DNA of 64,000 bases, taken from NCBI GenBank assembly GCA_964342185.1, contig CAYFER010000005.1:18316-82315 (forward strand), written 5' to 3'. Every line of letters starts with the position of its first letter. The stretch's first letter is position 1. Under the pieces are notes generated by a model. The model ran no database searches, was not told where the DNA came from, and saw nothing but the letters and a program-made list of their open reading frames with translations. This DNA comes from an uncultured Vicinamibacteraceae bacterium. Lineage in GTDB: Bacteria; Acidobacteriota; Vicinamibacteria; Vicinamibacterales; UBA8438. The position numbers were made by a program, and so were the translations under genes. Shown one piece after another: positions 1 through 64,000 of this stretch.

Positions 1-1240
1 AAAGATCCTGTATCTTTTTCCGACCACCTAGGCCCAAAGGCCGAAAAACGTCCCCAGGAAGCCAACTTCTAACGATCAACGGATCAGAGAGAGTAGCCGC
101 GGACACATACACGGCGTCTGATTGCGCTGACATCCCTTCAGGCTGAGGATTCTCCTGGACGTGCTCAGCAGAAACTACCATGTCAATCTCTTGGATCTCA
201 ACCTCCCCAGGAATACAAAGTGGATAGTTAAATCCTTTCTCATCAATTGGCAGCGTTCTGGAAACACTAGGAGGACCAATTTTTACCACTTTCTTGCCAA
301 ACTTCACCCGACAGCCTGGAAAGTCAGTCTCGTGGTCTACTTCGTTCTCAGCAAGCATCATCAAGAACCGTTCAACGTGATCAAAGCCCACAAAACCGTG
401 CGACGCTTGTTCCAGCGCATGCTTAATTATCCGGCGGGACAAAGCTAAGGGTTGTCCCATCAACTTCTGGCGCGCTAGCACAATAGACTCACCTTCATAA
501 GAAGTGACCAGAGCCGCCGCCGCATTCGCTTGATTCTCAAGCCAGCTGGCATCGTGCCTAGCAATCTTTACCTCGCGAATAAGCGTGTCGACAATCCCAG
601 GGGAAAATCGGCGCTCCAAGAATGGGATCAACTCATGGCGAATTCGGTTCCGAGTCACCGCCACATCTTGATTTGTTTCGTCTTCTCTAAAATCTTGTCC
701 CTTAGCTTCCAAGTATTGTCGCAGCTCAATTTTTGAAACTTCCAATAGAGGCCGAACTACGTTATTCATCCGAGGATGGATTCCTGAAAATCCAAAGGGG
801 CCTGCACCCCGTATGAGACGCATAAGGTAAGTCTCAGCTTGGTCGTCTCGGGTATGTGCAGTAGCGATGCAATCGGCACCCAATGTAGCCATGACATTCT
901 TGAAGAATTCATGCCGAACCACATGACCGGCCTCTTCAATTGAAATTTGGTCTCCTGCTGCTCGTCCCCTCACATCGGCTTGTTCCACAACGCAGGGCAA
1001 GGCCAGACGACCTGCGAAATTGCGACAAAACTCCTCATCTTCGTCAGCTGTATTGCGAAGTTGATGGTTCATATGTGCAACGCCAGCCACCTCAAATGAC
1101 ATGGTCTTAGCAAGCTCAGACAAAAGCAACGTCAATGCAACAGAATCAGAACCACCCGACAACGCTATCGCCACACGACTGTCATCGGTTATCAGTGATT
1201 CCCGCCTAATTACGCCGAGAACCCGGTCATGAAGAGTCAT
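1..1240 (-). CDS. tilS: tRNA(Ile)-lysidine synthetase TilS, partial (C-terminus lies beyond the left window edge)
   Basis: Hand translation of the minus strand from ATG at 1240 stays open to position 1: MTLHDRVLGVIRRE...RVAIALSGGSDSVALTLLL (PP-loop SGGxDS), ...CIATAHTRDDQAETYLMRLIRGAG..., RPLL..SK.EL..YL. It is absent from the ORF track because no stop lies inside the window. Confidence 0.85.
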   Translation of the reverse strand, partial: MTLHDRVLGVIRRESLITDDSRVAIALSGGSDSVALTLLLSELAKTMSFEVAGVAHMNHQLRNTADEDEEFCRNFAGRLALPCVVEQADVRGRAAGDQISIEEAGHVVRHEFFKNVMATLGADCIATAHTRDDQAETYLMRLIRGAGPFGFSGIHPRMNNVVRPLLEVSKIELRQYLEAKGQDFREDETNQDVAVTRNRIRHELIPFLERRFSPGIVDTLIREVKIARHDASWLENQANAAAALVTSYEGESIVLARQKLMGQPLALSRRIIKHALEQASHGFVGFDHVERFLMMLAENEVDHETDFPGCRVKFGKKVVKIGPPSVSRTLPIDEKGFNYPLCIPGEVEIQEIDMVVSAEHVQENPQPEGMSAQSDAVYVSAATLSDPLIVRSWLPGDVFRPLGLGGRKKIQDL

Positions 1241-1258
1241 ACTGTACCGAAGGAGAAA

Positions 1259-1335
1259 TGGTGCCGGTGCAGGGACTTGAACCCCGGACCTAGCGGATAT
1301 GAGCCGCTCGCTCTAACCAGCTGAGCTACACCGGC
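1259..1335 (-). tRNA. tRNA with CAT anticodon (elongator Met, or Ile2 read after lysidine modification); 3' CCA encoded
   Basis: Minus strand GCCGGTGTAGCTCAGCTGGTTAGAGCGAGCGGCTCATATCCGCTAGGTCCGGGGTTCAAGTCCCTGCACCGGCACCA. Acceptor stem of 7 bp (GCCGGTG/CACCGGC), anticodon stem AGCGG/CCGCT, loop CTCATAT, T-loop TTCAAGT. Confidence 0.85.
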
Positions 1336-1373
1336 AAAAATTAATTCGCGTTAGGTTTGATTATAACTTGCCA

Positions 1374-2429
1374 CTACGTGATGAGCATCGCATCACCATA
1401 ACTGTAGAATCGGTATCGGTTGGCAACTGCCTCAGCATAGGCCTTCAAAAGCAGTTCCCGGTCCGCAAAAGTAGCAGCCAAAACCAAAAGCGACGACTGG
1501 GGCAAGTGGAAATTTGTAACTAGCGCCCCGACGACAAGAAATTTGAACCCAGGTTGAATATAAAGCTCTGTACTACCCGATGCCGACGCTAAACGGCCAC
1601 CTTCGATCTGCGCCACACTTTCCAGAACGCGAGTAGTCGTGGTCCCAACCGCTACAATTCGTCGTCCCTCATTGAGCGCTGAATTGATTTTCGCCGCCGC
1701 TGACGCAGTCACTTCGAACCATTCCGACGCTACACGATGGCCTTGAACGTTTTCCGTCCGAATCGGCTCAAAGGTTCCGTAGCCAACATGCAGAGTTACC
1801 TCTGTTTTGTCAATACCAGCCGACGCAAGGTCTGTCATTAACTCCGTCGTAAAGTGCAGACCTGCAGTCGGAGCCGCAATTGAGCCACGGACCTTTGCAA
1901 AAATCGTTTGATACCGTTCGCGGTCAGAATCGACCGGAGAACGCTTGATATAGGGAGGCAACGGCGTCTTCCCGATTCGATCGATGACAGTATTAAGGTC
2001 ATATAATCCGTTGGCCTGAAGGGCAACCGTTCGACGTCCATAGCGATACTGTTCCAATACTTGCAGTTCCAATTCGGCATCCCCGTCACCGAAAATCGCG
2101 CGTTCTCCGACTTTCATCTTCTGACCTGGACGAATCAACACATCCCACCGACCGTCATCAAATCGGGTAAGTAGTAAACATTCGACACGACCACCACTAG
2201 GATCGCGACGACCGAAGATTCGAGCAGGAAAAACCTTGGAGTTGTTTACAACTAACAGATCACCAGACCGCAGAAATGACGGAAGATCACTGATCCAGCC
2301 GTGGGTTCGCCTGCCTGTATTGCGATCGAGATGCAAAAGACGGGACTTACTACGTGACCGTAACGCCTCTTGTGCAATTAATTCGGCCGGCAGTTCAAAA
2401 TCTATTTCGTTGAGTGCAGTGAATTTCAA
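1374..2429 (-). CDS. queA: S-adenosylmethionine:tRNA ribosyltransferase-isomerase (queuosine biosynthesis)
   Basis: 351 aa. N-terminus MKFTALNEIDFELPAELIAQEA..SRSKSRLLHL, then ...LPPYIKR..., TAGLHFT, VGTTT.R.LES: typical full-length QueA. Confidence 0.9.
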   Translation of the reverse strand: MKFTALNEIDFELPAELIAQEALRSRSKSRLLHLDRNTGRRTHGWISDLPSFLRSGDLLVVNNSKVFPARIFGRRDPSGGRVECLLLTRFDDGRWDVLIRPGQKMKVGERAIFGDGDAELELQVLEQYRYGRRTVALQANGLYDLNTVIDRIGKTPLPPYIKRSPVDSDRERYQTIFAKVRGSIAAPTAGLHFTTELMTDLASAGIDKTEVTLHVGYGTFEPIRTENVQGHRVASEWFEVTASAAAKINSALNEGRRIVAVGTTTTRVLESVAQIEGGRLASASGSTELYIQPGFKFLVVGALVTNFHLPQSSLLVLAATFADRELLLKAYAEAVANRYRFYSYGDAMLIT

Positions 2430-2524
2430 GAACGGAGAATACAGAAGGCTGGGCCCAGAAGGAAAGGCGTCCTACCGCTAATGTCTAAATACAATGAGAA
2501 TACTTATATCTTATCTTGGACATC

Positions 2525-3559
2525 TCAATATGCCCATCGAAGAAGCACTGCTCCTACGGTGAAACCTGCCCCAACTGATGTCAGAAGTACCAACCCGCCC
2601 TTCTTTAGACGTCCAGACGAAATGGCATCTGCAAGCGCCAATGGTATGGTCGCCGCCGTCGTGTTCCCAAACTCTTCAATGTTAATTACGATCTTGTTTC
2701 GGTCAAGTCCTAGACGATCTGCGGCACCTTCGATGATACGACGGTTAGCTTGGTGTGACACAAAGAGATCAACATCATCAGGACTGATACTATTCTTCGC
2801 CAGTATCCGACCACAGATTTCCTCTGTCTTTCGCACGGCGAACTTGAATACGGTAGCTCCATCCTGGTGAACATAGTGCAACCGTTGTTCAACCGTCTCG
2901 TGTGATGCAGGACGCAAGCTACCACCAGCCGGCATCCGAAGAGCAGGCCCTCCATTACCATCAACTTCGTGTTCAAAATCCAAAATTCCCAATTGGTCCT
3001 GTGTCGCTGGCGAGACAACGGCCGCACCAGCGCCGTCACCAAACAAAATACAGGTGGCTCGATCTCGATAGTCTACGATCGAAGACATCACGTCAGCGCC
3101 AATCACTAACACGTGGTCGTGTGCGCCAGTTACCACCATCTGTGTCGCCGTCGTTAGTGCATAGGTAAAACCAGAACAAGCCGCACCCAAGTCGAAACCC
3201 CACGCGTTAACTGCGCCAATCTTGGCTTGAACAAGACACGCAGTACTTGGAAAAAACATGTCCGGCGTGGTCGTCGCTACAACTATAAAACCTATATCTA
3301 AGGGTTTAAGACCCGCTTGGTCGATTGCCGACAACGCCGCCTCACTGGCCAAGTCTGACGTCGCCGTCCCGGATTCAACAATATGCCGTTTGCGGATACC
3401 GGTGCGCTTCAGAATCCATTCGTCTGAAGTCTCAACCATTTCTTCAAGATCGGAATTCGTGAGAACCTGAGGAGGAACGTAAGTAGCCAGCGAGGCAATC
3501 CGTGCCAAACGGAATGCTGCCTTTCCGGCCAATCTTCCACCCTGCCGAACCGATGTCAC
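2525..3559 (-). CDS. fabH: 3-oxoacyl-ACP synthase III (FabH)
   Basis: 344 aa. Contains TSDEWI..RTGI..R, active-site context GFDLGAACSGFTYAL, SHQAN.RI and GNTTAATIPLAL. The true start may lie downstream of the ORF-track Met. Confidence 0.9.
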   Translation of the reverse strand: MTSVRQGGRLAGKAAFRLARIASLATYVPPQVLTNSDLEEMVETSDEWILKRTGIRKRHIVESGTATSDLASEAALSAIDQAGLKPLDIGFIVVATTTPDMFFPSTACLVQAKIGAVNAWGFDLGAACSGFTYALTTATQMVVTGAHDHVLVIGADVMSSIVDYRDRATCILFGDGAGAAVVSPATQDQLGILDFEHEVDGNGGPALRMPAGGSLRPASHETVEQRLHYVHQDGATVFKFAVRKTEEICGRILAKNSISPDDVDLFVSHQANRRIIEGAADRLGLDRNKIVINIEEFGNTTAATIPLALADAISSGRLKKGGLVLLTSVGAGFTVGAVLLRWAY

Positions 3560-3625
3560 TCGTGACGCCTCCGTCTTTCAATCAGACTAGTTGTAAGTAT
3601 GCTCAAATCTCGATGATAACCCGAC

Positions 3626-4645
3626 TCACCATAGCCGAGAGTCTTGTGAAGGGACTGAAAGATCGAAATACTCGTAAGCTCTCGGGGTCACTACGCGCCC
3701 TCGCGGAGTCCGATCGAGCAGGCCCGCCTGAATCAAGAACGGCTCGTAGATGTCTTCAATAGCCTCTTTCTCCTCACTGATTGCGGCAGCCAAACTGTTC
3801 AATCCAACCGGACCACCACCGAACTTGTCGATAATAGCCCTCAAGAGTCGTCGATCGGCATCATCTAAGCCATGGTCGTCGACCTCAAGCATAGCCAGTG
3901 CCTGCTCGGAAACCTCCAGATCAATGGCACCATCGGCTCGGACTTCAGCAAAATCTCTAACTCTTCGCAGTAAACGATTGGCAACCCGCGGAGTTCCCCG
4001 GGAACGACGTGCAATTTCTCTTGTCGCCGGTTTATCAATCGGAACCTTCAAGATACGAGCAGATCGCCGGACGATCTCTTCTAAATCATCACTGGAATAA
4101 AAATCGAGCCTGTGAACAATGCCAAATCTGGCACGGAGCGGCGAGGTTAGAAGCCCGGCCCTAGTGGTTGCACCAACCAGCGTGAAACGCTGGAGAGGAA
4201 CCTTTACGGACCGAGCACCAGGACCTTGTCCAATCATGATATCGAGTTCGTAGTCTTCCATTGAGGGATAGAGGATTTCTTCGATTACTGGACTCATTCG
4301 ATGGATTTCATCGATAAAAAGAACCTCCCGTTCTTTAAGATTGGTCAGCATTGCAGCAAGGTCACCAGGCTTCTCCAGCACGGGCCCTGCTGTAGCACGG
4401 GCTTGAACTCCCAGTTCCTGGGCAATGACATAGGCAAGAGTTGTCTTCCCTAACCCGGGCGGGCCATAAAGTAGAACATGGTCAAGCGCCTCATTTCTGT
4501 TACGAGCAGCAGCAATCGAGACCGTAAGGTTCTCCCGCACGCGAGCTTGACCAATATAATCACTTAGAGTCTGAGGTCGTAGACCAGCCTCGTAGTGAAC
4601 CTCATCTTCCGTCCGTGCCGAACTGACGATTCTGTCTGTGGACAT
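3626..4645 (-). CDS. ruvB: Holliday junction DNA helicase RuvB
   Basis: 339 aa. Walker [33 protein letters not shown] and a RuvB C-terminal winged helix. Confidence 0.95.
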
Positions 4646-4654
4646 AGCACCTTT

Positions 4655-5251
4655 TTATTTGGCTAGTTCTCTCAGAACTAAACGCAGAACAGTCTCAAAC
4701 TCTTCTGTTCCAGATGTTGTCTGAAGTACCCGATCAACTGCACGCTCGGTCAGTGGACGATGGTAGCCAAGATTTAGAAGGGCAGACATCACATCATCTC
4801 GAATCGCGGCAGCACCAGTATCACCTTCGTCCTGATCACTCGCTAATTCGGCAGGCAAACGGTCCCTGAGTTCAAGACCAATACGCTCAGCAGTCTTCTT
4901 TCCGACGCCTGGAATCTTAGTCAGTCGACCCACATCGCCACCTCGAACAGCGCGCACAAGATCTGGAGTCTCAATTCCCGACAAAACAGCTAATGCAAGT
5001 CGTGGGCCAACCCCACTGATAGAAATTAAATGTTCGAATACGTCTAATTCCAGAACTGTCGTAAATCCAAACAAGGCAAGTGCGTCCTCCCGCACGTGGG
5101 TGTGCACCCGCAGAGACACCGGCGATCCGATTTCTCCCAATCCATAGAAAGTGGATAGCGGCACCTGAACTGCGTAACCCACGCCCCCTACGTTGACAAT
5201 CAGGCGACCCGGTTCTTTCTCTGCCAATTGACCGCTAAGTAAACCAATCAT
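4655..5251 (-). CDS. ruvA: Holliday junction DNA helicase RuvA
   Basis: 198 aa. [27 protein letters not shown], HhH motifs ISGVGPRLALAVLS and KIPGVGKKTAERI. Lies directly downstream of ruvC and upstream of ruvB. Confidence 0.9.
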   Translation of the reverse strand: MIGLLSGQLAEKEPGRLIVNVGGVGYAVQVPLSTFYGLGEIGSPVSLRVHTHVREDALALFGFTTVLELDVFEHLISISGVGPRLALAVLSGIETPDLVRAVRGGDVGRLTKIPGVGKKTAERIGLELRDRLPAELASDQDEGDTGAAAIRDDVMSALLNLGYHRPLTERAVDRVLQTTSGTEEFETVLRLVLRELAK

Positions 5252-5808
5252 GATTCACCTGAACCCTGTGGCCGATACTGACGCCAACTGCGAATCTTCT
5301 GTGAGGATGAATCATTTCTAACAATTTCATCTTGAACAGTACCTTGCAAATGAGCATGGCAGACCGCCACGGCAAGTGCGTCTGATACGTCGAGTGGTGA
5401 GGGCCGCTCGTCCAGACCAAGTAACAACGTCACCATCTCTTGCACTTGGTGCTTCGCCGCTCTTCCGTGTCCAACAACGGCACGTTTCACCTGTGTCGGC
5501 GTGTACTCAGCTACCGCTACCCCCGCCTGTGAAGCTGCCAGCAAGACTATGCCACGAACGTGGCCAAGTTTAAGGGCACTTCTCGCGTTCTTGGCATGGA
5601 AGAGATCTTCAACCGCCACAGCGTCCGGCTGGTGTTGAGTAATTAGCTCGGCTAAACGGACATGTAACGACATGAGCTTTTCGGGAAACGGGAGACGTGC
5701 CTGCACGGATAATGCTCCGCAGACAACAATACGATGATGACTGCCAGAGGTCTCAATACAACCGTAGCCTGTACGAGCTGAACCCGGATCGACACCGAAA
5801 ATTCTCAC
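5248..5808 (-). CDS. ruvC: crossover junction endodeoxyribonuclease RuvC
   Basis: 186 aa. [14 protein letters not shown], ...AVE..F..KN..SALKLG..RG. Has 4-nt overlaps with both neighbours (yebC-like and ruvA). Confidence 0.9.
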
Positions 5809-6554
5809 GCGAGCGAGGCCTCAATCTCCTTTATGTCAATGTCAAAATTAGACCAGACATGCTGCACATCGTCTTGGTCTTCAAGCAGGTCCATCAGCTT
5901 GAGTAATTGCTGGGCTTGCTTACCTTCTATTTTGATGTTGTTCTTAGGCAACATCGCTAATTGAGCGCTAACCGGAACCACGCCAGTCGTCTTAACCGCT
6001 TCCAACACTTGGTCATAAACCTCGGGCGCACTCACAACTTCCCATGTGTCACCTTCTTCTTGGAAGTCATCAGCCCCCGCGTCAATCGCCGCACTCATTA
6101 GAGTTTCTTCATCTACGCCTGTCTTCTCCACTACGATGTAACCCTGTTTGTCAAACATCCAAGCGACACTATTAGAAGTCCCAAGGTTACCACCGTGTTT
6201 AGAGAGTAGATGGCGAATCTCTCCAACGGCACGGTTGGTGTTATCGGTCAAAACTTCAATCAGTAACGCCACCCCGCCGGGCCCGTAGGCCTCGTAAGTT
6301 ACCTCTTCATATGACACACCCGGTTCTTCGCCCGTCCCTCGGCGAATCGCACGCTTGATGTTGTCCTGAGGCATGTTCGCGGCCTTCGCATCAGCAATAA
6401 CAGTGCGAAGACGAGGATTACTATCGGGATCTCCGCCGCCGTCGCGAGCCGCAACTGTCAACTCCTTGATAATTCGGGTGAACAACTTGCCCCGCTTAGC
6501 GTCAGCCGCTCCCTTCTTATGCTTGATAGAAGCCCACTTGGAATGACCAGACAT
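5805..6554 (-). CDS. YebC/PmpR family DNA-binding transcriptional regulator
   Basis: 249 aa. [30 protein letters not shown] is the canonical YebC N-terminus. Lies upstream of ruvCAB, as in many bacteria. Confidence 0.9.
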
Positions 6555-6655
6555 ATCACGCTACTCCCGAGAACAGGGAAATGACTTAGATCCCACCAGA
6601 ACCACAATTATCTCAAAACACTAAGCTAGAAGTCAGGCGAGAAAATTAGCAAATA

Positions 6656-7423
6656 CTATCTTCGCCGCGCGACAATGACCCAGACAGTCGAGTCAGGTGA
6701 CCAAGCCCGGCCTCGATAATCCCCTAAGACGCTGTGCACATGAAATCCCGCACGTTCAAGGCGCCTCGACATTTGAGCTACCGTGAGTGTGCGGAAAGCT
6801 ATTGAAAATCGATGCGACTCTCGACGCCGACCGCTACGCTCGACATATTCTTGGTCGAAAATCGTCATGTGCCGATCGTAGTCCTGACGAACCGTCTCGA
6901 TTAAAGTTAGATCTCGGCCGTTCGAGCGTCGACCTTGCAAGCTAACCCGACGTTTGTATTCTTGCCACCTTGGTAAGTCCGGAACGAGGTCTACGGCAAA
7001 GAAACCACCTCGTGGTAATACTGCTGCCACCGATCGCAGAGTCAAGCGCAAATCTCGATCACTGAGTAACGACTGCAGGATCCCGTAGGGTGCCATTACT
7101 AAGGTAAAACGAAACCGTCTCCGAAACGGTAACGCTCGAATGTCTCCCCGGACCGCCGAAGCGCGCGCATAGAGGCCAGCCCGCTTCAATCTCGACCGGA
7201 GACGCTGAAGCATCGGCGTCGAGCGGTCTACACCGATAAAACGGTCACAAACTTTGGCGACTGGTAGCGACACGCGCCCAGTCCCGCAACCCAATTCGAG
7301 AACTGGACCCTTTGAACGACGTGCAAGATCAATCCAAAACGGTAAATCCCTCCGCCCTACGGTCTGGGCATTTTCCCAATCGTAAAATGGCGCGTACTCG
7401 TCCCATCCGTGCCAGCCTTGCAT
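6656..7423 (-). CDS. class I SAM-dependent methyltransferase
   Basis: 255 aa. Motif I VLELGCGTGRVSLPVA followed by an acidic loop GVDRS. Substrate not inferable. Confidence 0.7.
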   Translation of the reverse strand: MQGWHGWDEYAPFYDWENAQTVGRRDLPFWIDLARRSKGPVLELGCGTGRVSLPVAKVCDRFIGVDRSTPMLQRLRSRLKRAGLYARASAVRGDIRALPFRRRFRFTLVMAPYGILQSLLSDRDLRLTLRSVAAVLPRGGFFAVDLVPDLPRWQEYKRRVSLQGRRSNGRDLTLIETVRQDYDRHMTIFDQEYVERSGRRRESHRFSIAFRTLTVAQMSRRLERAGFHVHSVLGDYRGRAWSPDSTVWVIVARRR

Positions 7424-7589
7424 CAGTAGTGCGGTCCTAGAAAAGTGTCGCCGCCAGTCCGCACAACGGGCACTCTAAGAGTTACATGAATACATCTCAC
7501 GAAAATAAAATGGCCCCTGCCGCAGCGGCTCTGGGTAGGAATACTCACGTGGTTTAGACTCGTTTCTCGTTATTTCAGAGAAACAACTA

Positions 7590-8075
7590 CTATGCGCCTT
7601 CTATCCGCTTTGCCAACGGAATAAAAGCAATACCGTTAACCGTGCGTTCAGGCCCAGTCTGCCGAAAACCCAAGGCTTCGTAAACCGGAACACCGTATCG
7701 TGACGAATTCACGGTGATCCGTTCTAACTCTGCACCCAGACTTCGGGCATGCATAGTCGCTTCTTCAAGAAGCACCCGTGAGACTCCTTGACGTTGAAAA
7801 TCCTCCGCCACAAACAGCAAAGACACATGGTTGTTCTCCCGCATCTCTATCATTCCAATCAGGACATCTCCTCGGACAGCGATGATCACGAAATGCCCTT
7901 GGTCAATCCGTTCCAAGAAAGCTTCGGGTGCAGTGTATTTCCTGAATTCAGACTTTCCTTGTGCTGTGTAATGGGGAGCAATGTAGATATCAAAAACGGA
8001 ATTAACTAGAGCCGACACATTGCCAACATCCTCAATTTGCATTACCCGGCAGGTCGCATCTGACATTCTGGCCAC
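7590..8075 (-). CDS. GNAT family N-acetyltransferase
   Basis: 161 aa. Acetyl-CoA-binding motif FVAEDFQRQGVSRVLLEEA, then Y..LGF near the C-terminus. Confidence 0.7.
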   Translation of the reverse strand: MARMSDATCRVMQIEDVGNVSALVNSVFDIYIAPHYTAQGKSEFRKYTAPEAFLERIDQGHFVIIAVRGDVLIGMIEMRENNHVSLLFVAEDFQRQGVSRVLLEEATMHARSLGAELERITVNSSRYGVPVYEALGFRQTGPERTVNGIAFIPLAKRIEGA

Positions 8076-8198
8076 CTAACCAAACATCTCGCCTAGCGCC
8101 GGCAGTTGTAGTTCACTCACTCAAACTCCTCCTCCAGCCAACAACACCAAGTAGACTAGTAACAGCGATTAAGCCACCATTAATCTGTGATCGGTTGA

Positions 8199-8669
8199 TC
8201 AATGCTTTACAGCAATGCCCATCACTTCGAACCTTGCTCCAAAGAGCAGTTCCCCTGAACCAATGAATGCCCGAGCTGGCGGCATGTCGCGAAAGTAACT
8301 CGTATAGACCTCATTGAAGACGCCGTAAAGCGACACGTCTGAACAAAACACTTGTACTTGGACGAGGTTATCCATCGTCATGTCCGCTTCAGACAATACC
8401 CGCTGAATACTCTCAAGAACGTTACGCGCCTCCTGCTCGGCAGTCGCCGGCGGGCGGCCCGTCTCTTGGTCGAGACCGAGACGCCCGGCAAGATACAGAG
8501 TTTGGCCCACAAGTACGGCATCGCTGAATGGCGCCGTAGTACTGCGGCCAGGAAGATTAATTGCCTGTGGCTCCGGCGATGCTTGCGAAGCAGTCAATGT
8601 AGATACTGCGGTTACCATCAACGCTCCCATGACACTACCAATCACAAAACTAACTTTAGATATCTGCAC
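8199..8669 (-). CDS. RidA/YjgF/L-PSP family protein with an N-terminal signal-like segment
   Basis: 156 aa. Hydrophobic N-terminus VSFVIGSVMGALMVTAVSTLTASQA, then a RidA core: FSDAVLVGQTLYLAGRLGLDQETG...PARAFIGSGELLFGARFEVMGIA. Confidence 0.7.
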   Translation of the reverse strand: MQISKVSFVIGSVMGALMVTAVSTLTASQASPEPQAINLPGRSTTAPFSDAVLVGQTLYLAGRLGLDQETGRPPATAEQEARNVLESIQRVLSEADMTMDNLVQVQVFCSDVSLYGVFNEVYTSYFRDMPPARAFIGSGELLFGARFEVMGIAVKH

Positions 8670-8682
8670 AATTTGCCTCCTA

Positions 8683-9663
8683 TCACGCGCCAGTTAAAAG
8701 AACCGTTGAACCTGTCGTCTTTCGGGCCTCTAGGTCACGGTGAGCTTGAGCTGCATCTTCCAGGGCGTAGGTTTGACTCACTTCTATCTTGACAGAGCCA
8801 CTGCCAACAACTTCAAAAAGGTCTGAAGACGTGGCTTTTAGCTGTTCCGGTGTCGCGATAAACGTTGCAAGTGTTGGCCGCGTCAGAAACAACGAGCCTT
8901 TAGCTGCAAGGACTGCCGGAGAGAAGGGTTCAACTGCTCCCGATGCATTCCCGAAACTGACCATTAGACCACGCGGTTGCAAGCAATCAAGAGAATCTTC
9001 AAAAGTATCTTTGCCGATAGAATCGTAAACAACGGGCACCCCACAGCCATCAGTCAGAGTTTTTACACGTTCAACAAAGTTTTCTTCCGTGTAGACGATT
9101 GGATGGTCGCACCCGTGCGCCTTAGCAAGTTCCGCTTTTTCAGCAGTACTCACAGTACCAATCACCCTAGCGCCGAGATGTTTGAGCCACTGGCAGGCGA
9201 TAAGGCCGCAGCCGCCGGCAGCAGCATGAAACAAGACCGTCTCGCCCGCCTTGATTGGATACGTTTGACGAATCAGGTACTGCACTGTACAGCCCTTAAG
9301 CATCATGGCCGCAGCTTGCTCGTCAGTCACAGTATCAGGAAGCTTCACCAACTGTTGCGCTGGTACCACGCGACGTTGCGCGTAACTTCCAAGGCTCATG
9401 CAATAGGCCACCCGGTCACCAACCGCAACCTCCGTCACGTCGACGCCAACGGCCTCGACAACACCGGCACCCTCGTTGCCAATGGTTGCTGGAAACGACG
9501 GAACTTTATACAGACCCGTCCGAAAATAGACATCGATGAAATTAAGACCTGACGCCGTCTGCCTAATAATGACTTCATTACGACCTGGCTCCGGAAGCGC
9601 CACCTCTTCCCATCGCAAAACTTCTGGACCACCGTTACTATGAATTCGTACTGCGTGTGTCAT
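8683..9663 (-). CDS. NADPH:quinone oxidoreductase (zinc-type alcohol dehydrogenase superfamily)
   Basis: 326 aa. GLNFIDVYFRTGLY, GNEGAGVVEAVG, and nucleotide-binding AAAGGCGLIACQW. Full-length Qor-like. Confidence 0.8.
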   Translation of the reverse strand: MTHAVRIHSNGGPEVLRWEEVALPEPGRNEVIIRQTASGLNFIDVYFRTGLYKVPSFPATIGNEGAGVVEAVGVDVTEVAVGDRVAYCMSLGSYAQRRVVPAQQLVKLPDTVTDEQAAAMMLKGCTVQYLIRQTYPIKAGETVLFHAAAGGCGLIACQWLKHLGARVIGTVSTAEKAELAKAHGCDHPIVYTEENFVERVKTLTDGCGVPVVYDSIGKDTFEDSLDCLQPRGLMVSFGNASGAVEPFSPAVLAAKGSLFLTRPTLATFIATPEQLKATSSDLFEVVGSGSVKIEVSQTYALEDAAQAHRDLEARKTTGSTVLLTGA

Positions 9664-9781
9664 AACTCACTCCGAGTGCGTAATGCAGGTTAAGGGTGCG
9701 GGGCCGATCTTAGTCCTCAAACAGGGTGATGTCGAAGACGAATGACCCTTCATACCGCTTGTTACGCTACCATACTGCCTT

Positions 9782-11098
9782 ATGGACCCTGCGACTGGTG
9801 CTTTTGACCCGCACCATCCCCCTTCGTCCGACCTACTTGCCGATTGCGTGCACTGCGGGTTCTGCTTACCAGCGTGCCCGACCTACGCTTTGTGGAATCG
9901 TGAAACTGACTCGCCGCGCGGTCGCATCCATCTCATGAAAGTAGCCCTTGAGGGCAAAACAGAAATCACCGACGAATTTGCAAGACACTTCGATACTTGT
10001 CTCGGTTGCATGGCCTGCGTGACCGCCTGTCCATCCGGTGTGCAGTATGACAAGTTAGTCGAGGCGACACGGCCCCAAATCGAACGTCGCATAGACCGTT
10101 CGAAGAGCGACCGTTTGTTTCGCCGAATCATATTTTCACTGTTTCCTTATCCGACCCGACTACGCTGGATAGCATTAAAATTGTGGGCCTACCAACGCTT
10201 GGGTGTGCGATGGTTCGTGCGGAACTCTGGCCTACTCAGCCTTTTGCCCAGAAAACTCAGAGCAATGGAGGCAATGGCACCTCCGATTGCATTTGGTGAG
10301 TTGTTTTCCTCGATTCCAGCACGAATACCCACCGTAGGAAAACCACGTAAAAGGGTTGCTTTCCTACTCGGCTGCGTCCAGCGGGTCTTTTTCAGTAACG
10401 TCAATCAAGCAACGTTGCGTGTGCTGGCGGCCGAAGGCTGCGAAGTAGTCATTCCTCAGGGCCAAGGCTGCTGCGGAGCACTGATGTACCATGCCGGACA
10501 AGAAAACGATGCGATCGCAATGGCTCGACAGTTCATAGACGAATTTGACAAGGAAATCGATAATGTTGATGCCATCGTCATCAACGCCGCTGGCTGCGGG
10601 TCCACACTCAAACAATACGGCCATATCCTCGCCGACGACCCTATCTATTCGGCCAAGGCGAAAGCCCTTTCCGCTAAATGTCGTGACATCTCTGAATTAC
10701 TTGCCGAACTTGAGCCAAGAGCACCACGTCACCCACTTCCCATTCGGGTCGCTTATCACGATGCATGTCATCTTCGGCATGCTCAGAATGTCATCAGCGA
10801 ACCACGTCAAGTATTAGCCCAAGTCCCGAAACTCGACGTTCGCGAAATTCCTGAAGCCGGAATGTGTTGTGGGTCGGCGGGTATCTATAACCTTGTCGAA
10901 CCAGAAGCAGCGGAACAACTCGGTGCTCTCAAAGCGAAACAATGCCTCTCAACTGAAGCCGACACAATAGTTTCATCAAATCCCGGTTGTCTACTTCAAA
11001 TAAAATCATCTTTGGAGCGAAGTGGACGCACACTGCGGACAATGCATCTAGTGGAAATTGTTGACGCGTCGATCCAAGGTCGAAACATCAACGGATAG
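9782..11098 (+). CDS. glcF: glycolate oxidase iron-sulfur subunit (GlcF/GlpC family)
   Basis: 438 aa. Two ferredoxin-type clusters, CVHCGFCLPACPTY and CLGCMACVTACPSG, followed by two CCG domains (CCGA...; CCGSAG). Confidence 0.8.
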   Translation: MDPATGAFDPHHPPSSDLLADCVHCGFCLPACPTYALWNRETDSPRGRIHLMKVALEGKTEITDEFARHFDTCLGCMACVTACPSGVQYDKLVEATRPQIERRIDRSKSDRLFRRIIFSLFPYPTRLRWIALKLWAYQRLGVRWFVRNSGLLSLLPRKLRAMEAMAPPIAFGELFSSIPARIPTVGKPRKRVAFLLGCVQRVFFSNVNQATLRVLAAEGCEVVIPQGQGCCGALMYHAGQENDAIAMARQFIDEFDKEIDNVDAIVINAAGCGSTLKQYGHILADDPIYSAKAKALSAKCRDISELLAELEPRAPRHPLPIRVAYHDACHLRHAQNVISEPRQVLAQVPKLDVREIPEAGMCCGSAGIYNLVEPEAAEQLGALKAKQCLSTEADTIVSSNPGCLLQIKSSLERSGRTLRTMHLVEIVDASIQGRNING

Positions 11099-11147
11099 CT
11101 AGACCGTCTCCCCAACTGCGCTCTCAGATTTGACCAAGAAGACCACC

Positions 11148-12431
11148 TCATAGGCCGCCTGGACCGCGACCTACGTTCAGCAGATTCCCTGGGTCGAACC
11201 GTTGTTTCACCGCTTGCATCACCCGCATACCATCACCAATCTGCCCCCACACGCCAACCTCTTGGCGGAGCTTGGCGTCACCCTGGCGGATGACGGCCGA
11301 ACCACGCCCGACCGGCAGTCGCTCACGAAGTTGGTTGATTAACCGGGCTTGCAAAGAAAACGAGCCGTCTAGACGAACGTCAACAATACCAAGACCCGCC
11401 CGGCCGGATACGGACATACTTATTCCCTGCGAGGTCGCCTCTCTACGTAACCAGACTAATGTCGAGACCAACTCAGCTGGCACACAAACCAACTTGAGAA
11501 GTGTGCCGTCAATTGACGACGACCAATGTGTTGAGTGCTGTTCCCAACGAGTAGTCTCTTCCTCAGCCGACAAGATTCGGCTTGCCCCGCGTGCCCCCAA
11601 GAGAGCACAGACCTCTGTCGCTTGCTGAGCGACGGCCTCTTCAACTGATTCGAAGCGAACCAGCAACTGCGTCGACGTCACAGTTGATGCAAGTTCAAGT
11701 GCCGTCGGCGTTAGAGACGAGGTTGATAGGTCGCTCACTACCTCCCCAGACAGGTCAAGCGAGTCAAGAGCAAACTCAACTGTGCGAGAGGCTGGAGCCA
11801 GCGGCGCCAACTTGAATGTCGCCGTTATAATTACGCCGATACACCCGAACGAACCAGTTAACAACCGAGATAAATCGTATCCAGCAACGTTTTTTACGAC
11901 AATACCGCCTGCCTTGGCCACTGCTCCATCAATACGTGCAATCGTTAAACCAATGATGGAATCACGGACTGACCCGTAACCGTGTCGACGAGGGCCGCTG
12001 TCATTCGTTGCCACAATGCCACCAATCGTTGCGCGGTCGGCCCACGGTGGATCCCAAGGCAACCACTGACGCTGTTCTGTTAGTGTCTTATTCACCGCTG
12101 ACAACGGCGCCCCACACTCAACCGTGGTAGTAAGGTCGCCGTGCCGGTGGTCTATCACCGATCGTAGACGAGTCGTTGAGAGAAGTAGGTCGACGGGACC
12201 GCTAGGCGCTCCCCACGTTAGCTTGGTGCCGCCTCCAACCACTGACACCGTGAGACCCTCAGACGACGCCCATCCAAGGATTTCGGCAATTTGGTCAGCA
12301 GTGGATGGCTCAACTAGTAGACGCGGGCGCACACCGTCAAACACATCATCGTCAGTTGACACACGGGCCGAGTCTCCGCCTGATCGACTTCTGAGCTCGG
12401 ATAAAAGCGTGTCGATGGATACCACCGTCAT
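11148..12431 (-). CDS. glcE: glycolate oxidase FAD-binding subunit GlcE-like
   Basis: FAD_binding_4-type fold (VVGGGTKL.WG, ...KNVAGYDL.RL..GS.G). The start is placed at the internal ATG (MTVVSIDTLL), which forms an ATGA overlap with the glcD stop at 12431-12433. The ORF-track start at 12500 would overlap glcD by 70 nt. Confidence 0.7.
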   Translation of the reverse strand: MTVVSIDTLLSELRSRSGGDSARVSTDDDVFDGVRPRLLVEPSTADQIAEILGWASSEGLTVSVVGGGTKLTWGAPSGPVDLLLSTTRLRSVIDHRHGDLTTTVECGAPLSAVNKTLTEQRQWLPWDPPWADRATIGGIVATNDSGPRRHGYGSVRDSIIGLTIARIDGAVAKAGGIVVKNVAGYDLSRLLTGSFGCIGVIITATFKLAPLAPASRTVEFALDSLDLSGEVVSDLSTSSLTPTALELASTVTSTQLLVRFESVEEAVAQQATEVCALLGARGASRILSAEEETTRWEQHSTHWSSSIDGTLLKLVCVPAELVSTLVWLRREATSQGISMSVSGRAGLGIVDVRLDGSFSLQARLINQLRERLPVGRGSAVIRQGDAKLRQEVGVWGQIGDGMRVMQAVKQRFDPGNLLNVGRGPGGL

Positions 12432-14008
12432 CACAGGCGATCCGCCACCCCTAAAGTCTCGGCCGGGTGGCGACGATAGGGTCCCGGCACTTCGCCACAC
12501 AGCCGAGGTGTTGGGAACACTTTGCCCGGGTTACAGATGAAATCAGGGTCAAACGCACAGCGAACGAGTTGCATCGTGTCAAGATCACTGTCGGTAAACA
12601 TCTTGGGCATGTGCTTAGCTTTGTCGGCACCAACACCATGCTCACCCGTAATCGACCCACCGACATCAAGACAGTAAGTCAAGATCTCGGATGCAACATC
12701 TTGGGCCAGATCCGCCTGGCCCTCGATCCGATCGTCATAACAAATGAGCGGGTGAAGGTTGCCATCGCCGGCATGAAACACATTCCCGATTTTCAATCCT
12801 GACCTCTTGGCCAGTGACGCAATCCGATTTAACACTTCGGGAAGTTTCGTCCTCGGAATCACGCCATCTTGGACGTAGTAACTCGGTGACACTCGGCCCA
12901 TCGCAGCAAAAGCTGCCTTCCGCCCTTGCCAAAATCTTGCCCGCTGCTCGTCGGTCTTGGCCACCTGGATCTCTCTGGCGTTGGCTTCAGCACAGACTTT
13001 CTCAACGTGTACGAAGAGCGCGGCAACATCTGCCTCGGCACCATCAAGTTCGACAATGAGGACGGCTTCAGTTTTCGGAAAATTTGGGTGAACGGCCTCT
13101 TCAGCAGCTTCGATAGTCAGTCGGTCCATCATCTCAATCGCCGCCGGAATAATTCCAGCACCGATAATTCCAGAAACTGCGTTTCCGGCCGCTCCAGTTG
13201 AGTCAAATGCAGCCAGCAAAGTCTTAACAGCTGCCGGCTTTCGTAAAAGATTTAACGTAACTTTCGTAACAACTGCGAGCGTCCCTTCTGACCCGACCAG
13301 TACGCCCAGAATGTCAAGACCCGGAGCATCGCGTGCCGGACCACCTAAATGAACGATTTCCCCATCTGGTAACACTGCTTCAACACCAAGCACATGATGG
13401 ACCGTGAATCCGTACTTTAAGCAATGGGCGCCACCTGAATTCTCAGCAAGATTCCCGCCGATCGAACAAATGACCTGGCTCGACGGATCGGGCGCATAGT
13501 AATAACCATCACTAGCCACAGCCTTGCTAACATCAAGGTTCATGATGCCTGGTTCAACCGTAATACATCGATTCGGCAGATCGATTTCACAGATGCGATT
13601 CATCCTTGTCAGAACAATTAGGACGCCGTCTGGATGCGGCATGGCTCCCCCAGAAAGCCCCGTGCCTTGGCCTCGCGCTACAAACGGCACGCCCGACTCG
13701 TGGCACAGACGCACTACCGCTTGCACCTGCAGAGTGGATGTCGGCAAAACGGCAACGCCTGGCTTCGACCGAAGCTTAACCAAGCCATCCGTTTCATAAG
13801 TCAACAACTCGCCGGCATCGCAGACAAGACCATCGGAACCAACGATGACCTCAAGCGCATCGAGAAAATCTTTCTCCAATTTATCTACCCAATCCGTTGT
13901 CCTTGAAACAACTCTCGTTACGGCCTCGAATACTGGTCGATAACACGAGACAGCGCTCGCTGACAGACTTGACAGAATCCAACCGGGTTTCGTGTAAACA
14001 TAATGCAA
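12431..14008 (-). CDS. glcD: glycolate oxidase subunit GlcD (FAD-linked oxidase)
   Basis: Contains VVRLCHESGVPFVARGQGTGLSGGA, KNSAGY-like NLAENSGGAHCLKYG, GSITGEHGVG and RCAFDP....NPGKV. The ATG at 14008 overlaps the upstream M64 gene by about 90 nt. A TTG at 13879 (LEKDFLDALEVIVG) is a plausible alternative start. Confidence 0.85.
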   Translation of the reverse strand: MHYVYTKPGWILSSLSASAVSCYRPVFEAVTRVVSRTTDWVDKLEKDFLDALEVIVGSDGLVCDAGELLTYETDGLVKLRSKPGVAVLPTSTLQVQAVVRLCHESGVPFVARGQGTGLSGGAMPHPDGVLIVLTRMNRICEIDLPNRCITVEPGIMNLDVSKAVASDGYYYAPDPSSQVICSIGGNLAENSGGAHCLKYGFTVHHVLGVEAVLPDGEIVHLGGPARDAPGLDILGVLVGSEGTLAVVTKVTLNLLRKPAAVKTLLAAFDSTGAAGNAVSGIIGAGIIPAAIEMMDRLTIEAAEEAVHPNFPKTEAVLIVELDGAEADVAALFVHVEKVCAEANAREIQVAKTDEQRARFWQGRKAAFAAMGRVSPSYYVQDGVIPRTKLPEVLNRIASLAKRSGLKIGNVFHAGDGNLHPLICYDDRIEGQADLAQDVASEILTYCLDVGGSITGEHGVGADKAKHMPKMFTDSDLDTMQLVRCAFDPDFICNPGKVFPTPRLCGEVPGPYRRHPAETLGVADRL

Positions 14009-15492
14009 TCTATTTCAGAACGATACAGACCAAGCGCTTCATAAGAAGCGCCCTCGAAGGCCCCTACTCTGTCTGCGTATTCCATAGAACCAAGAGCCGT
14101 AGTTTCGTTCTCCATTTGTTCGGTAAATAAACGATCGATCTCGGTTTCTGCGACTCCTTGCCGGCGCAATTCTCGGCGTTCAGCTTGAGCCGCCGAACTC
14201 GCCGACTCGAACTCGTTTTTGTCCCATGGAGTCGGCAATGGGGTGTCAGCTGAAACTAAATCACGCCATTTCAGATTCGCCGGATCGTGAAGCGCGGTCA
14301 CATTGGGCTCCCAAGGTTCTGGATGATACGCGTTACCGGTCTCGTAGGCGACATCAGATGTGTAGTACTCATCAGCGAGTCCAGCAAAATGATGTCCGAA
14401 CTCGTGAACAAAGACATATTCCGAAAACCCTGTATCGGCCGCCACAGTGGCCTGAAAATTGAAAATTCCTCCACCACCATACTGTTCCTCATTGACCACG
14501 ATCTCAAGAAACTCATAAGGGGCAGCGGACGCGGCATCTCTTAACGCCCGATTATCGTAAGTGAGCAAGTAACGTTCAGAATCGAAGATGTTGTACTCAG
14601 CCGATAAAGGACTTCGACGAAACTCCATGGCCCTGGGCCGAGAAACACCAGACTCTGATGAAGGCAAGTCTAAGCCCCACACATTGAAATCGGAGCGCCG
14701 GCTCCTAAACGGCTCCTCATCAAACAACGCATTAACCAGACGCTCTGCGTCCATATGAAACTTCGGAATTTCTTCGGCCGTATATCCCTCGCTGATAACA
14801 AGAAGGTCAACCTTGTCAGACGGTGGCCCGCTGTCGATAATCGGCCAAACCTCTCCCGCCGAAACTCGGTCCGTTGGGTTGACAAAGCGGGACTCTGGAT
14901 CGATTACAGTCGACCAAATTTCGTGAAAACTGTTCTCGCTATCTCGAACTTTCAGCACGACCTGTACTGGCCGCTTCGGCCACGGAAAGCGAAGTGACTC
15001 GTGGAAGGTCGCATGAACCTGCCGCGCAGCAGGTGTTGTCTCCCACTCCCCATAAATAGATGCAAAGCCCCTTGAATAGATCACACGATTCGTCGGCCGG
15101 TCGATGACTTCAAACAGATACTTCCCCAGATTCAGATGATCGATAAGCCTGGTACGACTGCCAGCCCAGGGTCCATCAGACACGATTTGGTCAAGGGCCA
15201 AGACCTCCGTACCAAGACCGCCGGAATGAAAATAATCAACCCGCATAGTCTTATCGACGAAGTTCTCGTCGAAAACCTTGAGTTCATCGACTGGCTGATG
15301 AGCCTGGAGTGCCCAACTGAGCCCTCCCAATATACGAGTAGTTTTACTTTGAGTGAGACCGACCTTGGCGAACTGAAACACCCAGCCTGCACTAACAGCC
15401 AGAATGGCTGCCACTAAGATTCGCGCCACCCTCGTCCATATGTCTTGCATAAGACATATATTACCGGTAGGCGAGCGCGAAGAATTCCGCAT
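13918..15492 (-). CDS. M64 family (IgA-peptidase-like) zinc metallopeptidase, secreted or membrane-anchored
   Basis: 524 aa. N-terminal hydrophobic segment, and the zinc motif VFVHEFGHHFAGLADEYY that I recognise as the M64 signature (HEFGHxFxGLADEY). Confidence 0.75.
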   Translation of the reverse strand: MRNSSRSPTGNICLMQDIWTRVARILVAAILAVSAGWVFQFAKVGLTQSKTTRILGGLSWALQAHQPVDELKVFDENFVDKTMRVDYFHSGGLGTEVLALDQIVSDGPWAGSRTRLIDHLNLGKYLFEVIDRPTNRVIYSRGFASIYGEWETTPAARQVHATFHESLRFPWPKRPVQVVLKVRDSENSFHEIWSTVIDPESRFVNPTDRVSAGEVWPIIDSGPPSDKVDLLVISEGYTAEEIPKFHMDAERLVNALFDEEPFRSRRSDFNVWGLDLPSSESGVSRPRAMEFRRSPLSAEYNIFDSERYLLTYDNRALRDAASAAPYEFLEIVVNEEQYGGGGIFNFQATVAADTGFSEYVFVHEFGHHFAGLADEYYTSDVAYETGNAYHPEPWEPNVTALHDPANLKWRDLVSADTPLPTPWDKNEFESASSAAQAERRELRRQGVAETEIDRLFTEQMENETTALGSMEYADRVGAFEGASYEALGLYRSEIDCIMFTRNPVGFCQVCQRALSRVIDQYSRP

Positions 15493-15515
15493 CTACTAGC
15501 CCATTCCGAAATGAA

Positions 15516-16271
15516 TCAATCGCTGACAGCGAGTTCCCCAGGAACGATCGGCTTTGTGCGGGGTAATTTGCCACGATACGACAACCATCCTACAAACCCC
15601 AAGAGTCCAAGAAAGACTAATAACTTTCCGGCATCGGCTGTTCGACTCTGAGGAAGGACGGCCCACAAAAACCACAAAACTGGCTGTGCCAAACACACCG
15701 CCCAACACGCTCCATAGAAGTATCGTCGTTCGTGACCTTCACCCTTCGTCGACCGTTTAACTCGCGGGAGTTGGCCGAATCCACCAAGGATCCAGATACC
15801 TCCAGCGATCGGAAAATAGGCAACTTCGTATATCTGCCGCAAATACCACTGGCCTGACACTAACGCTATTACGAGACCGCTAATATTCAACACTGCAAAC
15901 GTGAACACCGCACTCCACGCGAACGTATAGCAAATGCGGCGATAGAGTGGATTCGGTTTATCCTCAGTGAAGCGGATGATATAGGGCCGAGGTTCGACAC
16001 CGGGCAGTCGGCCCCGCAGGCCAGCAATACCGGTAACAAAGAGCACCGCGCCAAGCCACATCGCCATCCTGCCGTCAAAACCGGTTTCAAACAGATCAAA
16101 CGTCAGTGGACCCGGAGCAATAAAAAACACCCAGATCCAAATCGGCCAATGTGACAACCGATAGTGAATCTTGTTGCGATGTCGAATCTTTCGATCACTC
16201 GCCAACTCGACAGGTATCCCGACACGGTCGTCAGAACCTGGATCAGCGGGCGATGGCACACTCTGCGTCAT
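15516..16271 (-). CDS. hypothetical polytopic membrane protein
   Basis: 251 aa with about 6 hydrophobic segments (WPIWIWVFFIAPGPL, AMWLGAVLFVTGIAGL, etc.). No motif recognised. Confidence 0.5.
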   Translation of the reverse strand: MTQSVPSPADPGSDDRVGIPVELASDRKIRHRNKIHYRLSHWPIWIWVFFIAPGPLTFDLFETGFDGRMAMWLGAVLFVTGIAGLRGRLPGVEPRPYIIRFTEDKPNPLYRRICYTFAWSAVFTFAVLNISGLVIALVSGQWYLRQIYEVAYFPIAGGIWILGGFGQLPRVKRSTKGEGHERRYFYGACWAVCLAQPVLWFLWAVLPQSRTADAGKLLVFLGLLGFVGWLSYRGKLPRTKPIVPGELAVSD

Positions 16272-16394
16272 TCGTTATAAATATAAATGAGATCAGCGTG
16301 GAACAGTGGGGCGTGCGACATAACGGTCGAAAATAAGCGAAGCCGGTCACAGTTCCCAACACCGGTGGCACAATCACTCGCGGCTTCAAATTCT

Positions 16395-16958
16395 TTATTG
16401 CACTACTCTTCGGCGGCGATACTCAGCTAGAACGGACAAAATACTTTGAACCGGGGCATTGTCTCCAAAAGTTTGACTTGCATGGATGAAAAGATCCTGA
16501 TTGCCTGGAGCAAAAACAAAACTGCCGCCTAGTTGAAAAGGGTCCCTACCTAATCGGTGCTGTCGGTGACCATCCGCCTTCGCCTTCTTCCGAGCCGAGA
16601 AATTGTCACGGCGGAACAAGTCAATCAGACTGGCGTTTCTAAGACTCGCTGCCCGATACGCGCGACGTTCTTCATCAACGAGAAGTGGGAAAGTGACTCC
16701 TGTTGCTTCCCGAAAGTGCTGAGCATAGTGGATATCTCCAAGGCCAATTGCAGCCAATACACCTCCCTCATCTCGAATTTGTGATTCAGAGTCCCGCAAC
16801 TGCGAGACATGCTGCCGGCAAAAAATTCAACCGTAGTGCCGCAAGAACACTACAACTGCAGGTTGGGCTTCCCAAATGGAACCAAGGAGAACTTCGCCTC
16901 CATCTGAGTCCCGAAGCTGGACGGGCGCAAGAATTGCACTTACTTCAGATTTACTCAT
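16395..16958 (-). CDS. peroxiredoxin-like (AhpC/TSA, Prx-like2 type) thioredoxin-fold protein with in-frame TGA at 16827-16829; candidate selenoprotein with a U-x-x-C motif
   Basis: ATG at 16958 gives MSKSEVSAILAPVQLRDSDGGEVLLGSIWEAQPAVVVFLRHYG-TGA-IFCRQHVSQLRDSES..., in frame with track ORF 16395..16799. That ORF's first residue is TTG codon 54 of the long reading. The TGA sits where the family has the first Cys of FLRHxGCxxCR. Confidence 0.7.
16787..16814 (-). promoter_or_regulatory. SECIS-like stem-loop downstream of the in-frame UGA
   Basis: Minus-strand RNA CAG-CAUG-UCUCGC-AGUU-GCGGGA-CU-CUG. It has a 6-bp upper stem (one G-U pair), an apical loop AGUU containing GU, and a lower CAG/CUG stem. 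The loop starts 25 nt after the UGA, within the distance typical of bacterial SECIS elements. Confidence 0.5.
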
Positions 16959-17020
16959 CTTGACTTATTCAGGAAATACTTCGCTTATGGTCAACCTCAA
17001 ACTCTCATTTCGGCATTCTT

Positions 17021-18235
17021 TCAAAACATGGGTTCTCCATTGACGATGACACAGTCAGGCAGGGTTTTCTGCAGCTCAGCGACCCCAGTAGGGGTGACTT
17101 GAGTGTTGCTGACATCCAACGCTTCTAAGAACCGTAATCCTTTAAGGTAGGTCAGACTCAAGTCGGTCACCTGGGTAGCGTGAAGTCCAAGACTCCTGAG
17201 GGTCTCGATCCGCGAGAGATCCTCCACGCCTGCATCAGTGACCGAGGTAACGGCAAGATTGAGCGTCTCAAGTATCGGCAACGCCGTCAGATGCGTAATA
17301 CCCGCATCGGTGACCTCAGTCCCGTAGAGATCCAACGTTTCCAATGCCGTTAATCCTCTTAGTTGTATCAAGCCCACATCAGTGACCAAGGTGCCCGCGA
17401 GACCAAGAAACTTTAGCTTTACCAACTCGCTGACATGCACTAAACCAGCGTCGGAAACCAAAGTGACCGCAAGATTGAGAGTCTCGAGGGCCCTTAGCTC
17501 TGACAAACTCGCTAGGCCAGTATCCGTCACCTGAGTACCGTAGAGATCCAAGAATTCTAGGGCCGTTAGTTGCTGGAAATGAATGAGACCGGCGTCCGTG
17601 ACTTGAGAACCAGCGAGGCCGAGTGTTTTTAGCGAAGTCAGACCCGCCAAATGGACCATACCCTCATCGGCAACCTCAGTACCGTAAAGGTCGAGAAACT
17701 CCAGCGTCTTCAACCCCACGAGATGGACTAAGCCGGCATCGGTAACCACTGTTCCAGCGAGACCGAGAAACTCGAGAGCCCTCAAACTTGCGAGGTGAGA
17801 CAAACCGTCGTTAGTAATTTGGGTCACTGCAAGGTTGAGAGTCTCAAGCGCAGGGAAACCCGACAAATTCGCCAGCCCGGCATTAGTAACCTGGGTTCCG
17901 GAAAGATTGAGAAAATGCAGAGCGGGCAAACCCGTCAGGCGCGCCACTCCAGCGTCGGTAATTTGGGTGTTATGAAGGTCAAGACCCGTCAATGAGGGTA
18001 AATTCGCAAAGTACTCAAGCTCGCCATCGGCAACCGAAGTGCCATTGAGGTCCACATATCCGACCGCTCCCGTCGCATCGTGGGTCAAACGACCACCGAG
18101 TGTCTGAACAATCATCTCCACAGTGACAACGGGTGATTCGATTGATTGCTGCTGTTGGGCTGTCAAAAACACATTGCCGCCCACAACATTCAACGCAACA
18201 AGCGCGGAAAAAACCCATTTACTTCTAATCATCAA
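17021..18235 (-). CDS. secreted leucine-rich-repeat (LRR) protein
   Basis: 404 aa. Signal peptide MMIRSKWVFSALVALNVVGGNVFLTAQ, then 13 consecutive 24-residue repeats of the form L..L..L.L.GT.VTDAGL.HL.G. Confidence 0.8.
   Translation of the reverse strand: MMIRSKWVFSALVALNVVGGNVFLTAQQQQSIESPVVTVEMIVQTLGGRLTHDATGAVGYVDLNGTSVADGELEYFANLPSLTGLDLHNTQITDAGVARLTGLPALHFLNLSGTQVTNAGLANLSGFPALETLNLAVTQITNDGLSHLASLRALEFLGLAGTVVTDAGLVHLVGLKTLEFLDLYGTEVADEGMVHLAGLTSLKTLGLAGSQVTDAGLIHFQQLTALEFLDLYGTQVTDTGLASLSELRALETLNLAVTLVSDAGLVHVSELVKLKFLGLAGTLVTDVGLIQLRGLTALETLDLYGTEVTDAGITHLTALPILETLNLAVTSVTDAGVEDLSRIETLRSLGLHATQVTDLSLTYLKGLRFLEALDVSNTQVTPTGVAELQKTLPDCVIVNGEPMF
17066..18001 (-). repeat. 13 tandem 72-nt (24-codon) LRR units with a 3-unit (216-nt) higher-order periodicity
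   Basis: Repeat types cycle LDLYGT / LNLAVT / LGLAGT in units 7-9 and 10-12 (and partly in 3-5). This is coding repeat DNA, not CRISPR: there are no spacers. Confidence 0.7.
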
Positions 18236-18533
18236 ACTGTTCTACCGGTGGAATCGATCGCCAAGAGTTTTAGCGTAGCACCACAACAACCGGTTCAACG
18301 GGCATTAGGATACGGGCTTCATTCCCAAGTGAACGATTAGCTCTCTGACTTACAGTTTATAGAAGGACGCAACCTGACGTGAGGCTGGACACTTCGTTGT
18401 GTCTCCTCGATGGACCAAATGCTATTCTAGCGCTCGAAGACGTGTCAGTTTGACGGGGAACGGTGAGGGCTGCATGCCCCAAAATGTCAGGCGCGACGGT
18501 GTGCAGGCTCGCAGGTTGCCAAGGAGGTGCCCC

Positions 18534-19547
18534 ATGGCAATTACATGTAGCGGAATTCAGCGCGTGTTAACAGCAGTTACCATCATGCTGTTCAGTGCTG
18601 CCTTAGTCGAAACCCAACAATCTACTCAGGACGCGCCGACGACACCAAGAACCCCGTGGGGAGACCCAGATCTTCAGGGAGTTTGGACGGGTTCCACCGT
18701 TACTCAGCTTGAACGGCCGAGAGAATACACAGCAAAGGTCTTTCTCACAGAAGAAGAAGCCGCGGCACTTGAGCGAGAGGCAATGGCACAGCAATTTGCT
18801 CCTCGACCCGTCGACCCGAACACGGGAACACCACTGACAGAGGGTGGTGTTGGCGACTACAACCCCGAGTGGTTTGATTCAGGGACAGCTGTCCTGCCAT
18901 CGCGGCGAACCTCCCTGATCGTGTCTCCGATTAATGGGCGCATTCCATACAAGCCAGAAACGTTGGAAACCGAACGACCGTACGGAATCGGCCCCTACAA
19001 CTCTTACCTCGATCTCGATACCGGAGAACGTTGTCTTGGGGACGGCGTGGTAGAGATGATTTGGCTCGGTTACAACCCGAACCACCAGATTGTGCAAACA
19101 GCTGACCATGTAGTGATTCTCCATGAGATGTGGCGTCAACGGCGCATTATTCCTCTAGACGACAGTCCACATATTGCACCTGGAATCCGACAGTGGAATG
19201 GAGACCTGCGAGGCCGTTGGGACGGAGACACCCTTGTCGTCGAATCAACGAATTTCGTCGACAGATGGCAAGACTATCGCTTTAACCCAAACCATCTCTG
19301 GCGAGCCCCATCTGCAACACTGCAGCTAATGGAATCCTTCAAGCGGCTCGATGCCACAACGATGTTGTACCGGGTGACCATCACCGATCCTGAACGATTC
19401 AGAAGACCTTGGACGATAGAGACATACCTAACAACTGACCAAGCGTCCCGGGGCGTTACGACAGGTCCGATCTATGAATACGCTTGCCACGAAGGAAACT
19501 ACGGCGCACCTAATATGCTTCGCGGTGCACGAGTCACAGACAAGTAA
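18534..19547 (+). CDS. secreted protein, unnamed paralogous family (copy 1): PRTPWGDPDLQGVW ... WNGDLRGRWDGDTLVVESTNF ... YEYACHEGNY
   Basis: The start is moved to ATG 18534, preceded by AAGGAGGT with a 5-nt spacer, which yields the signal peptide MAITCSGIQRVLTAVTIMLFSAALVETQQ. Motifs are shared with 19642-20592, 20751-22001, 35644-36675 and 40040-40978. Confidence 0.7.
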   Translation: MAITCSGIQRVLTAVTIMLFSAALVETQQSTQDAPTTPRTPWGDPDLQGVWTGSTVTQLERPREYTAKVFLTEEEAAALEREAMAQQFAPRPVDPNTGTPLTEGGVGDYNPEWFDSGTAVLPSRRTSLIVSPINGRIPYKPETLETERPYGIGPYNSYLDLDTGERCLGDGVVEMIWLGYNPNHQIVQTADHVVILHEMWRQRRIIPLDDSPHIAPGIRQWNGDLRGRWDGDTLVVESTNFVDRWQDYRFNPNHLWRAPSATLQLMESFKRLDATTMLYRVTITDPERFRRPWTIETYLTTDQASRGVTTGPIYEYACHEGNYGAPNMLRGARVTDK

Positions 19548-19641
19548 GGTTGACTCGTTTCGGGCCTTGCCGACCGTAGAGGTTAATGGAAAGAGTCGCT
19601 AAACCTCCTACACTCAGCAACCATCACTCTTACAACCAATT

Positions 19642-20592
19642 TCACCGCACATACAGTTGGTCAGGGGGCGGCACCTTACGGGTAATGTCGACTATCAAAG
19701 TTTCACCTTCCCAGCGTCTGACCAGCTGCTCCTTACGTAAATGTCCAAATTGTAATTCTTCGACAAACTCTTGGCAGCGGTACTCCAACAACTGGATATC
19801 CGGCTCCAGGCGACGGTACAGCGGCATCGATATCTTCCACGGACGGGTGAATACCTCAGGGTCATTTATGGTGACCTCATAGTGGATGGCATCAGGTGTG
19901 AGCGGAGTAAACTTCTCGACTAAATGCAATTGGTTGCTGTGGAAGTTACCCGCCCGATCAAACCAGGACTGGTCGTTGAAATCCGTCACTTCGACGACGA
20001 GCGTATCACCTTCCCATCGGCCAACAGAGTGCCCCATCCATTTGTAATCGGGAGGGCCTTCCACTTCGTCAAGATGAATAACGCGGGCGGCGTTTGAAAA
20101 GGTAAACGTCATATAAATCTTGTTAGTACTCTGAGTAATCTGAAACGGGTAGGGCATATACATAGCCCTGGGAACCCCTGGAAGGAAGCAGTCGATCTCG
20201 GGATCTCGGTCGAGCCAGTTCTCAGCATTCTCCTGCTTCTGGGCAGCAGCTTCTGGAGTGTAGGGAATCTGTCCGTCGCCGTCGACCACGCCCAGAGAAC
20301 CCGGCACCCCTCCCGCCGCACCAAATGGAAGCGAAGGTGCCGCCGGCACTTGGACGTACGGCAAATCGTAGGCTCCTTGCTGTACCACTGCACCGGCGCG
20401 CGCGGCATGGGCTTGAAGATCCCAATGAGCTTCGTTGTTGGCCTGCCAGATACCACTAAAATTTGGATGACCCTCGGCGGTGCGTGCGGCGCGAACGGTT
20501 TGCCCTGAAGGACTTATAACCGATGCGGAAATAATGGCACCCACTGCCGCCGCGGTAAATACGAGTATAGAAACGGATGTCCGGTTTCTCAT
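19642..20592 (-). CDS. secreted protein, same paralogous family (copy 2, divergent)
   Basis: 316 aa. Signal peptide, then RTAEGHPNFSGIWQ, DCFLPG, GHSVGRWEGDTLVVEVTDF, FTRPWK and LLEYRCQEF (in place of CHEGN). A second WEGETLIVD motif sits at the extreme C-terminus. Confidence 0.65.
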   Translation of the reverse strand: MRNRTSVSILVFTAAAVGAIISASVISPSGQTVRAARTAEGHPNFSGIWQANNEAHWDLQAHAARAGAVVQQGAYDLPYVQVPAAPSLPFGAAGGVPGSLGVVDGDGQIPYTPEAAAQKQENAENWLDRDPEIDCFLPGVPRAMYMPYPFQITQSTNKIYMTFTFSNAARVIHLDEVEGPPDYKWMGHSVGRWEGDTLVVEVTDFNDQSWFDRAGNFHSNQLHLVEKFTPLTPDAIHYEVTINDPEVFTRPWKISMPLYRRLEPDIQLLEYRCQEFVEELQFGHLRKEQLVRRWEGETLIVDITRKVPPPDQLYVR

Positions 20593-20750
20593 TTGATCGG
20601 TTTCCTTTCACGACCATGATTTCTATTTTCGCTGCCCAAAAGAGAGTCTTGAGGGCAAACATAACGCAGTCAAGTCCACGCCTCTATGGTCGTGGGACAA
20701 GGGCAGACAACCCTGTGGCAGCTATCCTGATTCTTTCTGCTTCCGTTTGA

Positions 20751-22001
20751 CTACCGCAAGGCCAGTGGATCGAGGCCCTCGGTGTTGAGTCCACATGTAC
20801 CAATGCACAGAGACGCAGGATGGCGACCGCTGCCCTGCTCGTAGGCTTGCTCGACTGCACGCGCCCCGGCCAACGCCCCTACCATGCCGAAATTGCCCTC
20901 ATGACAACGGGGTTCCGTATAGATGCGATTTGCCTCATTGCTCTGAAGTTTGAACTCTTGGATGACAGTCCACGGTCGGGTCCAGACTGTCGGATCCTCA
21001 AAAGTGGAAACAACCTCAAGCGTATCCGGACCGGTACGAGTCCAACGCTCGACAATATGCAGGTTCTCACGGGACCCCTGGAAATCCGTCTTTGGGGTAA
21101 AGTTAGTTACGTTGACGACCAGTGTCTCACCCTCCCATTGGCTGCGTGAATCTCCCCACCACTGACGGAGATTTGAAGGTAAATGCGGTGCCGTGGTAAC
21201 AGGGATGTTTCGCGAAAAACCTTGCCCTTGAGCGGCATCGTAGTACACCGTCACAACGCTTGGTGATTGCACAATCCGACGGTACACCCCCACAAAACCA
21301 CCACGAATGGAAGGCAGATTACCAGTCATACAGCGTTCACTTAAACCGCGGTCTTCTGGTCCGTCTGCCCGGTTGATGGGGCCAACACCCGCAGATGGGT
21401 ACTCAGGAGGGTCCTCCAAAAGCCGTGGCGACGGTGGCCCGTACTGTCCACCTTGGCAGGCAAATTCGTTGTCCCGGCAAACTTGAGTATTCTGCAAGAG
21501 AGCTAACTGGTACTGCCGGTACGCAGCCTGTCTCTCCAGCGCCTCCGGTGTGTAGGAAGGCATCTTGCCATCCGGAGGGTCGATAATCATCGCGGTGCGC
21601 TTCCCCGTGGGCCTTTGTGAGGTGTAGACCGCATTGTAGGCGCCGGTGACATCAGCCTCAGTTCCAGGCGCAGCCCGCACATGGTTACCAAAGACCGATT
21701 TGTCGGCTCGCGCGGTATCAAGCTCGGCAACTTGCTCGTCAGTGTAGAACTCCGTGGTGACTCCCGCGGGGCGTTCCAATGGAACGAGCAATTCAACACT
21801 CCAAATACCCTGGAGGTCTGGCTCACCCCATGGCGTCCTAGGCACGGAAGCTGTGGATGACGCCGGAGCGACGTTCTGCGCGGTAGCCGGACGAAGGCCA
21901 GCTACCCTGGTTTCTGCTCGGCCATCGACATTCACCATGGCCCCCAACCCAAGTGCGACCACGGACCCAATGCTGAGTCCTCGGACTAGTGAATAGCCCA
22001 C
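20751..22001 (-). CDS. secreted protein, same paralogous family (copy 3)
   Basis: 416 aa. GTG start preceded by AGGAGG with a 6-nt spacer. Contains VPRTPWGEPDLQGIWS, SERCMTGN, WWGDSRSQWEGETLVVNVTNF, WTRPWT and TEPRCHEGNFGMVGALAGARA. Confidence 0.7.
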   Translation of the reverse strand: MGYSLVRGLSIGSVVALGLGAMVNVDGRAETRVAGLRPATAQNVAPASSTASVPRTPWGEPDLQGIWSVELLVPLERPAGVTTEFYTDEQVAELDTARADKSVFGNHVRAAPGTEADVTGAYNAVYTSQRPTGKRTAMIIDPPDGKMPSYTPEALERQAAYRQYQLALLQNTQVCRDNEFACQGGQYGPPSPRLLEDPPEYPSAGVGPINRADGPEDRGLSERCMTGNLPSIRGGFVGVYRRIVQSPSVVTVYYDAAQGQGFSRNIPVTTAPHLPSNLRQWWGDSRSQWEGETLVVNVTNFTPKTDFQGSRENLHIVERWTRTGPDTLEVVSTFEDPTVWTRPWTVIQEFKLQSNEANRIYTEPRCHEGNFGMVGALAGARAVEQAYEQGSGRHPASLCIGTCGLNTEGLDPLALR

Positions 22002-22094
22002 ATGACACCTCCTACTAACGGCCGATGTTATACGGTTGCCGAACTAGAACACTCTAACCTCATTCAGCCTAACCTGGTAACTGAATGCAAAGAT

Positions 22095-22170
22095 TGGCTC
22101 CTCAGGTTGGACTCGAACCAACAACCCTCCGGTTAACAGCCGGATGCTCTGCCAATTGAGCTACTGAGGA
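22095..22170 (-). tRNA. tRNA-Asn (GTT), CCA encoded
   Basis: Minus strand TCCTCAGTAGCTCAATTGGCAGAGCATCCGGCTGTTAACCGGAGGGTTGTTGGTTCGAGTCCAACCTGAGGAGCCA. Anticodon loop CTGTTAA. Confidence 0.9.
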
Positions 22171-22355
22171 ACAACAAACAGCTTACAAGGACTCCTCACT
22201 CAACAATATTCTCCAACGTCGTCGGTAAGGATAACGACGAATAGTAGCGAATGAGATTCTAACGGGTCAAACGTGCGAGCCAGTCCGCCACGGAATCATT
22301 TGCCTCCCTGTTTACGACAAACTAGGTTCGACTAAGAAATGCTGGCGATCTTCTG

Positions 22356-22979
22356 TTAGTTCTTTTCTTGTTGTTCTTGAACCAACAGCCGACGTCGCCC
22401 GTCCCAAACCTGAACGAAGACAGCTAGTCCAGTCAGCCCAACCCAGGCAACCATAAATCCAAGATCGCTTCTCATTTCGCTCGCAGGGGGAAGATACTCG
22501 AGGTTCCCCGCTAAAACTGAAACTGCCGCGCTATTTCCGACCAGTGCCAACGACCCCACTATTACGGTCCACGCACCGAAAAATGCAGTAAAAAAGATAA
22601 GAACATAACGCCGGCCGGCAAGTGACAACAGGGCGCCAACAAGACATGCGATGAGCACCAGCCAGATATTCGGCTCTCCGTCGCGAGTTGCCCACCCAAA
22701 ATTGAGGACTAACGCCCCCAATCCCGCACCAAAAACCGCTACACCTGCCAAGTAAGCCATCATGGCGAACGCGGCTCCGACAACCCCACTTGCCATGACG
22801 ACAAGAATGGTAAACAACGTCGGCAAGTCTCCCACCAAGAAGCTACCGATTGCCAATCCGCCTACTAAACCGTAAAAGGCAAGAAGTAATCGATGCAGGC
22901 GATAACCAAAAAAACACGCAAGAAGTCCTCCTCCAAGTAAAATGATTGCCGCCGGGATATGGAAGGACACCCACGTCAT
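22356..22979 (-). CDS. hypothetical membrane protein (about 6 TM, Gly/Ala-rich helices)
   Basis: 207 aa, almost entirely hydrophobic (IILLGGGLLACFFGY, GLVGGLAIGSFLVG, etc.). No catalytic motif. Confidence 0.5.
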   Translation of the reverse strand: MTWVSFHIPAAIILLGGGLLACFFGYRLHRLLLAFYGLVGGLAIGSFLVGDLPTLFTILVVMASGVVGAAFAMMAYLAGVAVFGAGLGALVLNFGWATRDGEPNIWLVLIACLVGALLSLAGRRYVLIFFTAFFGAWTVIVGSLALVGNSAAVSVLAGNLEYLPPASEMRSDLGFMVAWVGLTGLAVFVQVWDGRRRLLVQEQQEKN

Positions 22980-22990
22980 GACGTCTGATT

Positions 22991-24712
22991 ATGCAGGGTG
23001 ACCTCAACCGCCGTCCAACGCTTAGCAGCATTGTTACGGTACTGCTCGCACTCTCCCTCTTCACATACTTCCTCCGTCGGGCGGGTATCGACGATGTCGG
23101 AGAAGGAATTCGCCGTCTTGGCGGGGTGTTCATCATCGTCGTATTGCTCGGTGGGGTCCGGTTCGTGATAAGGGCGGCAGCATGGATTAAGTGTCTGGAC
23201 GGTCCTCACCGTTTAACGGTTACAGAAGTTTTCAAGGCCGTTGTTGTCGGTGATTCGCTAGGGAACTTAACCCCGCTCAGCATTCTGGTGAGCGAACCGG
23301 CAAAAGGGATGTTTCTGAGGCACCGTGAACCCCTCGACAGAACCTTGCCGGCACTAGCTATCGAAAACCTTTTCTACACCTTAAGCGCCATCTTGGTAAT
23401 TGGTGGCGGCATGATAGCCACGCTTCTGATATTTCAAACACCGACCCAGTTGGGACCGCCCACAGTGATATTGGTTCTCACACTTGCTGGTCTCGTTGTC
23501 GCAGTTCATTGGATCATCTGGAAAAATTTTCGCATTGGAAGCAGCGTGCTCAACTGGTTTAAACGTCGTGGCCTCACTACCGAGATATTGGAGCAGTTTT
23601 CTGCGCGCGTCCGCAACATTGAGGAAACCGTTTATGCACTCTATCCGAGGCACCGTAATCAACTGGTGTCTCTGGCATTTCTAGAGTTCTCGTTCCACTT
23701 GGTCGCAATCCTCGAAGTGTTTCTGATCTTGTCAGTGGTGAGTCCCGTACCAACAAACTTGTTTCACGCGTTTATCTTTGAAGCGACCAATCGATTCATC
23801 TCTTTTGCGTTTCGATTCGTACCGCTCCGCGTCGGTGTTGACGAGGCAGGAAGCGGAATGTTTGCCGAACTTCTTGCTGTAGGAACAGCGACTGGGGTGA
23901 CGTTGGCCTTGATTCGTAAGGGCCGAATTCTAGTTTGGATAGTTATCGGCGTTTTATTCTTGTTGCGACACGGTCTCTCTTTGAAACAAATATTGAAAAC
24001 AGGATCACACAAGGTGGCAGTGGTAATCATGGCCCGATCACCCGTATCGGGTGCCCCTCCAAAGACGCGTCTGAGTGAAATCATTCCCAGCGAAAACGAT
24101 CGGCGCCGGTTGTACTCGGCCTTTCTGCGTGACACCGTTCAAGCATGCCGGACGATAGACGGAGTATCAATCCGGCTGGCGTACACACCAGAAAGCGATA
24201 GGGACGACTTTGCTGCAATGCCAATCGGACTAGCCGACGATGAACTACTTGCGCAGAGAGGCTATGACTTGGGCAAACGAGAAGAAGGTGTGTTTGAAGA
24301 CCTGTTTGCGGCTGGTTTCACAAAAATCGTAATGGTCGGATCCGACCTGCCTACCCTTCCAATCGACTACATAGAACAAGCGGTCAGCGCAGTTACGCCA
24401 AAAACAATCGTTCTTGGTCCAGCCCTAGACGGTGGCTACTACCTGATTGCCCTCTCCAGTGACACCAATAGAAGCGTGCCAGATTTATTCACCGGCATAA
24501 GATGGAGTAGCGCTCATACACTAGCCGACACCATACTTGCTGCCGAACAATCGGGATTAGATGTCAAGCTACTTCCGCAGTGGTACGACGTCGATGACAA
24601 GAATGGTCTAGAGCGGCTGCGGTCTGACGTTAAGGCACTACCAATTCAAGCACAGGCACCAACAACCACGAAGATATTGAGGGAAATATTTAAAGAGACC
24701 ACTTCGCCGTAA
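22991..24712 (+). CDS. fusion protein: lysylphosphatidylglycerol-synthase-TM-like (flippase-like, UPF0104) membrane domain plus a DUF2064/TIGR04282-like nucleotidyl/glycosyltransferase domain
   Basis: 573 aa. The N-terminal ~330 aa is polytopic with the typical GDSLGNLTP... pattern. The C-terminal ~230 aa has VAVVIMARSPVSGAPPKTRL, ...IVMVGSDLPTLP and DGGYYLIAL, as in DUF2064 proteins. Confidence 0.65.
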   Translation: MQGDLNRRPTLSSIVTVLLALSLFTYFLRRAGIDDVGEGIRRLGGVFIIVVLLGGVRFVIRAAAWIKCLDGPHRLTVTEVFKAVVVGDSLGNLTPLSILVSEPAKGMFLRHREPLDRTLPALAIENLFYTLSAILVIGGGMIATLLIFQTPTQLGPPTVILVLTLAGLVVAVHWIIWKNFRIGSSVLNWFKRRGLTTEILEQFSARVRNIEETVYALYPRHRNQLVSLAFLEFSFHLVAILEVFLILSVVSPVPTNLFHAFIFEATNRFISFAFRFVPLRVGVDEAGSGMFAELLAVGTATGVTLALIRKGRILVWIVIGVLFLLRHGLSLKQILKTGSHKVAVVIMARSPVSGAPPKTRLSEIIPSENDRRRLYSAFLRDTVQACRTIDGVSIRLAYTPESDRDDFAAMPIGLADDELLAQRGYDLGKREEGVFEDLFAAGFTKIVMVGSDLPTLPIDYIEQAVSAVTPKTIVLGPALDGGYYLIALSSDTNRSVPDLFTGIRWSSAHTLADTILAAEQSGLDVKLLPQWYDVDDKNGLERLRSDVKALPIQAQAPTTTKILREIFKETTSP

Positions 24713-24728
24713 CTTTCAGCTGTATGTC

Positions 24729-25325
24729 TTAGATCTCTCGGCGGCCGGTCATTGCCTTATGCATAGTAACTTCGTCGACATACTCAAGATCGCTCCCCAC
24801 AGGTAAACCCATGGCAATCCGTGTTACCTGAACACCTAACGGCTTTAAGAGTTTTGCCAGATAGAGAGCGGTAGCCTCGCCTTCGACATTTGGATTCGTA
24901 GCAAGAACAACCTCCGTCACGTCACCTTCACTCACTCGTTGTAAAAGGCCCTTAATCTTCAGTTCATCAGGACCGATACCTTGCAAAGGTGACAATGCCC
25001 CCATTAGAACGTGGTAACTACCTTTAAACTCTTTAGTATTTTCAATTACGACAACGTTATTCGGATCTTCGACAACACAAATCACCGTTGGGTCGCGGCT
25101 AACGTCCGTACAATAGAAGCAGGGATCCGTATCGGTAATGTTGGAACAGACTGAGCAGTAGGTCACCTGTTCTTTGAGATCACGAATAGCATCAATCAGG
25201 GCATCGACTTCGACACGTGGTTGACGTAGCAAGTGAAATGCCAGGCGCTGGGCGCCTTTAGCACCGATGCCAGGTAACCGTTGAAGTTGTTCGCTCAGTC
25301 TCACGAGCGGGCCGACCTGCGTCAT
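24729..25325 (-). CDS. recR: recombination protein RecR
   Basis: 198 aa. [17 protein letters not shown], zinc finger [16 protein letters not shown] and a Toprim domain VCVVEDP. Confidence 0.95.
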
Positions 25326-25636
25326 CCGCTGAGCCCAGGAATATTCAACCCCCCCATCATTCCCCCCATCTTGCCGGCTATCGATTCGTCGACCTTCCGC
25401 TGAGCATCGTTAATTGCCGCTACGATTAAGTCCTGAAGCATCTCAACGTCGTCTTGAGACACAACTTCCGGATCGATCGTCAACCGACGAATCTGCTTCT
25501 GGCCAGTCATGACTACCGTAACCATGCCGCCACCGGCACTGGCATCGACCTCAGTTTCAGCTAATTCTCGTTGCAGCTTCTCTTGCATCTGCTGCGCCTG
25601 TTTCATCATCAGTTGGATATTCATAAGAATCTTCAA
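25322..25636 (-). CDS. ybaB: YbaB/EbfC family nucleoid-associated protein
   Basis: 104 aa. [13 protein letters not shown]....E..A.AGGGMV.V...G. Sits between dnaX and recR. Confidence 0.9.
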
Positions 25637-25680
25637 TTCTCAATGGTGTGGTTATAAACTATGTTTGGAAAGTACTTTCG

Positions 25681-27363
25681 CTACTTAAGCTTTTCCACAT
25701 CAGCAATCTCCGCTGGAAACACCTCCAGTACCGACTGCACCAGTGGGTCGTTCATGGCCTGTTGTCTAAGATCATCCGATGCGACCTCAGCAAACTCAGC
25801 ATCCACTTTCGATTCGCCTTGCTCTGTGCTCACCATAATCTTACGGCCAATCACCGTCGATGCAATCTGCTCAAGCCACGCTCGATTCTGCTTGACTTGA
25901 GAAGCAAGTGTCTGCTGACCAGACGTAAAACCAAAAATTAACTTGTCTCCCTCCAGATCGACTCTCTGTGCCTGCGCAACGACGGTGCCGTAGAAAAATT
26001 TCTTTGCACGCTTAAGTTCAACCAAGATTTCAGCCGTTCCCGCTTCCGGCCCATGTGGCTCCGATACAGAAGCCGAAGGTTTCGATTTTTTCAATTGTTT
26101 CACCGATTTCGATGAAACAGCTGTATCCTTCAAACTCGTCGTCGCCTTTTCTGTCAAACCCGCGGCCGAGCGAGACGATTTTGATGCCTTCACACTGCCA
26201 CCACGTCCAGTTTTAGCCGTTCTCGTGGAAACAGAATCCCCGGCAAGTAGGGTGGTCAGTGGAATTAGTTTCTTGAGATGCATCCACTTGAGGACTGCCA
26301 TTTCGAAGTGGTATCTTGGCTGGGCAGCGGTTCGGATCGCGAGTTCGGCGGCAGCAAATACGTCGAAAGCCCGCATCAGATCTTCGCGTGAGAATCGTTG
26401 TACTAAACTGATTAACCGAGACCGCTCTGCGTCTCCGGTAATCTCTTGATCATCTGCACGAGTAGCATCGATTGAAAGCACGAGCAGGTCCCTTATCGCT
26501 CGTGTGAGCTCACGACACACCAAACGAAGGTCGTATCCGGCCTCAACAAAACTTCCGGACAGTTTGAACACACTCGCAGGGTCTTCGTTTGCTACAACTT
26601 CCACAACATCCAGTACGGTTTCTCGCCCGATCAACCCGAGTACAGTCGACACTTCCTCTACTCCGACTCTATCGCCTGTAAACGCTACAACTTGGTCAAG
26701 CGCGCTCTGAGCATCCCGCATACTGCCATTACCCGCACGGGCGACTAGATCGATGGCTGCATCATCGATCGCAATCTCTTCTAATGTCGATATTTTGCGA
26801 AGTGCATCCGCTATCACAGGTGTGGTAATCATCCGAAGTTGGTACACTTGAGAGCGCGACAAAATTGTTTCTGGAATCTTCCGCAACTCAGTCGTAGCCA
26901 TCATGAAAATCACATGAGATGGCGGCTCTTCAATTGATTTTAAAAGAGCATTAAAGGACGAGGTTGATAGCTGATGGCACTCGTCAATGATAAAGACCTT
27001 AAAGCGGTCCCTAACCGGCGCCATAGACAACCCAGCGATAATTACTTCGCGAACCGTTTCAACTTTCGTATGAGTTGCGCCGTCAATTTCGAGAACATCA
27101 ATGTCGCGCCCTTCGGCGATCTCATTACAGGACTCACAGGCTCCACATGGATCAGGGGTCGGACCCTTTTCACAGTTAAGGGCCCGCGCCAAAATGCGCG
27201 CTGTTGTGGTCTTGCCTACGCCACGCGGACCGGCAAACACAAACGCCTGAGCCAATCGGTCTGTGGCGATAGCATTTCGCAGGGTCTGGGTAACCCCACG
27301 CTGACCTACTACGTCGCCGAAGTTCTTCGGGCGATACTTTCTCGCTAGAACCTGATAGGCCAT
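25681..27363 (-). CDS. dnaX: DNA polymerase III subunit gamma/tau
   Basis: 560 aa. YRP..F.DVVGQ, GPRGVGKTT.ARILA, zinc module C..C..C and IDECHQLS. Confidence 0.95.
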   Translation of the reverse strand: MAYQVLARKYRPKNFGDVVGQRGVTQTLRNAIATDRLAQAFVFAGPRGVGKTTTARILARALNCEKGPTPDPCGACESCNEIAEGRDIDVLEIDGATHTKVETVREVIIAGLSMAPVRDRFKVFIIDECHQLSTSSFNALLKSIEEPPSHVIFMMATTELRKIPETILSRSQVYQLRMITTPVIADALRKISTLEEIAIDDAAIDLVARAGNGSMRDAQSALDQVVAFTGDRVGVEEVSTVLGLIGRETVLDVVEVVANEDPASVFKLSGSFVEAGYDLRLVCRELTRAIRDLLVLSIDATRADDQEITGDAERSRLISLVQRFSREDLMRAFDVFAAAELAIRTAAQPRYHFEMAVLKWMHLKKLIPLTTLLAGDSVSTRTAKTGRGGSVKASKSSRSAAGLTEKATTSLKDTAVSSKSVKQLKKSKPSASVSEPHGPEAGTAEILVELKRAKKFFYGTVVAQAQRVDLEGDKLIFGFTSGQQTLASQVKQNRAWLEQIASTVIGRKIMVSTEQGESKVDAEFAEVASDDLRQQAMNDPLVQSVLEVFPAEIADVEKLK

Positions 27364-27474
27364 GGAAATTATTTAAGTGGAGTTCACAGCTAGTTTGAGA
27401 TCAAGAAACGCCAGTTGTATTGTTCGGATCATGGACGCTCTCGAATCATTAACAACGATCTCTCGGCAAGGCAG

Positions 27475-27599
27475 CGGGGCTCACCGCGACCCGGATAAAC
27501 CTGCGGCACATGTCAGTGACTACTTAGCGCTGCTGCCTTCCGGCCCTGACGCGGTTCGTAGGCTGAAATTGCACAGGATCCGAGCCGCGGGGCGACCCG
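27475..27599 (-). ncRNA. ffs: signal recognition particle RNA (small/4.5S-type SRP RNA)
   Basis: The minus strand contains ...CCGCGUCAGGGCCGGAAGGCAGCAGCGCUAAG..., which is the conserved domain IV motif with a GGAA tetraloop. The flanks pair over more than 19 bp (CCGCGGCUCGGAUCCUGUG with CGCAGG-UUU-AUCCGGGUCGCGG). Position upstream of dnaX-ybaB-recR is a common arrangement. The ends are approximate. Confidence 0.75.
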
Positions 27600-27890
27600 T
27601 CACCGCGCGCTGGAACGCTCAGTCTAACCGGCACTGATCAGCGTGGCAAGGCACTAAACACTGCACGTCCACTAACGGTTCACTCCCTGCAACCAGCACA
27701 TCCTCATTTGAGAGAATTGTCTTTATCCTGAGTCCTTAGAGATACAAACTAAAATCGCTATTGGCAGTCGCCTGGAAAGTTCATCGACAAACCATATTAT
27801 TCAGCCTTTGAATCTATTTGCGTACAAAAGCTTATTGTTGTGATTGTCGCACTGACGGTGCCGACTGTAATCTATTGACACGATTTAGCG

Positions 27891-27980
27891 GGAGAGATGT
27901 CCGAGTGGTTGAAGGAGCACGCTTGGAAAGCGTGTGTAGGGGAAACTCTACCGTGGGTTCGAATCCCACTCTCTCCGCCA
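27891..27980 (+). tRNA. tRNA-Ser (GGA), long variable arm, CCA encoded
   Basis: GGAGAGATGTCCGAGTGGTTGAAGGAGCACGCTTGGAAAGCGTGTGTAGGGGAAACTCTACCGTGGGTTCGAATCCCACTCTCTCCGCCA. Anticodon loop TTGGAAA. Confidence 0.9.
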
Positions 27981-28030
27981 TTTGTCTTGTCCGGTCTGGG
28001 CGCGACGGAGGCTATGCAACCTTAGTGTCT

Positions 28031-28759
28031 CTAGCTCGCATCCCCGGGCTTCGACACAAATCGATAGCCCACCCCTCGAACGGTTAGGAGGTGGCGTGGA
28101 TTCGATGGTTCGTCTTCAATCGCTCGCCGGAGACGAGAAATAAAATTATCGACAGTTCTCGTGTCTGTATCCTGACGCACCCCCCAAACTTCTTCGAGTA
28201 AAACTTCTCTGCGAACAACCTGTCCCTCTCGACGAATTAAGTGGCGCAGCAGTGTTGTTTCCGTCACCGTCAAAGGTTGTTCATCCCCGGCGCGCTCCAT
28301 CACTTGCTTAGAAAAATCAATCCGCCGACCGCAGAAGCTGTATTGATCAAGCAGTTCAGTAAATTCCTCAGCCGCACTATTCTCGAGCCACATCTTGCGG
28401 CGTAGGATTCCTTGAATTCGAGCGAGCAGTATTGATAGATCGAAAGGTTTTGGCAAATAGTCGTCGGCACCTAGTTCAAAACCACGAAGCACATCACCGG
28501 TTTCGCCTCTCGCCGTAAGCATTAAAACCGGGACAAAGCTTCCGGTGGATCTTAAACGCCTAACAACCTCGAAACCGTCCAATCCCGGCAACATTACGTC
28601 GAGTAAAACAAGGTCGATGGTGTCAGGCTCATTGGTAAGCCTGCGTAGTGCTGCCTCTCCGTTTTCTTCAGTATCAACACGATAACCTTCGGCTTCAAGA
28701 TTGAACTTCAAGCCGTTTGCAATATGCTCTTCATCCTCGACGACGAGTAGTCGTGTCAT
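28031..28759 (-). CDS. OmpR-family response regulator (receiver plus winged-helix)
   Basis: 242 aa. LLVVEDEEHI, DLVLLDVMLPGLDG, LTARG, and C-terminal ...LTVRGVGYRF. Confidence 0.9.
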   Translation of the reverse strand: MTRLLVVEDEEHIANGLKFNLEAEGYRVDTEENGEAALRRLTNEPDTIDLVLLDVMLPGLDGFEVVRRLRSTGSFVPVLMLTARGETGDVLRGFELGADDYLPKPFDLSILLARIQGILRRKMWLENSAAEEFTELLDQYSFCGRRIDFSKQVMERAGDEQPLTVTETTLLRHLIRREGQVVRREVLLEEVWGVRQDTDTRTVDNFISRLRRAIEDEPSNPRHLLTVRGVGYRFVSKPGDAS

Positions 28760-29667
28760 AACGGCTTCAGTGGAAGCTCAAGTGTGAACCGGCTTCCCTT
28801 CCCAGCACCTTCGCTTTCTGCGTAGGCTCGACCGCCGTGCCGTCTGGCCACCGCACGAACGATTGACAGGCCCAGCCCGGTACCCCTGACGCGAGCACTT
28901 AAAGCACCTGGAATACGATAAAATCGCCGAAATATCCGTTTCAATTCATCTCGCGTGATCCCCATGCCTTGGTCCCTAACATTAATCGCGACACTTCTAG
29001 CACCCAGTTTAACCACCTCGACCGCGACCCTAACCCGTTCACCGGAATATTTAATCGCGTTGTCAATCAGGTTTGTGACAGCTGCCTGAAGCTCTTCCCG
29101 GTCACCCATCACCACAGCATCCTCTCCTTCCGGAAGCCGATCAATCACTTCGACCTCGCCGTCTATTAGATGATGCCGACGGCCCGCCACAGTCACGCAT
29201 TCACCGACAACTTCAGCCAGATCAATGTCGATAGGATTAGCCACGCGAGTCGCCGTACCCGTCTTCCCCGCCAAAAGCACTTGATCAATGGTTGATTGAA
29301 GACGTGCGGAATCAGCGAGCATCGTTTCAAGAAACTCCTTCCTCCTAGTCGGCTCAACGTCTCGTTGGTGCAACGTCTGGAGATATAGTCTGATAGACGC
29401 AAGTGGCGTCTTAAGTTCGTGTGTAACCGCGTGAATGAAAGCGTTATGTTGTTCGGTAGTGCGAATCTCCCGAATGAGAAAGGCCGTGTTAAGCACCAAC
29501 CCGGCAATTAGTACAGCGAAGCTGATAATCCCAATCAGCAACCAGAGGCCAGTCCGCCAATTCACTACGATCCAACCTATGTTGAGCGCTAGAGCAACCG
29601 CGATAAGCAGCGCACCAAGCAGACCGACAAACAAGACTTTCCTTCGCCGCATCTCGCTCAGTACCAT
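28756..29667 (-). CDS. sensor histidine kinase with two TM helices, a ~6-residue outer loop and no HAMP/PAS (intramembrane-sensing type)
   Basis: 303 aa. TM1 VLFVGLLGALLIAVALALNIGWIV, loop VNWRTG, TM2 LWLLIGIISFAVLIAGLVLNTAFLI, leading directly into the H-box AVTHELKTPLASI. N-box NLIDNAIKY; G-boxes DQGMGI and GTGLGLSIV. ATGA overlap with the response regulator gene. Confidence 0.85.
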   Translation of the reverse strand: MVLSEMRRRKVLFVGLLGALLIAVALALNIGWIVVNWRTGLWLLIGIISFAVLIAGLVLNTAFLIREIRTTEQHNAFIHAVTHELKTPLASIRLYLQTLHQRDVEPTRRKEFLETMLADSARLQSTIDQVLLAGKTGTATRVANPIDIDLAEVVGECVTVAGRRHHLIDGEVEVIDRLPEGEDAVVMGDREELQAAVTNLIDNAIKYSGERVRVAVEVVKLGARSVAINVRDQGMGITRDELKRIFRRFYRIPGALSARVRGTGLGLSIVRAVARRHGGRAYAESEGAGKGSRFTLELPLKPL

Positions 29668-29745
29668 GACCTAATAGGATAACGCCTTCGCGCTATTCAA
29701 CAGGAATGCTTTATTCAGGAAAAATGCTTTATACCAGAGTACCGA

Positions 29746-30633
29746 CTAAACAGCCACGTCAGCGGGCGTCTTACGTGCGATCTGAGTCGCCGTTGGAACC
29801 CGAACGTCCCAAGCGAGACCGACTTTCTCAAGCAACCTGATCTGAAGCCAAGTGAGATCGAGCTCAAATCGTCCAAGTCCGTGGCGTGCAGAAGTGGGAT
29901 GGGCATGATGATTGTTGTGCCAACCTTCACCAAAAGTAAGTAGAGCCACCCACCACGAATTCTTTGAGTCATCGGACGTGTCGAACCTGCGGGTGCCCCA
30001 CAGGTGCGTCGCTGAATTGACTAGCCAAGTGCAGTGCAATCCAAAGACCACCCTCAAGAAAACACCCCACAGTAGCCATGGCAATCCACCAAGCGCTAAT
30101 AGTGACAGGCCTAACAAGACGAGCGGAACCCAGTGCCACTTCGAGAGCACTCGGTAGAAACGGTCTTTCATGAGGTCTGGCGCGTACTTCCCCATAACAA
30201 CCGTGTCGGCATTCATTGGATCACCGAACATCGTCCAGAGCATATGCGACCACCAACGACCATCCCTTGGAGTATGTGGGTCCCCATCACGATCAGAGTG
30301 TTGATGATGAATGCGGTGGCAGGCTGTCCAAAAAATCGGACCTCCTTGAAGTGTCATTGTCGCGCAGACGGCCAAAAAATACTCAACGATCTTCGGCGTT
30401 TCATATGATCGATGGGTATGGAGACGGTGATACCCCATTCCAATTCCCCAACAGATACAGACCCAGTGCAAGACAACGGCTACCATCACCGCCTGCCAAG
30501 TCGTATAAAAAACGGCCGCCACCGCCAGAATGTGAAAACACACCATCGCGGTCAACGTAACTCGGTTAACTTTTGTCTTGTCGCCGAAATCAACGTGGCT
30601 GACGCTCAATGAACCCTCATTCTGCTGGACCAA
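29746..30633 (-). CDS. acyl-CoA/acyl-lipid delta-9-type fatty acid desaturase
   Basis: 295 aa. Three His boxes, HRLHTHRSY, HRIHHQHSDRDGDPH and GEGWHNNHHAHP, with 4 TM segments. Confidence 0.85.
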   Translation of the reverse strand: MVQQNEGSLSVSHVDFGDKTKVNRVTLTAMVCFHILAVAAVFYTTWQAVMVAVVLHWVCICWGIGMGYHRLHTHRSYETPKIVEYFLAVCATMTLQGGPIFWTACHRIHHQHSDRDGDPHTPRDGRWWSHMLWTMFGDPMNADTVVMGKYAPDLMKDRFYRVLSKWHWVPLVLLGLSLLALGGLPWLLWGVFLRVVFGLHCTWLVNSATHLWGTRRFDTSDDSKNSWWVALLTFGEGWHNNHHAHPTSARHGLGRFELDLTWLQIRLLEKVGLAWDVRVPTATQIARKTPADVAV

Positions 30634-30814
30634 TATTGCCGGAACAGCCTAACAGGCAGAACACCTACGGAGAAGAATCAGAATGTAATAGTTATGTAAT
30701 TTTCGTCACGATCGGCACCGTCAGTCCTCCGCCGTTCAATCGAGTGACCAGCCAACACACTCCAGCTCAAAAAGCTGAAACTCTAGCTAAATTAAGGCTA
30801 GCAAGGCAAAAGGT

Positions 30815-30905
30815 TGGCGGAGAGGGTGGGATTCGAACCCACGTGCCGGTTACCCGACAAGACGCTTTCGAGGCGCCCCCGTTACGACCACTTCGGTACC
30901 TCTCC
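30815..30905 (-). tRNA. tRNA-Ser (CGA), long variable arm, CCA encoded
   Basis: Minus strand GGAGAGGTACCGAAGTGGTCGTAACGGGGGCGCCTCGAAAGCGTCTTGTCGGGTAACCGGCACGTGGGTTCGAATCCCACCCTCTCCGCCA. Anticodon loop CTCGAAA. Confidence 0.9.
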
Positions 30906-30986
30906 AATAAGACTTCTTCGCCGCAAGTTGCAGGTAGCCCCAAATTTCCTTCTAGTCTCAGCCTTCCAGAGCCGCGGAACAATTCA

Positions 30987-31481
30987 TTAGGATACCGTGA
31001 GATCGGCGTTGTTCCGGCGTGACTGAAAGAACGACTGTATTAACTCGCGGCATTCATCTGCTAACACGCCATGAACAACCTCTATTTGATGATTCAACGC
31101 CCAATGGTCAAGTATCCGCGCGACTGACCTTACAGCTCCTGTTTTAGGCTCGCTGGTCCCATACACAAGCGTTCCTACTCGGGCGTGAACGAGTGCTCCC
31201 GCACACATCAGACAGGGCTCAACGGTCACATACAACGCAGTGCCGGTAAGTCTGTAGTTGCCCATCCGTCGCGAAGCATCACGTAACGCAACAACCTCGG
31301 CGTGGGCCGTTGGGTCGATTGCACCAATAGTTTGATTAAAGCCAACACCCATTATCTGGCCGTTGGCGATAACTGCGGCACCAACCGGGACCTCACCAAC
31401 ATCTTGAGCACGCAACGCCTGTTCGTACGCTACACGCATCCAGGTCTCATGCTTCAACTTCGAAGTGTCGCCCATAACCAA
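30987..31481 (-). CDS. tadA: tRNA adenosine(34) deaminase
   Basis: 164 aa. HAEVVALR...(zinc His), then TVEPCLMCAGAL (PCxxC). Confidence 0.9.
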   Translation of the reverse strand: MVMGDTSKLKHETWMRVAYEQALRAQDVGEVPVGAAVIANGQIMGVGFNQTIGAIDPTAHAEVVALRDASRRMGNYRLTGTALYVTVEPCLMCAGALVHARVGTLVYGTSEPKTGAVRSVARILDHWALNHQIEVVHGVLADECRELIQSFFQSRRNNADLTVS

Positions 31482-31601
31482 ACGCTATCCTACCTGATGC
31501 TTGCGAAACCCATCTTCTAAAACCATTAATTCCCAGAGTTTGGAACTTCGAAAGGCGACTGTAGAATCACACCACATGTGTTCGAACTCTAGGAATTCAA
31601 A

Positions 31602-31994
31602 ATGACAAGATTCAAGGCTTTATCGGAAATGATTTACTCCATCACGCGCATTGTCATCGGGTTTTTGTTCTCTCTGCATGGCATCGAGAAGATTTTTGGT
31701 GTGATGTCTCGAGACGAGCCGGCTGAATTATTTTCGCTGATTGGCGCCGCCGGTGTCATTGAACTCGCGGCAGGGGGGTTGATCTTCGTAGGACTGTACA
31801 CGCCATGGGCTGCCTTCGTTGCAAGCGGGCAGATGGCATTTGCCTACTTTCTTGCCCACCACCCTCGTGGGGGATGGCCAATTGAAAACGATGGTGAAAG
31901 AGCAGTCTTATACTGTTTTGTCTTCCTCTATCTCGCGACCAGAGAGTCAGGTCCTATTAGTCTTGATCGAATGATCGAAGGGCGCCGACCCTAA
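31602..31994 (+). CDS. DoxX family membrane protein
   Basis: 130 aa, 4 TM, with RIVIGFLFSLHGIEKIFG near the N-terminus as in DoxX. Confidence 0.7.
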   Translation: MTRFKALSEMIYSITRIVIGFLFSLHGIEKIFGVMSRDEPAELFSLIGAAGVIELAAGGLIFVGLYTPWAAFVASGQMAFAYFLAHHPRGGWPIENDGERAVLYCFVFLYLATRESGPISLDRMIEGRRP

Positions 31995-32065
31995 TGGACG
32001 TTTCCATGGGACTTCCGGTCGGACAGCTTAAAGATTTTCACCACCAATTGGCTCTTCTGAGGCCC

Positions 32066-33865
32066 TCAATCCAAATGTCCTCGCTCAGCGTCCCCCATTT
32101 CAACCCCAGCCTGCGGGAAATATTCCCTCCAGCGGCTCGAAACTCGAGTCGCAACATCTGGTTGACATCGAAGTTCCTCGGGAAACGAAGGTTTTAGTCG
32201 AGCATCAATCACAATAGGCGCACTGTATGCCAGATGATTTCGTACGACTTTGGTCGACGCCGCGTATATATCTGCGGCTGGTTCGAATCGCGTGAACGTC
32301 GTCCAGAGGAAATTCATCGAACTTTTCGCAGCCCGGACCGGCTCATCAGTCACTACAATCAATGGCCACTCAGAAAATGCTGGATGCTTTGCAATTCGAT
32401 CTGGAACGTTTACATCGTCAGCGTACGCGGAAGCACCCACAACTAAACACCCCCCACAGAACACCAGAATGTCGCTCAAGCCGCTCGGCAAGTCTGTTGC
32501 CGAGAACTCCTGCGGCAAGTGGCGAATGGGGTCACCCAATCCCAACCAAACACCCTTGGAACCCTTATTAACCTCGGGCCCTGTGTAATCGAGAGTATCC
32601 ATAGACAGGTTTGATAAAACATATAGGTCAGTCTCGGGGTGGGTCCGTTCGAGTATGTGTTCCAAAGTTCTTGGAAAGTCTTTTAAGTCAACTAGCTGGT
32701 CAGTTACTAAAAGGAACTTCGTAAGAGAGAGCTGACCCTCACCCAGAATTCGAAACGCGCTTGCCATAGCTTCCCGCGCATATCGCTGCTTGACGACGGC
32801 CGCAGACAGTGAATGGTAACCAGTCTCCCCGTACGACCACAACCGCTCGACAGCTGGCATTACCAGAGGGAACAGCGGCGACAGAAGTTCCTGCAATAGG
32901 TCGCCGATGAAAAAGTCTTCCTGTCTGGGTTTACCGACGACCGTTGCCGGATAGATAGCATCGGTTCGATGGGCAACCGTTTGAACCTCGAACACCGGAT
33001 AATCGTGTTTCAAGGAGTAGTACCCATAGTGATCACCAAACGGTCCCTCCGGCCGTCTCACCTTTGGGTGAACCTCTCCAACAAATGCAAACTCAGCGTT
33101 AGACACTAGAGGGTGCCCAGAGGGTCCCGTAGAGAGCTTCAGTCGTTCGCCAGCAATCAGAGATGCGAGCATTAGCTCTGGAATATTCTCTGGCAAAGGA
33201 GCTATCGCCGACAGAATCAAGGCGGGAGGACCGCCCAAAAAAACGGTGACCGGCAACGGTTCACCACGGCCCTCGGCGACCTGATAATGAAACCCTCCCC
33301 CCTTTCCAATCTGCCAGTGCATGCCAGTAGAACGGCCATCGTGAATCTGCAGACGATACATTCCTAGATTGTGTCCCCGACCGTCAGGATGTTCGGTATA
33401 GACGAGTGGAAGTGTGATGAAGGGACCTCCGTCATCCGGCCAAGTGGTCATTGCCGGCAGAGTGTCCAGTCGAACGTCATCAGTCACGACCTCCATAACC
33501 GGACCGCTTCGACCTTTCCTGACCCCGACCTTAAGTAATTCAAAGCCGAGGTCTCGGGCTCCCCAGAGTTTCGCCGGCGTCGGTGGAAGAATGTTTTCGA
33601 CCAGGTCCACCAGCCGATGAATCAGACGCTGAGGACGCGCACCAAACGCCAACTGTGCGCGCCGTTGAGTACCAAATAAATTAGTAATTAGCGGAAATTT
33701 AGCCCCAATGACATTGGTAAACAGAAGCGCCGGACCACCGGCTGCCACAACCCGGCGATGAATTTCTGCGGCCTCTTGATTTGCATCTACCGGCACATGG
33801 ACCTCGACTAGATCCTTGTCTTGCCGTAACTGTTCCATGAAATGCCGCAAATCTGGGAATGACAT
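32066..33865 (-). CDS. UbiD-family (prenylated-FMN-dependent) decarboxylase; likely quinone (menaquinone/ubiquinone) biosynthesis
   Basis: 599 aa. MSFPDLRHFMEQLRQDKDLVEV, ...GPFITLPLV.T..P.....N.G.YR.Q., GG.PA. Full UbiD architecture with a C-terminal extension. Confidence 0.85.
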   Translation of the reverse strand: MSFPDLRHFMEQLRQDKDLVEVHVPVDANQEAAEIHRRVVAAGGPALLFTNVIGAKFPLITNLFGTQRRAQLAFGARPQRLIHRLVDLVENILPPTPAKLWGARDLGFELLKVGVRKGRSGPVMEVVTDDVRLDTLPAMTTWPDDGGPFITLPLVYTEHPDGRGHNLGMYRLQIHDGRSTGMHWQIGKGGGFHYQVAEGRGEPLPVTVFLGGPPALILSAIAPLPENIPELMLASLIAGERLKLSTGPSGHPLVSNAEFAFVGEVHPKVRRPEGPFGDHYGYYSLKHDYPVFEVQTVAHRTDAIYPATVVGKPRQEDFFIGDLLQELLSPLFPLVMPAVERLWSYGETGYHSLSAAVVKQRYAREAMASAFRILGEGQLSLTKFLLVTDQLVDLKDFPRTLEHILERTHPETDLYVLSNLSMDTLDYTGPEVNKGSKGVWLGLGDPIRHLPQEFSATDLPSGLSDILVFCGGCLVVGASAYADDVNVPDRIAKHPAFSEWPLIVVTDEPVRAAKSSMNFLWTTFTRFEPAADIYAASTKVVRNHLAYSAPIVIDARLKPSFPEELRCQPDVATRVSSRWREYFPQAGVEMGDAERGHLD

Positions 33866-33899
33866 TGATACGGTATGTTATCCGGTTTCTCCCTACCCC

Positions 33900-33928
33900 T
33901 TGGCTATAGCTTAGCCAGAAGCGATAAT
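33900..33928 (+). promoter_or_regulatory. possible sigma70-type promoter for the cimA/leuA-like gene
   Basis: TTGGCT (33900-33905), a 17-nt spacer, then GATAAT (33923-33928), about 27 nt upstream of ATG 33955. Sequence match only. Confidence 0.3.
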
Positions 33929-33954
33929 GAAGTTTTGTCAGAAACGTTTAAGTA

Positions 33955-35619
33955 ATGGCGAGTATTACCGATAAGAAGGCTAGGATGTCGAACTCCGCCG
34001 TGGCCAGACGGCCAACCCGTAAGAGTCGCCAAAAGACGCGCTTTATCGAAGTTCTCGATACTACGCTCCGCGACGGAGAACAGGCAGAGGGCGTTTCCCT
34101 CGGCCATGCCGAGAAATTGACGATCGCGAATAGACTCCTTAAAGACGTCAAGGTCGACCGGATCGAGGTGGCGTCAGCTCGTACCAGTGAAGGTGAACGT
34201 TTAGCCGTCGAAGAAATCATTCGTTGGGCCGAGACAGAACACTTTACTGGCCGGATTGAAATCCTTGGATTTGTTGATTCAAAGGCCTCGATTGACTGGG
34301 CGCGGGCGGTAGGTGTTCAGGTCATTAATCTGTTGACGAAAGGCTCCCTGCTTCACTGCCAAGAACAATTGCGGCGCACACCTCAACAACACCGCGATGA
34401 CATCCGAAAAACTATTGAATACGGCACCAAGCACGGTGTGAAGTTCAACGTCTACTTAGAAGACTGGTCTGGCGGCATGCGCGACTCACCGCAGTATGTG
34501 ACGGACCACATACAAGCATTGGTGGAACTTTCACCAACGCGGATCATGCTCTGCGACACCCTCGGAATTCTGAATCCGATGTTGACTCGCCGCTATATGA
34601 GTGAAATCACGGCGGCGTTTCCGGAAACACGCTTCGATTATCACGGACACAACGACTACGGGTTGGCAACAGCTAATACTCTAGAGGCCGCAATTGCCGG
34701 AGCTCAAGGAGTTCATGTCACCGTCAATGGAATGGGTGAACGCGCTGGAAACACCGCGCTTGACGAAGTCGTCGTTTCCCTTCGTGACCATGGCGAACTT
34801 CGCACCCACGTCAAGGAACGTTCTCTCGCCGGAGTAAGTCAACTTGTCGAAGTGTTTTCAGGCCGGCGAATTGCAGTCAACAAACCAATCGTGGGAGAAA
34901 ACGTCTTTACGCAAGCAGCTGGCGTGCACGCCGATGGCGACATGAAGGGGGAACTCTACGCAAGCAAGCTTCACCCCGTTCGGTTTGGGTTACGACGCAG
35001 TTATGCCATGGGCAAACTCATGGGAAAAGCGAGTCTAGAGTTTAATCTTCAAAGATTAAATATCTCACTAACCAGCGAACAAAAAGATCAGCTCTTGCAG
35101 CGGATCGTTGAACTTGGTGATCAGAAGCGACACGTTACAACCGCCGACCTTCCATTCTTGATTTCTGAGCTATTACAAACACCCGAACTACGGGTGTTCG
35201 AAGTCAGAGACTACTCAATCGCCACTAACAAAGGTCTCCGTCCATCCGCCAGCATCCTAGTCCGATACCGTGGCACTGAGGTTCAGGCCACAGCATCGGG
35301 CGACGGTGGCTATGACGCGTTCATGCAAGCCCTACGGAGTGTCGAATCAAAACTCGGTTTCGTAGTTCCAAAACTCCTCGATTATGAAGTGAGAATCCCA
35401 CCTGGCGGCAAGACCGATGCTATTGTCGAAACTACGATTCAGTGGGAAGGCGGTCTAATCACCCGAGGTATCGATACAGACCAATTAGCGGCTGCGATCC
35501 AGGCAACTGAACATGCCCTTAATGCGGTTGCTCTTCACAGTAATCCGCATCCAAAACACACCGGGACCAAACGTCCTCGGCGAAATCGTCGATCGAAAGT
35601 AACGTCGGTGGCTCGCTAA
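33955..35619 (+). CDS. (R)-citramalate synthase / 2-isopropylmalate synthase family protein
   Basis: 554 aa. DTTLRDGEQ, HxH metal site YHGHNDYGLATANTL, and a C-terminal LeuA-type regulatory domain. I cannot separate CimA from LeuA by eye. The start could be the second Met (MSNSAV, 33985). Confidence 0.8.
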   Translation: MASITDKKARMSNSAVARRPTRKSRQKTRFIEVLDTTLRDGEQAEGVSLGHAEKLTIANRLLKDVKVDRIEVASARTSEGERLAVEEIIRWAETEHFTGRIEILGFVDSKASIDWARAVGVQVINLLTKGSLLHCQEQLRRTPQQHRDDIRKTIEYGTKHGVKFNVYLEDWSGGMRDSPQYVTDHIQALVELSPTRIMLCDTLGILNPMLTRRYMSEITAAFPETRFDYHGHNDYGLATANTLEAAIAGAQGVHVTVNGMGERAGNTALDEVVVSLRDHGELRTHVKERSLAGVSQLVEVFSGRRIAVNKPIVGENVFTQAAGVHADGDMKGELYASKLHPVRFGLRRSYAMGKLMGKASLEFNLQRLNISLTSEQKDQLLQRIVELGDQKRHVTTADLPFLISELLQTPELRVFEVRDYSIATNKGLRPSASILVRYRGTEVQATASGDGGYDAFMQALRSVESKLGFVVPKLLDYEVRIPPGGKTDAIVETTIQWEGGLITRGIDTDQLAAAIQATEHALNAVALHSNPHPKHTGTKRPRRNRRSKVTSVAR

Positions 35620-35643
35620 TCGGCGACCGTTTCAAATTGACAA

Positions 35644-36675
35644 CTACCGTGCCTCAGCGATCTGTTCATCAAGGCGTGCTCCACCCAAAATACCAGGCAT
35701 CGAATAATTCCCTTCGTGGCATGCATACTCAAAAATTGGATCTTCTGTGCTCTTTAAGACCAGCATCACAGTCCAAGGCTTAGTCCAAGTATCCGAATCA
35801 TCGAGCGTTATCTCATGCTGGATGGTATCGGGTGCCACGCGGGTAAAACGCTCAACGAGACGCAATCCCGCAGAAGCACCACTATAGCGTGTCTCACCCG
35901 AATAATTTGTCGTCTCAACAACCAGAGTGTCGCCGTCCCAATGGCCACGCGAATCACCTGTCCACAATCGCACGCCATCATCAACATGGGGGCGCCCATC
36001 AAGCGGAATGACACGGGAGATGTGCCCCATCTCCTGAAGGATAGCTACGTGGTCTGGTGTTTGAAGAATCTGAAAGTAGCTGTTGTAACCAGCGCTCAAA
36101 CGGGGCGCCTCAAAGTGGAGACACCGGTCGCCAAGACTTCTATCTTCAGGCCCATCCGAGGGATGCTCCCGGGAATATTCACGCCTAGAGGAAGCGAGTG
36201 CTTCGGCGGCAGTGGTTAATGCCGGAATTCGACCATCCGGTGGATCGACAATGAGAGACGTGCGGTTATCAAGGTTGCGTTCGACTAGCCAGAAAGCGTT
36301 GTAGTTTCCGGTGACGACATCGAAATCGTTATACTCTGAATTGCCCAGCGCCTGCTGAATAAGACGGTCTCCCAACAAATCTCCAGCTTGTTCGTTGTTG
36401 CGAAATTCATTCACCTTCTGGGTCAATTCAGCAAGTTCTTCGTCTGACAACACCGTCTTACCCGCCAGTTGCTCTGGACGCTGCAGAGGCGTTGCACTGT
36501 TGTTAGCCCAGATACCCTGAAGGTCAGGCTGTCCATCCGCTGTGCGGGGGACCGCCCAATCGCTTTCCTGTCCCAACGCCGAGAACGGCACCGTCGCACC
36601 AATCACAAGTATCATCAGCAAAACTGCTATGCGTCGATCTATCATTACACTCCTCCTGCATGCCGGATAAGACAT
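35644..36675 (-). CDS. secreted protein, same paralogous family (copy 4)
   Basis: 343 aa. Signal peptide, then VPRTADGQPDLQGIWANNSATPLQRP, GDRCLHF, WTGDSRGHWDGDTLVVETTNY, WTKPWT and FEYACHEGNYSMPGILGGARL. Confidence 0.7.
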   Translation of the reverse strand: MSYPACRRSVMIDRRIAVLLMILVIGATVPFSALGQESDWAVPRTADGQPDLQGIWANNSATPLQRPEQLAGKTVLSDEELAELTQKVNEFRNNEQAGDLLGDRLIQQALGNSEYNDFDVVTGNYNAFWLVERNLDNRTSLIVDPPDGRIPALTTAAEALASSRREYSREHPSDGPEDRSLGDRCLHFEAPRLSAGYNSYFQILQTPDHVAILQEMGHISRVIPLDGRPHVDDGVRLWTGDSRGHWDGDTLVVETTNYSGETRYSGASAGLRLVERFTRVAPDTIQHEITLDDSDTWTKPWTVMLVLKSTEDPIFEYACHEGNYSMPGILGGARLDEQIAEAR

Positions 36676-36703
36676 ACATATGCCTCTCTGGCTAGTTCAA
36701 CAA

Positions 36704-37482
36704 CTACAGTTGCTCGCGCTCCAAAAGTGCCGCCACTTCAAAAAAATCCTGGACCTCCCAGTCTGGAGCGTAGCCATGATGTTCTAACGGCTCATCCGCG
36801 CGATTAACCCAAATAACCTTTAGCCCGGCCACCTTGGCACCCACAATATCAAACTGCCCGCGACAAACGAATATAACCTCACTCACGTTAAGGCCTAGTT
36901 TGGCAATTGACTTGAGATAGATTCGGGATGCACTTTGTTCTTGCCCCATAGATCTGCGGTGAGATAAACATCAAAATCAAACCCCATATCGGCAAAACGA
37001 TCAACATTGCCAACTCGAACCATCTCACTGTCACCGTTCGACAAGGGACCCATAATCGGATAACCTACGGCCCGAATTCTCTTGAGCCCCTCAATGACAT
37101 CAGGATAGGGGTCGAGTTCGTGCCACGCCTGCATAAGTTCGTCTTCATCACCCTTGGTCAGTTCAACCTTGTGAAAACTAGCGGCTGTTCGAAGTGCTCG
37201 ACGAGTAACAAATGAAAACGGTTCAAACCCTTTATCGACCAGTGTGTTGTACATGATGTAGACCAACTGTTTGGACCGCCAGAGCTCGTTAAAAGTCGTT
37301 GGGTTAGCCACGATACCTTTTCGGCTAAACACTCTGGAAACCGCTAGCTCGACGCCCTCCCAAGAAACAAGCGTCCCGTAGGAATCGAACAGCACAGCCC
37401 GCGACCGTTCCTGAGCAGGAAGCTTCTGATTAACCGGCGTTAAAGCCAGAATGATAATGACGAGAAAGATACGGTGTCTCAC
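36704..37482 (-). pseudogene. HAD-superfamily hydrolase (haloacid dehalogenase type II-like) split by a 1-nt frameshift near 36911-36930
   Basis: The N-terminal part (track ORF 36895..37521) carries motif I, FDSYGTLV. The C-terminal part (36704..36949) is in another frame and carries ...VIFVCRGQFDIVGAKVAGLKVIWVNR (motif IV region). The frames meet at HPES / IYLKSIAKLG. The likely start is GTG 37482, which forms a GTGA overlap with the upstream HupE-like stop. Confidence 0.6.
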
Positions 37483-38582
37483 GACAGCCCCCAAGGGAAG
37501 AAAACACGTTGCACAAACCAAATCCCGCCGACCACGATGACGATGACCGAACCAACCGTTGCCAGACGTTGGCCAGCCAATTCGCTACGCGCCCGTAATG
37601 CCACCAACGCCGCCGCTGCGGCGAGGACAACCGCTAGTTGGCCAATTTCAACACCCACATTGAAAGAGACGAGTGACCAAGCTACGTCCCGATTCGGTAA
37701 ATCCATCGCTCGAAGAATTCCAGCAAACCCAAACCCATGGATCAATCCGAAGATAAAAGCGATCCACGCACGCATGTCTCGGCCACCACCAACCAATAGA
37801 TTATCGGCACCGACCCAGACGATACTGAGCGCGATCGCCGGCTCAACAATATTCGAGGGCGGGCTGAAAACATTTAGTACTGATAAAGAAAGGGTGACAC
37901 TGTGGGCCAGCGTGAAAGCGGTCACGACAATCAGTAACTGCCGAACACTACCACCCAGCAACAACAGCCCAACCAGAAACAGCAGATGATCGGCTCCCGT
38001 CAAAATGTGTTCTACGCCCAGTGGTAAAAACCGCTGCACCACGGCGCGTGTACCCTGCCAGGTTCCCAAGAAATACTCCGTCCTTGGATGATTCAAATCA
38101 AGGATGGCCTGATTTCTTAGTTCACCTGCTTCGTAAACATTGAGAAACGTCTGGTGCCGTGGGTCGTACGGAAACAGGAGAGCATCAATCCCAATTACGC
38201 CGGGCGTCTGATTAAAAACATAGTGAAATCGAAGTCGCACCGATTGACGATCGGGCAGCACTTCAGGAGTAAGCCAGTTAGGTTTAAATACTCGGTCTCC
38301 AGTCGACAGACGCAGGCGTCCCTCCACCAAATCAGCCATTGCGTCGGCTTGTTCCACAACAAATGCTTGGTCGAGTAATTGCTCTGGTGGATCAATCTCG
38401 AGGTCATGCGCTAGATCGATAATATGCACGACCAAGGTAGCCTCGCCGCCGCCAGTCTCTCCAAGGCGAAGATCAAGGTAGCTGAAAGGGATCGGATGTG
38501 CTTGAGCGATCCCTGCGGCAGCTAGACTACTGATTAGCGCCAGTAGCGTAAGACGAATTCCAAAAATCCAGCGTGCAGTCAT
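37479..38582 (-). CDS. HupE/UreJ family membrane protein with a ~190-aa N-terminal periplasmic extension
   Basis: 367 aa. Signal peptide, a soluble domain, then GVEHILTGADHLLFLVGLLLL, TAFTLAHSVTLS and FGLIHGFGFAG, typical of HupE/UreJ (Ni/Co transporter-like) proteins. Confidence 0.7.
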   Translation of the reverse strand: MTARWIFGIRLTLLALISSLAAAGIAQAHPIPFSYLDLRLGETGGGEATLVVHIIDLAHDLEIDPPEQLLDQAFVVEQADAMADLVEGRLRLSTGDRVFKPNWLTPEVLPDRQSVRLRFHYVFNQTPGVIGIDALLFPYDPRHQTFLNVYEAGELRNQAILDLNHPRTEYFLGTWQGTRAVVQRFLPLGVEHILTGADHLLFLVGLLLLGGSVRQLLIVVTAFTLAHSVTLSLSVLNVFSPPSNIVEPAIALSIVWVGADNLLVGGGRDMRAWIAFIFGLIHGFGFAGILRAMDLPNRDVAWSLVSFNVGVEIGQLAVVLAAAAALVALRARSELAGQRLATVGSVIVIVVGGIWFVQRVFFPWGLS

Positions 38583-38594
38583 GCACGCCTCACG

Positions 38595-39503
38595 CTACTC
38601 TTCGATTTCGTCAAAAACAACCTGCACGTAGGCCTGAAGCCGTTCGGCCGGTGGCTTGCGATACCCCATGAACCTCGGCGGAACTTGCCAGACGCGTGCA
38701 AATTCTTCTGCTGAAAAACCATCCCTTTTGGCCGATCGGGCCGCACTAACAAATGCTCCTACAAAAGTCGCATATTCGCGAAGATCGTCTCGCATCATCG
38801 GGGTACTGTGGCCCGTGATGATTGTATCGATTTCAGGAACACCCGCGTACGCATTCCAAAGAGTGACCGGGTAATCAACACCACTCCCACCGTTGTTCGC
38901 ATCCATGATTGGAACTTGCTTACCTGGGAATACATCGCCGGCGTGCATGACACGCAGCGAAGGAAAAACCACCCACGCGTCGCCGCCCGTATGCGCGCGA
39001 CCAAAGTAATGAAGATCAACCTGGTCGGCACCGCTCCCTAGGGTCAAGCTATCGGTAAACGTCTGGGTCGGCATTCCCTGTCCACCACTTGTGTCAAACA
39101 CATTTGGAGGCTCTCGACCCAAGCCAGTAACCGGGTTCCATTCACCCATCAACTGTTCGGTGTTTTCGTGAGTCACTACACTGACAGTCGTCGGAAAATC
39201 AACGTTGCCACTCACATGGTCGAAGTGCGTATGAGTATTGATAATCGTCGTTACCGGGTTAGAGGTTAGTTCACCGATCTTGTCGAGAAGCGGCTGACCC
39301 CAACCAGCCAGCTTGGTATCAACGAGCACCACACCGTCACTGGTCACGAAGGCTGCCGAGTTCCCGCCGCCGCCCCGAAGAACGTAGAGGTTATCCCTCA
39401 GCTGGTCGACCTCAACTACCTGTTCACCCTGCTGTGCCGTGCCAACCGCTAGTGATAGCGAACAAACGACTAACAACACTCCAAAAATCACCGTTCTTTT
39501 CAT
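38595..39503 (-). CDS. secreted MBL-fold metallo-hydrolase (copy A)
   Basis: 302 aa. Signal peptide, then INTHTHFDHVSGN (HxHxDH) and ...GRAHTGGDAWVVFP, TIITGHST. Close paralogue of 52279..53199. Confidence 0.8.
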   Translation of the reverse strand: MKRTVIFGVLLVVCSLSLAVGTAQQGEQVVEVDQLRDNLYVLRGGGGNSAAFVTSDGVVLVDTKLAGWGQPLLDKIGELTSNPVTTIINTHTHFDHVSGNVDFPTTVSVVTHENTEQLMGEWNPVTGLGREPPNVFDTSGGQGMPTQTFTDSLTLGSGADQVDLHYFGRAHTGGDAWVVFPSLRVMHAGDVFPGKQVPIMDANNGGSGVDYPVTLWNAYAGVPEIDTIITGHSTPMMRDDLREYATFVGAFVSAARSAKRDGFSAEEFARVWQVPPRFMGYRKPPAERLQAYVQVVFDEIEE

Positions 39504-40039
39504 TACCCTACCTCCCTAGCCACGCTTGCCAGAACCCAGCAATCCTAACGCAAAAACGACAGGGCTGCTGCCAGTTTTTTAATCAACCCTAACGAATCAG
39601 TCGACCGAGGAAAAGATCGGCGCGAAACCCAATGACTCTATTCTGGCAACCGATATGCGATGAGTGCACCAGGGAAGCCGCCGCCGCTGATAGCCATGAC
39701 GATATACTGGCTGACTGTAAACAGGTCCGGTCGAGTTTAGAGAGCAAGGAAACGTTCAGCTTTTCGACGAATTGACGGTAATCTTGCACCCATCGTGCCG
39801 AAGTAACCAGACCCTCTGTCACGCCCAATTTTCAATTAATTCAAAAGTCGCGTGACTTCTTCAAAAAGTGGACGGTCCCACAGGTTAGTACTGCCGACCT
39901 CATCATCGCACGTCACCTATCACTCGACAACAGGTTAAGGGTCTGTCTGCCCCACAGAGATGGGACATGCTTGCGGAACATTTGAAAGAGATCTATCGTG
40001 GCGAGTACCAGATCAAGAAATCATTGCAGGAGGTAGTAA

Positions 40040-40978
40040 ATGCGCACTCGCGTGGCCGGGCTGCTTGTCGTTTTGACCCTCGTCGTTTTACTGGTGCCAT
40101 CGCCAACCGTTGCTCAGTCCGCCAACGCACCACGGACCCCTTGGGGAGACCCTGATCTCGAAGGGATCTGGTCGTATGCGAGCTTGACACCCCTTCAAAG
40201 ACCAGCTGACTTGAGCAATCGTGAATTCTTCACGCCTGAGGAGGCTGCAAGTCGCAACGCCGCGACAAGCGTAGATCGACCTCCCCAACCCGGCAGTGTT
40301 GGAAACTACAATGCATTATGGTTCGATCGTGGGACAATCGACCCCAGTCTGCGAACGTCGCTTATTATCGACCCCCCGAACGGTCGACTACCTCTGACCC
40401 AGGAAACACAAGCACGGATCGCTTCCGAGCGGGAATACCGAGATAGTCATCCAGCCGATTCGTGGCTGGACCGCAGCCCGTGGGATCGATGCATCACGTA
40501 TCACGGTGTACCTCCGGTCTCAACCGGCTACAACAATACCTATCACATCGTGCAGTCACCCGGATACGTTGCCATTTTGGTGGAGAACATTCACGATGTT
40601 CGGATCATTCCTCTTGACGGACAACCACAGCTGGAGTCTTCAATTCGACAGTGGAACGGTGATTCCCGAGGTCATTGGGAAGGTGACACACTGGTTGTTA
40701 AAACCACAAACTATAGTACTCAAACGCGCCTGCGTTTTCCGTCGTCACCAGAGACAACTGCGGTGGAACGTTTCACGCGAATCAATGCCGATCTAATCGA
40801 CTATCAATTTACGGTGGAAGATCCGTCAGTCTATACAAGCGCATGGACTGCTGTTCGACCGATGCCGAGAATCCCAGACTATCGGATTTACGAGTACTCG
40901 TGTCACGAAGGCAACTACGCAATGTCAAACATTCTGAGCGGTGAACGACAACGTGAAAAAGCGACAGCGAGAGACTAA
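40040..40978 (+). CDS. secreted protein, same paralogous family (copy 5)
   Basis: 312 aa. GGAGG with a 7-nt spacer before the ATG. Signal peptide, then APRTPWGDPDLEGIWSYASLTPLQRP, WDRCITY, WNGDSRGHWEGDTLVVKTTNY and YEYSCHEGNYAMSNILSGER. Confidence 0.7.
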   Translation: MRTRVAGLLVVLTLVVLLVPSPTVAQSANAPRTPWGDPDLEGIWSYASLTPLQRPADLSNREFFTPEEAASRNAATSVDRPPQPGSVGNYNALWFDRGTIDPSLRTSLIIDPPNGRLPLTQETQARIASEREYRDSHPADSWLDRSPWDRCITYHGVPPVSTGYNNTYHIVQSPGYVAILVENIHDVRIIPLDGQPQLESSIRQWNGDSRGHWEGDTLVVKTTNYSTQTRLRFPSSPETTAVERFTRINADLIDYQFTVEDPSVYTSAWTAVRPMPRIPDYRIYEYSCHEGNYAMSNILSGERQREKATARD

Positions 40979-41133
40979 ATTAATGAGGACTGTTACCGAA
41001 TGGCGCTGAACTGAATCATTGTGTTCTTAGTAGTCACGCTGTCTCACCTAATATCTCAACCAACTGACCCGCGTGTGAGTGGTGGCCGACAAAAGCACGC
41101 GGCCTTCATATATTTTATAGATATGGCACTAAT

Positions 41134-41907
41134 GTGACGCTCACGTTTCGGCGAATCCTGTTGGTCCTTGTGCCTGTAGTCTGCGCCAATTTAGCGGTGC
41201 TCGCGCAACCGCGGTCCAGTGGTTGGGGGCAGCCAGCTCTTCCGTACGATGGTCGATTCACGTTCGTCCGCCTTCGATGGACCTCCGGAACTTACGGTGC
41301 TCCGGTGGCCGGCCAAGGTTTCAATTTCTGGCTGCATGAATTTCCCCGTGCCGAGCAAAACCTGATGGCCGTACTCGGCGATCTCACCCTCGTCAACACC
41401 CGAACAAACGGGAGCCTCATCCTCACACTTGATGACCCCGACCTCTTCAAATACCCAATTGTCATGATGTGGGAACCCGGTTTTTGGACGATGACGGACC
41501 ACGAAGCTGGACGCCTTCGCGAATACATATTGAAGGGAGGATTGGTCATTTTTGATGACTTCGAGCGTGAGCAGTGGGACAATTTCGCCGCCCAAATGGA
41601 CCGAGTCATTCCAAACGCTGATTGGATTGCCCTGGAGGAGAATCACCCCATATTTAATTCATTCTTTCGTATCGATCAAATTGACACTCCACACCCGATT
41701 AACCACCACCTGTTCGGATACAAGCCTGAATATATTGGATTATTTGAAGATAACAATTCCGACAAACGCCTGATGGCGATCGTCAATTACAATACCAACC
41801 TTGCTGAATATTGGCAGATGGCCGGAACGGGGTTCTTCCCAATCGAATCCGAAAACATCGGGTTCAGGCTTGGAATTAATTACATGTTGTACGGCATGAC
41901 CCACTAA
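41134..41907 (+). CDS. DUF4159 domain-containing protein (secreted)
   Basis: 257 aa, GTG start, signal peptide. Contains FTFVRLRW..., DFPRAEQNLM, LDDPDLFKYPIVMMWEPG, ...LREYILKGGLVIFDDF and HPIF, a pattern I associate with DUF4159. Confidence 0.6.
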   Translation: MTLTFRRILLVLVPVVCANLAVLAQPRSSGWGQPALPYDGRFTFVRLRWTSGTYGAPVAGQGFNFWLHEFPRAEQNLMAVLGDLTLVNTRTNGSLILTLDDPDLFKYPIVMMWEPGFWTMTDHEAGRLREYILKGGLVIFDDFEREQWDNFAAQMDRVIPNADWIALEENHPIFNSFFRIDQIDTPHPINHHLFGYKPEYIGLFEDNNSDKRLMAIVNYNTNLAEYWQMAGTGFFPIESENIGFRLGINYMLYGMTH

Positions 41908-42264
41908 ATTGGCCCGTAGTTTGAACAACCGCGAATAGTTACAGGCTCTTGGGCAGAAGAATCTGTCATTATTCTTTAAAGAGACATTCTGACTTCAAAA
42001 ATCATCATTATAAAATAACCAAATTTTTGGATATACATAAGTATCTTACTTATCAACAACTTATATGTTTGTGACTCATACAAAAACCAAATAATCGTTT
42101 TTGTGCCAATTTATTTTGTCTTTATCTGTCTAGAATGTTCCGTATATTCCTTAATTTTCCATAAAAAACCAAGCTGGCCCGCTTTTTGCATGTTATCGTG
42201 TCTGCTGGTGTGGGCGAACCAACCGCCAAGCGGATTCTAAAGAGCTTGAGTGGTGAGTTACTAT

Positions 42265-42294
42265 TTGACATCGTGTGCTTACACAGGCTATATA
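42265..42294 (+). promoter_or_regulatory. possible sigma70-type promoter upstream of the TonB-dependent receptor gene
   Basis: TTGACA (42265-42270), an 18-nt spacer, then TATATA (42289-42294). This would give a ~105-nt leader. Sequence match only. Confidence 0.3.
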
Positions 42295-42408
42295 GTGCGT
42301 TACTGCGTCTTTCGCCATCGTAAAATTGTTTTTTAGTTAATTTTAGATGGGGTCATTCACAGTGTTTCCGGGGGCCGGTGCCTCCGAAAATGAATGAAGG
42401 AGACAAAC

Positions 42409-45400
42409 ATGAGGATGCGTAAGCTAGGAGTGGGAAAGGCCGCGCTGGTTCTTTGCTCTTTGCTGCTAGTGCCTGCAGTGGCATCGGCTCAGGATGCCGG
42501 TATCGCTGGAGTCGTGTCGGATGATACCGGCGGTGTGTTGCCTGGTGTCACGGTCACCGCAGCAAGTCCAGCCCTAATCGAGCAACAGCGAATAGCTATC
42601 ACCGACGGTGAGGGTCGATTCGCGTTCGCCGGGCTCACAGTAGGGACTTATTCAGTCGAATTTTCCCTGCCCGGGTTTAACCAGATTCGCCGAGAAGGCG
42701 TCGAGTTAACATCTGGTTTCACCGCCAACATCAGCGTTGAACTTGGTGTGGGTGGTATTGAAGAAACCATTACGGTCACGGGCGCAAGTCCCGTGGTCGA
42801 TATTCAGAACGTGCGTCGGCAAACACTGGCCACGGCTGAAGTGCTTTCAACGCTCCCGATGAGCACCAAGCACGTCAACAATCTTGTCACGCTGACGCCT
42901 GGATTTACCGGCCTAGCTGACGTTGGCGGTCGCTACAGCTCACAGGTGGGTGGCGAATATCACGGTAAAGCCGGAACCAAAGTCTCCATGGATGGAATGG
43001 GCGTCGAGAATAGCTTTGGTAACAGCAGTTATCAGATCAATGCTGCGGCCGTTCAGGAAATGGTCTTGCAGACCACGGGTATTTCTGCTGACACCAACGC
43101 CGACGGCGCAGTCGTCAACGTCATCCCGAAAGAAGGTGGAAACACCTTTAGCGGTATCCTCGCTGGCTTTTTTGCCAATGACAGCATGGAGTCCAACAAC
43201 GTCAACGCGAATCTAAAATCCAAGGGTATTTCCAAGCCAAACTCGACGACCAAAATGTGGGACGAGTCGATCAGCTTGGGCGGCCCAATCAAGCGAGATA
43301 AGTTGTGGTTCTTCTTCGCCGGTCGCAGCTGGGGCTTCACTCGAGAGGGTGCTAACGTCTTCTGGAACAGGTGCACGCATCCCGGCCAATCGTGTGCTGA
43401 CGGACGGTACATGGGTGCGTCCGAAGGAACAAAGCGGCAGGTGGTACGGCTCGAAAATTACACCGACCGTCCGAAGGACCGCTACAGTGGCCGACTTGAG
43501 TGGTACGACTCTTACCTGAGCCGTCTCACATGGCAGGCCAGCCAGAAGAACAAATTTAATGTCACTTACGACGAACAGCGTGCTTGCAACTGCGGTTCGA
43601 CGAACGGTTCGAGATTGCAGGAAACGTCACCTGGCTATCGATTCGACCCCAACAGGCTGACACAGCTGTCGTGGACGTCGACTCAGACCAGCCGTCTTCT
43701 GATCGAAGCGGGTGCGACATTTGCCATCTCGCAGTGGAACACGTTCCTGATGCCAGGTGTTGACGCAAGTGACGTCACGATTGCCGACCAAGGTCTTGGT
43801 TTGACCTACGGGAACTATGCCTGGTTGCGTGGTGACCCGAACCACACTGACCGTTACAGTCAGCGGTTCTCGGTTTCCTACGTCACGGGTTCGCATAACT
43901 TCAAGGCGGGCATGGCCTCTGAGCAGTTGGTCGACAATGTCTACCTCCTCAGGTCTGGTGAGGTTCAGTACCGCTTCAGAAATGCTGTCCCGAACCGCAT
44001 CACGCAATATTCGACACCGTATCTCCAGAGGGACCGTGCGCGCGACCTTGGTATCTACGCGCAGGACCAATGGGTTATCGACCGGTTGACCATTAACATG
44101 GGTGTCCGACTGGATACGCTCTACGGCTACACGCCGGCACAGGATCTGCCGGGCGCACCTGATGAACCTAACCCCTGGGGCGGATTCGAACGCGTCAATG
44201 AGTGGCTTGGTGAACGTTCCTATGCCCGGCGTGAAGGCACACCGAATTGGAAAGATATCAATCCGCGTGTCGGTCTCGCCTACGACGTATTTGGCGACGG
44301 CCGTACAGCTCTCAAATGGTCGCTTGGCCGATACGTTGCCAAGATCGGGACGGAAATCACCAATGCAAACAACCCCATCGTTCGGTCAATTAACTCAGTC
44401 AACCGCTCGTGGAACGACGCGAACGGCGACTACATCCCGACCTGCGATTTGGGTAACTTCAGTGCCAACGGCGAGTGCGGAGCTATCTCGAACAAGAACT
44501 TCGGTGCGGGAAATCCAAACGCAGTCCGTTGGGACGACGCTGTGCTGAATGGGCTTCGTGACAGCAACTGGGATATGTCAGCTGAGCTCCAGCAAGAACT
44601 CACTGACGGTCTGTCAATGACGGTTGGCTACTACTTCAACAATGGTGGCTACAACCAGCAGAACAACAGCAAGAACCGCGTGACCGACAATACTGCCGTT
44701 GGCACTGCCGATTACGACGAGTATTGCGTCACGATACCGACCGATAGTCGCCTCCCGAACAGCGGCCAACAGCTGTGTGGCCTGTATGACATCAAACCGT
44801 CTAGTTTTGGAAATGTCGACAGCTACATTACCCAGAGCCAGCTCTTTGGGGATGTGATTATGCGCAACCACTTCTTCAACGTCACGTTCGACGGACGGCT
44901 TCCCAACGGGATTCAGTTCGGTGGCGGTGTGGACACCGGGCAGTCAACAAACAACCGGTGCTTCGTGGTTGACACTCCGCAGGAGTTGCTCTACTGCAAC
45001 GATGTAACGCCGTTTAGTGCGCAGACTCAAATGAAGGCGTTCGGGTCAGTGCCGTTACCGGGTGACTTCCTGGTGAGTTTCGCGTATCAGAACCTTTCCG
45101 GTCCTGAGTATGCGGCCAACTTGCTCTACTCGAGTGCACAAATCGAACCGTCATTGGGTCGGCCGCTCTCAAGTGGTGGCTATCGCTCAGTGCCGATCGT
45201 GGCTCCGTCAACATTGTTTGAAGACAGAATCACGAGGCTTGATTTCCGAGCGAGCAAGATCATCAACTACAACCGCTTCAGGTTCCAGATTAACTTTGAT
45301 GCGTATAACCTGATGAATTCCAGCTCCATCCGAACAGTCAACAGCACCTACGGATCACGCTGGGGATACCCGAATTCAATTATCGACCCACGGATTCTTG

Positions 45401-45426
45401 AGTTCGGTGGACAGATCGACTTCTAA
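42409..45426 (+). CDS. TonB-dependent-receptor-like outer membrane protein with an N-terminal carboxypeptidase-regulatory-like domain
   Basis: The start is set at ATG 42409, with GAAGGAG 6 nt upstream. Signal peptide ...VPAVASAQDAGIAGVV.D..GGVLPGVTVTA (CarboxypepD_reg), a plug-like region, a long beta-barrel, and a terminal ...EFGGQIDF (C-terminal aromatic residue). Confidence 0.8.
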   Translation: MRMRKLGVGKAALVLCSLLLVPAVASAQDAGIAGVVSDDTGGVLPGVTVTAASPALIEQQRIAITDGEGRFAFAGLTVGTYSVEFSLPGFNQIRREGVELTSGFTANISVELGVGGIEETITVTGASPVVDIQNVRRQTLATAEVLSTLPMSTKHVNNLVTLTPGFTGLADVGGRYSSQVGGEYHGKAGTKVSMDGMGVENSFGNSSYQINAAAVQEMVLQTTGISADTNADGAVVNVIPKEGGNTFSGILAGFFANDSMESNNVNANLKSKGISKPNSTTKMWDESISLGGPIKRDKLWFFFAGRSWGFTREGANVFWNRCTHPGQSCADGRYMGASEGTKRQVVRLENYTDRPKDRYSGRLEWYDSYLSRLTWQASQKNKFNVTYDEQRACNCGSTNGSRLQETSPGYRFDPNRLTQLSWTSTQTSRLLIEAGATFAISQWNTFLMPGVDASDVTIADQGLGLTYGNYAWLRGDPNHTDRYSQRFSVSYVTGSHNFKAGMASEQLVDNVYLLRSGEVQYRFRNAVPNRITQYSTPYLQRDRARDLGIYAQDQWVIDRLTINMGVRLDTLYGYTPAQDLPGAPDEPNPWGGFERVNEWLGERSYARREGTPNWKDINPRVGLAYDVFGDGRTALKWSLGRYVAKIGTEITNANNPIVRSINSVNRSWNDANGDYIPTCDLGNFSANGECGAISNKNFGAGNPNAVRWDDAVLNGLRDSNWDMSAELQQELTDGLSMTVGYYFNNGGYNQQNNSKNRVTDNTAVGTADYDEYCVTIPTDSRLPNSGQQLCGLYDIKPSSFGNVDSYITQSQLFGDVIMRNHFFNVTFDGRLPNGIQFGGGVDTGQSTNNRCFVVDTPQELLYCNDVTPFSAQTQMKAFGSVPLPGDFLVSFAYQNLSGPEYAANLLYSSAQIEPSLGRPLSSGGYRSVPIVAPSTLFEDRITRLDFRASKIINYNRFRFQINFDAYNLMNSSSIRTVNSTYGSRWGYPNSIIDPRILEFGGQIDF

Positions 45427-45450
45427 TCGAGAGGTCTGATTACATCTTCC

Positions 45451-45493
45451 GCGCTGGGGCGGCTCTTCGGAGCCACCTCAGCGCGTTTTTTTT
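45451..45493 (+). terminator. rho-independent terminator of the receptor gene
   Basis: GCGCTGGGGCGGCTC-TTCG-GAGCCACCTCAGCGC forms a GC-rich hairpin followed by GTTTTTTTT. Confidence 0.75.
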
Positions 45494-45518
45494 GTACGGA
45501 TGTTTTGAGCAAACGGCC

Positions 45519-47168
45519 CTAAGGAAGTTCTTCCTGCGTCCACGGGATACGGCAGGGTTCACCACGTTCATACCGAGCGAGGTTCACTTCGAGTCTCGCA
45601 GTTACTTCCACAAGACCAGCTTGTTGGGCAGCAATCAATAGATCGCGTTGCACGGCTGCAGCCTGAGCGTATTCACCAAGTTCGGCCAACATCATCGCGG
45701 TCGTTTCGCCAAGTTCAATGGTCTGTTGCTGCTCAAGAAGTCGTTCAATCAACTGTTGCGCCAAACTAGCGTCTCGCACCTGGTCATCCGGAGCCGCTGA
45801 CAACAAGCGCGCTAACGCATGCGTAAACAATGGATGATCAGGATACCGTTCGCTATCGGCGGACAGTCTGGTTCGCGCGTCGGCGTAACGCTCTAATCGC
45901 ACGAGGGTCATTGCGTAGCCAAACGCTGCGTCCTGATGTGCCGGATCCATTTCAAGCACGCGTTCGTATTCCGCCAGCGCCTCACGGGGTTGCCCACTGC
46001 GCCCCAGGACACCGGCAAGTTGCGTCCGTGCTTGAATGTTGACCGGATCGTGCTCCAACGCTATTGAAAAATTGTCAATGGCCTCTTGATGCCGACCCGC
46101 TGCCGCGCGAAGTATGCCCAGGCTGTAGCGCGCGGCAACATAGCCAGAATCCGCACGAATCGCCGCTTCGAATGCGGCTTCCGCGCCAGCCTCGTCTGCC
46201 AGTTGATAAAGTGCAGTCCCGAGGCGGTGATGCAATGACGGATCCGTCGGCGCGAGTTCCAATCCTCTACGAAACCAAGTGGCGGCATCAGCCCAGTTGC
46301 CAACGTCCATGGCTTGCCCCCCCCTGACGTTGTAGGCTTCGGCACTTTCAAGCAATGAACCAACTTCTTGCATCAGTGGATCTCTGGGACTGACTTCCAC
46401 GTCTCCCCGCTGGTCAAGATGTCTCTCCGCGCGGTCGAGGTCTCCCAAGTTCCGATAAGCCATGGCCAGCGGAACATGGATGGTCGACGCCTGGGGCCGA
46501 AATGCGAGCGCCGCCTCAAAGTCCTGAACTGCTTGGGTAGAATCACCGTTCGCTAGCGCCACACGACCTGCTCCAAACCTAGCCGCGGCTGACGTCGGTC
46601 GTATGGCCAATGCTTGACTGAATAACGGTTCAGCAGCTTCAACCAGGCCCTGATCAAGATAAATGTCACCGAGCCAAACGAGTGTTGCCACATCGTTCGG
46701 TGCAAGTTCTAGCGCACGCTCAAAGGCAGTCGCAGCGGCGTCGATGGGACCAGTGTTCCGATAGACATGACCCAGATAATAGGGCCATCGTCGGTCATCA
46801 GGAAGAAGTGTCTGGGCATTGCCGTAGCATGTCCCGGCAGCCTCAAAAAAGGACGCTGCCAGCAACAGGTTGCCCATATCCCCGTAGGCACCCCCGAGAG
46901 CTGCAGCACTTTGACTCCCATCTTCAATGGCAGACCTCACTAGAGCAAGTTGGACGTGCATCTGCTCGCGAACCGATTCAGCCATGACAGAAAAGTCCGG
47001 CAGTACAACGGGTTGCAGATTCCGACCCGTTGGAGGTTCAACTCTTGAAGTATCACCGGGCACCGCCAAAACATTCTGCTCCGCCGGGTCCGGGTCAGAA
47101 CCGGCACACCCGCTACTCAGCAAAGCGCAGGCCACCCAACTAGTTTGGCACCAGATTCGGATTCGCAT
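45519..47168 (-). CDS. TPR-repeat protein, secreted or possible lipoprotein
   Basis: 549 aa. N-terminus WVACALLSSGCAG, then more than 10 TPR-like units (A...Y..AL...P....A...LG..Y...G). Confidence 0.75.
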   Translation of the reverse strand: MRIRIWCQTSWVACALLSSGCAGSDPDPAEQNVLAVPGDTSRVEPPTGRNLQPVVLPDFSVMAESVREQMHVQLALVRSAIEDGSQSAAALGGAYGDMGNLLLAASFFEAAGTCYGNAQTLLPDDRRWPYYLGHVYRNTGPIDAAATAFERALELAPNDVATLVWLGDIYLDQGLVEAAEPLFSQALAIRPTSAAARFGAGRVALANGDSTQAVQDFEAALAFRPQASTIHVPLAMAYRNLGDLDRAERHLDQRGDVEVSPRDPLMQEVGSLLESAEAYNVRGGQAMDVGNWADAATWFRRGLELAPTDPSLHHRLGTALYQLADEAGAEAAFEAAIRADSGYVAARYSLGILRAAAGRHQEAIDNFSIALEHDPVNIQARTQLAGVLGRSGQPREALAEYERVLEMDPAHQDAAFGYAMTLVRLERYADARTRLSADSERYPDHPLFTHALARLLSAAPDDQVRDASLAQQLIERLLEQQQTIELGETTAMMLAELGEYAQAAAVQRDLLIAAQQAGLVEVTARLEVNLARYERGEPCRIPWTQEELP

Positions 47169-47386
47169 ACGACACCAAAAAGACTTCTCGTCGATGCTAA
47201 CACGGTCTGATGTCTCTCTGTGTAATGCAAAGCGATCAGACAGATACTTCCTTTACAGGCGACTCACTGGTGCGATACCTGTTTTTTGGGGAATACGACG
47301 ATCCAAGTCAGGACACTATCGGGCGCGACCGAATTCGAGAGAAAAGGAAGCGCGATTCAAGGATTCTGTTGCGCTGCCACCAATCC

Positions 47387-49198
47387 TCATTGTTCCAGTC
47401 CCTGCCCTTCGGTGAGCGTCACGTAACGGTCAATCTCAACATCAGGCCACAGTTCTACTCGGCCACTCGGCCAAAACACCTGAACTGCCGGAAGTTCAGA
47501 CGACTGACCCAACCCAACCAACACCCTGGAATCGCTTGCCGAGGCGTAACTGCCATCGGACCGTACTCGCCGCCAGACCGGCGACTCTGTTGATCGAATC
47601 ACCTCAACTCGTGCACCTATGGCATATCGCGAAACTTCTTGGCGGAGGTCTAATCCGAGCCAGTGCGCACGCTGACCAACTTCATTTATGAACAGTCGAA
47701 CGGGACCACTATTGTTACTCACAACAATGTCAGTATCACCATCATTGTCGAGGTCGCCTACTGCCGCGCCGCGACTAACTTCAGACAGACTAAAGGCCGC
47801 ACCAGTCTGATTCGTCACGTCGTCGAACCGGCCGTTTCGAAGGTTTAGGAAAAGCGAGTTTTGCTCGTCGTAAGGAAAAGCTTCGCCCACACGCCCCTCA
47901 ATTGCCTCTATGGCACCGTTCACAGCTACAAGGTCAAGCCACCCGTCGTTATCGACATCTAGCCACGCCGTACCAAAACCAGTCCGCCCGAGGCTCAAAG
48001 GCCCAAGGCCCACTCGGCCACTCACGTCTGCGAATACACCTGACCCGTTATTGAGATACAAGTTATTGCCCTCAGCCGGTAAGTGGGTCATAAACAGGTC
48101 TGGATCGCCATCATTGTCGAAATCAGCAGCATCCACACCCATGCTGCCCTCTGCAGTGCCGTCACCACTTAGCGCAACACCCGAGAGCAAACCCAAGTGC
48201 GACAACGTGCCATCACCTTGATTCATCCAGAGAAGATTGTCACCACCATCATTCGCCACATAAATATCAACCCACCCGTCGGAATCAAAATCCGCCGTCG
48301 ATACCCCTAACGCCGGGCCATGATCAGTCCCAAACAAAGCCACAGACGTAACATCAACGAACTGACCGTTTCTCTGGTTTTGATACAAACGATCCGCTTG
48401 TGGTGTGTAGAGATCGGGCGTGCAGTAGTCACGACGACCGGTCAAACCAGTACAGGGTTGGTCTGCTTCAATTTGGTATTGCAGATAATTACCAACATAT
48501 AGATCCAACCAACCGTCACGGTCGTAATCAACAAACGACGCCGAAACAGCCCAACCAGGATCGTTAGTGCCACTTTCGGCTGAAATATCAATAAACGTAC
48601 CGTCACAGTTATTCCGTAGTAACTGGTTCGGTCCAAAATTCGTCAAGTAGATATCTATACAACCATCATTGTCGACATCACCGGCAGCGACCCCCATTCC
48701 GTACTCAAACGTTTCAATTCCACTCTCCTCAGTAACGTCAGTAAACCGGAGTGAAGCTGGGTCACCAGTCGTCGGGTCTAAGTCGTTGCGAAACAATCGC
48801 CCGCCAAGTTCAAAAGCAGAATCCAGCTCAACGAGTGACCGGTCCAAGCCAACCTGGTCCCCAAGCATACGTCCCTGAACCAAATACACATCGAGGTCAC
48901 CATCATTGTCGTAGTCAAGCACCCCGACACCGCCAGGAATCATCTCTGGAAAAAAGAACTCACCAGACATGCCGTTGAGGTGGGTAAACCGTAAGCCAGT
49001 TGCCTCGGCCTTTTCCGTAAACCAGCCGGGTGTGTCGTCCCCAGGAGGAACATCAGTAAGAACCGGACCACCGGTGATCGCCGACTCGCCAGACAACTCT
49101 TGAACAGACTCCCCTGCACACCCCAGACAGGACATGGCTATAGCCAGTGTGTTTGAACATAGACGCATAACTGTCTGGTTACTCATACGACCATACAT
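47387..49198 (-). CDS. CRTAC1-family protein (FG-GAP/VCBS repeats plus ASPIC/UnbV C-terminal domain)
   Basis: 603 aa. Repeated GV.A.D.DNDG..D.Y..N motifs (at least 6) and a C-terminal ...GARVEV...........R.V.S..GY.S.SD..V.VGLG, typical of ASPIC/UnbV. Confidence 0.8.
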   Translation of the reverse strand: MYGRMSNQTVMRLCSNTLAIAMSCLGCAGESVQELSGESAITGGPVLTDVPPGDDTPGWFTEKAEATGLRFTHLNGMSGEFFFPEMIPGGVGVLDYDNDGDLDVYLVQGRMLGDQVGLDRSLVELDSAFELGGRLFRNDLDPTTGDPASLRFTDVTEESGIETFEYGMGVAAGDVDNDGCIDIYLTNFGPNQLLRNNCDGTFIDISAESGTNDPGWAVSASFVDYDRDGWLDLYVGNYLQYQIEADQPCTGLTGRRDYCTPDLYTPQADRLYQNQRNGQFVDVTSVALFGTDHGPALGVSTADFDSDGWVDIYVANDGGDNLLWMNQGDGTLSHLGLLSGVALSGDGTAEGSMGVDAADFDNDGDPDLFMTHLPAEGNNLYLNNGSGVFADVSGRVGLGPLSLGRTGFGTAWLDVDNDGWLDLVAVNGAIEAIEGRVGEAFPYDEQNSLFLNLRNGRFDDVTNQTGAAFSLSEVSRGAAVGDLDNDGDTDIVVSNNSGPVRLFINEVGQRAHWLGLDLRQEVSRYAIGARVEVIRSTESPVWRRVRSDGSYASASDSRVLVGLGQSSELPAVQVFWPSGRVELWPDVEIDRYVTLTEGQGLEQ

Positions 49199-49265
49199 AC
49201 TCCACTCTGGACGACCGCCAACTGGAGACTTAACCGTCTGGCGGATGGTACCACGAGACTAGACA

Positions 49266-51278
49266 ATGCACCGAACGGGGATTGGCTCGAGGATTCTCGC
49301 TGGAGGCTTGCACCGAATTCGGTTTCATTGCAACATCATGGCCTATGCTAGTGTTGGTGACACTTCCTTAACGGCCAGAGGGAAAACCGTGGCAAAGCAA
49401 TTAGACCGAGCAGTTGCCTCCAGAAAACCGTTGGCGACAACCGCCGGCATTCTCGCCATCTGTCTGTGGGCTAATTGGGGTCTTGCTCAAGACCTATCGT
49501 CAGGCACAGTCACCTACGCCGGACAAATTGCCTCGATTCTGAACACCCACTGCGTGGTTTGTCACCGACCCAGCGCCATCGCTCCGTTCAGCCTCACAAC
49601 GTTCGACGCCGTTAAAGATCGCGCCGAGCAGATTGCCCAAGTTGTAGAGAGTGGCAACATGCCCCCGTGGAAACCTGAATCAGTCGGTGAACGCTTCCGA
49701 GGAGAACGCCGCCTACAAGAAAACGACGTTGAACTGATTCGCCGGTGGGTTGATGCTGGTGCGCCGGAAGGTAACCGACAGATAACTCCAGCATCACCGA
49801 TGTGGCCTGAAGGGTGGCACTCGGGAATCCCCGACCTCGTTGTAACGATGCCAGCGTCGTATACTCTGGCGCCAGACAGTGAGATCTATCGAAACTTTGT
49901 GATTCCGATTCCAGTTGAAGAACGACGTTTCGTTGCCGCAATCGAACTAAAACCTTCTACAACCCAAGGAATCCATCACGCCCGATTAATGATCGACTCA
50001 ACCGGCAGCGCGCGACGGCAAGACAATGCCGACGACTTAGTCGGATATGACGAACCGTCCACCGACGGCACAGAGTTCCCAGACGGCCACTTTCTAGGTT
50101 GGGCGCCAGGCACACTAGCGGGCAATGCTCCAGAGGAGTTGGCCTGGCTACTCGAGCCCGGCACCGACTTAGTAGTTAAGACACACCTTGTGTCGCGTAA
50201 CACACCGGTAAACCTCCAACTGTCTGTCGGTCTCTTCTTCACTGACAAACCACCAACCGTCACGCCCGCCATCGTCCAACTTGGATCACAAACAATTGAT
50301 GTTCCAGCTGGAGACCCCACTCACGTGGTCGAAGACACCTATCAATTACCTGTTGACGTCGACTTGCTTGCTATTTACCCGCACGCTCATTTTCTAGCCA
50401 AGCAAATCCGAGCATCAGCACGATTACCCAATGGCACTGTTCTCCAACTAATTCGAATCGACGACTGGGATTTTAATTGGCAAGACGAATACCGATACAC
50501 CGAAAACATCCGCTTACCAGCAGGAACGACGATTCGTATGCGATATGTTTTTGACAACTCCACGAACAATCGCAGAAACCCGCACAATCCTCCAAAACGC
50601 GTGCGTTTTGGTCCCCGGTCTACTGACGAAATGGCCGAACTGACATTACAGGTAGTTCCGGTGAGGTCTACGGACCGAACCATGCTGGTCCAAGACGTCT
50701 GGCGAAAGGTCTCTGAGATCATACTAGCGGGAGCACAAAAGAAGCTGACTGATAATCCCAGCAGCGAAAACCACGAAAGCTTCGCAACTAGTCTCGCAGC
50801 GGTGGGACGAATCGACGACGCGGTCAGACATCTGGAAGAAGCTGCTCGCCTGGATCCGGCTAGACCGACCGTATATTACCGATTGGGAACTGCTTTAGCG
50901 CTGCAAGACAAACAAAATGAAGCGATGTACTACTACCAACGCGCCCTCAACCTAGACCCAAATTTCGTTGAGGCCAACAACAATTTAGGCAGCCTGTTTC
51001 ACTTAGCTGGAAACCTTGATGAAGCCAGCCGATATTATCGCCGCACTCTCGATCTAGACCCTGACCACAGTGGTGCCCATTTCAATCTAGGAAATATCTT
51101 CTTAGCTCGTCGACAATTTTCGGATGCCGAGTTGGAATTCAGAAAAACTCTCGAGCTAAGGCCAGACTTTGGCGACGCGTTCGAGGGTCTTGGTCAGGCT
51201 CTAGCCGAACAGGGAAAACAGACGGAAGCGCAGGAAGCCCTCAATCGAGCACGAGAACTCGAATTGAAAAACCGCTAA
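49266..51278 (+). CDS. tripartite secreted/anchored protein: c-type haem domain (CxxCH), a PHM/DBH-like type II copper monooxygenase domain, and C-terminal TPR repeats
   Basis: 670 aa. Hydrophobic anchor PLATTAGILAICLWANWGLA; HCVVCHRP...GNMPPW (planctomycete-type cytochrome c motif). Copper ligand pattern GIHHARL ... VVKTHLV ... IYPHAHFLAK ... STDEMAEL, collinear with peptidylglycine alpha-hydroxylating monooxygenase. Four or more TPRs at the C-terminus. Confidence 0.7.
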   Translation: MHRTGIGSRILAGGLHRIRFHCNIMAYASVGDTSLTARGKTVAKQLDRAVASRKPLATTAGILAICLWANWGLAQDLSSGTVTYAGQIASILNTHCVVCHRPSAIAPFSLTTFDAVKDRAEQIAQVVESGNMPPWKPESVGERFRGERRLQENDVELIRRWVDAGAPEGNRQITPASPMWPEGWHSGIPDLVVTMPASYTLAPDSEIYRNFVIPIPVEERRFVAAIELKPSTTQGIHHARLMIDSTGSARRQDNADDLVGYDEPSTDGTEFPDGHFLGWAPGTLAGNAPEELAWLLEPGTDLVVKTHLVSRNTPVNLQLSVGLFFTDKPPTVTPAIVQLGSQTIDVPAGDPTHVVEDTYQLPVDVDLLAIYPHAHFLAKQIRASARLPNGTVLQLIRIDDWDFNWQDEYRYTENIRLPAGTTIRMRYVFDNSTNNRRNPHNPPKRVRFGPRSTDEMAELTLQVVPVRSTDRTMLVQDVWRKVSEIILAGAQKKLTDNPSSENHESFATSLAAVGRIDDAVRHLEEAARLDPARPTVYYRLGTALALQDKQNEAMYYYQRALNLDPNFVEANNNLGSLFHLAGNLDEASRYYRRTLDLDPDHSGAHFNLGNIFLARRQFSDAELEFRKTLELRPDFGDAFEGLGQALAEQGKQTEAQEALNRARELELKNR

Positions 51279-51290
51279 GCCTCAAACCTA

Positions 51291-51998
51291 CTAAAACACT
51301 TGAAACAAAATTGGCCACCACGGCTGAGCCCGAAGGTAGGGCAGTAACACGCCGAGTAAGGGAAGCCATACCCATCTCGATGCACGTGCACACTCAAGTC
51401 TAAGGCGATGAATGTCTATCGTAAGGTTAGCAGGCGTCTCAAAACGCTGGGCCGACGGCCAATAGCGGGGCACGGTATCGAGATAGACTTGGTATTCGTC
51501 TCCATGCCTTACCCTGAGAAATTCTTCTTCTGCGGGCACAGTGGTGAGCATGTAAATGAACGTCACAATCAGTACAGCCATGACGCACAGCAAGCTCTGC
51601 AAAAACAGAGCTGCAGCCAACGCTAACAAAAAAGATCCTAAGTAAAGCGGGTTGCGGCAGATGGAGTAGGGGCCATCCGTGACCAGAATCTTTTCTTTCC
51701 TACCGCCGATATACAGAGTTGCCCAGAACCGAAATATAGTACCGGCAACAAACGTCACCCACGCCATTACCTCAATTACTCCAGCAAGCCATGACCCTTC
51801 TGATACAAAGGGCGTTGAGAATAGCATCACTACCAAGGACGGTAGCAACACCAAGGCTGCGACGATACCGCGCCATCTAAACCGCCGCTGATTTGACACC
51901 GTATCCGTGGTCAGCGGAGGTGCGATGTGTCCAAAATCATGAGTTTGAGAAATGTTTGACGAAGACAACACTCTAGAATCCACAAAAATGGCCTTCAC
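51291..51998 (-). CDS. isoprenylcysteine carboxyl methyltransferase (ICMT)/phospholipid methyltransferase-like membrane methyltransferase
   Basis: 235 aa, 4-5 TM. Contains ...LVTDGPYSICRNPLYLGSFLLALA... and ...AEEEFL...G..Y..Y, typical of the ICMT/PEMT superfamily. Confidence 0.65.
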   Translation of the reverse strand: MKAIFVDSRVLSSSNISQTHDFGHIAPPLTTDTVSNQRRFRWRGIVAALVLLPSLVVMLFSTPFVSEGSWLAGVIEVMAWVTFVAGTIFRFWATLYIGGRKEKILVTDGPYSICRNPLYLGSFLLALAAALFLQSLLCVMAVLIVTFIYMLTTVPAEEEFLRVRHGDEYQVYLDTVPRYWPSAQRFETPANLTIDIHRLRLECARASRWVWLPLLGVLLPYLRAQPWWPILFQVF

Positions 51999-52278
51999 TA
52001 AAACGTTTATTCCCGCGGTATTTATCTACTACCCCTGTCCTAGGCCAGTCGACGACAGCACCACTTTTCCTCGTACTCTCAACACTTGATTCTAGCCGAG
52101 ATTGCCGAGTGCCTGTAGTTTTTCTCACGAATGAAGGTGTTATCAATAACTCAGTCTATGGAGCTAAATCAGCCTAATCAAGTCAAATTAGACATTTAGA
52201 AGGAGTAGACTGATGGCCATAGATATTCTCCAAATGGTTCGAGTCAGACGGTTGAAAGAAAAACACAGGAGGCACCAT

Positions 52279-53199
52279 ATGAAACGGCGCATCGTTCTTG
52301 CCTTGTTACTAGGTGTGGGCACACTGTGCCTGTCGGTCGTCGGAGCACAAGAATCGGCCAAAGTCATCGAAGTTGAACAACTGAGAGAGAACTTGTTCGT
52401 GTTCAGAGGAGAGGGCGGTGGGGGAAACGTTGCCGTTTTCGTCACAACAGGCGGGGTAGTCGTTGTCGATTCAAAAAATCCTGGCTGGGGCCAACCCATT
52501 CTTGACGAAATCAAAACATTGACGCCCAACCCAGTCACGACCGTCATCAATACCCACAGTCACGCTGATCACGTCAGTGGGAACGCTGCGTTTTCAAACA
52601 CGGTCGAATTTGTAGCGCATGAAGTCACAAAAGCCAATATGGAAGCAATGAGACCGTATACGGGTCGCACTGAACCACCCGTGAATGTGTTTGAAGAGAC
52701 GAACGACCAAGGACTTCCTACTCGAACTTTCACCGATCGAATGTCACTCGGTGCCGGTCGCGACCAAATTGACTTATATTACTTTGGACGTGCCCACACA
52801 GGGGGTGATACCTGGGTGGTCTTTCCGGCCCTCCGGACGCTGCATGCCGGCGACGCCTTCTTGGGTAAACGCGTACCGTTTCTCGATGCGGCTAACGGTG
52901 GCAGCGGAGTGGATATCCCTGACACGCTACAAAAAGCGCACGACACAATCGAAAACGTCGACACCATCATCACCGGCCACAGCACCCAAGCGACGTGGGA
53001 AGATCTTAACGAGTGGGCGGCTTTTAATCGCGACTTCTTAGAAATGGTACGGGTAGGGCGAACTACGGGAAAGACAGTCGATGAAATCGCTAGTAGTTGG
53101 GTCAAGCCAAGTCGGTACGCCGACTACGACTCTTCAAATGCGGGCAGCATCAGACGAAACATTCAAGTTATTGTTGAAGAACTTGAGCGACTAAATTAA
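52279..53199 (+). CDS. secreted MBL-fold metallo-hydrolase (copy B)
   Basis: The start is moved to ATG 52279, with AGGAGG 6 nt upstream. Signal peptide MKRRIVLALLLGVGTLCLSVVGAQE, then INTHSHADHVSGN, GRAHTGGDTWVVFP and TIITGHST. Confidence 0.8.
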   Translation: MKRRIVLALLLGVGTLCLSVVGAQESAKVIEVEQLRENLFVFRGEGGGGNVAVFVTTGGVVVVDSKNPGWGQPILDEIKTLTPNPVTTVINTHSHADHVSGNAAFSNTVEFVAHEVTKANMEAMRPYTGRTEPPVNVFEETNDQGLPTRTFTDRMSLGAGRDQIDLYYFGRAHTGGDTWVVFPALRTLHAGDAFLGKRVPFLDAANGGSGVDIPDTLQKAHDTIENVDTIITGHSTQATWEDLNEWAAFNRDFLEMVRVGRTTGKTVDEIASSWVKPSRYADYDSSNAGSIRRNIQVIVEELERLN

Positions 53200-53369
53200 C
53201 TGAAGCAACGCGAGCCGTTAGTTCTTACGGGCACACTGACCGAACGAACTGAATCGGCAATTCAAGAAGAATAATCGTGGTTTTCTTTTAGTGAACCACC
53301 GGTAGGCTCTCAACTGGCCTGACCGTCATTCGTCGATTTAATTCGCGATGGCCGATTGCTTGCTGTGAC

Positions 53370-54500
53370 TCATCGGTCAACAAATGGCGGGCCGATTATG
53401 AGCGCCGGGTCCGCACCCATCTTGGGCACGAATTTTTGTGTGCGGCCATGCTGGTTGTCCCCACCATATAAGTTCCCCTCAGAATCTACCGATATGGTGT
53501 GCACCTCTAAGTATCCAGTCGGCCCTTCGGTCGACACATTCCAGGTGTACAAACGATTTCCTGAAAAATCAAGTTTTACTAACTTGAGGGGACCCAGATC
53601 AGACACCCAAACATGCTCGTCGTTCACAATGATGTCAAGCGGAAGACCAAATCCAGACCAAACATCAATATGATCGATTTCCGGGTGGTACTCTCCGGAT
53701 GCTTCACTCATCAGTCTGAACACTTGAACACGACCATTTGCCCGATCCAAAGCAAAAATTAGGCCGTCAGGACCGATGGCTAACGCATGTATGCCATTAA
53801 ACTGCCCTGGTCCTTCTCCGAATTCACCGAATTCTGACAGATAGTTACCTTGACCATCCAAAATCACCACACGGTGATTATCAAGACCATCCGCGACCAA
53901 CACTCTACCGTCAGGCAGAAACGCCACGTCCTGCGGACGACCAAAATGAGTCTGGTCACTGCCACCTACATTTTTCTCACCTAACGTCATGAGCAGCTGA
54001 CTGCCGTCATTAGAGAACACAAAAATTTGATGCCTTGTTTCATTGACAACCCATACTCGCCGGTCTGGATCGTAGGGACTAATTCGAACCCTGTGAGGAC
54101 CGGGTCCCCCCTCCCCGCTGTCACACAAGTGGTCCCACTGATCCCACACCTCAAGCACATTGCCATCTCCGTCAACCACCATCAGGCAGTTCTGCCATGT
54201 TCGAAATTCAGTATCACTCAACACGTTAATACCAATCGACCCCGCATATCCGGCAAACTCGGGTGGAATTGGGTTCGGCAGTCTTGTCTCTCCGCGTTGT
54301 GAGATAAATATCCGGTCGGGAGACTCCGCAAACACACCAGAATTTCCGCCAAATGCAAAACCCTCTTCGGCAAAGGGCTTGTGCCAATCGGCGACGACAT
54401 CATACGGACTCGGCCCGATTGGTCCCAAGTCTTGACTTGAAAGCCAGTCGATCGACAAAACTATGAACGCTAGAATGGTTAAAACTTGTAAATTTCGCAT
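53370..54500 (-). CDS. secreted NHL-repeat six-bladed beta-propeller, peptidyl-alpha-hydroxyglycine alpha-amidating lyase (PAL)-like
   Basis: 376 aa with a signal peptide. GPHRVRISPYDPDRRVWVVNETRHQIFVF and GGSDQTHFGRPQDVAFLPDGRVLVADGLDNHRVVILDGQGNYLSEFGE...FNGIHALAIGPDGLIFALDRANGRVQVF closely parallel the PAL segments as I recall them: PHGLSID...WVTDVALHQVFK, GSDQNHFCQPTDVAV...VSDGYCNSRIVQF and FSVPHSLAL...VADRENGRIQCF. Confidence 0.7.
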   Translation of the reverse strand: MRNLQVLTILAFIVLSIDWLSSQDLGPIGPSPYDVVADWHKPFAEEGFAFGGNSGVFAESPDRIFISQRGETRLPNPIPPEFAGYAGSIGINVLSDTEFRTWQNCLMVVDGDGNVLEVWDQWDHLCDSGEGGPGPHRVRISPYDPDRRVWVVNETRHQIFVFSNDGSQLLMTLGEKNVGGSDQTHFGRPQDVAFLPDGRVLVADGLDNHRVVILDGQGNYLSEFGEFGEGPGQFNGIHALAIGPDGLIFALDRANGRVQVFRLMSEASGEYHPEIDHIDVWSGFGLPLDIIVNDEHVWVSDLGPLKLVKLDFSGNRLYTWNVSTEGPTGYLEVHTISVDSEGNLYGGDNQHGRTQKFVPKMGADPALIIGPPFVDR

Positions 54501-54623
54501 ACGGACACAATCTTACAATGGCGGAGCGACAACTCAGTAGTGGACCGGAGGCTGATTTATTCTTATTTTCATGAAAGTGTACGGCAGAGGATAGTGTGTC
54601 CTCCGTAACGACCTAGACACCGT

Positions 54624-55387
54624 GTGGGACACAACACCACTTTCAACCTCTTTGTTTGGATGGGTGGCAGGATGCTTTTGAAGAGCCTTACGTTTTGCCG
54701 GATAACACGGCGACTTGGAATGGTCGTGGCATTGCTCGCGATTGTGATGACGCCGCCGGGATTGGTAGCACAGGGGTCATATAGGTCGGGCCAGCCGGTT
54801 TATACCGCGTACTAAGGATGGGAAATAGACGAAGATGGTTCCCGTTACTTCGTATTCGGCTATATGAACGAAAATTGGGAGGAAGAAACTAATGTCCCGG
54901 TCGGCCCAGATAATTTCGTAATGGCCGTCCAAGCCGGTCAAGAGGTTGGCACGTTCGACCAGGAGACGGCTGACCAAGGACAGCCGACCCGGTTCCTGCC
55001 GAGACTCAATCGATTCGTGTTTCGAGTTCCAGTACCGGAGGGTTATGGACTCGACGATGAGATGGCCTGGAGTCTGACAACCCGCTCTGGCGAAGACCAT
55101 CGCAAACAACACCTGGTAGCGCCCGGGGGTTGAGATTCTCTTGGTATGTCTACCGCGGGGCAGGGAAAGTGACGTTCGATCCACTCCAGACCAAAGTCTG
55201 GGAGGACAGTCGAGCACACGCCAATTCGCCGTGGGCCAATTTCTGGGAAACGCCCCCGTTGCTAGAGGACGACACATGGCGGGTAAACGCTATCTTTCAC
55301 GAGCCCGGAACCTACGTCCTACGGGCCCTCGCGTCCGACAGCGCTTTGAACGTCGACTCGGTTATTGTAGTCACCGTCACTCCTTGA
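54624..55387 (+). pseudogene. disrupted gene for a secreted hypothetical protein (in-frame TAA at 54813-54815 plus a frameshift near 55120-55135)
   Basis: Track ORFs 54624..54815 and 54864..55133 share one frame and read ...GQPVYTAY-TAA-GWEIDEDGSRYFVFGYMNENWEEE.... The third piece (55130..55387, ...RFSWYVYRGAGKVTFDP...) continues in another frame after a CCCGGGGG run. Confidence 0.5.
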
Positions 55388-55460
55388 GTAACCGTGGACT
55401 AGAAACGAGCATCCGCAGTCACAATACTGGATAAAATCATGACAGCAACAGGAAAGACGC

Positions 55461-55493
55461 CTCTGAACAACATTAGAGACACCTTGTTCAGAG
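55461..55493. terminator. perfect 10-bp inverted repeat hairpin between the pseudogene end and tRNA-Arg (possible bidirectional terminator)
   Basis: CTCTGAACAA, a 13-nt loop, then TTGTTCAGAG. It lies 36 nt downstream of the tRNA-Arg 3' end on the minus strand, where it is followed by GCGTCTTTCC. There is no strong U-tract. Confidence 0.35.
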
Positions 55494-55528
55494 CTAAACA
55501 GGCTATTCCCGTAATTGATTAAAAAGAA

Positions 55529-55605
55529 TGGCGCGCCCTGCAGGACTCGAACCTGCGGCCTCCTGGTTCGTAGCCAGACGCTCTATCCAGCTGAGCTAAG
55601 GGCGC
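55529..55605 (-). tRNA. tRNA-Arg (ACG), CCA encoded
   Basis: Minus strand GCGCCCTTAGCTCAGCTGGATAGAGCGTCTGGCTACGAACCAGGAGGCCGCAGGTTCGAGTCCTGCAGGGCGCGCCA. Anticodon loop CTACGAA. Confidence 0.9.
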
Positions 55606-55649
55606 ACGGTCACCGTTACTTCACGGCGAGTAGGGAGAACAGAATTATA

Positions 55650-57509
55650 TCAGGGAGCTTCCCGTATCAGACCGTGACCAAGTTGAAACTCCGCGCTTAA
55701 GGCAACAGGCAACCGTCCCCTGATGGAACGTTCTCCAGAAATCGCCCGTACTACTGATTCCTGGGCTAGGTCAGCAACATCATACGTCAACAGAATTGAC
55801 GGAAGTTCGCGGAGGGTCAGTACCGCATACGGATTTCCAAACATCGCCGTAACGAATGGCTGTTCGAGCTCTCTCGCCTTATGTGCAATACTTTTCAGCA
55901 TATCGGTCAACTGATCAGAGAGGTATCCACGACCGTTGAGCGCCGACGCGCGCGCAAACATTCCTACAATAACGCCATCAAAGTGTGCTGCAGTTTCTCT
56001 AATGAGCTCTATTTCAGACACTGGAGTTCGATTAGAGAGCGCCACTGCCGTCACATTAGGCCACCGCTGCCGAAGTGCTGGGATGAATGCCGCGCTTGGG
56101 GTCGTGCCGCCCCAACCGGCCAGACGATCAACGATCGATAAATACAAAAGGTCACCAGACCGTGGAATTCGTAGTGGAACATCTTGCTCGTCATCTTTGA
56201 TAAGTGTCAGGGATTCTTGACTGATCTTTTCGGCTATGGTCAAAGCTTTGCGGGTCCCAACAATCAAAGGTAGTGTGTCGAGACTAACCGCGCGGGACCG
56301 ATGTAACCCTAAGCGCGCTTTTGCACTGAGGATACGTTTCACTGACTCGTTAAGTTGACTTTCTTCGATCGTACCGACCAGAACAGCTTCCTTGACACTC
56401 TCAAATACCCCAGCTTCATCCGGCGAATGCAACACTAGGTCATGGCCGGCGTGAACCGCGCGAAGACCGGCGTCGCTGGGCGTCGCCAGTTCAGTCACCG
56501 CCCGCATTCGTAAAGAATCCGTCACAATCAAGCCATCGAACCCTAATTCCTCCCGCAACAGTTGCCGAACGATTCGAGAACTGAATGTCGCTGGCGTCGA
56601 CGTAGCAGACTCAAGACTCGGTAAAGCAATATGCGCAGTCATCACTGCGTCAACGCCTGACGAGATTCCCTCACGAAAAGGTCTCAGCTCGATTTGATTT
56701 AACCGTTCACGCGGGTGAGTAATGAGCGGCAAACCATAATGTGAATCAACATCTGTATCGCCATGCCCTGGAAAATGCTTGAGTGTCGCCAGCATGCCAC
56801 CATCTCTAAGTCCAGACACATAGGCGTTCGCGAGTTCAGCAACCTTGAGAGGACCCTCTCCAAATGACCGTGTGTTGATAACAGGATTCATTGGATTGTT
56901 GTTGACGTCGACCACCGGTGCCAAGTTGAGATGAATGCCAATTGCCCGGGCCTCACTGGCAGTGATCCGACCCGCTTCGTAGGCGAGTTGAGGGTCACCT
57001 GTGGCTCCAAATGCCATCGCCCTCGGGAAGGTCGTGCCGCCATTCAGACGAAAGCCAATCCCAGTTTCGAAATCGGCCGCCACTAATAACGGTACAGCGG
57101 AGATAGATTGAAGACGATTTATTAACGAGGCAGCATTTAACGGTTGGCCGCGTGTGTTTCGCGTGTAGGCTTGATTTAGAAGTACATCCGGCTGCGCCTG
57201 AGGCGTGCCAAAAACCAGCATGCCTCCCACGTGATATTCATGCACTAGTTTGACAAGTTCGTCGTAGGTGTCACTATCGCTGCTGACAAATTCTGAGAAA
57301 AATGAGGGCACAATTAGCTGCCCAACTTTTTCGTCTAGGCTCATTCCACTGATCGTGTCATCAACCCAGCCTCGTGCCTCTTCGTCAAGAGCCACAGAGA
57401 CAGCATTAGAACGTAGGCCAACCGATGCGACCAGAAGCGCCATTACCCACGCCGCCGCCGTCAGATAGTTCCGCAAGCTCCTCGGCACACTTCGATAGTA
57501 GGGGCTCAC
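55650..57509 (-). CDS. glycoside hydrolase family 3 protein (NagZ-like beta-N-acetylhexosaminidase with extra C-terminal domain), secreted
   Basis: 619 aa with a signal anchor. KVGQL, ...D.E.G...R and KHFPGHGDTDVDSH are typical of GH3/NagZ. Confidence 0.85.
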   Translation of the reverse strand: MSPYYRSVPRSLRNYLTAAAWVMALLVASVGLRSNAVSVALDEEARGWVDDTISGMSLDEKVGQLIVPSFFSEFVSSDSDTYDELVKLVHEYHVGGMLVFGTPQAQPDVLLNQAYTRNTRGQPLNAASLINRLQSISAVPLLVAADFETGIGFRLNGGTTFPRAMAFGATGDPQLAYEAGRITASEARAIGIHLNLAPVVDVNNNPMNPVINTRSFGEGPLKVAELANAYVSGLRDGGMLATLKHFPGHGDTDVDSHYGLPLITHPRERLNQIELRPFREGISSGVDAVMTAHIALPSLESATSTPATFSSRIVRQLLREELGFDGLIVTDSLRMRAVTELATPSDAGLRAVHAGHDLVLHSPDEAGVFESVKEAVLVGTIEESQLNESVKRILSAKARLGLHRSRAVSLDTLPLIVGTRKALTIAEKISQESLTLIKDDEQDVPLRIPRSGDLLYLSIVDRLAGWGGTTPSAAFIPALRQRWPNVTAVALSNRTPVSEIELIRETAAHFDGVIVGMFARASALNGRGYLSDQLTDMLKSIAHKARELEQPFVTAMFGNPYAVLTLRELPSILLTYDVADLAQESVVRAISGERSIRGRLPVALSAEFQLGHGLIREAP

Positions 57510-57578
57510 CGCAATAGGCGCAAGTCAACCACCCATCTCAAACGAGGCCTTAGCCTATAGAGTGGCTATAATCGGTCT

Positions 57579-58082
57579 ATGAGTCACCTAGCGCATCGGC
57601 AGGCAGCACCAAAAACTGTTCACTGCTACGTTTTAACGATAAGCGACACACGCACGAATGACACAGACTCAGGTGGGCAAACTATCGTGGATCTTTTGAC
57701 TGATAAGGGACATGACGTAGTGGGAAAGACAATTATTCCCGATGACCCGGAACGAGTCCGAGAGGCAGTCCAAGCACAATTAGCTGATGACGTCGTCCAA
57801 GCTATTCTGACCACGGGTGGCACGGGTATTAGTTCGCGAGATCAGACTTATGAAGCCATTAGCAGTATTCTCGAGAAGCGCATTGACGGTTTTGGAGAGT
57901 TGTTTCGAGCTTTGAGTTACGCGGAAGTCGGTACCGCCGCCATGTTAACTCGGGCGTTAGCAGGGACTGCCTGTCGAAAGATCATCATCAGTATTCCGGG
58001 ATCGGAGAACGCGGTCCGTCTCGCAATGACGAAACTAGTACTTCCTGAACTTGGACATCTTGTCAGAGAGGTCTCACGCTAA
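57579..58082 (+). CDS. moaB: molybdenum cofactor biosynthesis protein B (MoaB/Mog family)
   Basis: 167 aa. ...LTISDTR...D.SG..I..LL...GH.V......PD, then ILTTGGTGISSRD. Confidence 0.8.
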   Translation: MSHLAHRQAAPKTVHCYVLTISDTRTNDTDSGGQTIVDLLTDKGHDVVGKTIIPDDPERVREAVQAQLADDVVQAILTTGGTGISSRDQTYEAISSILEKRIDGFGELFRALSYAEVGTAAMLTRALAGTACRKIIISIPGSENAVRLAMTKLVLPELGHLVREVSR

Positions 58083-58088
58083 ATAACG

Positions 58089-59330
58089 ATGACGGATTCG
58101 AAACAGCATTCCGATACGAAAATGCGACCAATTCGGGACACTATCCCAATCGCCGAAGCTCTAGAACTGATTCTGAGTTCCGTGCTGCCAGTCACGAGAA
58201 CATCACACGTCGATCTGACAGATGCTCACCGACGTGTATTGTCATCAAACATCACGGCAAAGCAGGATGTTCCTCCTTTCAATCGCGCTGCAATGGACGG
58301 TTTTGCAGTGATAGCCGAAGATACTTTTGGTGCTAGTCGACAGAAGCCACAACTTTTACGTTGCGTAGAAGCCGTGCATACTGGAAACGTCCCGACAAAA
58401 ATTTTATCTCAACGCGAATGTGCGGAGATTGCGACCGGCGCTCCAATGCCGGATGGGTCCAATGCTGTCGTCATGGTCGAAGAAACGGCTCGAACTTCAG
58501 ACGGCGACATCCAAGTATTTACTCCGGTGTATCCAAACCAGCATGTTGGCCAACGAGGTGCTGACATCTCACATGGTGAAGTCATCCTGAATACGGGAGA
58601 CATCTTGATACCAAGTCGATTGGGCTCAATCGCAGCACTCGGACTCGCCAATGTTGACGTATTTGATCGGCCCAATGTGGCCATTCTTTCAACCGGGAAT
58701 GAAATCGTTCAACCCGGTCAACCACTTGGCCCAGGTCAAATTTATGACATTAATCGTTTTACGCTCGGAGCCGTCATTCGTGAACACGGTGGTGTAGCCA
58801 TGAATTACCCAACGGTGGTCGACACACTTCCTTCCTTAGCAGCAGCGGTTGACGCGTGTCTCGACAGTGACATCCTCGTTTTTTCTGGTGGAAGTTCGGT
58901 TGGCGAGCGCGATCTTACTCTTGACGTACTTGAACAGAAAGGCACCGTGGTGTTTCACGGCATCGCCGTCAAGCCCGGTAAACCAACTATCTTTGGACAC
59001 ATTGATGGCACACCGGTACTTGGCATGCCTGGCTATCCCACTTCATGCCTTTCCAACGCGTACATGTTGTTAATTCCAATGCTTCGGAAAATGGCGAACC
59101 TCCCTGCGAATCAGATGCGAATTATTGAGGTTCGTACTGCCCAGCGGTTTGTCTCCACAACAGGCCGCCATCAATTTTTCACGGTACGAATCGAAAACGG
59201 TAAAGCAGTCGCCGCCTTCAAGGCATCTGGGGACATCACGAGCATGTCGCAGGCAGACGGATTTATCGAGATTGGCGCGCAAACCGACATCGTGGAACAA
59301 GGTGAAACAGTAGAGGTGAAATTGTTTTAG
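58089..59330 (+). CDS. moeA: molybdopterin molybdenumtransferase MoeA
   Basis: 413 aa. ...PPF.RAAMDG.AV, GAPMPDG.NAVVM.E, STG.E, SGG.SVGE.D and G.A.KPGKP. Full MoeA architecture. Confidence 0.9.
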   Translation: MTDSKQHSDTKMRPIRDTIPIAEALELILSSVLPVTRTSHVDLTDAHRRVLSSNITAKQDVPPFNRAAMDGFAVIAEDTFGASRQKPQLLRCVEAVHTGNVPTKILSQRECAEIATGAPMPDGSNAVVMVEETARTSDGDIQVFTPVYPNQHVGQRGADISHGEVILNTGDILIPSRLGSIAALGLANVDVFDRPNVAILSTGNEIVQPGQPLGPGQIYDINRFTLGAVIREHGGVAMNYPTVVDTLPSLAAAVDACLDSDILVFSGGSSVGERDLTLDVLEQKGTVVFHGIAVKPGKPTIFGHIDGTPVLGMPGYPTSCLSNAYMLLIPMLRKMANLPANQMRIIEVRTAQRFVSTTGRHQFFTVRIENGKAVAAFKASGDITSMSQADGFIEIGAQTDIVEQGETVEVKLF

Positions 59331-59399
59331 TAATTACTAGATAGAAGTAGCTGGAACCACGTCCGTAACACTAGTAAGCATTCCAGAAACGACGGGACG

Positions 59400-59915
59400 T
59401 CAAGCCCGAATCTGCTTGCCAATTTCTGTATTTTGATTGTCGGAATTCTTGGCCCGCTTTTCCAGCGTTCTTGCCCATTCGAGTTCAAGTTCGTCCGCCG
59501 TGGCAAGATCGAATACTGGCGCACTTGGCTTGTAAGCACCGCGAAACACCGTGTGACAACGATAGCAAACCGTGACGTCCTTCAGCCGACGATAAACAAG
59601 CAAATCAAGAAGAGCAAATACACCGAGAACCGCGTAAGCAATTAGATCAAGTCCAAACCAGTAAAACCCCATACTAGTCAAGATCATGATGATAATCACC
59701 GACAGGCCACGGTTGGGATCAAAATCCCGACGTACATAGAAATCAGACCCTGTGCATACCGGACACACATCGACGGCCTGATCACCTCGAATATTCTCAG
59801 AAACAGCCAATGGAATCGTAAGGCCGCAGCGCCCACAAGTTGCCGCATCGGGAGCATTAACCGCGTCGAATGGAAGTTTGCCCGAGCAATCCGGACATTT
59901 CAGAATGACTCGCAT
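59400..59915 (-). CDS. zinc-ribbon membrane protein, function unknown
   Basis: 171 aa. CxxC pairs (CPDCSG..., CGRCG, CPVCTG, CYRCH) flank two TM helices (LSVIIIMILTSMGFYWF, LIAYAVLGVFALLDLLVY). Confidence 0.5.
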   Translation of the reverse strand: MRVILKCPDCSGKLPFDAVNAPDAATCGRCGLTIPLAVSENIRGDQAVDVCPVCTGSDFYVRRDFDPNRGLSVIIIMILTSMGFYWFGLDLIAYAVLGVFALLDLLVYRRLKDVTVCYRCHTVFRGAYKPSAPVFDLATADELELEWARTLEKRAKNSDNQNTEIGKQIRA

Positions 59916-59931
59916 ACAATCCTAATCCCGC

Positions 59932-60732
59932 TCATACGGGAACCTGTGTCGACAAAAGCAGATATTTCGCTAAGACTTCTCCAACCACAACCGTAAAGAA
60001 ATCTACATACAAAATACCGGTGGCCGACTGCGTCGACTGGATCTTGGCCGTTTGCCAGACCAAATACGACAATACCGCGGGAGAAGCTAATCCAAACAGT
60101 AAACGCTGCCAGAGAAACACGCCATCAAGTGAAACTGCATACTGACCGTACCCGGCCCCAGACGGTGCTTGCCAACTAGACAACGCGACCGCGACCACGG
60201 CCACCACAACTACCGTTCGGACAACAGTCGATCCAATGTGAAATTTGACCATCGACTGTAACAGCGAGACATTCATGGACGGCAAGACCAAATACCAGTG
60301 CCCGAGAATCATGGCGGTGCAAGCGCCACCCAAAAGCGCCGCGGAAGAAAGGAAACTGACCACGGTCAGTGCCGCAAATGACGGCACCTGTCCCGAGGAC
60401 AAACCCATCCCCTGAAACACCAGTGCCAGACCACCGACAACCACTGTCGTCCACAGGAGCCACGGCCTTAAATTAGCCAATCCTCGACCAAAAGACGCCC
60501 AGTAGACGAGCAGGGAACCCGTGGCCACTATAAGAGCAGTAAACCCAGCCGACTCTAGAAGATTAACCGACACCGGGGTGGGTCGAAAGGCCAACGCGAC
60601 CAACAGTAGCACCGCAGCAAGTCCGGCGTTAAACCGAAAGAACTGCGTGCCAGCTGTACTCGCAACAATCAGAAGGGTTGCAGCAATACCAATCCCAAGA
60701 TGTGCCAAGAAGAGAAAGAGGACAGAGGACAT
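59932..60732 (-). CDS. hypothetical polytopic membrane protein (about 8 TM)
   Basis: 266 aa, hydrophobic throughout. No recognisable motif. Lies on the same strand between sod and the zinc-ribbon gene with short gaps. Confidence 0.5.
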   Translation of the reverse strand: MSSVLFLFLAHLGIGIAATLLIVASTAGTQFFRFNAGLAAVLLLVALAFRPTPVSVNLLESAGFTALIVATGSLLVYWASFGRGLANLRPWLLWTTVVVGGLALVFQGMGLSSGQVPSFAALTVVSFLSSAALLGGACTAMILGHWYLVLPSMNVSLLQSMVKFHIGSTVVRTVVVVAVVAVALSSWQAPSGAGYGQYAVSLDGVFLWQRLLFGLASPAVLSYLVWQTAKIQSTQSATGILYVDFFTVVVGEVLAKYLLLSTQVPV

Positions 60733-60771
60733 TGTCTTGCGAGATTTCCGACTTCTCAGCTACCGATAACT

Positions 60772-61371
60772 TTAGCCCAGACGTCGATTTACCTCATCCC
60801 AATTGATTACGTTGAGCCAAGCTTTCACGTAGTCAGGACGCCGGTTCTGATAGTTCAGATAGTAGGCATGCTCCCATACGTCAATCCCTAGAATTGGTTT
60901 CTTCCCTTCCATTAAGGGCGTATCCTGATTTGGGGTACTTTCAACACTCAAAGTATCACCCCCGTCGACTAGCCACGCCCAGCCACTTCCGAACCTGGTA
61001 GCCGCGGCGGTAGCAAACTGTTCTGTGAAGGCCTCATACGATCCAAATACACTGGTGATTACTTCAGCCACCTTTCCGGTTGGGGACCCGCCACCAGACG
61101 GCGCCATCAACTGCCAGAACATAGCGTGGTTTGCGTGTCCACCACCATTGTTCCGCACAGCACCTCGAATCGCTTCGGGAACACTTCCAAGATCAGAAAC
61201 CAATTGATCGATATTCTTAGCCGCTAGGTCATCATGGCCATCGAGCGCCGCGTTAAGTTTCGCGATGTACGTCGCATGGTGTTTGTCATGATGAATCCGC
61301 ATCGTCTGTTCATCAATGTGCGGTTCAAGAGCATTGTAATCATAGGGCAACAGCGGCAATTCATAGGCCAT
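60772..61371 (-). CDS. Fe/Mn superoxide dismutase
   Basis: 199 aa. [32 protein letters not shown] and ...[14 protein letters not shown] did not attempt to assign metal specificity. Confidence 0.95.
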
Positions 61372-61464
61372 GGATGATTTCTCCTTTCGAGGACAACGGA
61401 ACTTAATCTCTAACGCTACAGTCTAAATCCCATCGGTCTAGAACCACGCTAGAAAGACGACAGT

Positions 61465-62595
61465 TTAGTGGATGCTAAGCATTCGGTCGAGCGCGACACG
61501 AGTCCATCGCTTCTCACGGTCGGACACAGTGATCTGATTACGCACCTCACCTTCGAGCAGACCTTCAAGCACCCACAGAAGATGATTGGGCGACACCCGG
61601 AACATCGTCGAACATAGGCAGCCAATTGGATCCAACGTCAGCACCGTCCGATCAGGAGCCAGAGTCTCTGCTAACCGACTCACCAGATGAACTTCTGTGC
61701 CCACCGCCCAGACAGAGCCTTCCGGGCTGTCGTGGATCTGTCGGATGATGTATTCGGTCGACCCAGAATCATCCGCCGCCTGTACGACGTCCCAAGTACA
61801 TTCGGGGTGAACAATAACCCGAACATTTGGATGACGTTGCCTCACGGAGTTCACTTGCTGTACGTTAAATTTCGTGTGAACCGAGCAGTGACCCTTCCAA
61901 AGAATCATTCTCGCTCGCCTCAATGCTTCAGGGTCCACTCCACCAAATGGGATATCTGGATCCCAAACGACCATCTGGTCTAACGGAACACCCATGGCAT
62001 AGGCGGTGTTTCTACCCAGATGCTGGTCAGGTAGAAAAAGAATCTGGTCGCCACGTTCCCAAGCCCATTGCAGCGTCGCATCTGCGTTACTTGAGGTGCA
62101 AACAACACCATCTCGCTCTCCACAGAACGCCTTAATCGACGCAGCTGAATTGATATAGGTAACAGGTATCACCCGATGGGCGCCCATTGTCTCCAATTCA
62201 GACCAGCAAACCTCCAACTGGTCCGACGCCGCCATGTCGGCCATGGAACATCCAGCGGCTAAATCGGGAAGAATAACCTGCTGGTCTTGACCGCTGAGCA
62301 CATCTGCACTCTCAGCCATAAAGTGAACACCGCAAAAAACAATATACTCGGCGTCCCGCTGAGCCGCAGCCTGTCTGGACAATTTGAACGAATCTCCGGT
62401 GTGGTCGGCAAATTCAATCACTTCGTCACGCTGATAGTGATGACCGAGAATCAATAATCGTTGTCCAAGTACCTTACGAGCCTCGGCGATTCTGCTGCGC
62501 ATTTCGTCATCCGGCAACCCTAGGTAGGAATCGGGCAATGATTGCCGCTCCTCAATGTGCAGCTTCTCGTAATCAGTCAACAAGTTAACAGTCAT
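61465..62595 (-). CDS. nadA: quinolinate synthase
   Basis: 376 aa. ...ILGHHYQ..EV...AD..GDS..L..., CGVHFMAE, C.MA, ...HPEC. Long-form NadA. Confidence 0.9.
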   Translation of the reverse strand: MTVNLLTDYEKLHIEERQSLPDSYLGLPDDEMRSRIAEARKVLGQRLLILGHHYQRDEVIEFADHTGDSFKLSRQAAAQRDAEYIVFCGVHFMAESADVLSGQDQQVILPDLAAGCSMADMAASDQLEVCWSELETMGAHRVIPVTYINSAASIKAFCGERDGVVCTSSNADATLQWAWERGDQILFLPDQHLGRNTAYAMGVPLDQMVVWDPDIPFGGVDPEALRRARMILWKGHCSVHTKFNVQQVNSVRQRHPNVRVIVHPECTWDVVQAADDSGSTEYIIRQIHDSPEGSVWAVGTEVHLVSRLAETLAPDRTVLTLDPIGCLCSTMFRVSPNHLLWVLEGLLEGEVRNQITVSDREKRWTRVALDRMLSIH

Positions 62596-62650
62596 GGCAA
62601 ATATTGTGAAACTTTTCTCAAGCAGTGGACGCTAAAAAGGTCAAATCTCA

Positions 62651-62674
62651 CCCGGCTTCTTGAACAAGGCCGGG
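62651..62674 (-). terminator. hairpin downstream of the radical SAM gene (possible terminator)
   Basis: CCCGGCTT-CTTGAACA-AGGCCGGG gives an 8-bp stem including one G-U pair. On the minus strand it is followed by UGAGAUUUGACCUUUUU. The U-tract is not adjacent, so this is weak. Confidence 0.3.
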
Positions 62675-62735
62675 AGCGACCTGACCTAGAGCTAGTCTAC
62701 CACGCTTAGAAACGATTCCGCGCTGTTTCAAACGG

Positions 62736-63827
62736 TCAGGACACCACGTTATATAGGGTGTCCCGTTCGATGGGTTGACGCCCGGCATCACAGATCAGAA
62801 CACCGATTTGTTCCGGCGTCATTGCTTCTGGCGTTGACGCACCTGCCATGTGGTATATCCGTTCCTCTTGGACAGTCCCATCTAGATCATCAACACCGAA
62901 CCAGAGAGACGTTTGTGCAACTTCTAAACCCGTAGCAATCCAAAAAGCTTTTACGTGGGGAATATTGTCAAGCATCAATCTGGCGACCGCATGGACACGT
63001 AATGAATCAATTGCCGTTGGCGCCGGCAACTTCTTCATTTGATTATTCTCAGGGTGAAACGCCAAAGGAATAAATGCCTGAAACCCACCAGTCTCATCCT
63101 GCAATGCGCGAGCCCGCAGCATATGATCCACACGCTCTTCAATCGTCTCAATGTGCCCATAGAGCATCGTGACGTTTGATTTCATGCCAAGACGGTGAGC
63201 CGTCGCATGGATTCCAAGCCACCGCGTCGTCCCACATTTGTCGTGGCAGATCTTTTGGCGAACTCGTTCAGAAAAAACCTCCGCGCCACCACCGGGCAAT
63301 GAATCAAGCCCCGCATCTATCAACTCAAGTAATACCTGTTCGTCAGTCTTACCATAGAGATCGGCAAAGAACGCAATTTCAACTGCTGTAAAACATTTCA
63401 GATGGATATCAGGCCGAATGTCCTTAAAGCCTTTGAGCAATTTGGTGTAGTAGTCAAAAGGTAGGTCCGGGTGTAAACCATTGACAACATGTACTTCCGT
63501 CAAGGCCTGGTCACCGCGATCTCGAAGCTTCTGCCATGCCTGCTCGAGCGACATTGTGTAGGCTCCAGAATCACCTGGTTGCAGACGAGCAAAAGAACAG
63601 AACAGACAACTCGCTACACAGACATTAGTAGCTTCGAGACGAAGGTTATGATTGAAAAAAGTCTGGGCGCCATACCGCCGCTCACGTTCACGGTTCGCTA
63701 ACCAGCCAACAGCCAGTAAGTCCGGACATTCAAAGAGGCGGACTCCGTCCGCCAGACTCAGGCGGATCCCGTCGTCAAGCTTTAATTTAATCTCTTGAAG
63801 CCCACTCGCGGCGAGCCGATCCAGCAT
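62736..63827 (-). CDS. radical SAM enzyme of the futalosine menaquinone pathway (MqnC/MqnE, CofH-like family)
   Basis: 363 aa. Cluster motif TNVCVASCLFCSF, GG.E, ...NVTMLYGHIET.EERV.H......LQ..TGGF..FIPL. I cannot separate MqnC from MqnE by eye. Confidence 0.75.
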   Translation of the reverse strand: MLDRLAASGLQEIKLKLDDGIRLSLADGVRLFECPDLLAVGWLANRERERRYGAQTFFNHNLRLEATNVCVASCLFCSFARLQPGDSGAYTMSLEQAWQKLRDRGDQALTEVHVVNGLHPDLPFDYYTKLLKGFKDIRPDIHLKCFTAVEIAFFADLYGKTDEQVLLELIDAGLDSLPGGGAEVFSERVRQKICHDKCGTTRWLGIHATAHRLGMKSNVTMLYGHIETIEERVDHMLRARALQDETGGFQAFIPLAFHPENNQMKKLPAPTAIDSLRVHAVARLMLDNIPHVKAFWIATGLEVAQTSLWFGVDDLDGTVQEERIYHMAGASTPEAMTPEQIGVLICDAGRQPIERDTLYNVVS

Positions 63828-64000
63828 GAGTACCTGAAGGCTTAAACGAGACCGGAACTGATCTCGTTTCTAATGTCGAATAACTATGTTATGCGATAAA
63901 AACTTCGTTCATCAACTGCAGGAACGTTTGCTAAATGGGGTCTCAGTTATACTATGTCCTGTTCGACGCTTCCTGGTGAGCATGGGAAGTGGGTGCAAAT

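Follow-up and report, generated by a model that had tools for sequence, protein, structure and literature searches.

The 64,000-nucleotide stretch of DNA from an uncultured Vicinamibacteraceae bacterium that was analyzed here (the window) encodes an NHL beta-propeller that is an uncharacterized variant of the peptidyl-alpha-hydroxyglycine alpha-amidating lyase (PAL) family, probably a zinc enzyme whose catalytic base has been relocated (Table 1). We put at about even the chances that it is a periplasmic or secreted PAL-superfamily metalloenzyme with a remodeled active site, belonging to a distinct conserved clade and functioning independently of the PHM-like gene nearby. Public databases name it only as a 'hypothetical protein' or with the doubtful label 'YncE'; an identical protein is present in Tara data. 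What appears to be new, as judged from the aligned sequences, is the breadth of this 'Leu/Glu' clade, the invariable coupling of Leu206 and Glu332 within it, and the retention of the PAL tyrosine in its sister clades.

Table 1. Features of the NHL propeller gene and its surroundings, in window coordinates.
Feature	Coordinates	Strand	Basis
Gene for a 376-aa, predicted exported six-bladed NHL beta-propeller; PAL homologue, 'Leu/Glu' clade	53370..54500	-	ORF, Pfam, AlphaFold, Foldseek, profile
Predicted signal peptide, ~residues 1–23	54432..54500	-	Hydrophobic N-terminus; cleavage position approximate
Arg69 codon, probable equivalent of PAL Arg533	54294..54296	-	Weak local alignment and MAFFT column; clade-invariant
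His136 codon, putative equivalent of PAL zinc ligand His585	54093..54095	-	Profile alignment; in 114/114 clade sequences; codon checked
Leu206 codon, site of PAL catalytic base Tyr654 (DGLDNHR vs PAL DGYCNSR)	53883..53885	-	Alignments; codon checked
His238 codon, putative equivalent of PAL zinc ligand His690	53787..53789	-	Profile alignment; invariant in clade; codon checked
Arg253 codon, putative equivalent of PAL Arg706	53742..53744	-	Alignments; invariant in clade; codon checked
Glu332 codon, site of PAL Met784, two residues ahead of the third zinc His	53505..53507	-	Co-variation
His334 codon, putative equivalent of PAL zinc ligand His786	53499..53501	-	Profile alignment; invariant in clade; codon checked
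Gene for haem c (CxxCH), PHM/DBH-fold copper monooxygenase-like domain and TPR repeats (predicted)	49266..51278	+	Pfam, AlphaFold, Foldseek, conservation
Deletion scar	54539..54666		blastn of window vs L001/L002; PHM-like HMM matches there, absent here
'c8' pseudogene remnant	54609..55384	+	HMM fragments, blastn vs L001, frame translations

The signal peptide and NHL blades described in a first-pass annotation of this DNA are both borne out. The product matches the Pfam NHL model (PF01436) at 59.2 bits against a cut-off of 20 (E 2.5e-16), and its N-terminus is hydrophobic and signal-like (MRNLQVLTILAFIVLSIDWLSSQD). These first ~23 residues are variable among 32 homologues, are followed by a conserved mature start, GP(V/I)GPSPY, and fall in a low-confidence N-terminal helix of the AlphaFold model (pLDDT 83.9). 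The gene is under strong purifying selection, with a dN/dS of 0.08–0.09 relative to its two closest relatives, L001 and L002. A promoter and terminator scan gave nothing above chance.

Sequence comparison and the predicted structure both indicate that the protein is a true PAL homologue, more than a generic NHL propeller. First, a Foldseek search of the PDB with the model ranks PAL (3fvz) at the top (E 1.2e-18, 24% identity, 358 columns). Second, the family profile aligns to PAL in a single stretch of ~215 residues (E 2e-38). Third, the three segments previously proposed to resemble PAL (residues 134–162, 179–226 and 234–261) all align to rat PAL, for which the reference sequence, residues 498–820, was identical to PDB 3fvz on checking. 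By summed sequence score against the PDB, generic TRIM-NHL domains rank above PAL because one query blade matches all six TRIM blades; when stretches are scored singly, PAL comes out best, and it alone among the PDB sequence matches aligns over nearly the full length. Since one blade is counted against six, the TRIM-NHL ranking was rejected as an argument against PAL kinship. The sole NCBIfam match is ScyF (NF035926), at 61.6 bits against an equivalog cut-off of 350, and the protein is thus no member of that family.

Residues were mapped to rat PAL by profile alignment and MAFFT column alignment, with conservation assessed over the clade sequences. The zinc histidines were annotated as retained and align accordingly: H136, H238 and H334, equivalent to the PAL triad, sit on blades 2, 4 and 6 and are invariant in 112–114 clade sequences, and the protein is probably zinc dependent. 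The broader comparison with the PAL catalytic core gave a mixed outcome, in which the triad and the arginines stand and Tyr654 and the calcium-site Asp787 do not. Arg253 aligns with PAL Arg706, which in the PAL structure reportedly binds the substrate carboxylate, and Arg69 is the probable equivalent of Arg533, with a weak alignment. Arg706 of PAL has also been named a catalytic residue (PMC10900485). D204 and D252 are likewise invariant in ~112 clade sequences from three phyla. At the Tyr654 position, where the change from DGY to DGL had been noticed at the outset, all 114 clade sequences carry Leu, whereas rat PAL and 107 sister-clade sequences carry Tyr. This exchange is coupled to a second one, because Leu206 and Glu332 co-vary in all 112 sequences that cover both sites, including one Leu/Glu sequence, L136, that came from the scan for the tyrosine-type family. 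Glu332 is a candidate replacement base or fourth zinc ligand. Asp787 of rat PAL is Thr335 in the window protein and Thr, Ala or Ser across the clade, so that this side-chain calcium ligand is absent; bacterial relatives of the tyrosine type lack it as well.

Catalysis could have been lost along with the tyrosine. We consider it quite improbable, however, that the protein is a non-catalytic propeller of PAL descent, serving in ligand binding, as a scaffold or at the cell surface, in which any metal would be structural only. The missing tyrosine and calcium-site aspartate would fit such a role, as would the top summed scores to non-enzymatic TRIM-NHL domains and an operon context that gives no pointer to a pathway; those scores are inflated, however, and the three histidines, both arginines, D204, D252 and Glu332 are all held invariant. 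The Tyr-to-Leu change is, moreover, offset by an acidic residue gained beside the putative metal site, which does not resemble drift.

Members of the window clade occur in at least 484 species genomes, which belong to Vicinamibacterales, Gemmatimonadota and some Gammaproteobacteria, and orthologues from Acidobacteriota, Gemmatimonadota and Gammaproteobacteria share 63–82% mutual identity. Sister bacterial clades retain the PAL tyrosine; the Tyr-type sequences (n=107) combine it with Gly, Asn and other residues at the Glu332 position. A third paralogue, the 'His type' (n=15), has its own residue swap (His/Glu). By alignment, the bacterial PAL homologues form at least three widespread paralogous clades that differ in the residues around a conserved His/Arg core. 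A second PAL-like paralogue is present at 13 of 80 loci of window-protein orthologues, and a His type is directly adjacent in six loci (L026, L057, L062, L066, L070 and L078).

The NHL gene itself stands alone. Among the 80 orthologous loci, each from a different species genome, it has no conserved neighbor; the crude ORF calling used at these loci also gave antisense artefacts. The most frequent neighbors encode PQQ-dehydrogenase-like proteins (17/80), metallo-beta-lactamase-fold proteins and aldehyde dehydrogenase. A conserved operon partner was ruled out, as even the commonest neighbor family occurs at just 17 loci, and the c2 family, found at 13 of the 80, was dismissed because it is simply abundant, with five copies in the window alone. 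These neighbors, together with three paralogue types with differing active sites that often lie side by side and the weak SGL/lactonase-family Pfam matches of the tyrosine-type paralogue, would suit a zinc hydrolase or lyase for a non-peptide small metabolite, such as an N-acyl or ureido alpha-hydroxy acid, a lactone or an ester. The protein would then be one of three paralogous periplasmic propeller enzymes (Tyr, Leu/Glu and His/Glu) for scavenging organic matter. We regard this as unlikely: the neighbors are too inconsistent to name a substrate, and the retained arginines suit a peptide C-terminus equally well.

The gene ~2 kb away had been called PHM-like, and its predicted structure agrees. 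In Pfam, its product matches TPR, a weak cytochrome c, and Cu2_monoox_C at E 0.057, with a score below the profile's cut-off, and it has no PDB match by sequence. Foldseek ranks 1–27 for the AlphaFold model (pLDDT 85.6) are all PHM structures (best E 3.5e-15), followed by DBH. Across 27 homologues, C36xxC39H40, H177 H178, H247 and H313xH315 are invariant and M396 is conserved in at least 90%; the resulting pattern, HH...H...HxH...M, would supply the CuH (HH...H) and CuM (HxH...M) sites of the two-domain PHM fold. The product is thus predicted to have a PHM/DBH fold with the copper-ligand pattern. Its nature was resolved only through structure prediction, as searches of Pfam, NCBIfam and PDB sequences with the PHM-like, c8 and c2 proteins gave no usable match.

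The first-pass annotation joined the two genes into a split PHM+PAL amidation pathway, and this proposal found little support in comparison across genomes. It supposes that a working PAL frees glyoxylate from the peptidyl-alpha-hydroxyglycine that the nearby PHM-like copper oxygenase has produced, in a split amidation or oxidative tailoring reaction. The closest structure to the propeller is indeed PAL, the zinc triad and arginines are kept, and the neighbor has the predicted PHM fold and copper-ligand pattern; the tyrosine position, however, is Leu in every clade member. Synteny fails to support a functional pair in three ways. First, Leu-type loci have a PHM-like gene within 10 kb in only 7 of 80 cases. 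Second, such a gene is nearby at just one of 80 tyrosine-type bacterial PAL loci. Third, none of eight independent loci anchored on the PHM-like gene contains a PAL-like gene, whereas the same unrelated partner gene, 'c8', is present at all eight. Linkage is conserved in none of these three directions. The locus L170 has the GH3-MoaB-MoeA gene order of the window and a PHM-like/c8 module without any NHL gene. Within the window, the four genes between 49266 and 54500 lie on alternating strands (+ - + -) and are therefore not one operon. PHM-like families are also very large and probably multi-copy, and two members are listed on contigs of identical length that are probably one and the same, so that proximity to the NHL gene could plausibly arise by chance.

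The history of the locus also argues against a pair. In L001 and L002, the NHL gene is separated by 218 bp from a second, divergently oriented PHM-like gene, an arrangement that would favor a pathway. These relatives have ~1.7 kb, containing this gene (L001 8254–9783), at the site of the deletion scar in the window, where the PHM-like HMM finds no match adjoining the NHL gene. What the window retains of its usual downstream partner, c8, is split over two frames into three fragments, which cover HMM profile positions 2–51, 53–130 and 215–304; this remnant contains a nonsense codon and has lost ~270 bp internally. The PHM-like/c8 module has thus been lost here while the NHL gene remains under selection. 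In addition, peptidyl-alpha-hydroxyglycine decomposes spontaneously at alkaline pH, so a lyase would be less needed in a seawater-exposed periplasm. Overall, a functional PHM+PAL pair is poorly supported, and we judge the amidation reading for the window protein highly doubtful.

A loose functional tie between the PHM-like/c8 module and PAL-like genes may nonetheless exist, since five of the seven modules near Leu-type genes directly adjoin some PAL-like paralogue. The clearest real adjacency is in L052, where a PHM-like gene and a tyrosine-type PAL-like gene share a 4-bp overlap in a same-strand cluster of four genes (c2, Tyr-type PAL, PHM-like and c8); this operon may keep the pathway idea alive for some paralogues. 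It is conceivable, although very improbable, that some bacteria possess a split periplasmic pathway in which a haem-c-fused PHM-fold oxygenase hydroxylates a glycine-like C-terminus and a PAL-family propeller releases the product. The oxygenase would then draw electrons from the respiratory chain, not from ascorbate. The L052 cluster would represent this system intact and the window locus a partly decayed version of it, and the lyase of the Leu/Glu clade would be a derived one, its base shifted from Tyr to Glu.

Under the preferred reading, that of a PAL-family metalloenzyme with a relocated base, Arg253 and Arg69 would hold a substrate bearing a carboxylate, and zinc bound by the three histidines would still polarize one of its oxygen atoms. 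Glu332 is placed, from strand geometry and published work on PAL, on the same strand face as His334, where it could take over as general base; alternatively, it could act as a fourth ligand, with a zinc-bound water. The reaction would be a PAL-like C-N cleavage or a hydrolysis, the substrate would differ from that of the tyrosine-type bacterial PALs, and the enzyme would work independently of the PHM-like gene. The coupled Tyr-to-Leu and Met-to-Glu exchange offers a natural mutagenesis experiment on the PAL mechanism. The locus also illustrates that a PHM/PAL pathway should not be read from proximity alone, and the survey shows that Acidobacteriota and Gemmatimonadota have large families of PHM-fold copper proteins fused to haem c that lack annotation.

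To our knowledge, nearly all descriptions of PAL, which is classed as peptidylamidoglycolate lyase (EC 4.3.2.5), concern an enzyme domain of animals and algae, and bacterial PALs are known mainly through a patent and protein-engineering work. Among other NHL propellers, ScyF of scytonemin biosynthesis is likewise periplasmic. The TRIM-NHL domains (Drosophila Thin, TRIM71/LIN-41, TRIM2/3 and Brat), which bind RNA or protein, have in common with the window protein the six-bladed fold and the NHL motif xADxxNHRVQVF. Matches to them are confined to query residues ~126–303, which align repeatedly to different blades, whereas a single alignment to PAL covers nearly the whole propeller; in Foldseek they rank below PAL, with a lower identity of 18%. 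The rat PAL core (PAM 498–820; PDB 3fvz/3fw0) is also a six-bladed NHL propeller, with ~24% identity to the window protein and the common motifs SDQxHFxxPxDVA and ADRxNGRxQxF. Rat PAL is a domain of PAM, whereas the window protein is a stand-alone, predicted exported bacterial protein with a longer blade 1–2 region; the extension is given as ~28 residues, with V56–H136 spanning 80 residues and V520–H585 of rat spanning 65.

The closest comparison is with bacterial PALs. PAL-like NHL proteins of the tyrosine type, from Acidobacteriota and other phyla (such as P0149, P0181 and L052 17417–18592), share 35–45% full-length identity with the window protein, along with its signal peptide, propeller layout, His triad and arginines, but keep the Tyr of DGYxNxR, with Gly or Asn in place of Glu332. 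Prokaryotic PALs of the tyrosine type show lyase activity in vitro; their zinc histidines, Tyr and Arg are assigned the same roles as in rat PAL, and what they do in nature is described as unknown (PMC10900485). One example with lyase activity in vitro is Exiguobacterium ExiPAL (US patent 9,096,843 B2, as cited in PMC10900485). This stand-alone bacterial PAL has zinc histidines H95/H210/H309 and Arg225 at a spacing like that of the window protein (PMC10900485). Judged by its published residues, ExiPAL differs from the window clade in having the catalytic Tyr178 and the calcium-site Asp310 where the clade has Leu and Thr; the Glu at -2 from the third histidine, set against the ExiPAL description, is a feature of the window clade.

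The PAL-like NHL gene is intact, and its product begins with a hydrophobic, signal-like stretch; after it comes the mature start, GP(V/I)GPSPY, which homologues conserve. Pfam recognises NHL repeats (E 2.5e-16), so the signal-like N-terminus and NHL blades read in the first-pass annotation are confirmed, and its three PAL-resembling segments (residues 134-162, 179-226 and 234-261) align with rat PAL as claimed. The reference, rat PAM 498-820, is identical to PDB 3fvz over 323 residues. By summed HMMER score, the TRIM-NHL domains of Thin and TRIM71 stand above PAL; these matches consist of a single query blade (~residues 180-262) aligned successively to each of their six blades. Only PAL is aligned in one piece over most of the propeller, from residue 143 to 348 of the query (E 3e-18 in a single-sequence search). 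A profile including distant relatives matches PAL over profile positions 136-349 (118 bits, E 3.6e-33; E 2e-38 when run on PAL alone). The AlphaFold model (pLDDT 83.9, pTM 0.84) finds PAL 3fvz as its best PDB match in Foldseek (E 1.2e-18, 24% identity, 358 columns), with Thin next at 18% identity; the lead of PAL over TRIM-NHL in this ranking of a predicted structure is modest but consistent. No NCBIfam model claims the protein (the ScyF model gives it 61.6 bits where 350 are required), and public records name it 'hypothetical' or, doubtfully, 'YncE'.

Residue equivalences to rat PAL were drawn from profile and multiple alignments. The PAL core is partly preserved: the zinc histidines proposed earlier are retained (H136, H238 and H334 at H585, H690 and H786), as are R253, at the catalytic/substrate arginine R706, and, in a weak alignment, R69, at the substrate arginine R533. 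The calcium ligand D787 is replaced by T335. The substitution noted in the DGY motif also holds, with L206 at Y654, the catalytic base, and E332 at M784, part of the active-site pocket. Published work on rat PAL and bacterial ExiPAL backs the zinc, catalytic and calcium roles, with three histidines binding zinc, a catalytic Tyr and Arg, and calcium held by two backbone atoms and one Asp (PMC10900485).

Sorted by active-site residues, the 240 family sequences gathered here in alignments and loci show three types. The Leu type, to which the window protein belongs (n = 114), has Leu at position 206, with Glu at 332 and His at 334 in all 112 sequences covering each site. The Tyr type (n = 107) has Tyr206, Gly, Asn or others at 332, and His334. 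The His type (n = 15), a third PAL-like paralogue whose gene often directly adjoins a Leu-type gene in divergent orientation, has His at the Tyr654 position, Gly or His at 332, and Glu334 replacing the third zinc histidine. H136, H238, D204, R210, D252, R253 and R257 are common to all three. One divergent Leu-type relative (search representative P0123, 56% identity) carries Glu for the first zinc histidine (GPGPERIRV). Because Glu332 always accompanies Leu206 (112/112), the two form a coupled exchange and do not reflect drift. His334 comes two positions after residue 332 on one strand, which should direct both side chains into one cavity. A propeller without catalysis would be in keeping with the replaced Tyr and calcium Asp; with the zinc histidines kept and Glu332 invariant, it is improbable. 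A hydrolase or lyase for small metabolites, as one of three paralogues, would suit the three types and is a possible, if doubtful, alternative, overlapping the reading we prefer. That reading, with about an even chance of being correct, is of an exported, stand-alone zinc enzyme from the PAL superfamily, in which the general base would have moved from Tyr in blade 3 to Glu in blade 6 and Arg253 and Arg69 would grip a carboxylate-bearing substrate.

The first-pass annotation had also suggested that this protein and the PHM-like neighbour fit a split amidation-like pathway or a related oxidative C-terminal tailoring reaction, a proposal that conserved neighbourhoods do not bear out. First, strand alternates (+ - + -) among the four genes between 49266 and 54500, which therefore form separate transcription units. 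Second, a PHM-like gene lies within 10 kb in 7 of 80 loci (1.43 Mb) anchored on Leu-type genes (L001, L002, L026, L027, L036, L050 and L052, all in other genomes), and no neighbour family exceeds 17/80; relatives of the intervening metallo-beta-lactamase-fold protein occur in 9/80 NHL loci and PQQ-dehydrogenase-like genes in 17/80. Third, of 80 metagenome loci anchored on Tyr-type genes, 58 of them with 2 kb or more of flanking sequence, one has a PHM-like gene. Fourth, among eight independent loci anchored on orthologues of a second PHM-like gene (PHM-like #2), the gene c8 is directly downstream in 8/8 and a PAL-like gene is present in 0/8. Locus L170 has PHM-like #2 and c8, no NHL gene within 8 kb, and the GH3-MoaB-MoeA order of the window. 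No clearer PAL/PHM operon occurs among the loci examined than a four-gene, same-strand cluster in L052, with the order c2 family, Tyr-type PAL-like NHL, PHM-like (haem c) and c8, whose PAL-like and PHM-like members overlap by 4 bp. Moreover, 5/7 PHM-like/c8 modules near Leu-type genes have a PAL-like paralogue immediately beside them, which is of the Leu type in L001 and L002, of the His type in L026 and L027, and of the Tyr type in L052. Such abutment is a weak lead only, because these loci were chosen for having an NHL gene and testing in the other direction gave 0/8. A true PAL partnered with the PHM-like protein, for which the L052 operon would speak, is thus unlikely in view of the sparse synteny.

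A PHM-like (haem c) gene with c8 behind it forms a two-gene module that is strictly conserved (8/8 independent loci), and c8 is also found in all seven Leu-anchored loci with a PHM-like gene. The secreted c8 product, of ~300-345 aa, matches nothing in Pfam or NCBIfam; a run of further c8 paralogues occurs in L164. In L001 and L002, 218 bp separate the module from the NHL gene, and the two are divergently oriented. By blastn, the window lacks counterparts of two L001 segments, corresponding to a deletion of ~1.7 kb that takes out the entire PHM-like #2 gene and an internal c8 deletion (~270 bp), and the c8 remnant carries a nonsense codon at a family Glu position. With its reading frame whole, the NHL gene outlasts the decay of the adjacent module; its dN/dS against L001 and L002 is 0.08-0.09, reflecting strong purifying selection. 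Five paralogues of c2, a secreted family of ~300-400 aa with no Pfam or NCBIfam match, lie in the 64-kb window. c2 is found near PAL-like genes in 13/80 and 10/80 loci, probably as a frequent but incidental neighbour.

Features of the window and of related loci
Feature	Locus	Coordinates	Strand	Remarks
FG-GAP/ASPIC-UnbV and TPR protein pairs	window	45519-49198		adjoin PHM-like neighbour
PHM-like neighbour	window	49266..51278	+	haem c (CxxCH), PHM/DBH-fold dicopper-type domain, TPR repeats
Membrane methyltransferase	window	51291-51998		ICMT/PEMT type
Exported metallo-beta-lactamase-fold protein	window	52213-53199		weakly resembles SoxH-related 'quinoprotein relay' hydrolases
NHL gene	window	53370..54500	-	intact ORF, 376 codons
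Deletion and c8 pseudogene region	window	54539-55434		relative to closest genomes L001, L002
c8 pseudogene remnant	window	~54609-55384		three fragments in two frames
Small ORFs	window	54864-55133; 55130-55387		fragments of c8 pseudogene
c2 paralogues	window	18378-19544; 40040-40975	+
c2 paralogues	window	19645-20607; 20754-22043; 35647-36696	-
PHM-like/c8 module	L001	7234-9783		further examples in L161-L171
PHM-like #2; c8	L001/L002	8254-9783; 7234-8253
Segments absent from window	L001	8261-9961; 7549-7819		PHM-like #2; c8 interior
Four-gene cluster	L052	14658-19736	-
PHM-like/c8 module	L052	14658-17420
PHM-like gene; Tyr-type PAL-like gene	L052	15606-17420; 17417-18592
FG-GAP/TPR pairs	L164	1-7824		repeated, flank PHM-like #2
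His-type genes	L026; L057; L062	8138-9994; 8623-9870; 1-1005
His-type genes	L066; L070; L078	87-1163; 1430-2521; 8728-9849

The label 'PHM-like' for the neighbour is justified on structure, since the Foldseek matches of its AlphaFold model (pLDDT 85.6) are PHM structures from rank 1 to rank 27 (best E 3.5e-15) and then DBH. A sequence search of the PDB gave no match, and Pfam reports TPR repeats and otherwise weak cytochrome c and Cu2_monoox_C matches. All of 27 homologues have CxxCH and H177-H178 ... H247 ... H313-x-H315, and at least 90% keep M396; the ligand spacing agrees with that of the CuH and CuM sites of PHM. The family is very large (5747 matches, two listed members probably lying on one and the same contig) and is annotated as nothing beyond TPR or cytochrome c. 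Translation probably starts 25-40 codons or so downstream of the annotated ATG, because homologues have 616-650 aa versus 670 here. The metallo-beta-lactamase-fold protein and the methyltransferase stand between the PHM-like and NHL genes.

The protein search returned more than 3000 relatives of the window protein, the top 120 clusters being all ~375 aa and 68-100% identical to it. In a scan covering a single genome for each species, relatives turned up in at least 484 stretches, of which the 80 best (63-95% identity) belong to Vicinamibacterales (Acidobacteriota), Longimicrobiales (Gemmatimonadota), Pseudohongiellaceae and other Gammaproteobacteria, and one Acidimicrobiales. L001 and L002, MAGs of uncultured marine Vicinamibacteraceae, match the window at 94-95% amino-acid identity, and the PAL tyrosine motif, DGYxNxR, is present in relatives at 35-45% identity. 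Prokaryotic PAL activity is already documented (PMC10900485), which makes the kind a known one; the Leu/Glu clade is an uncharacterised variant of it.
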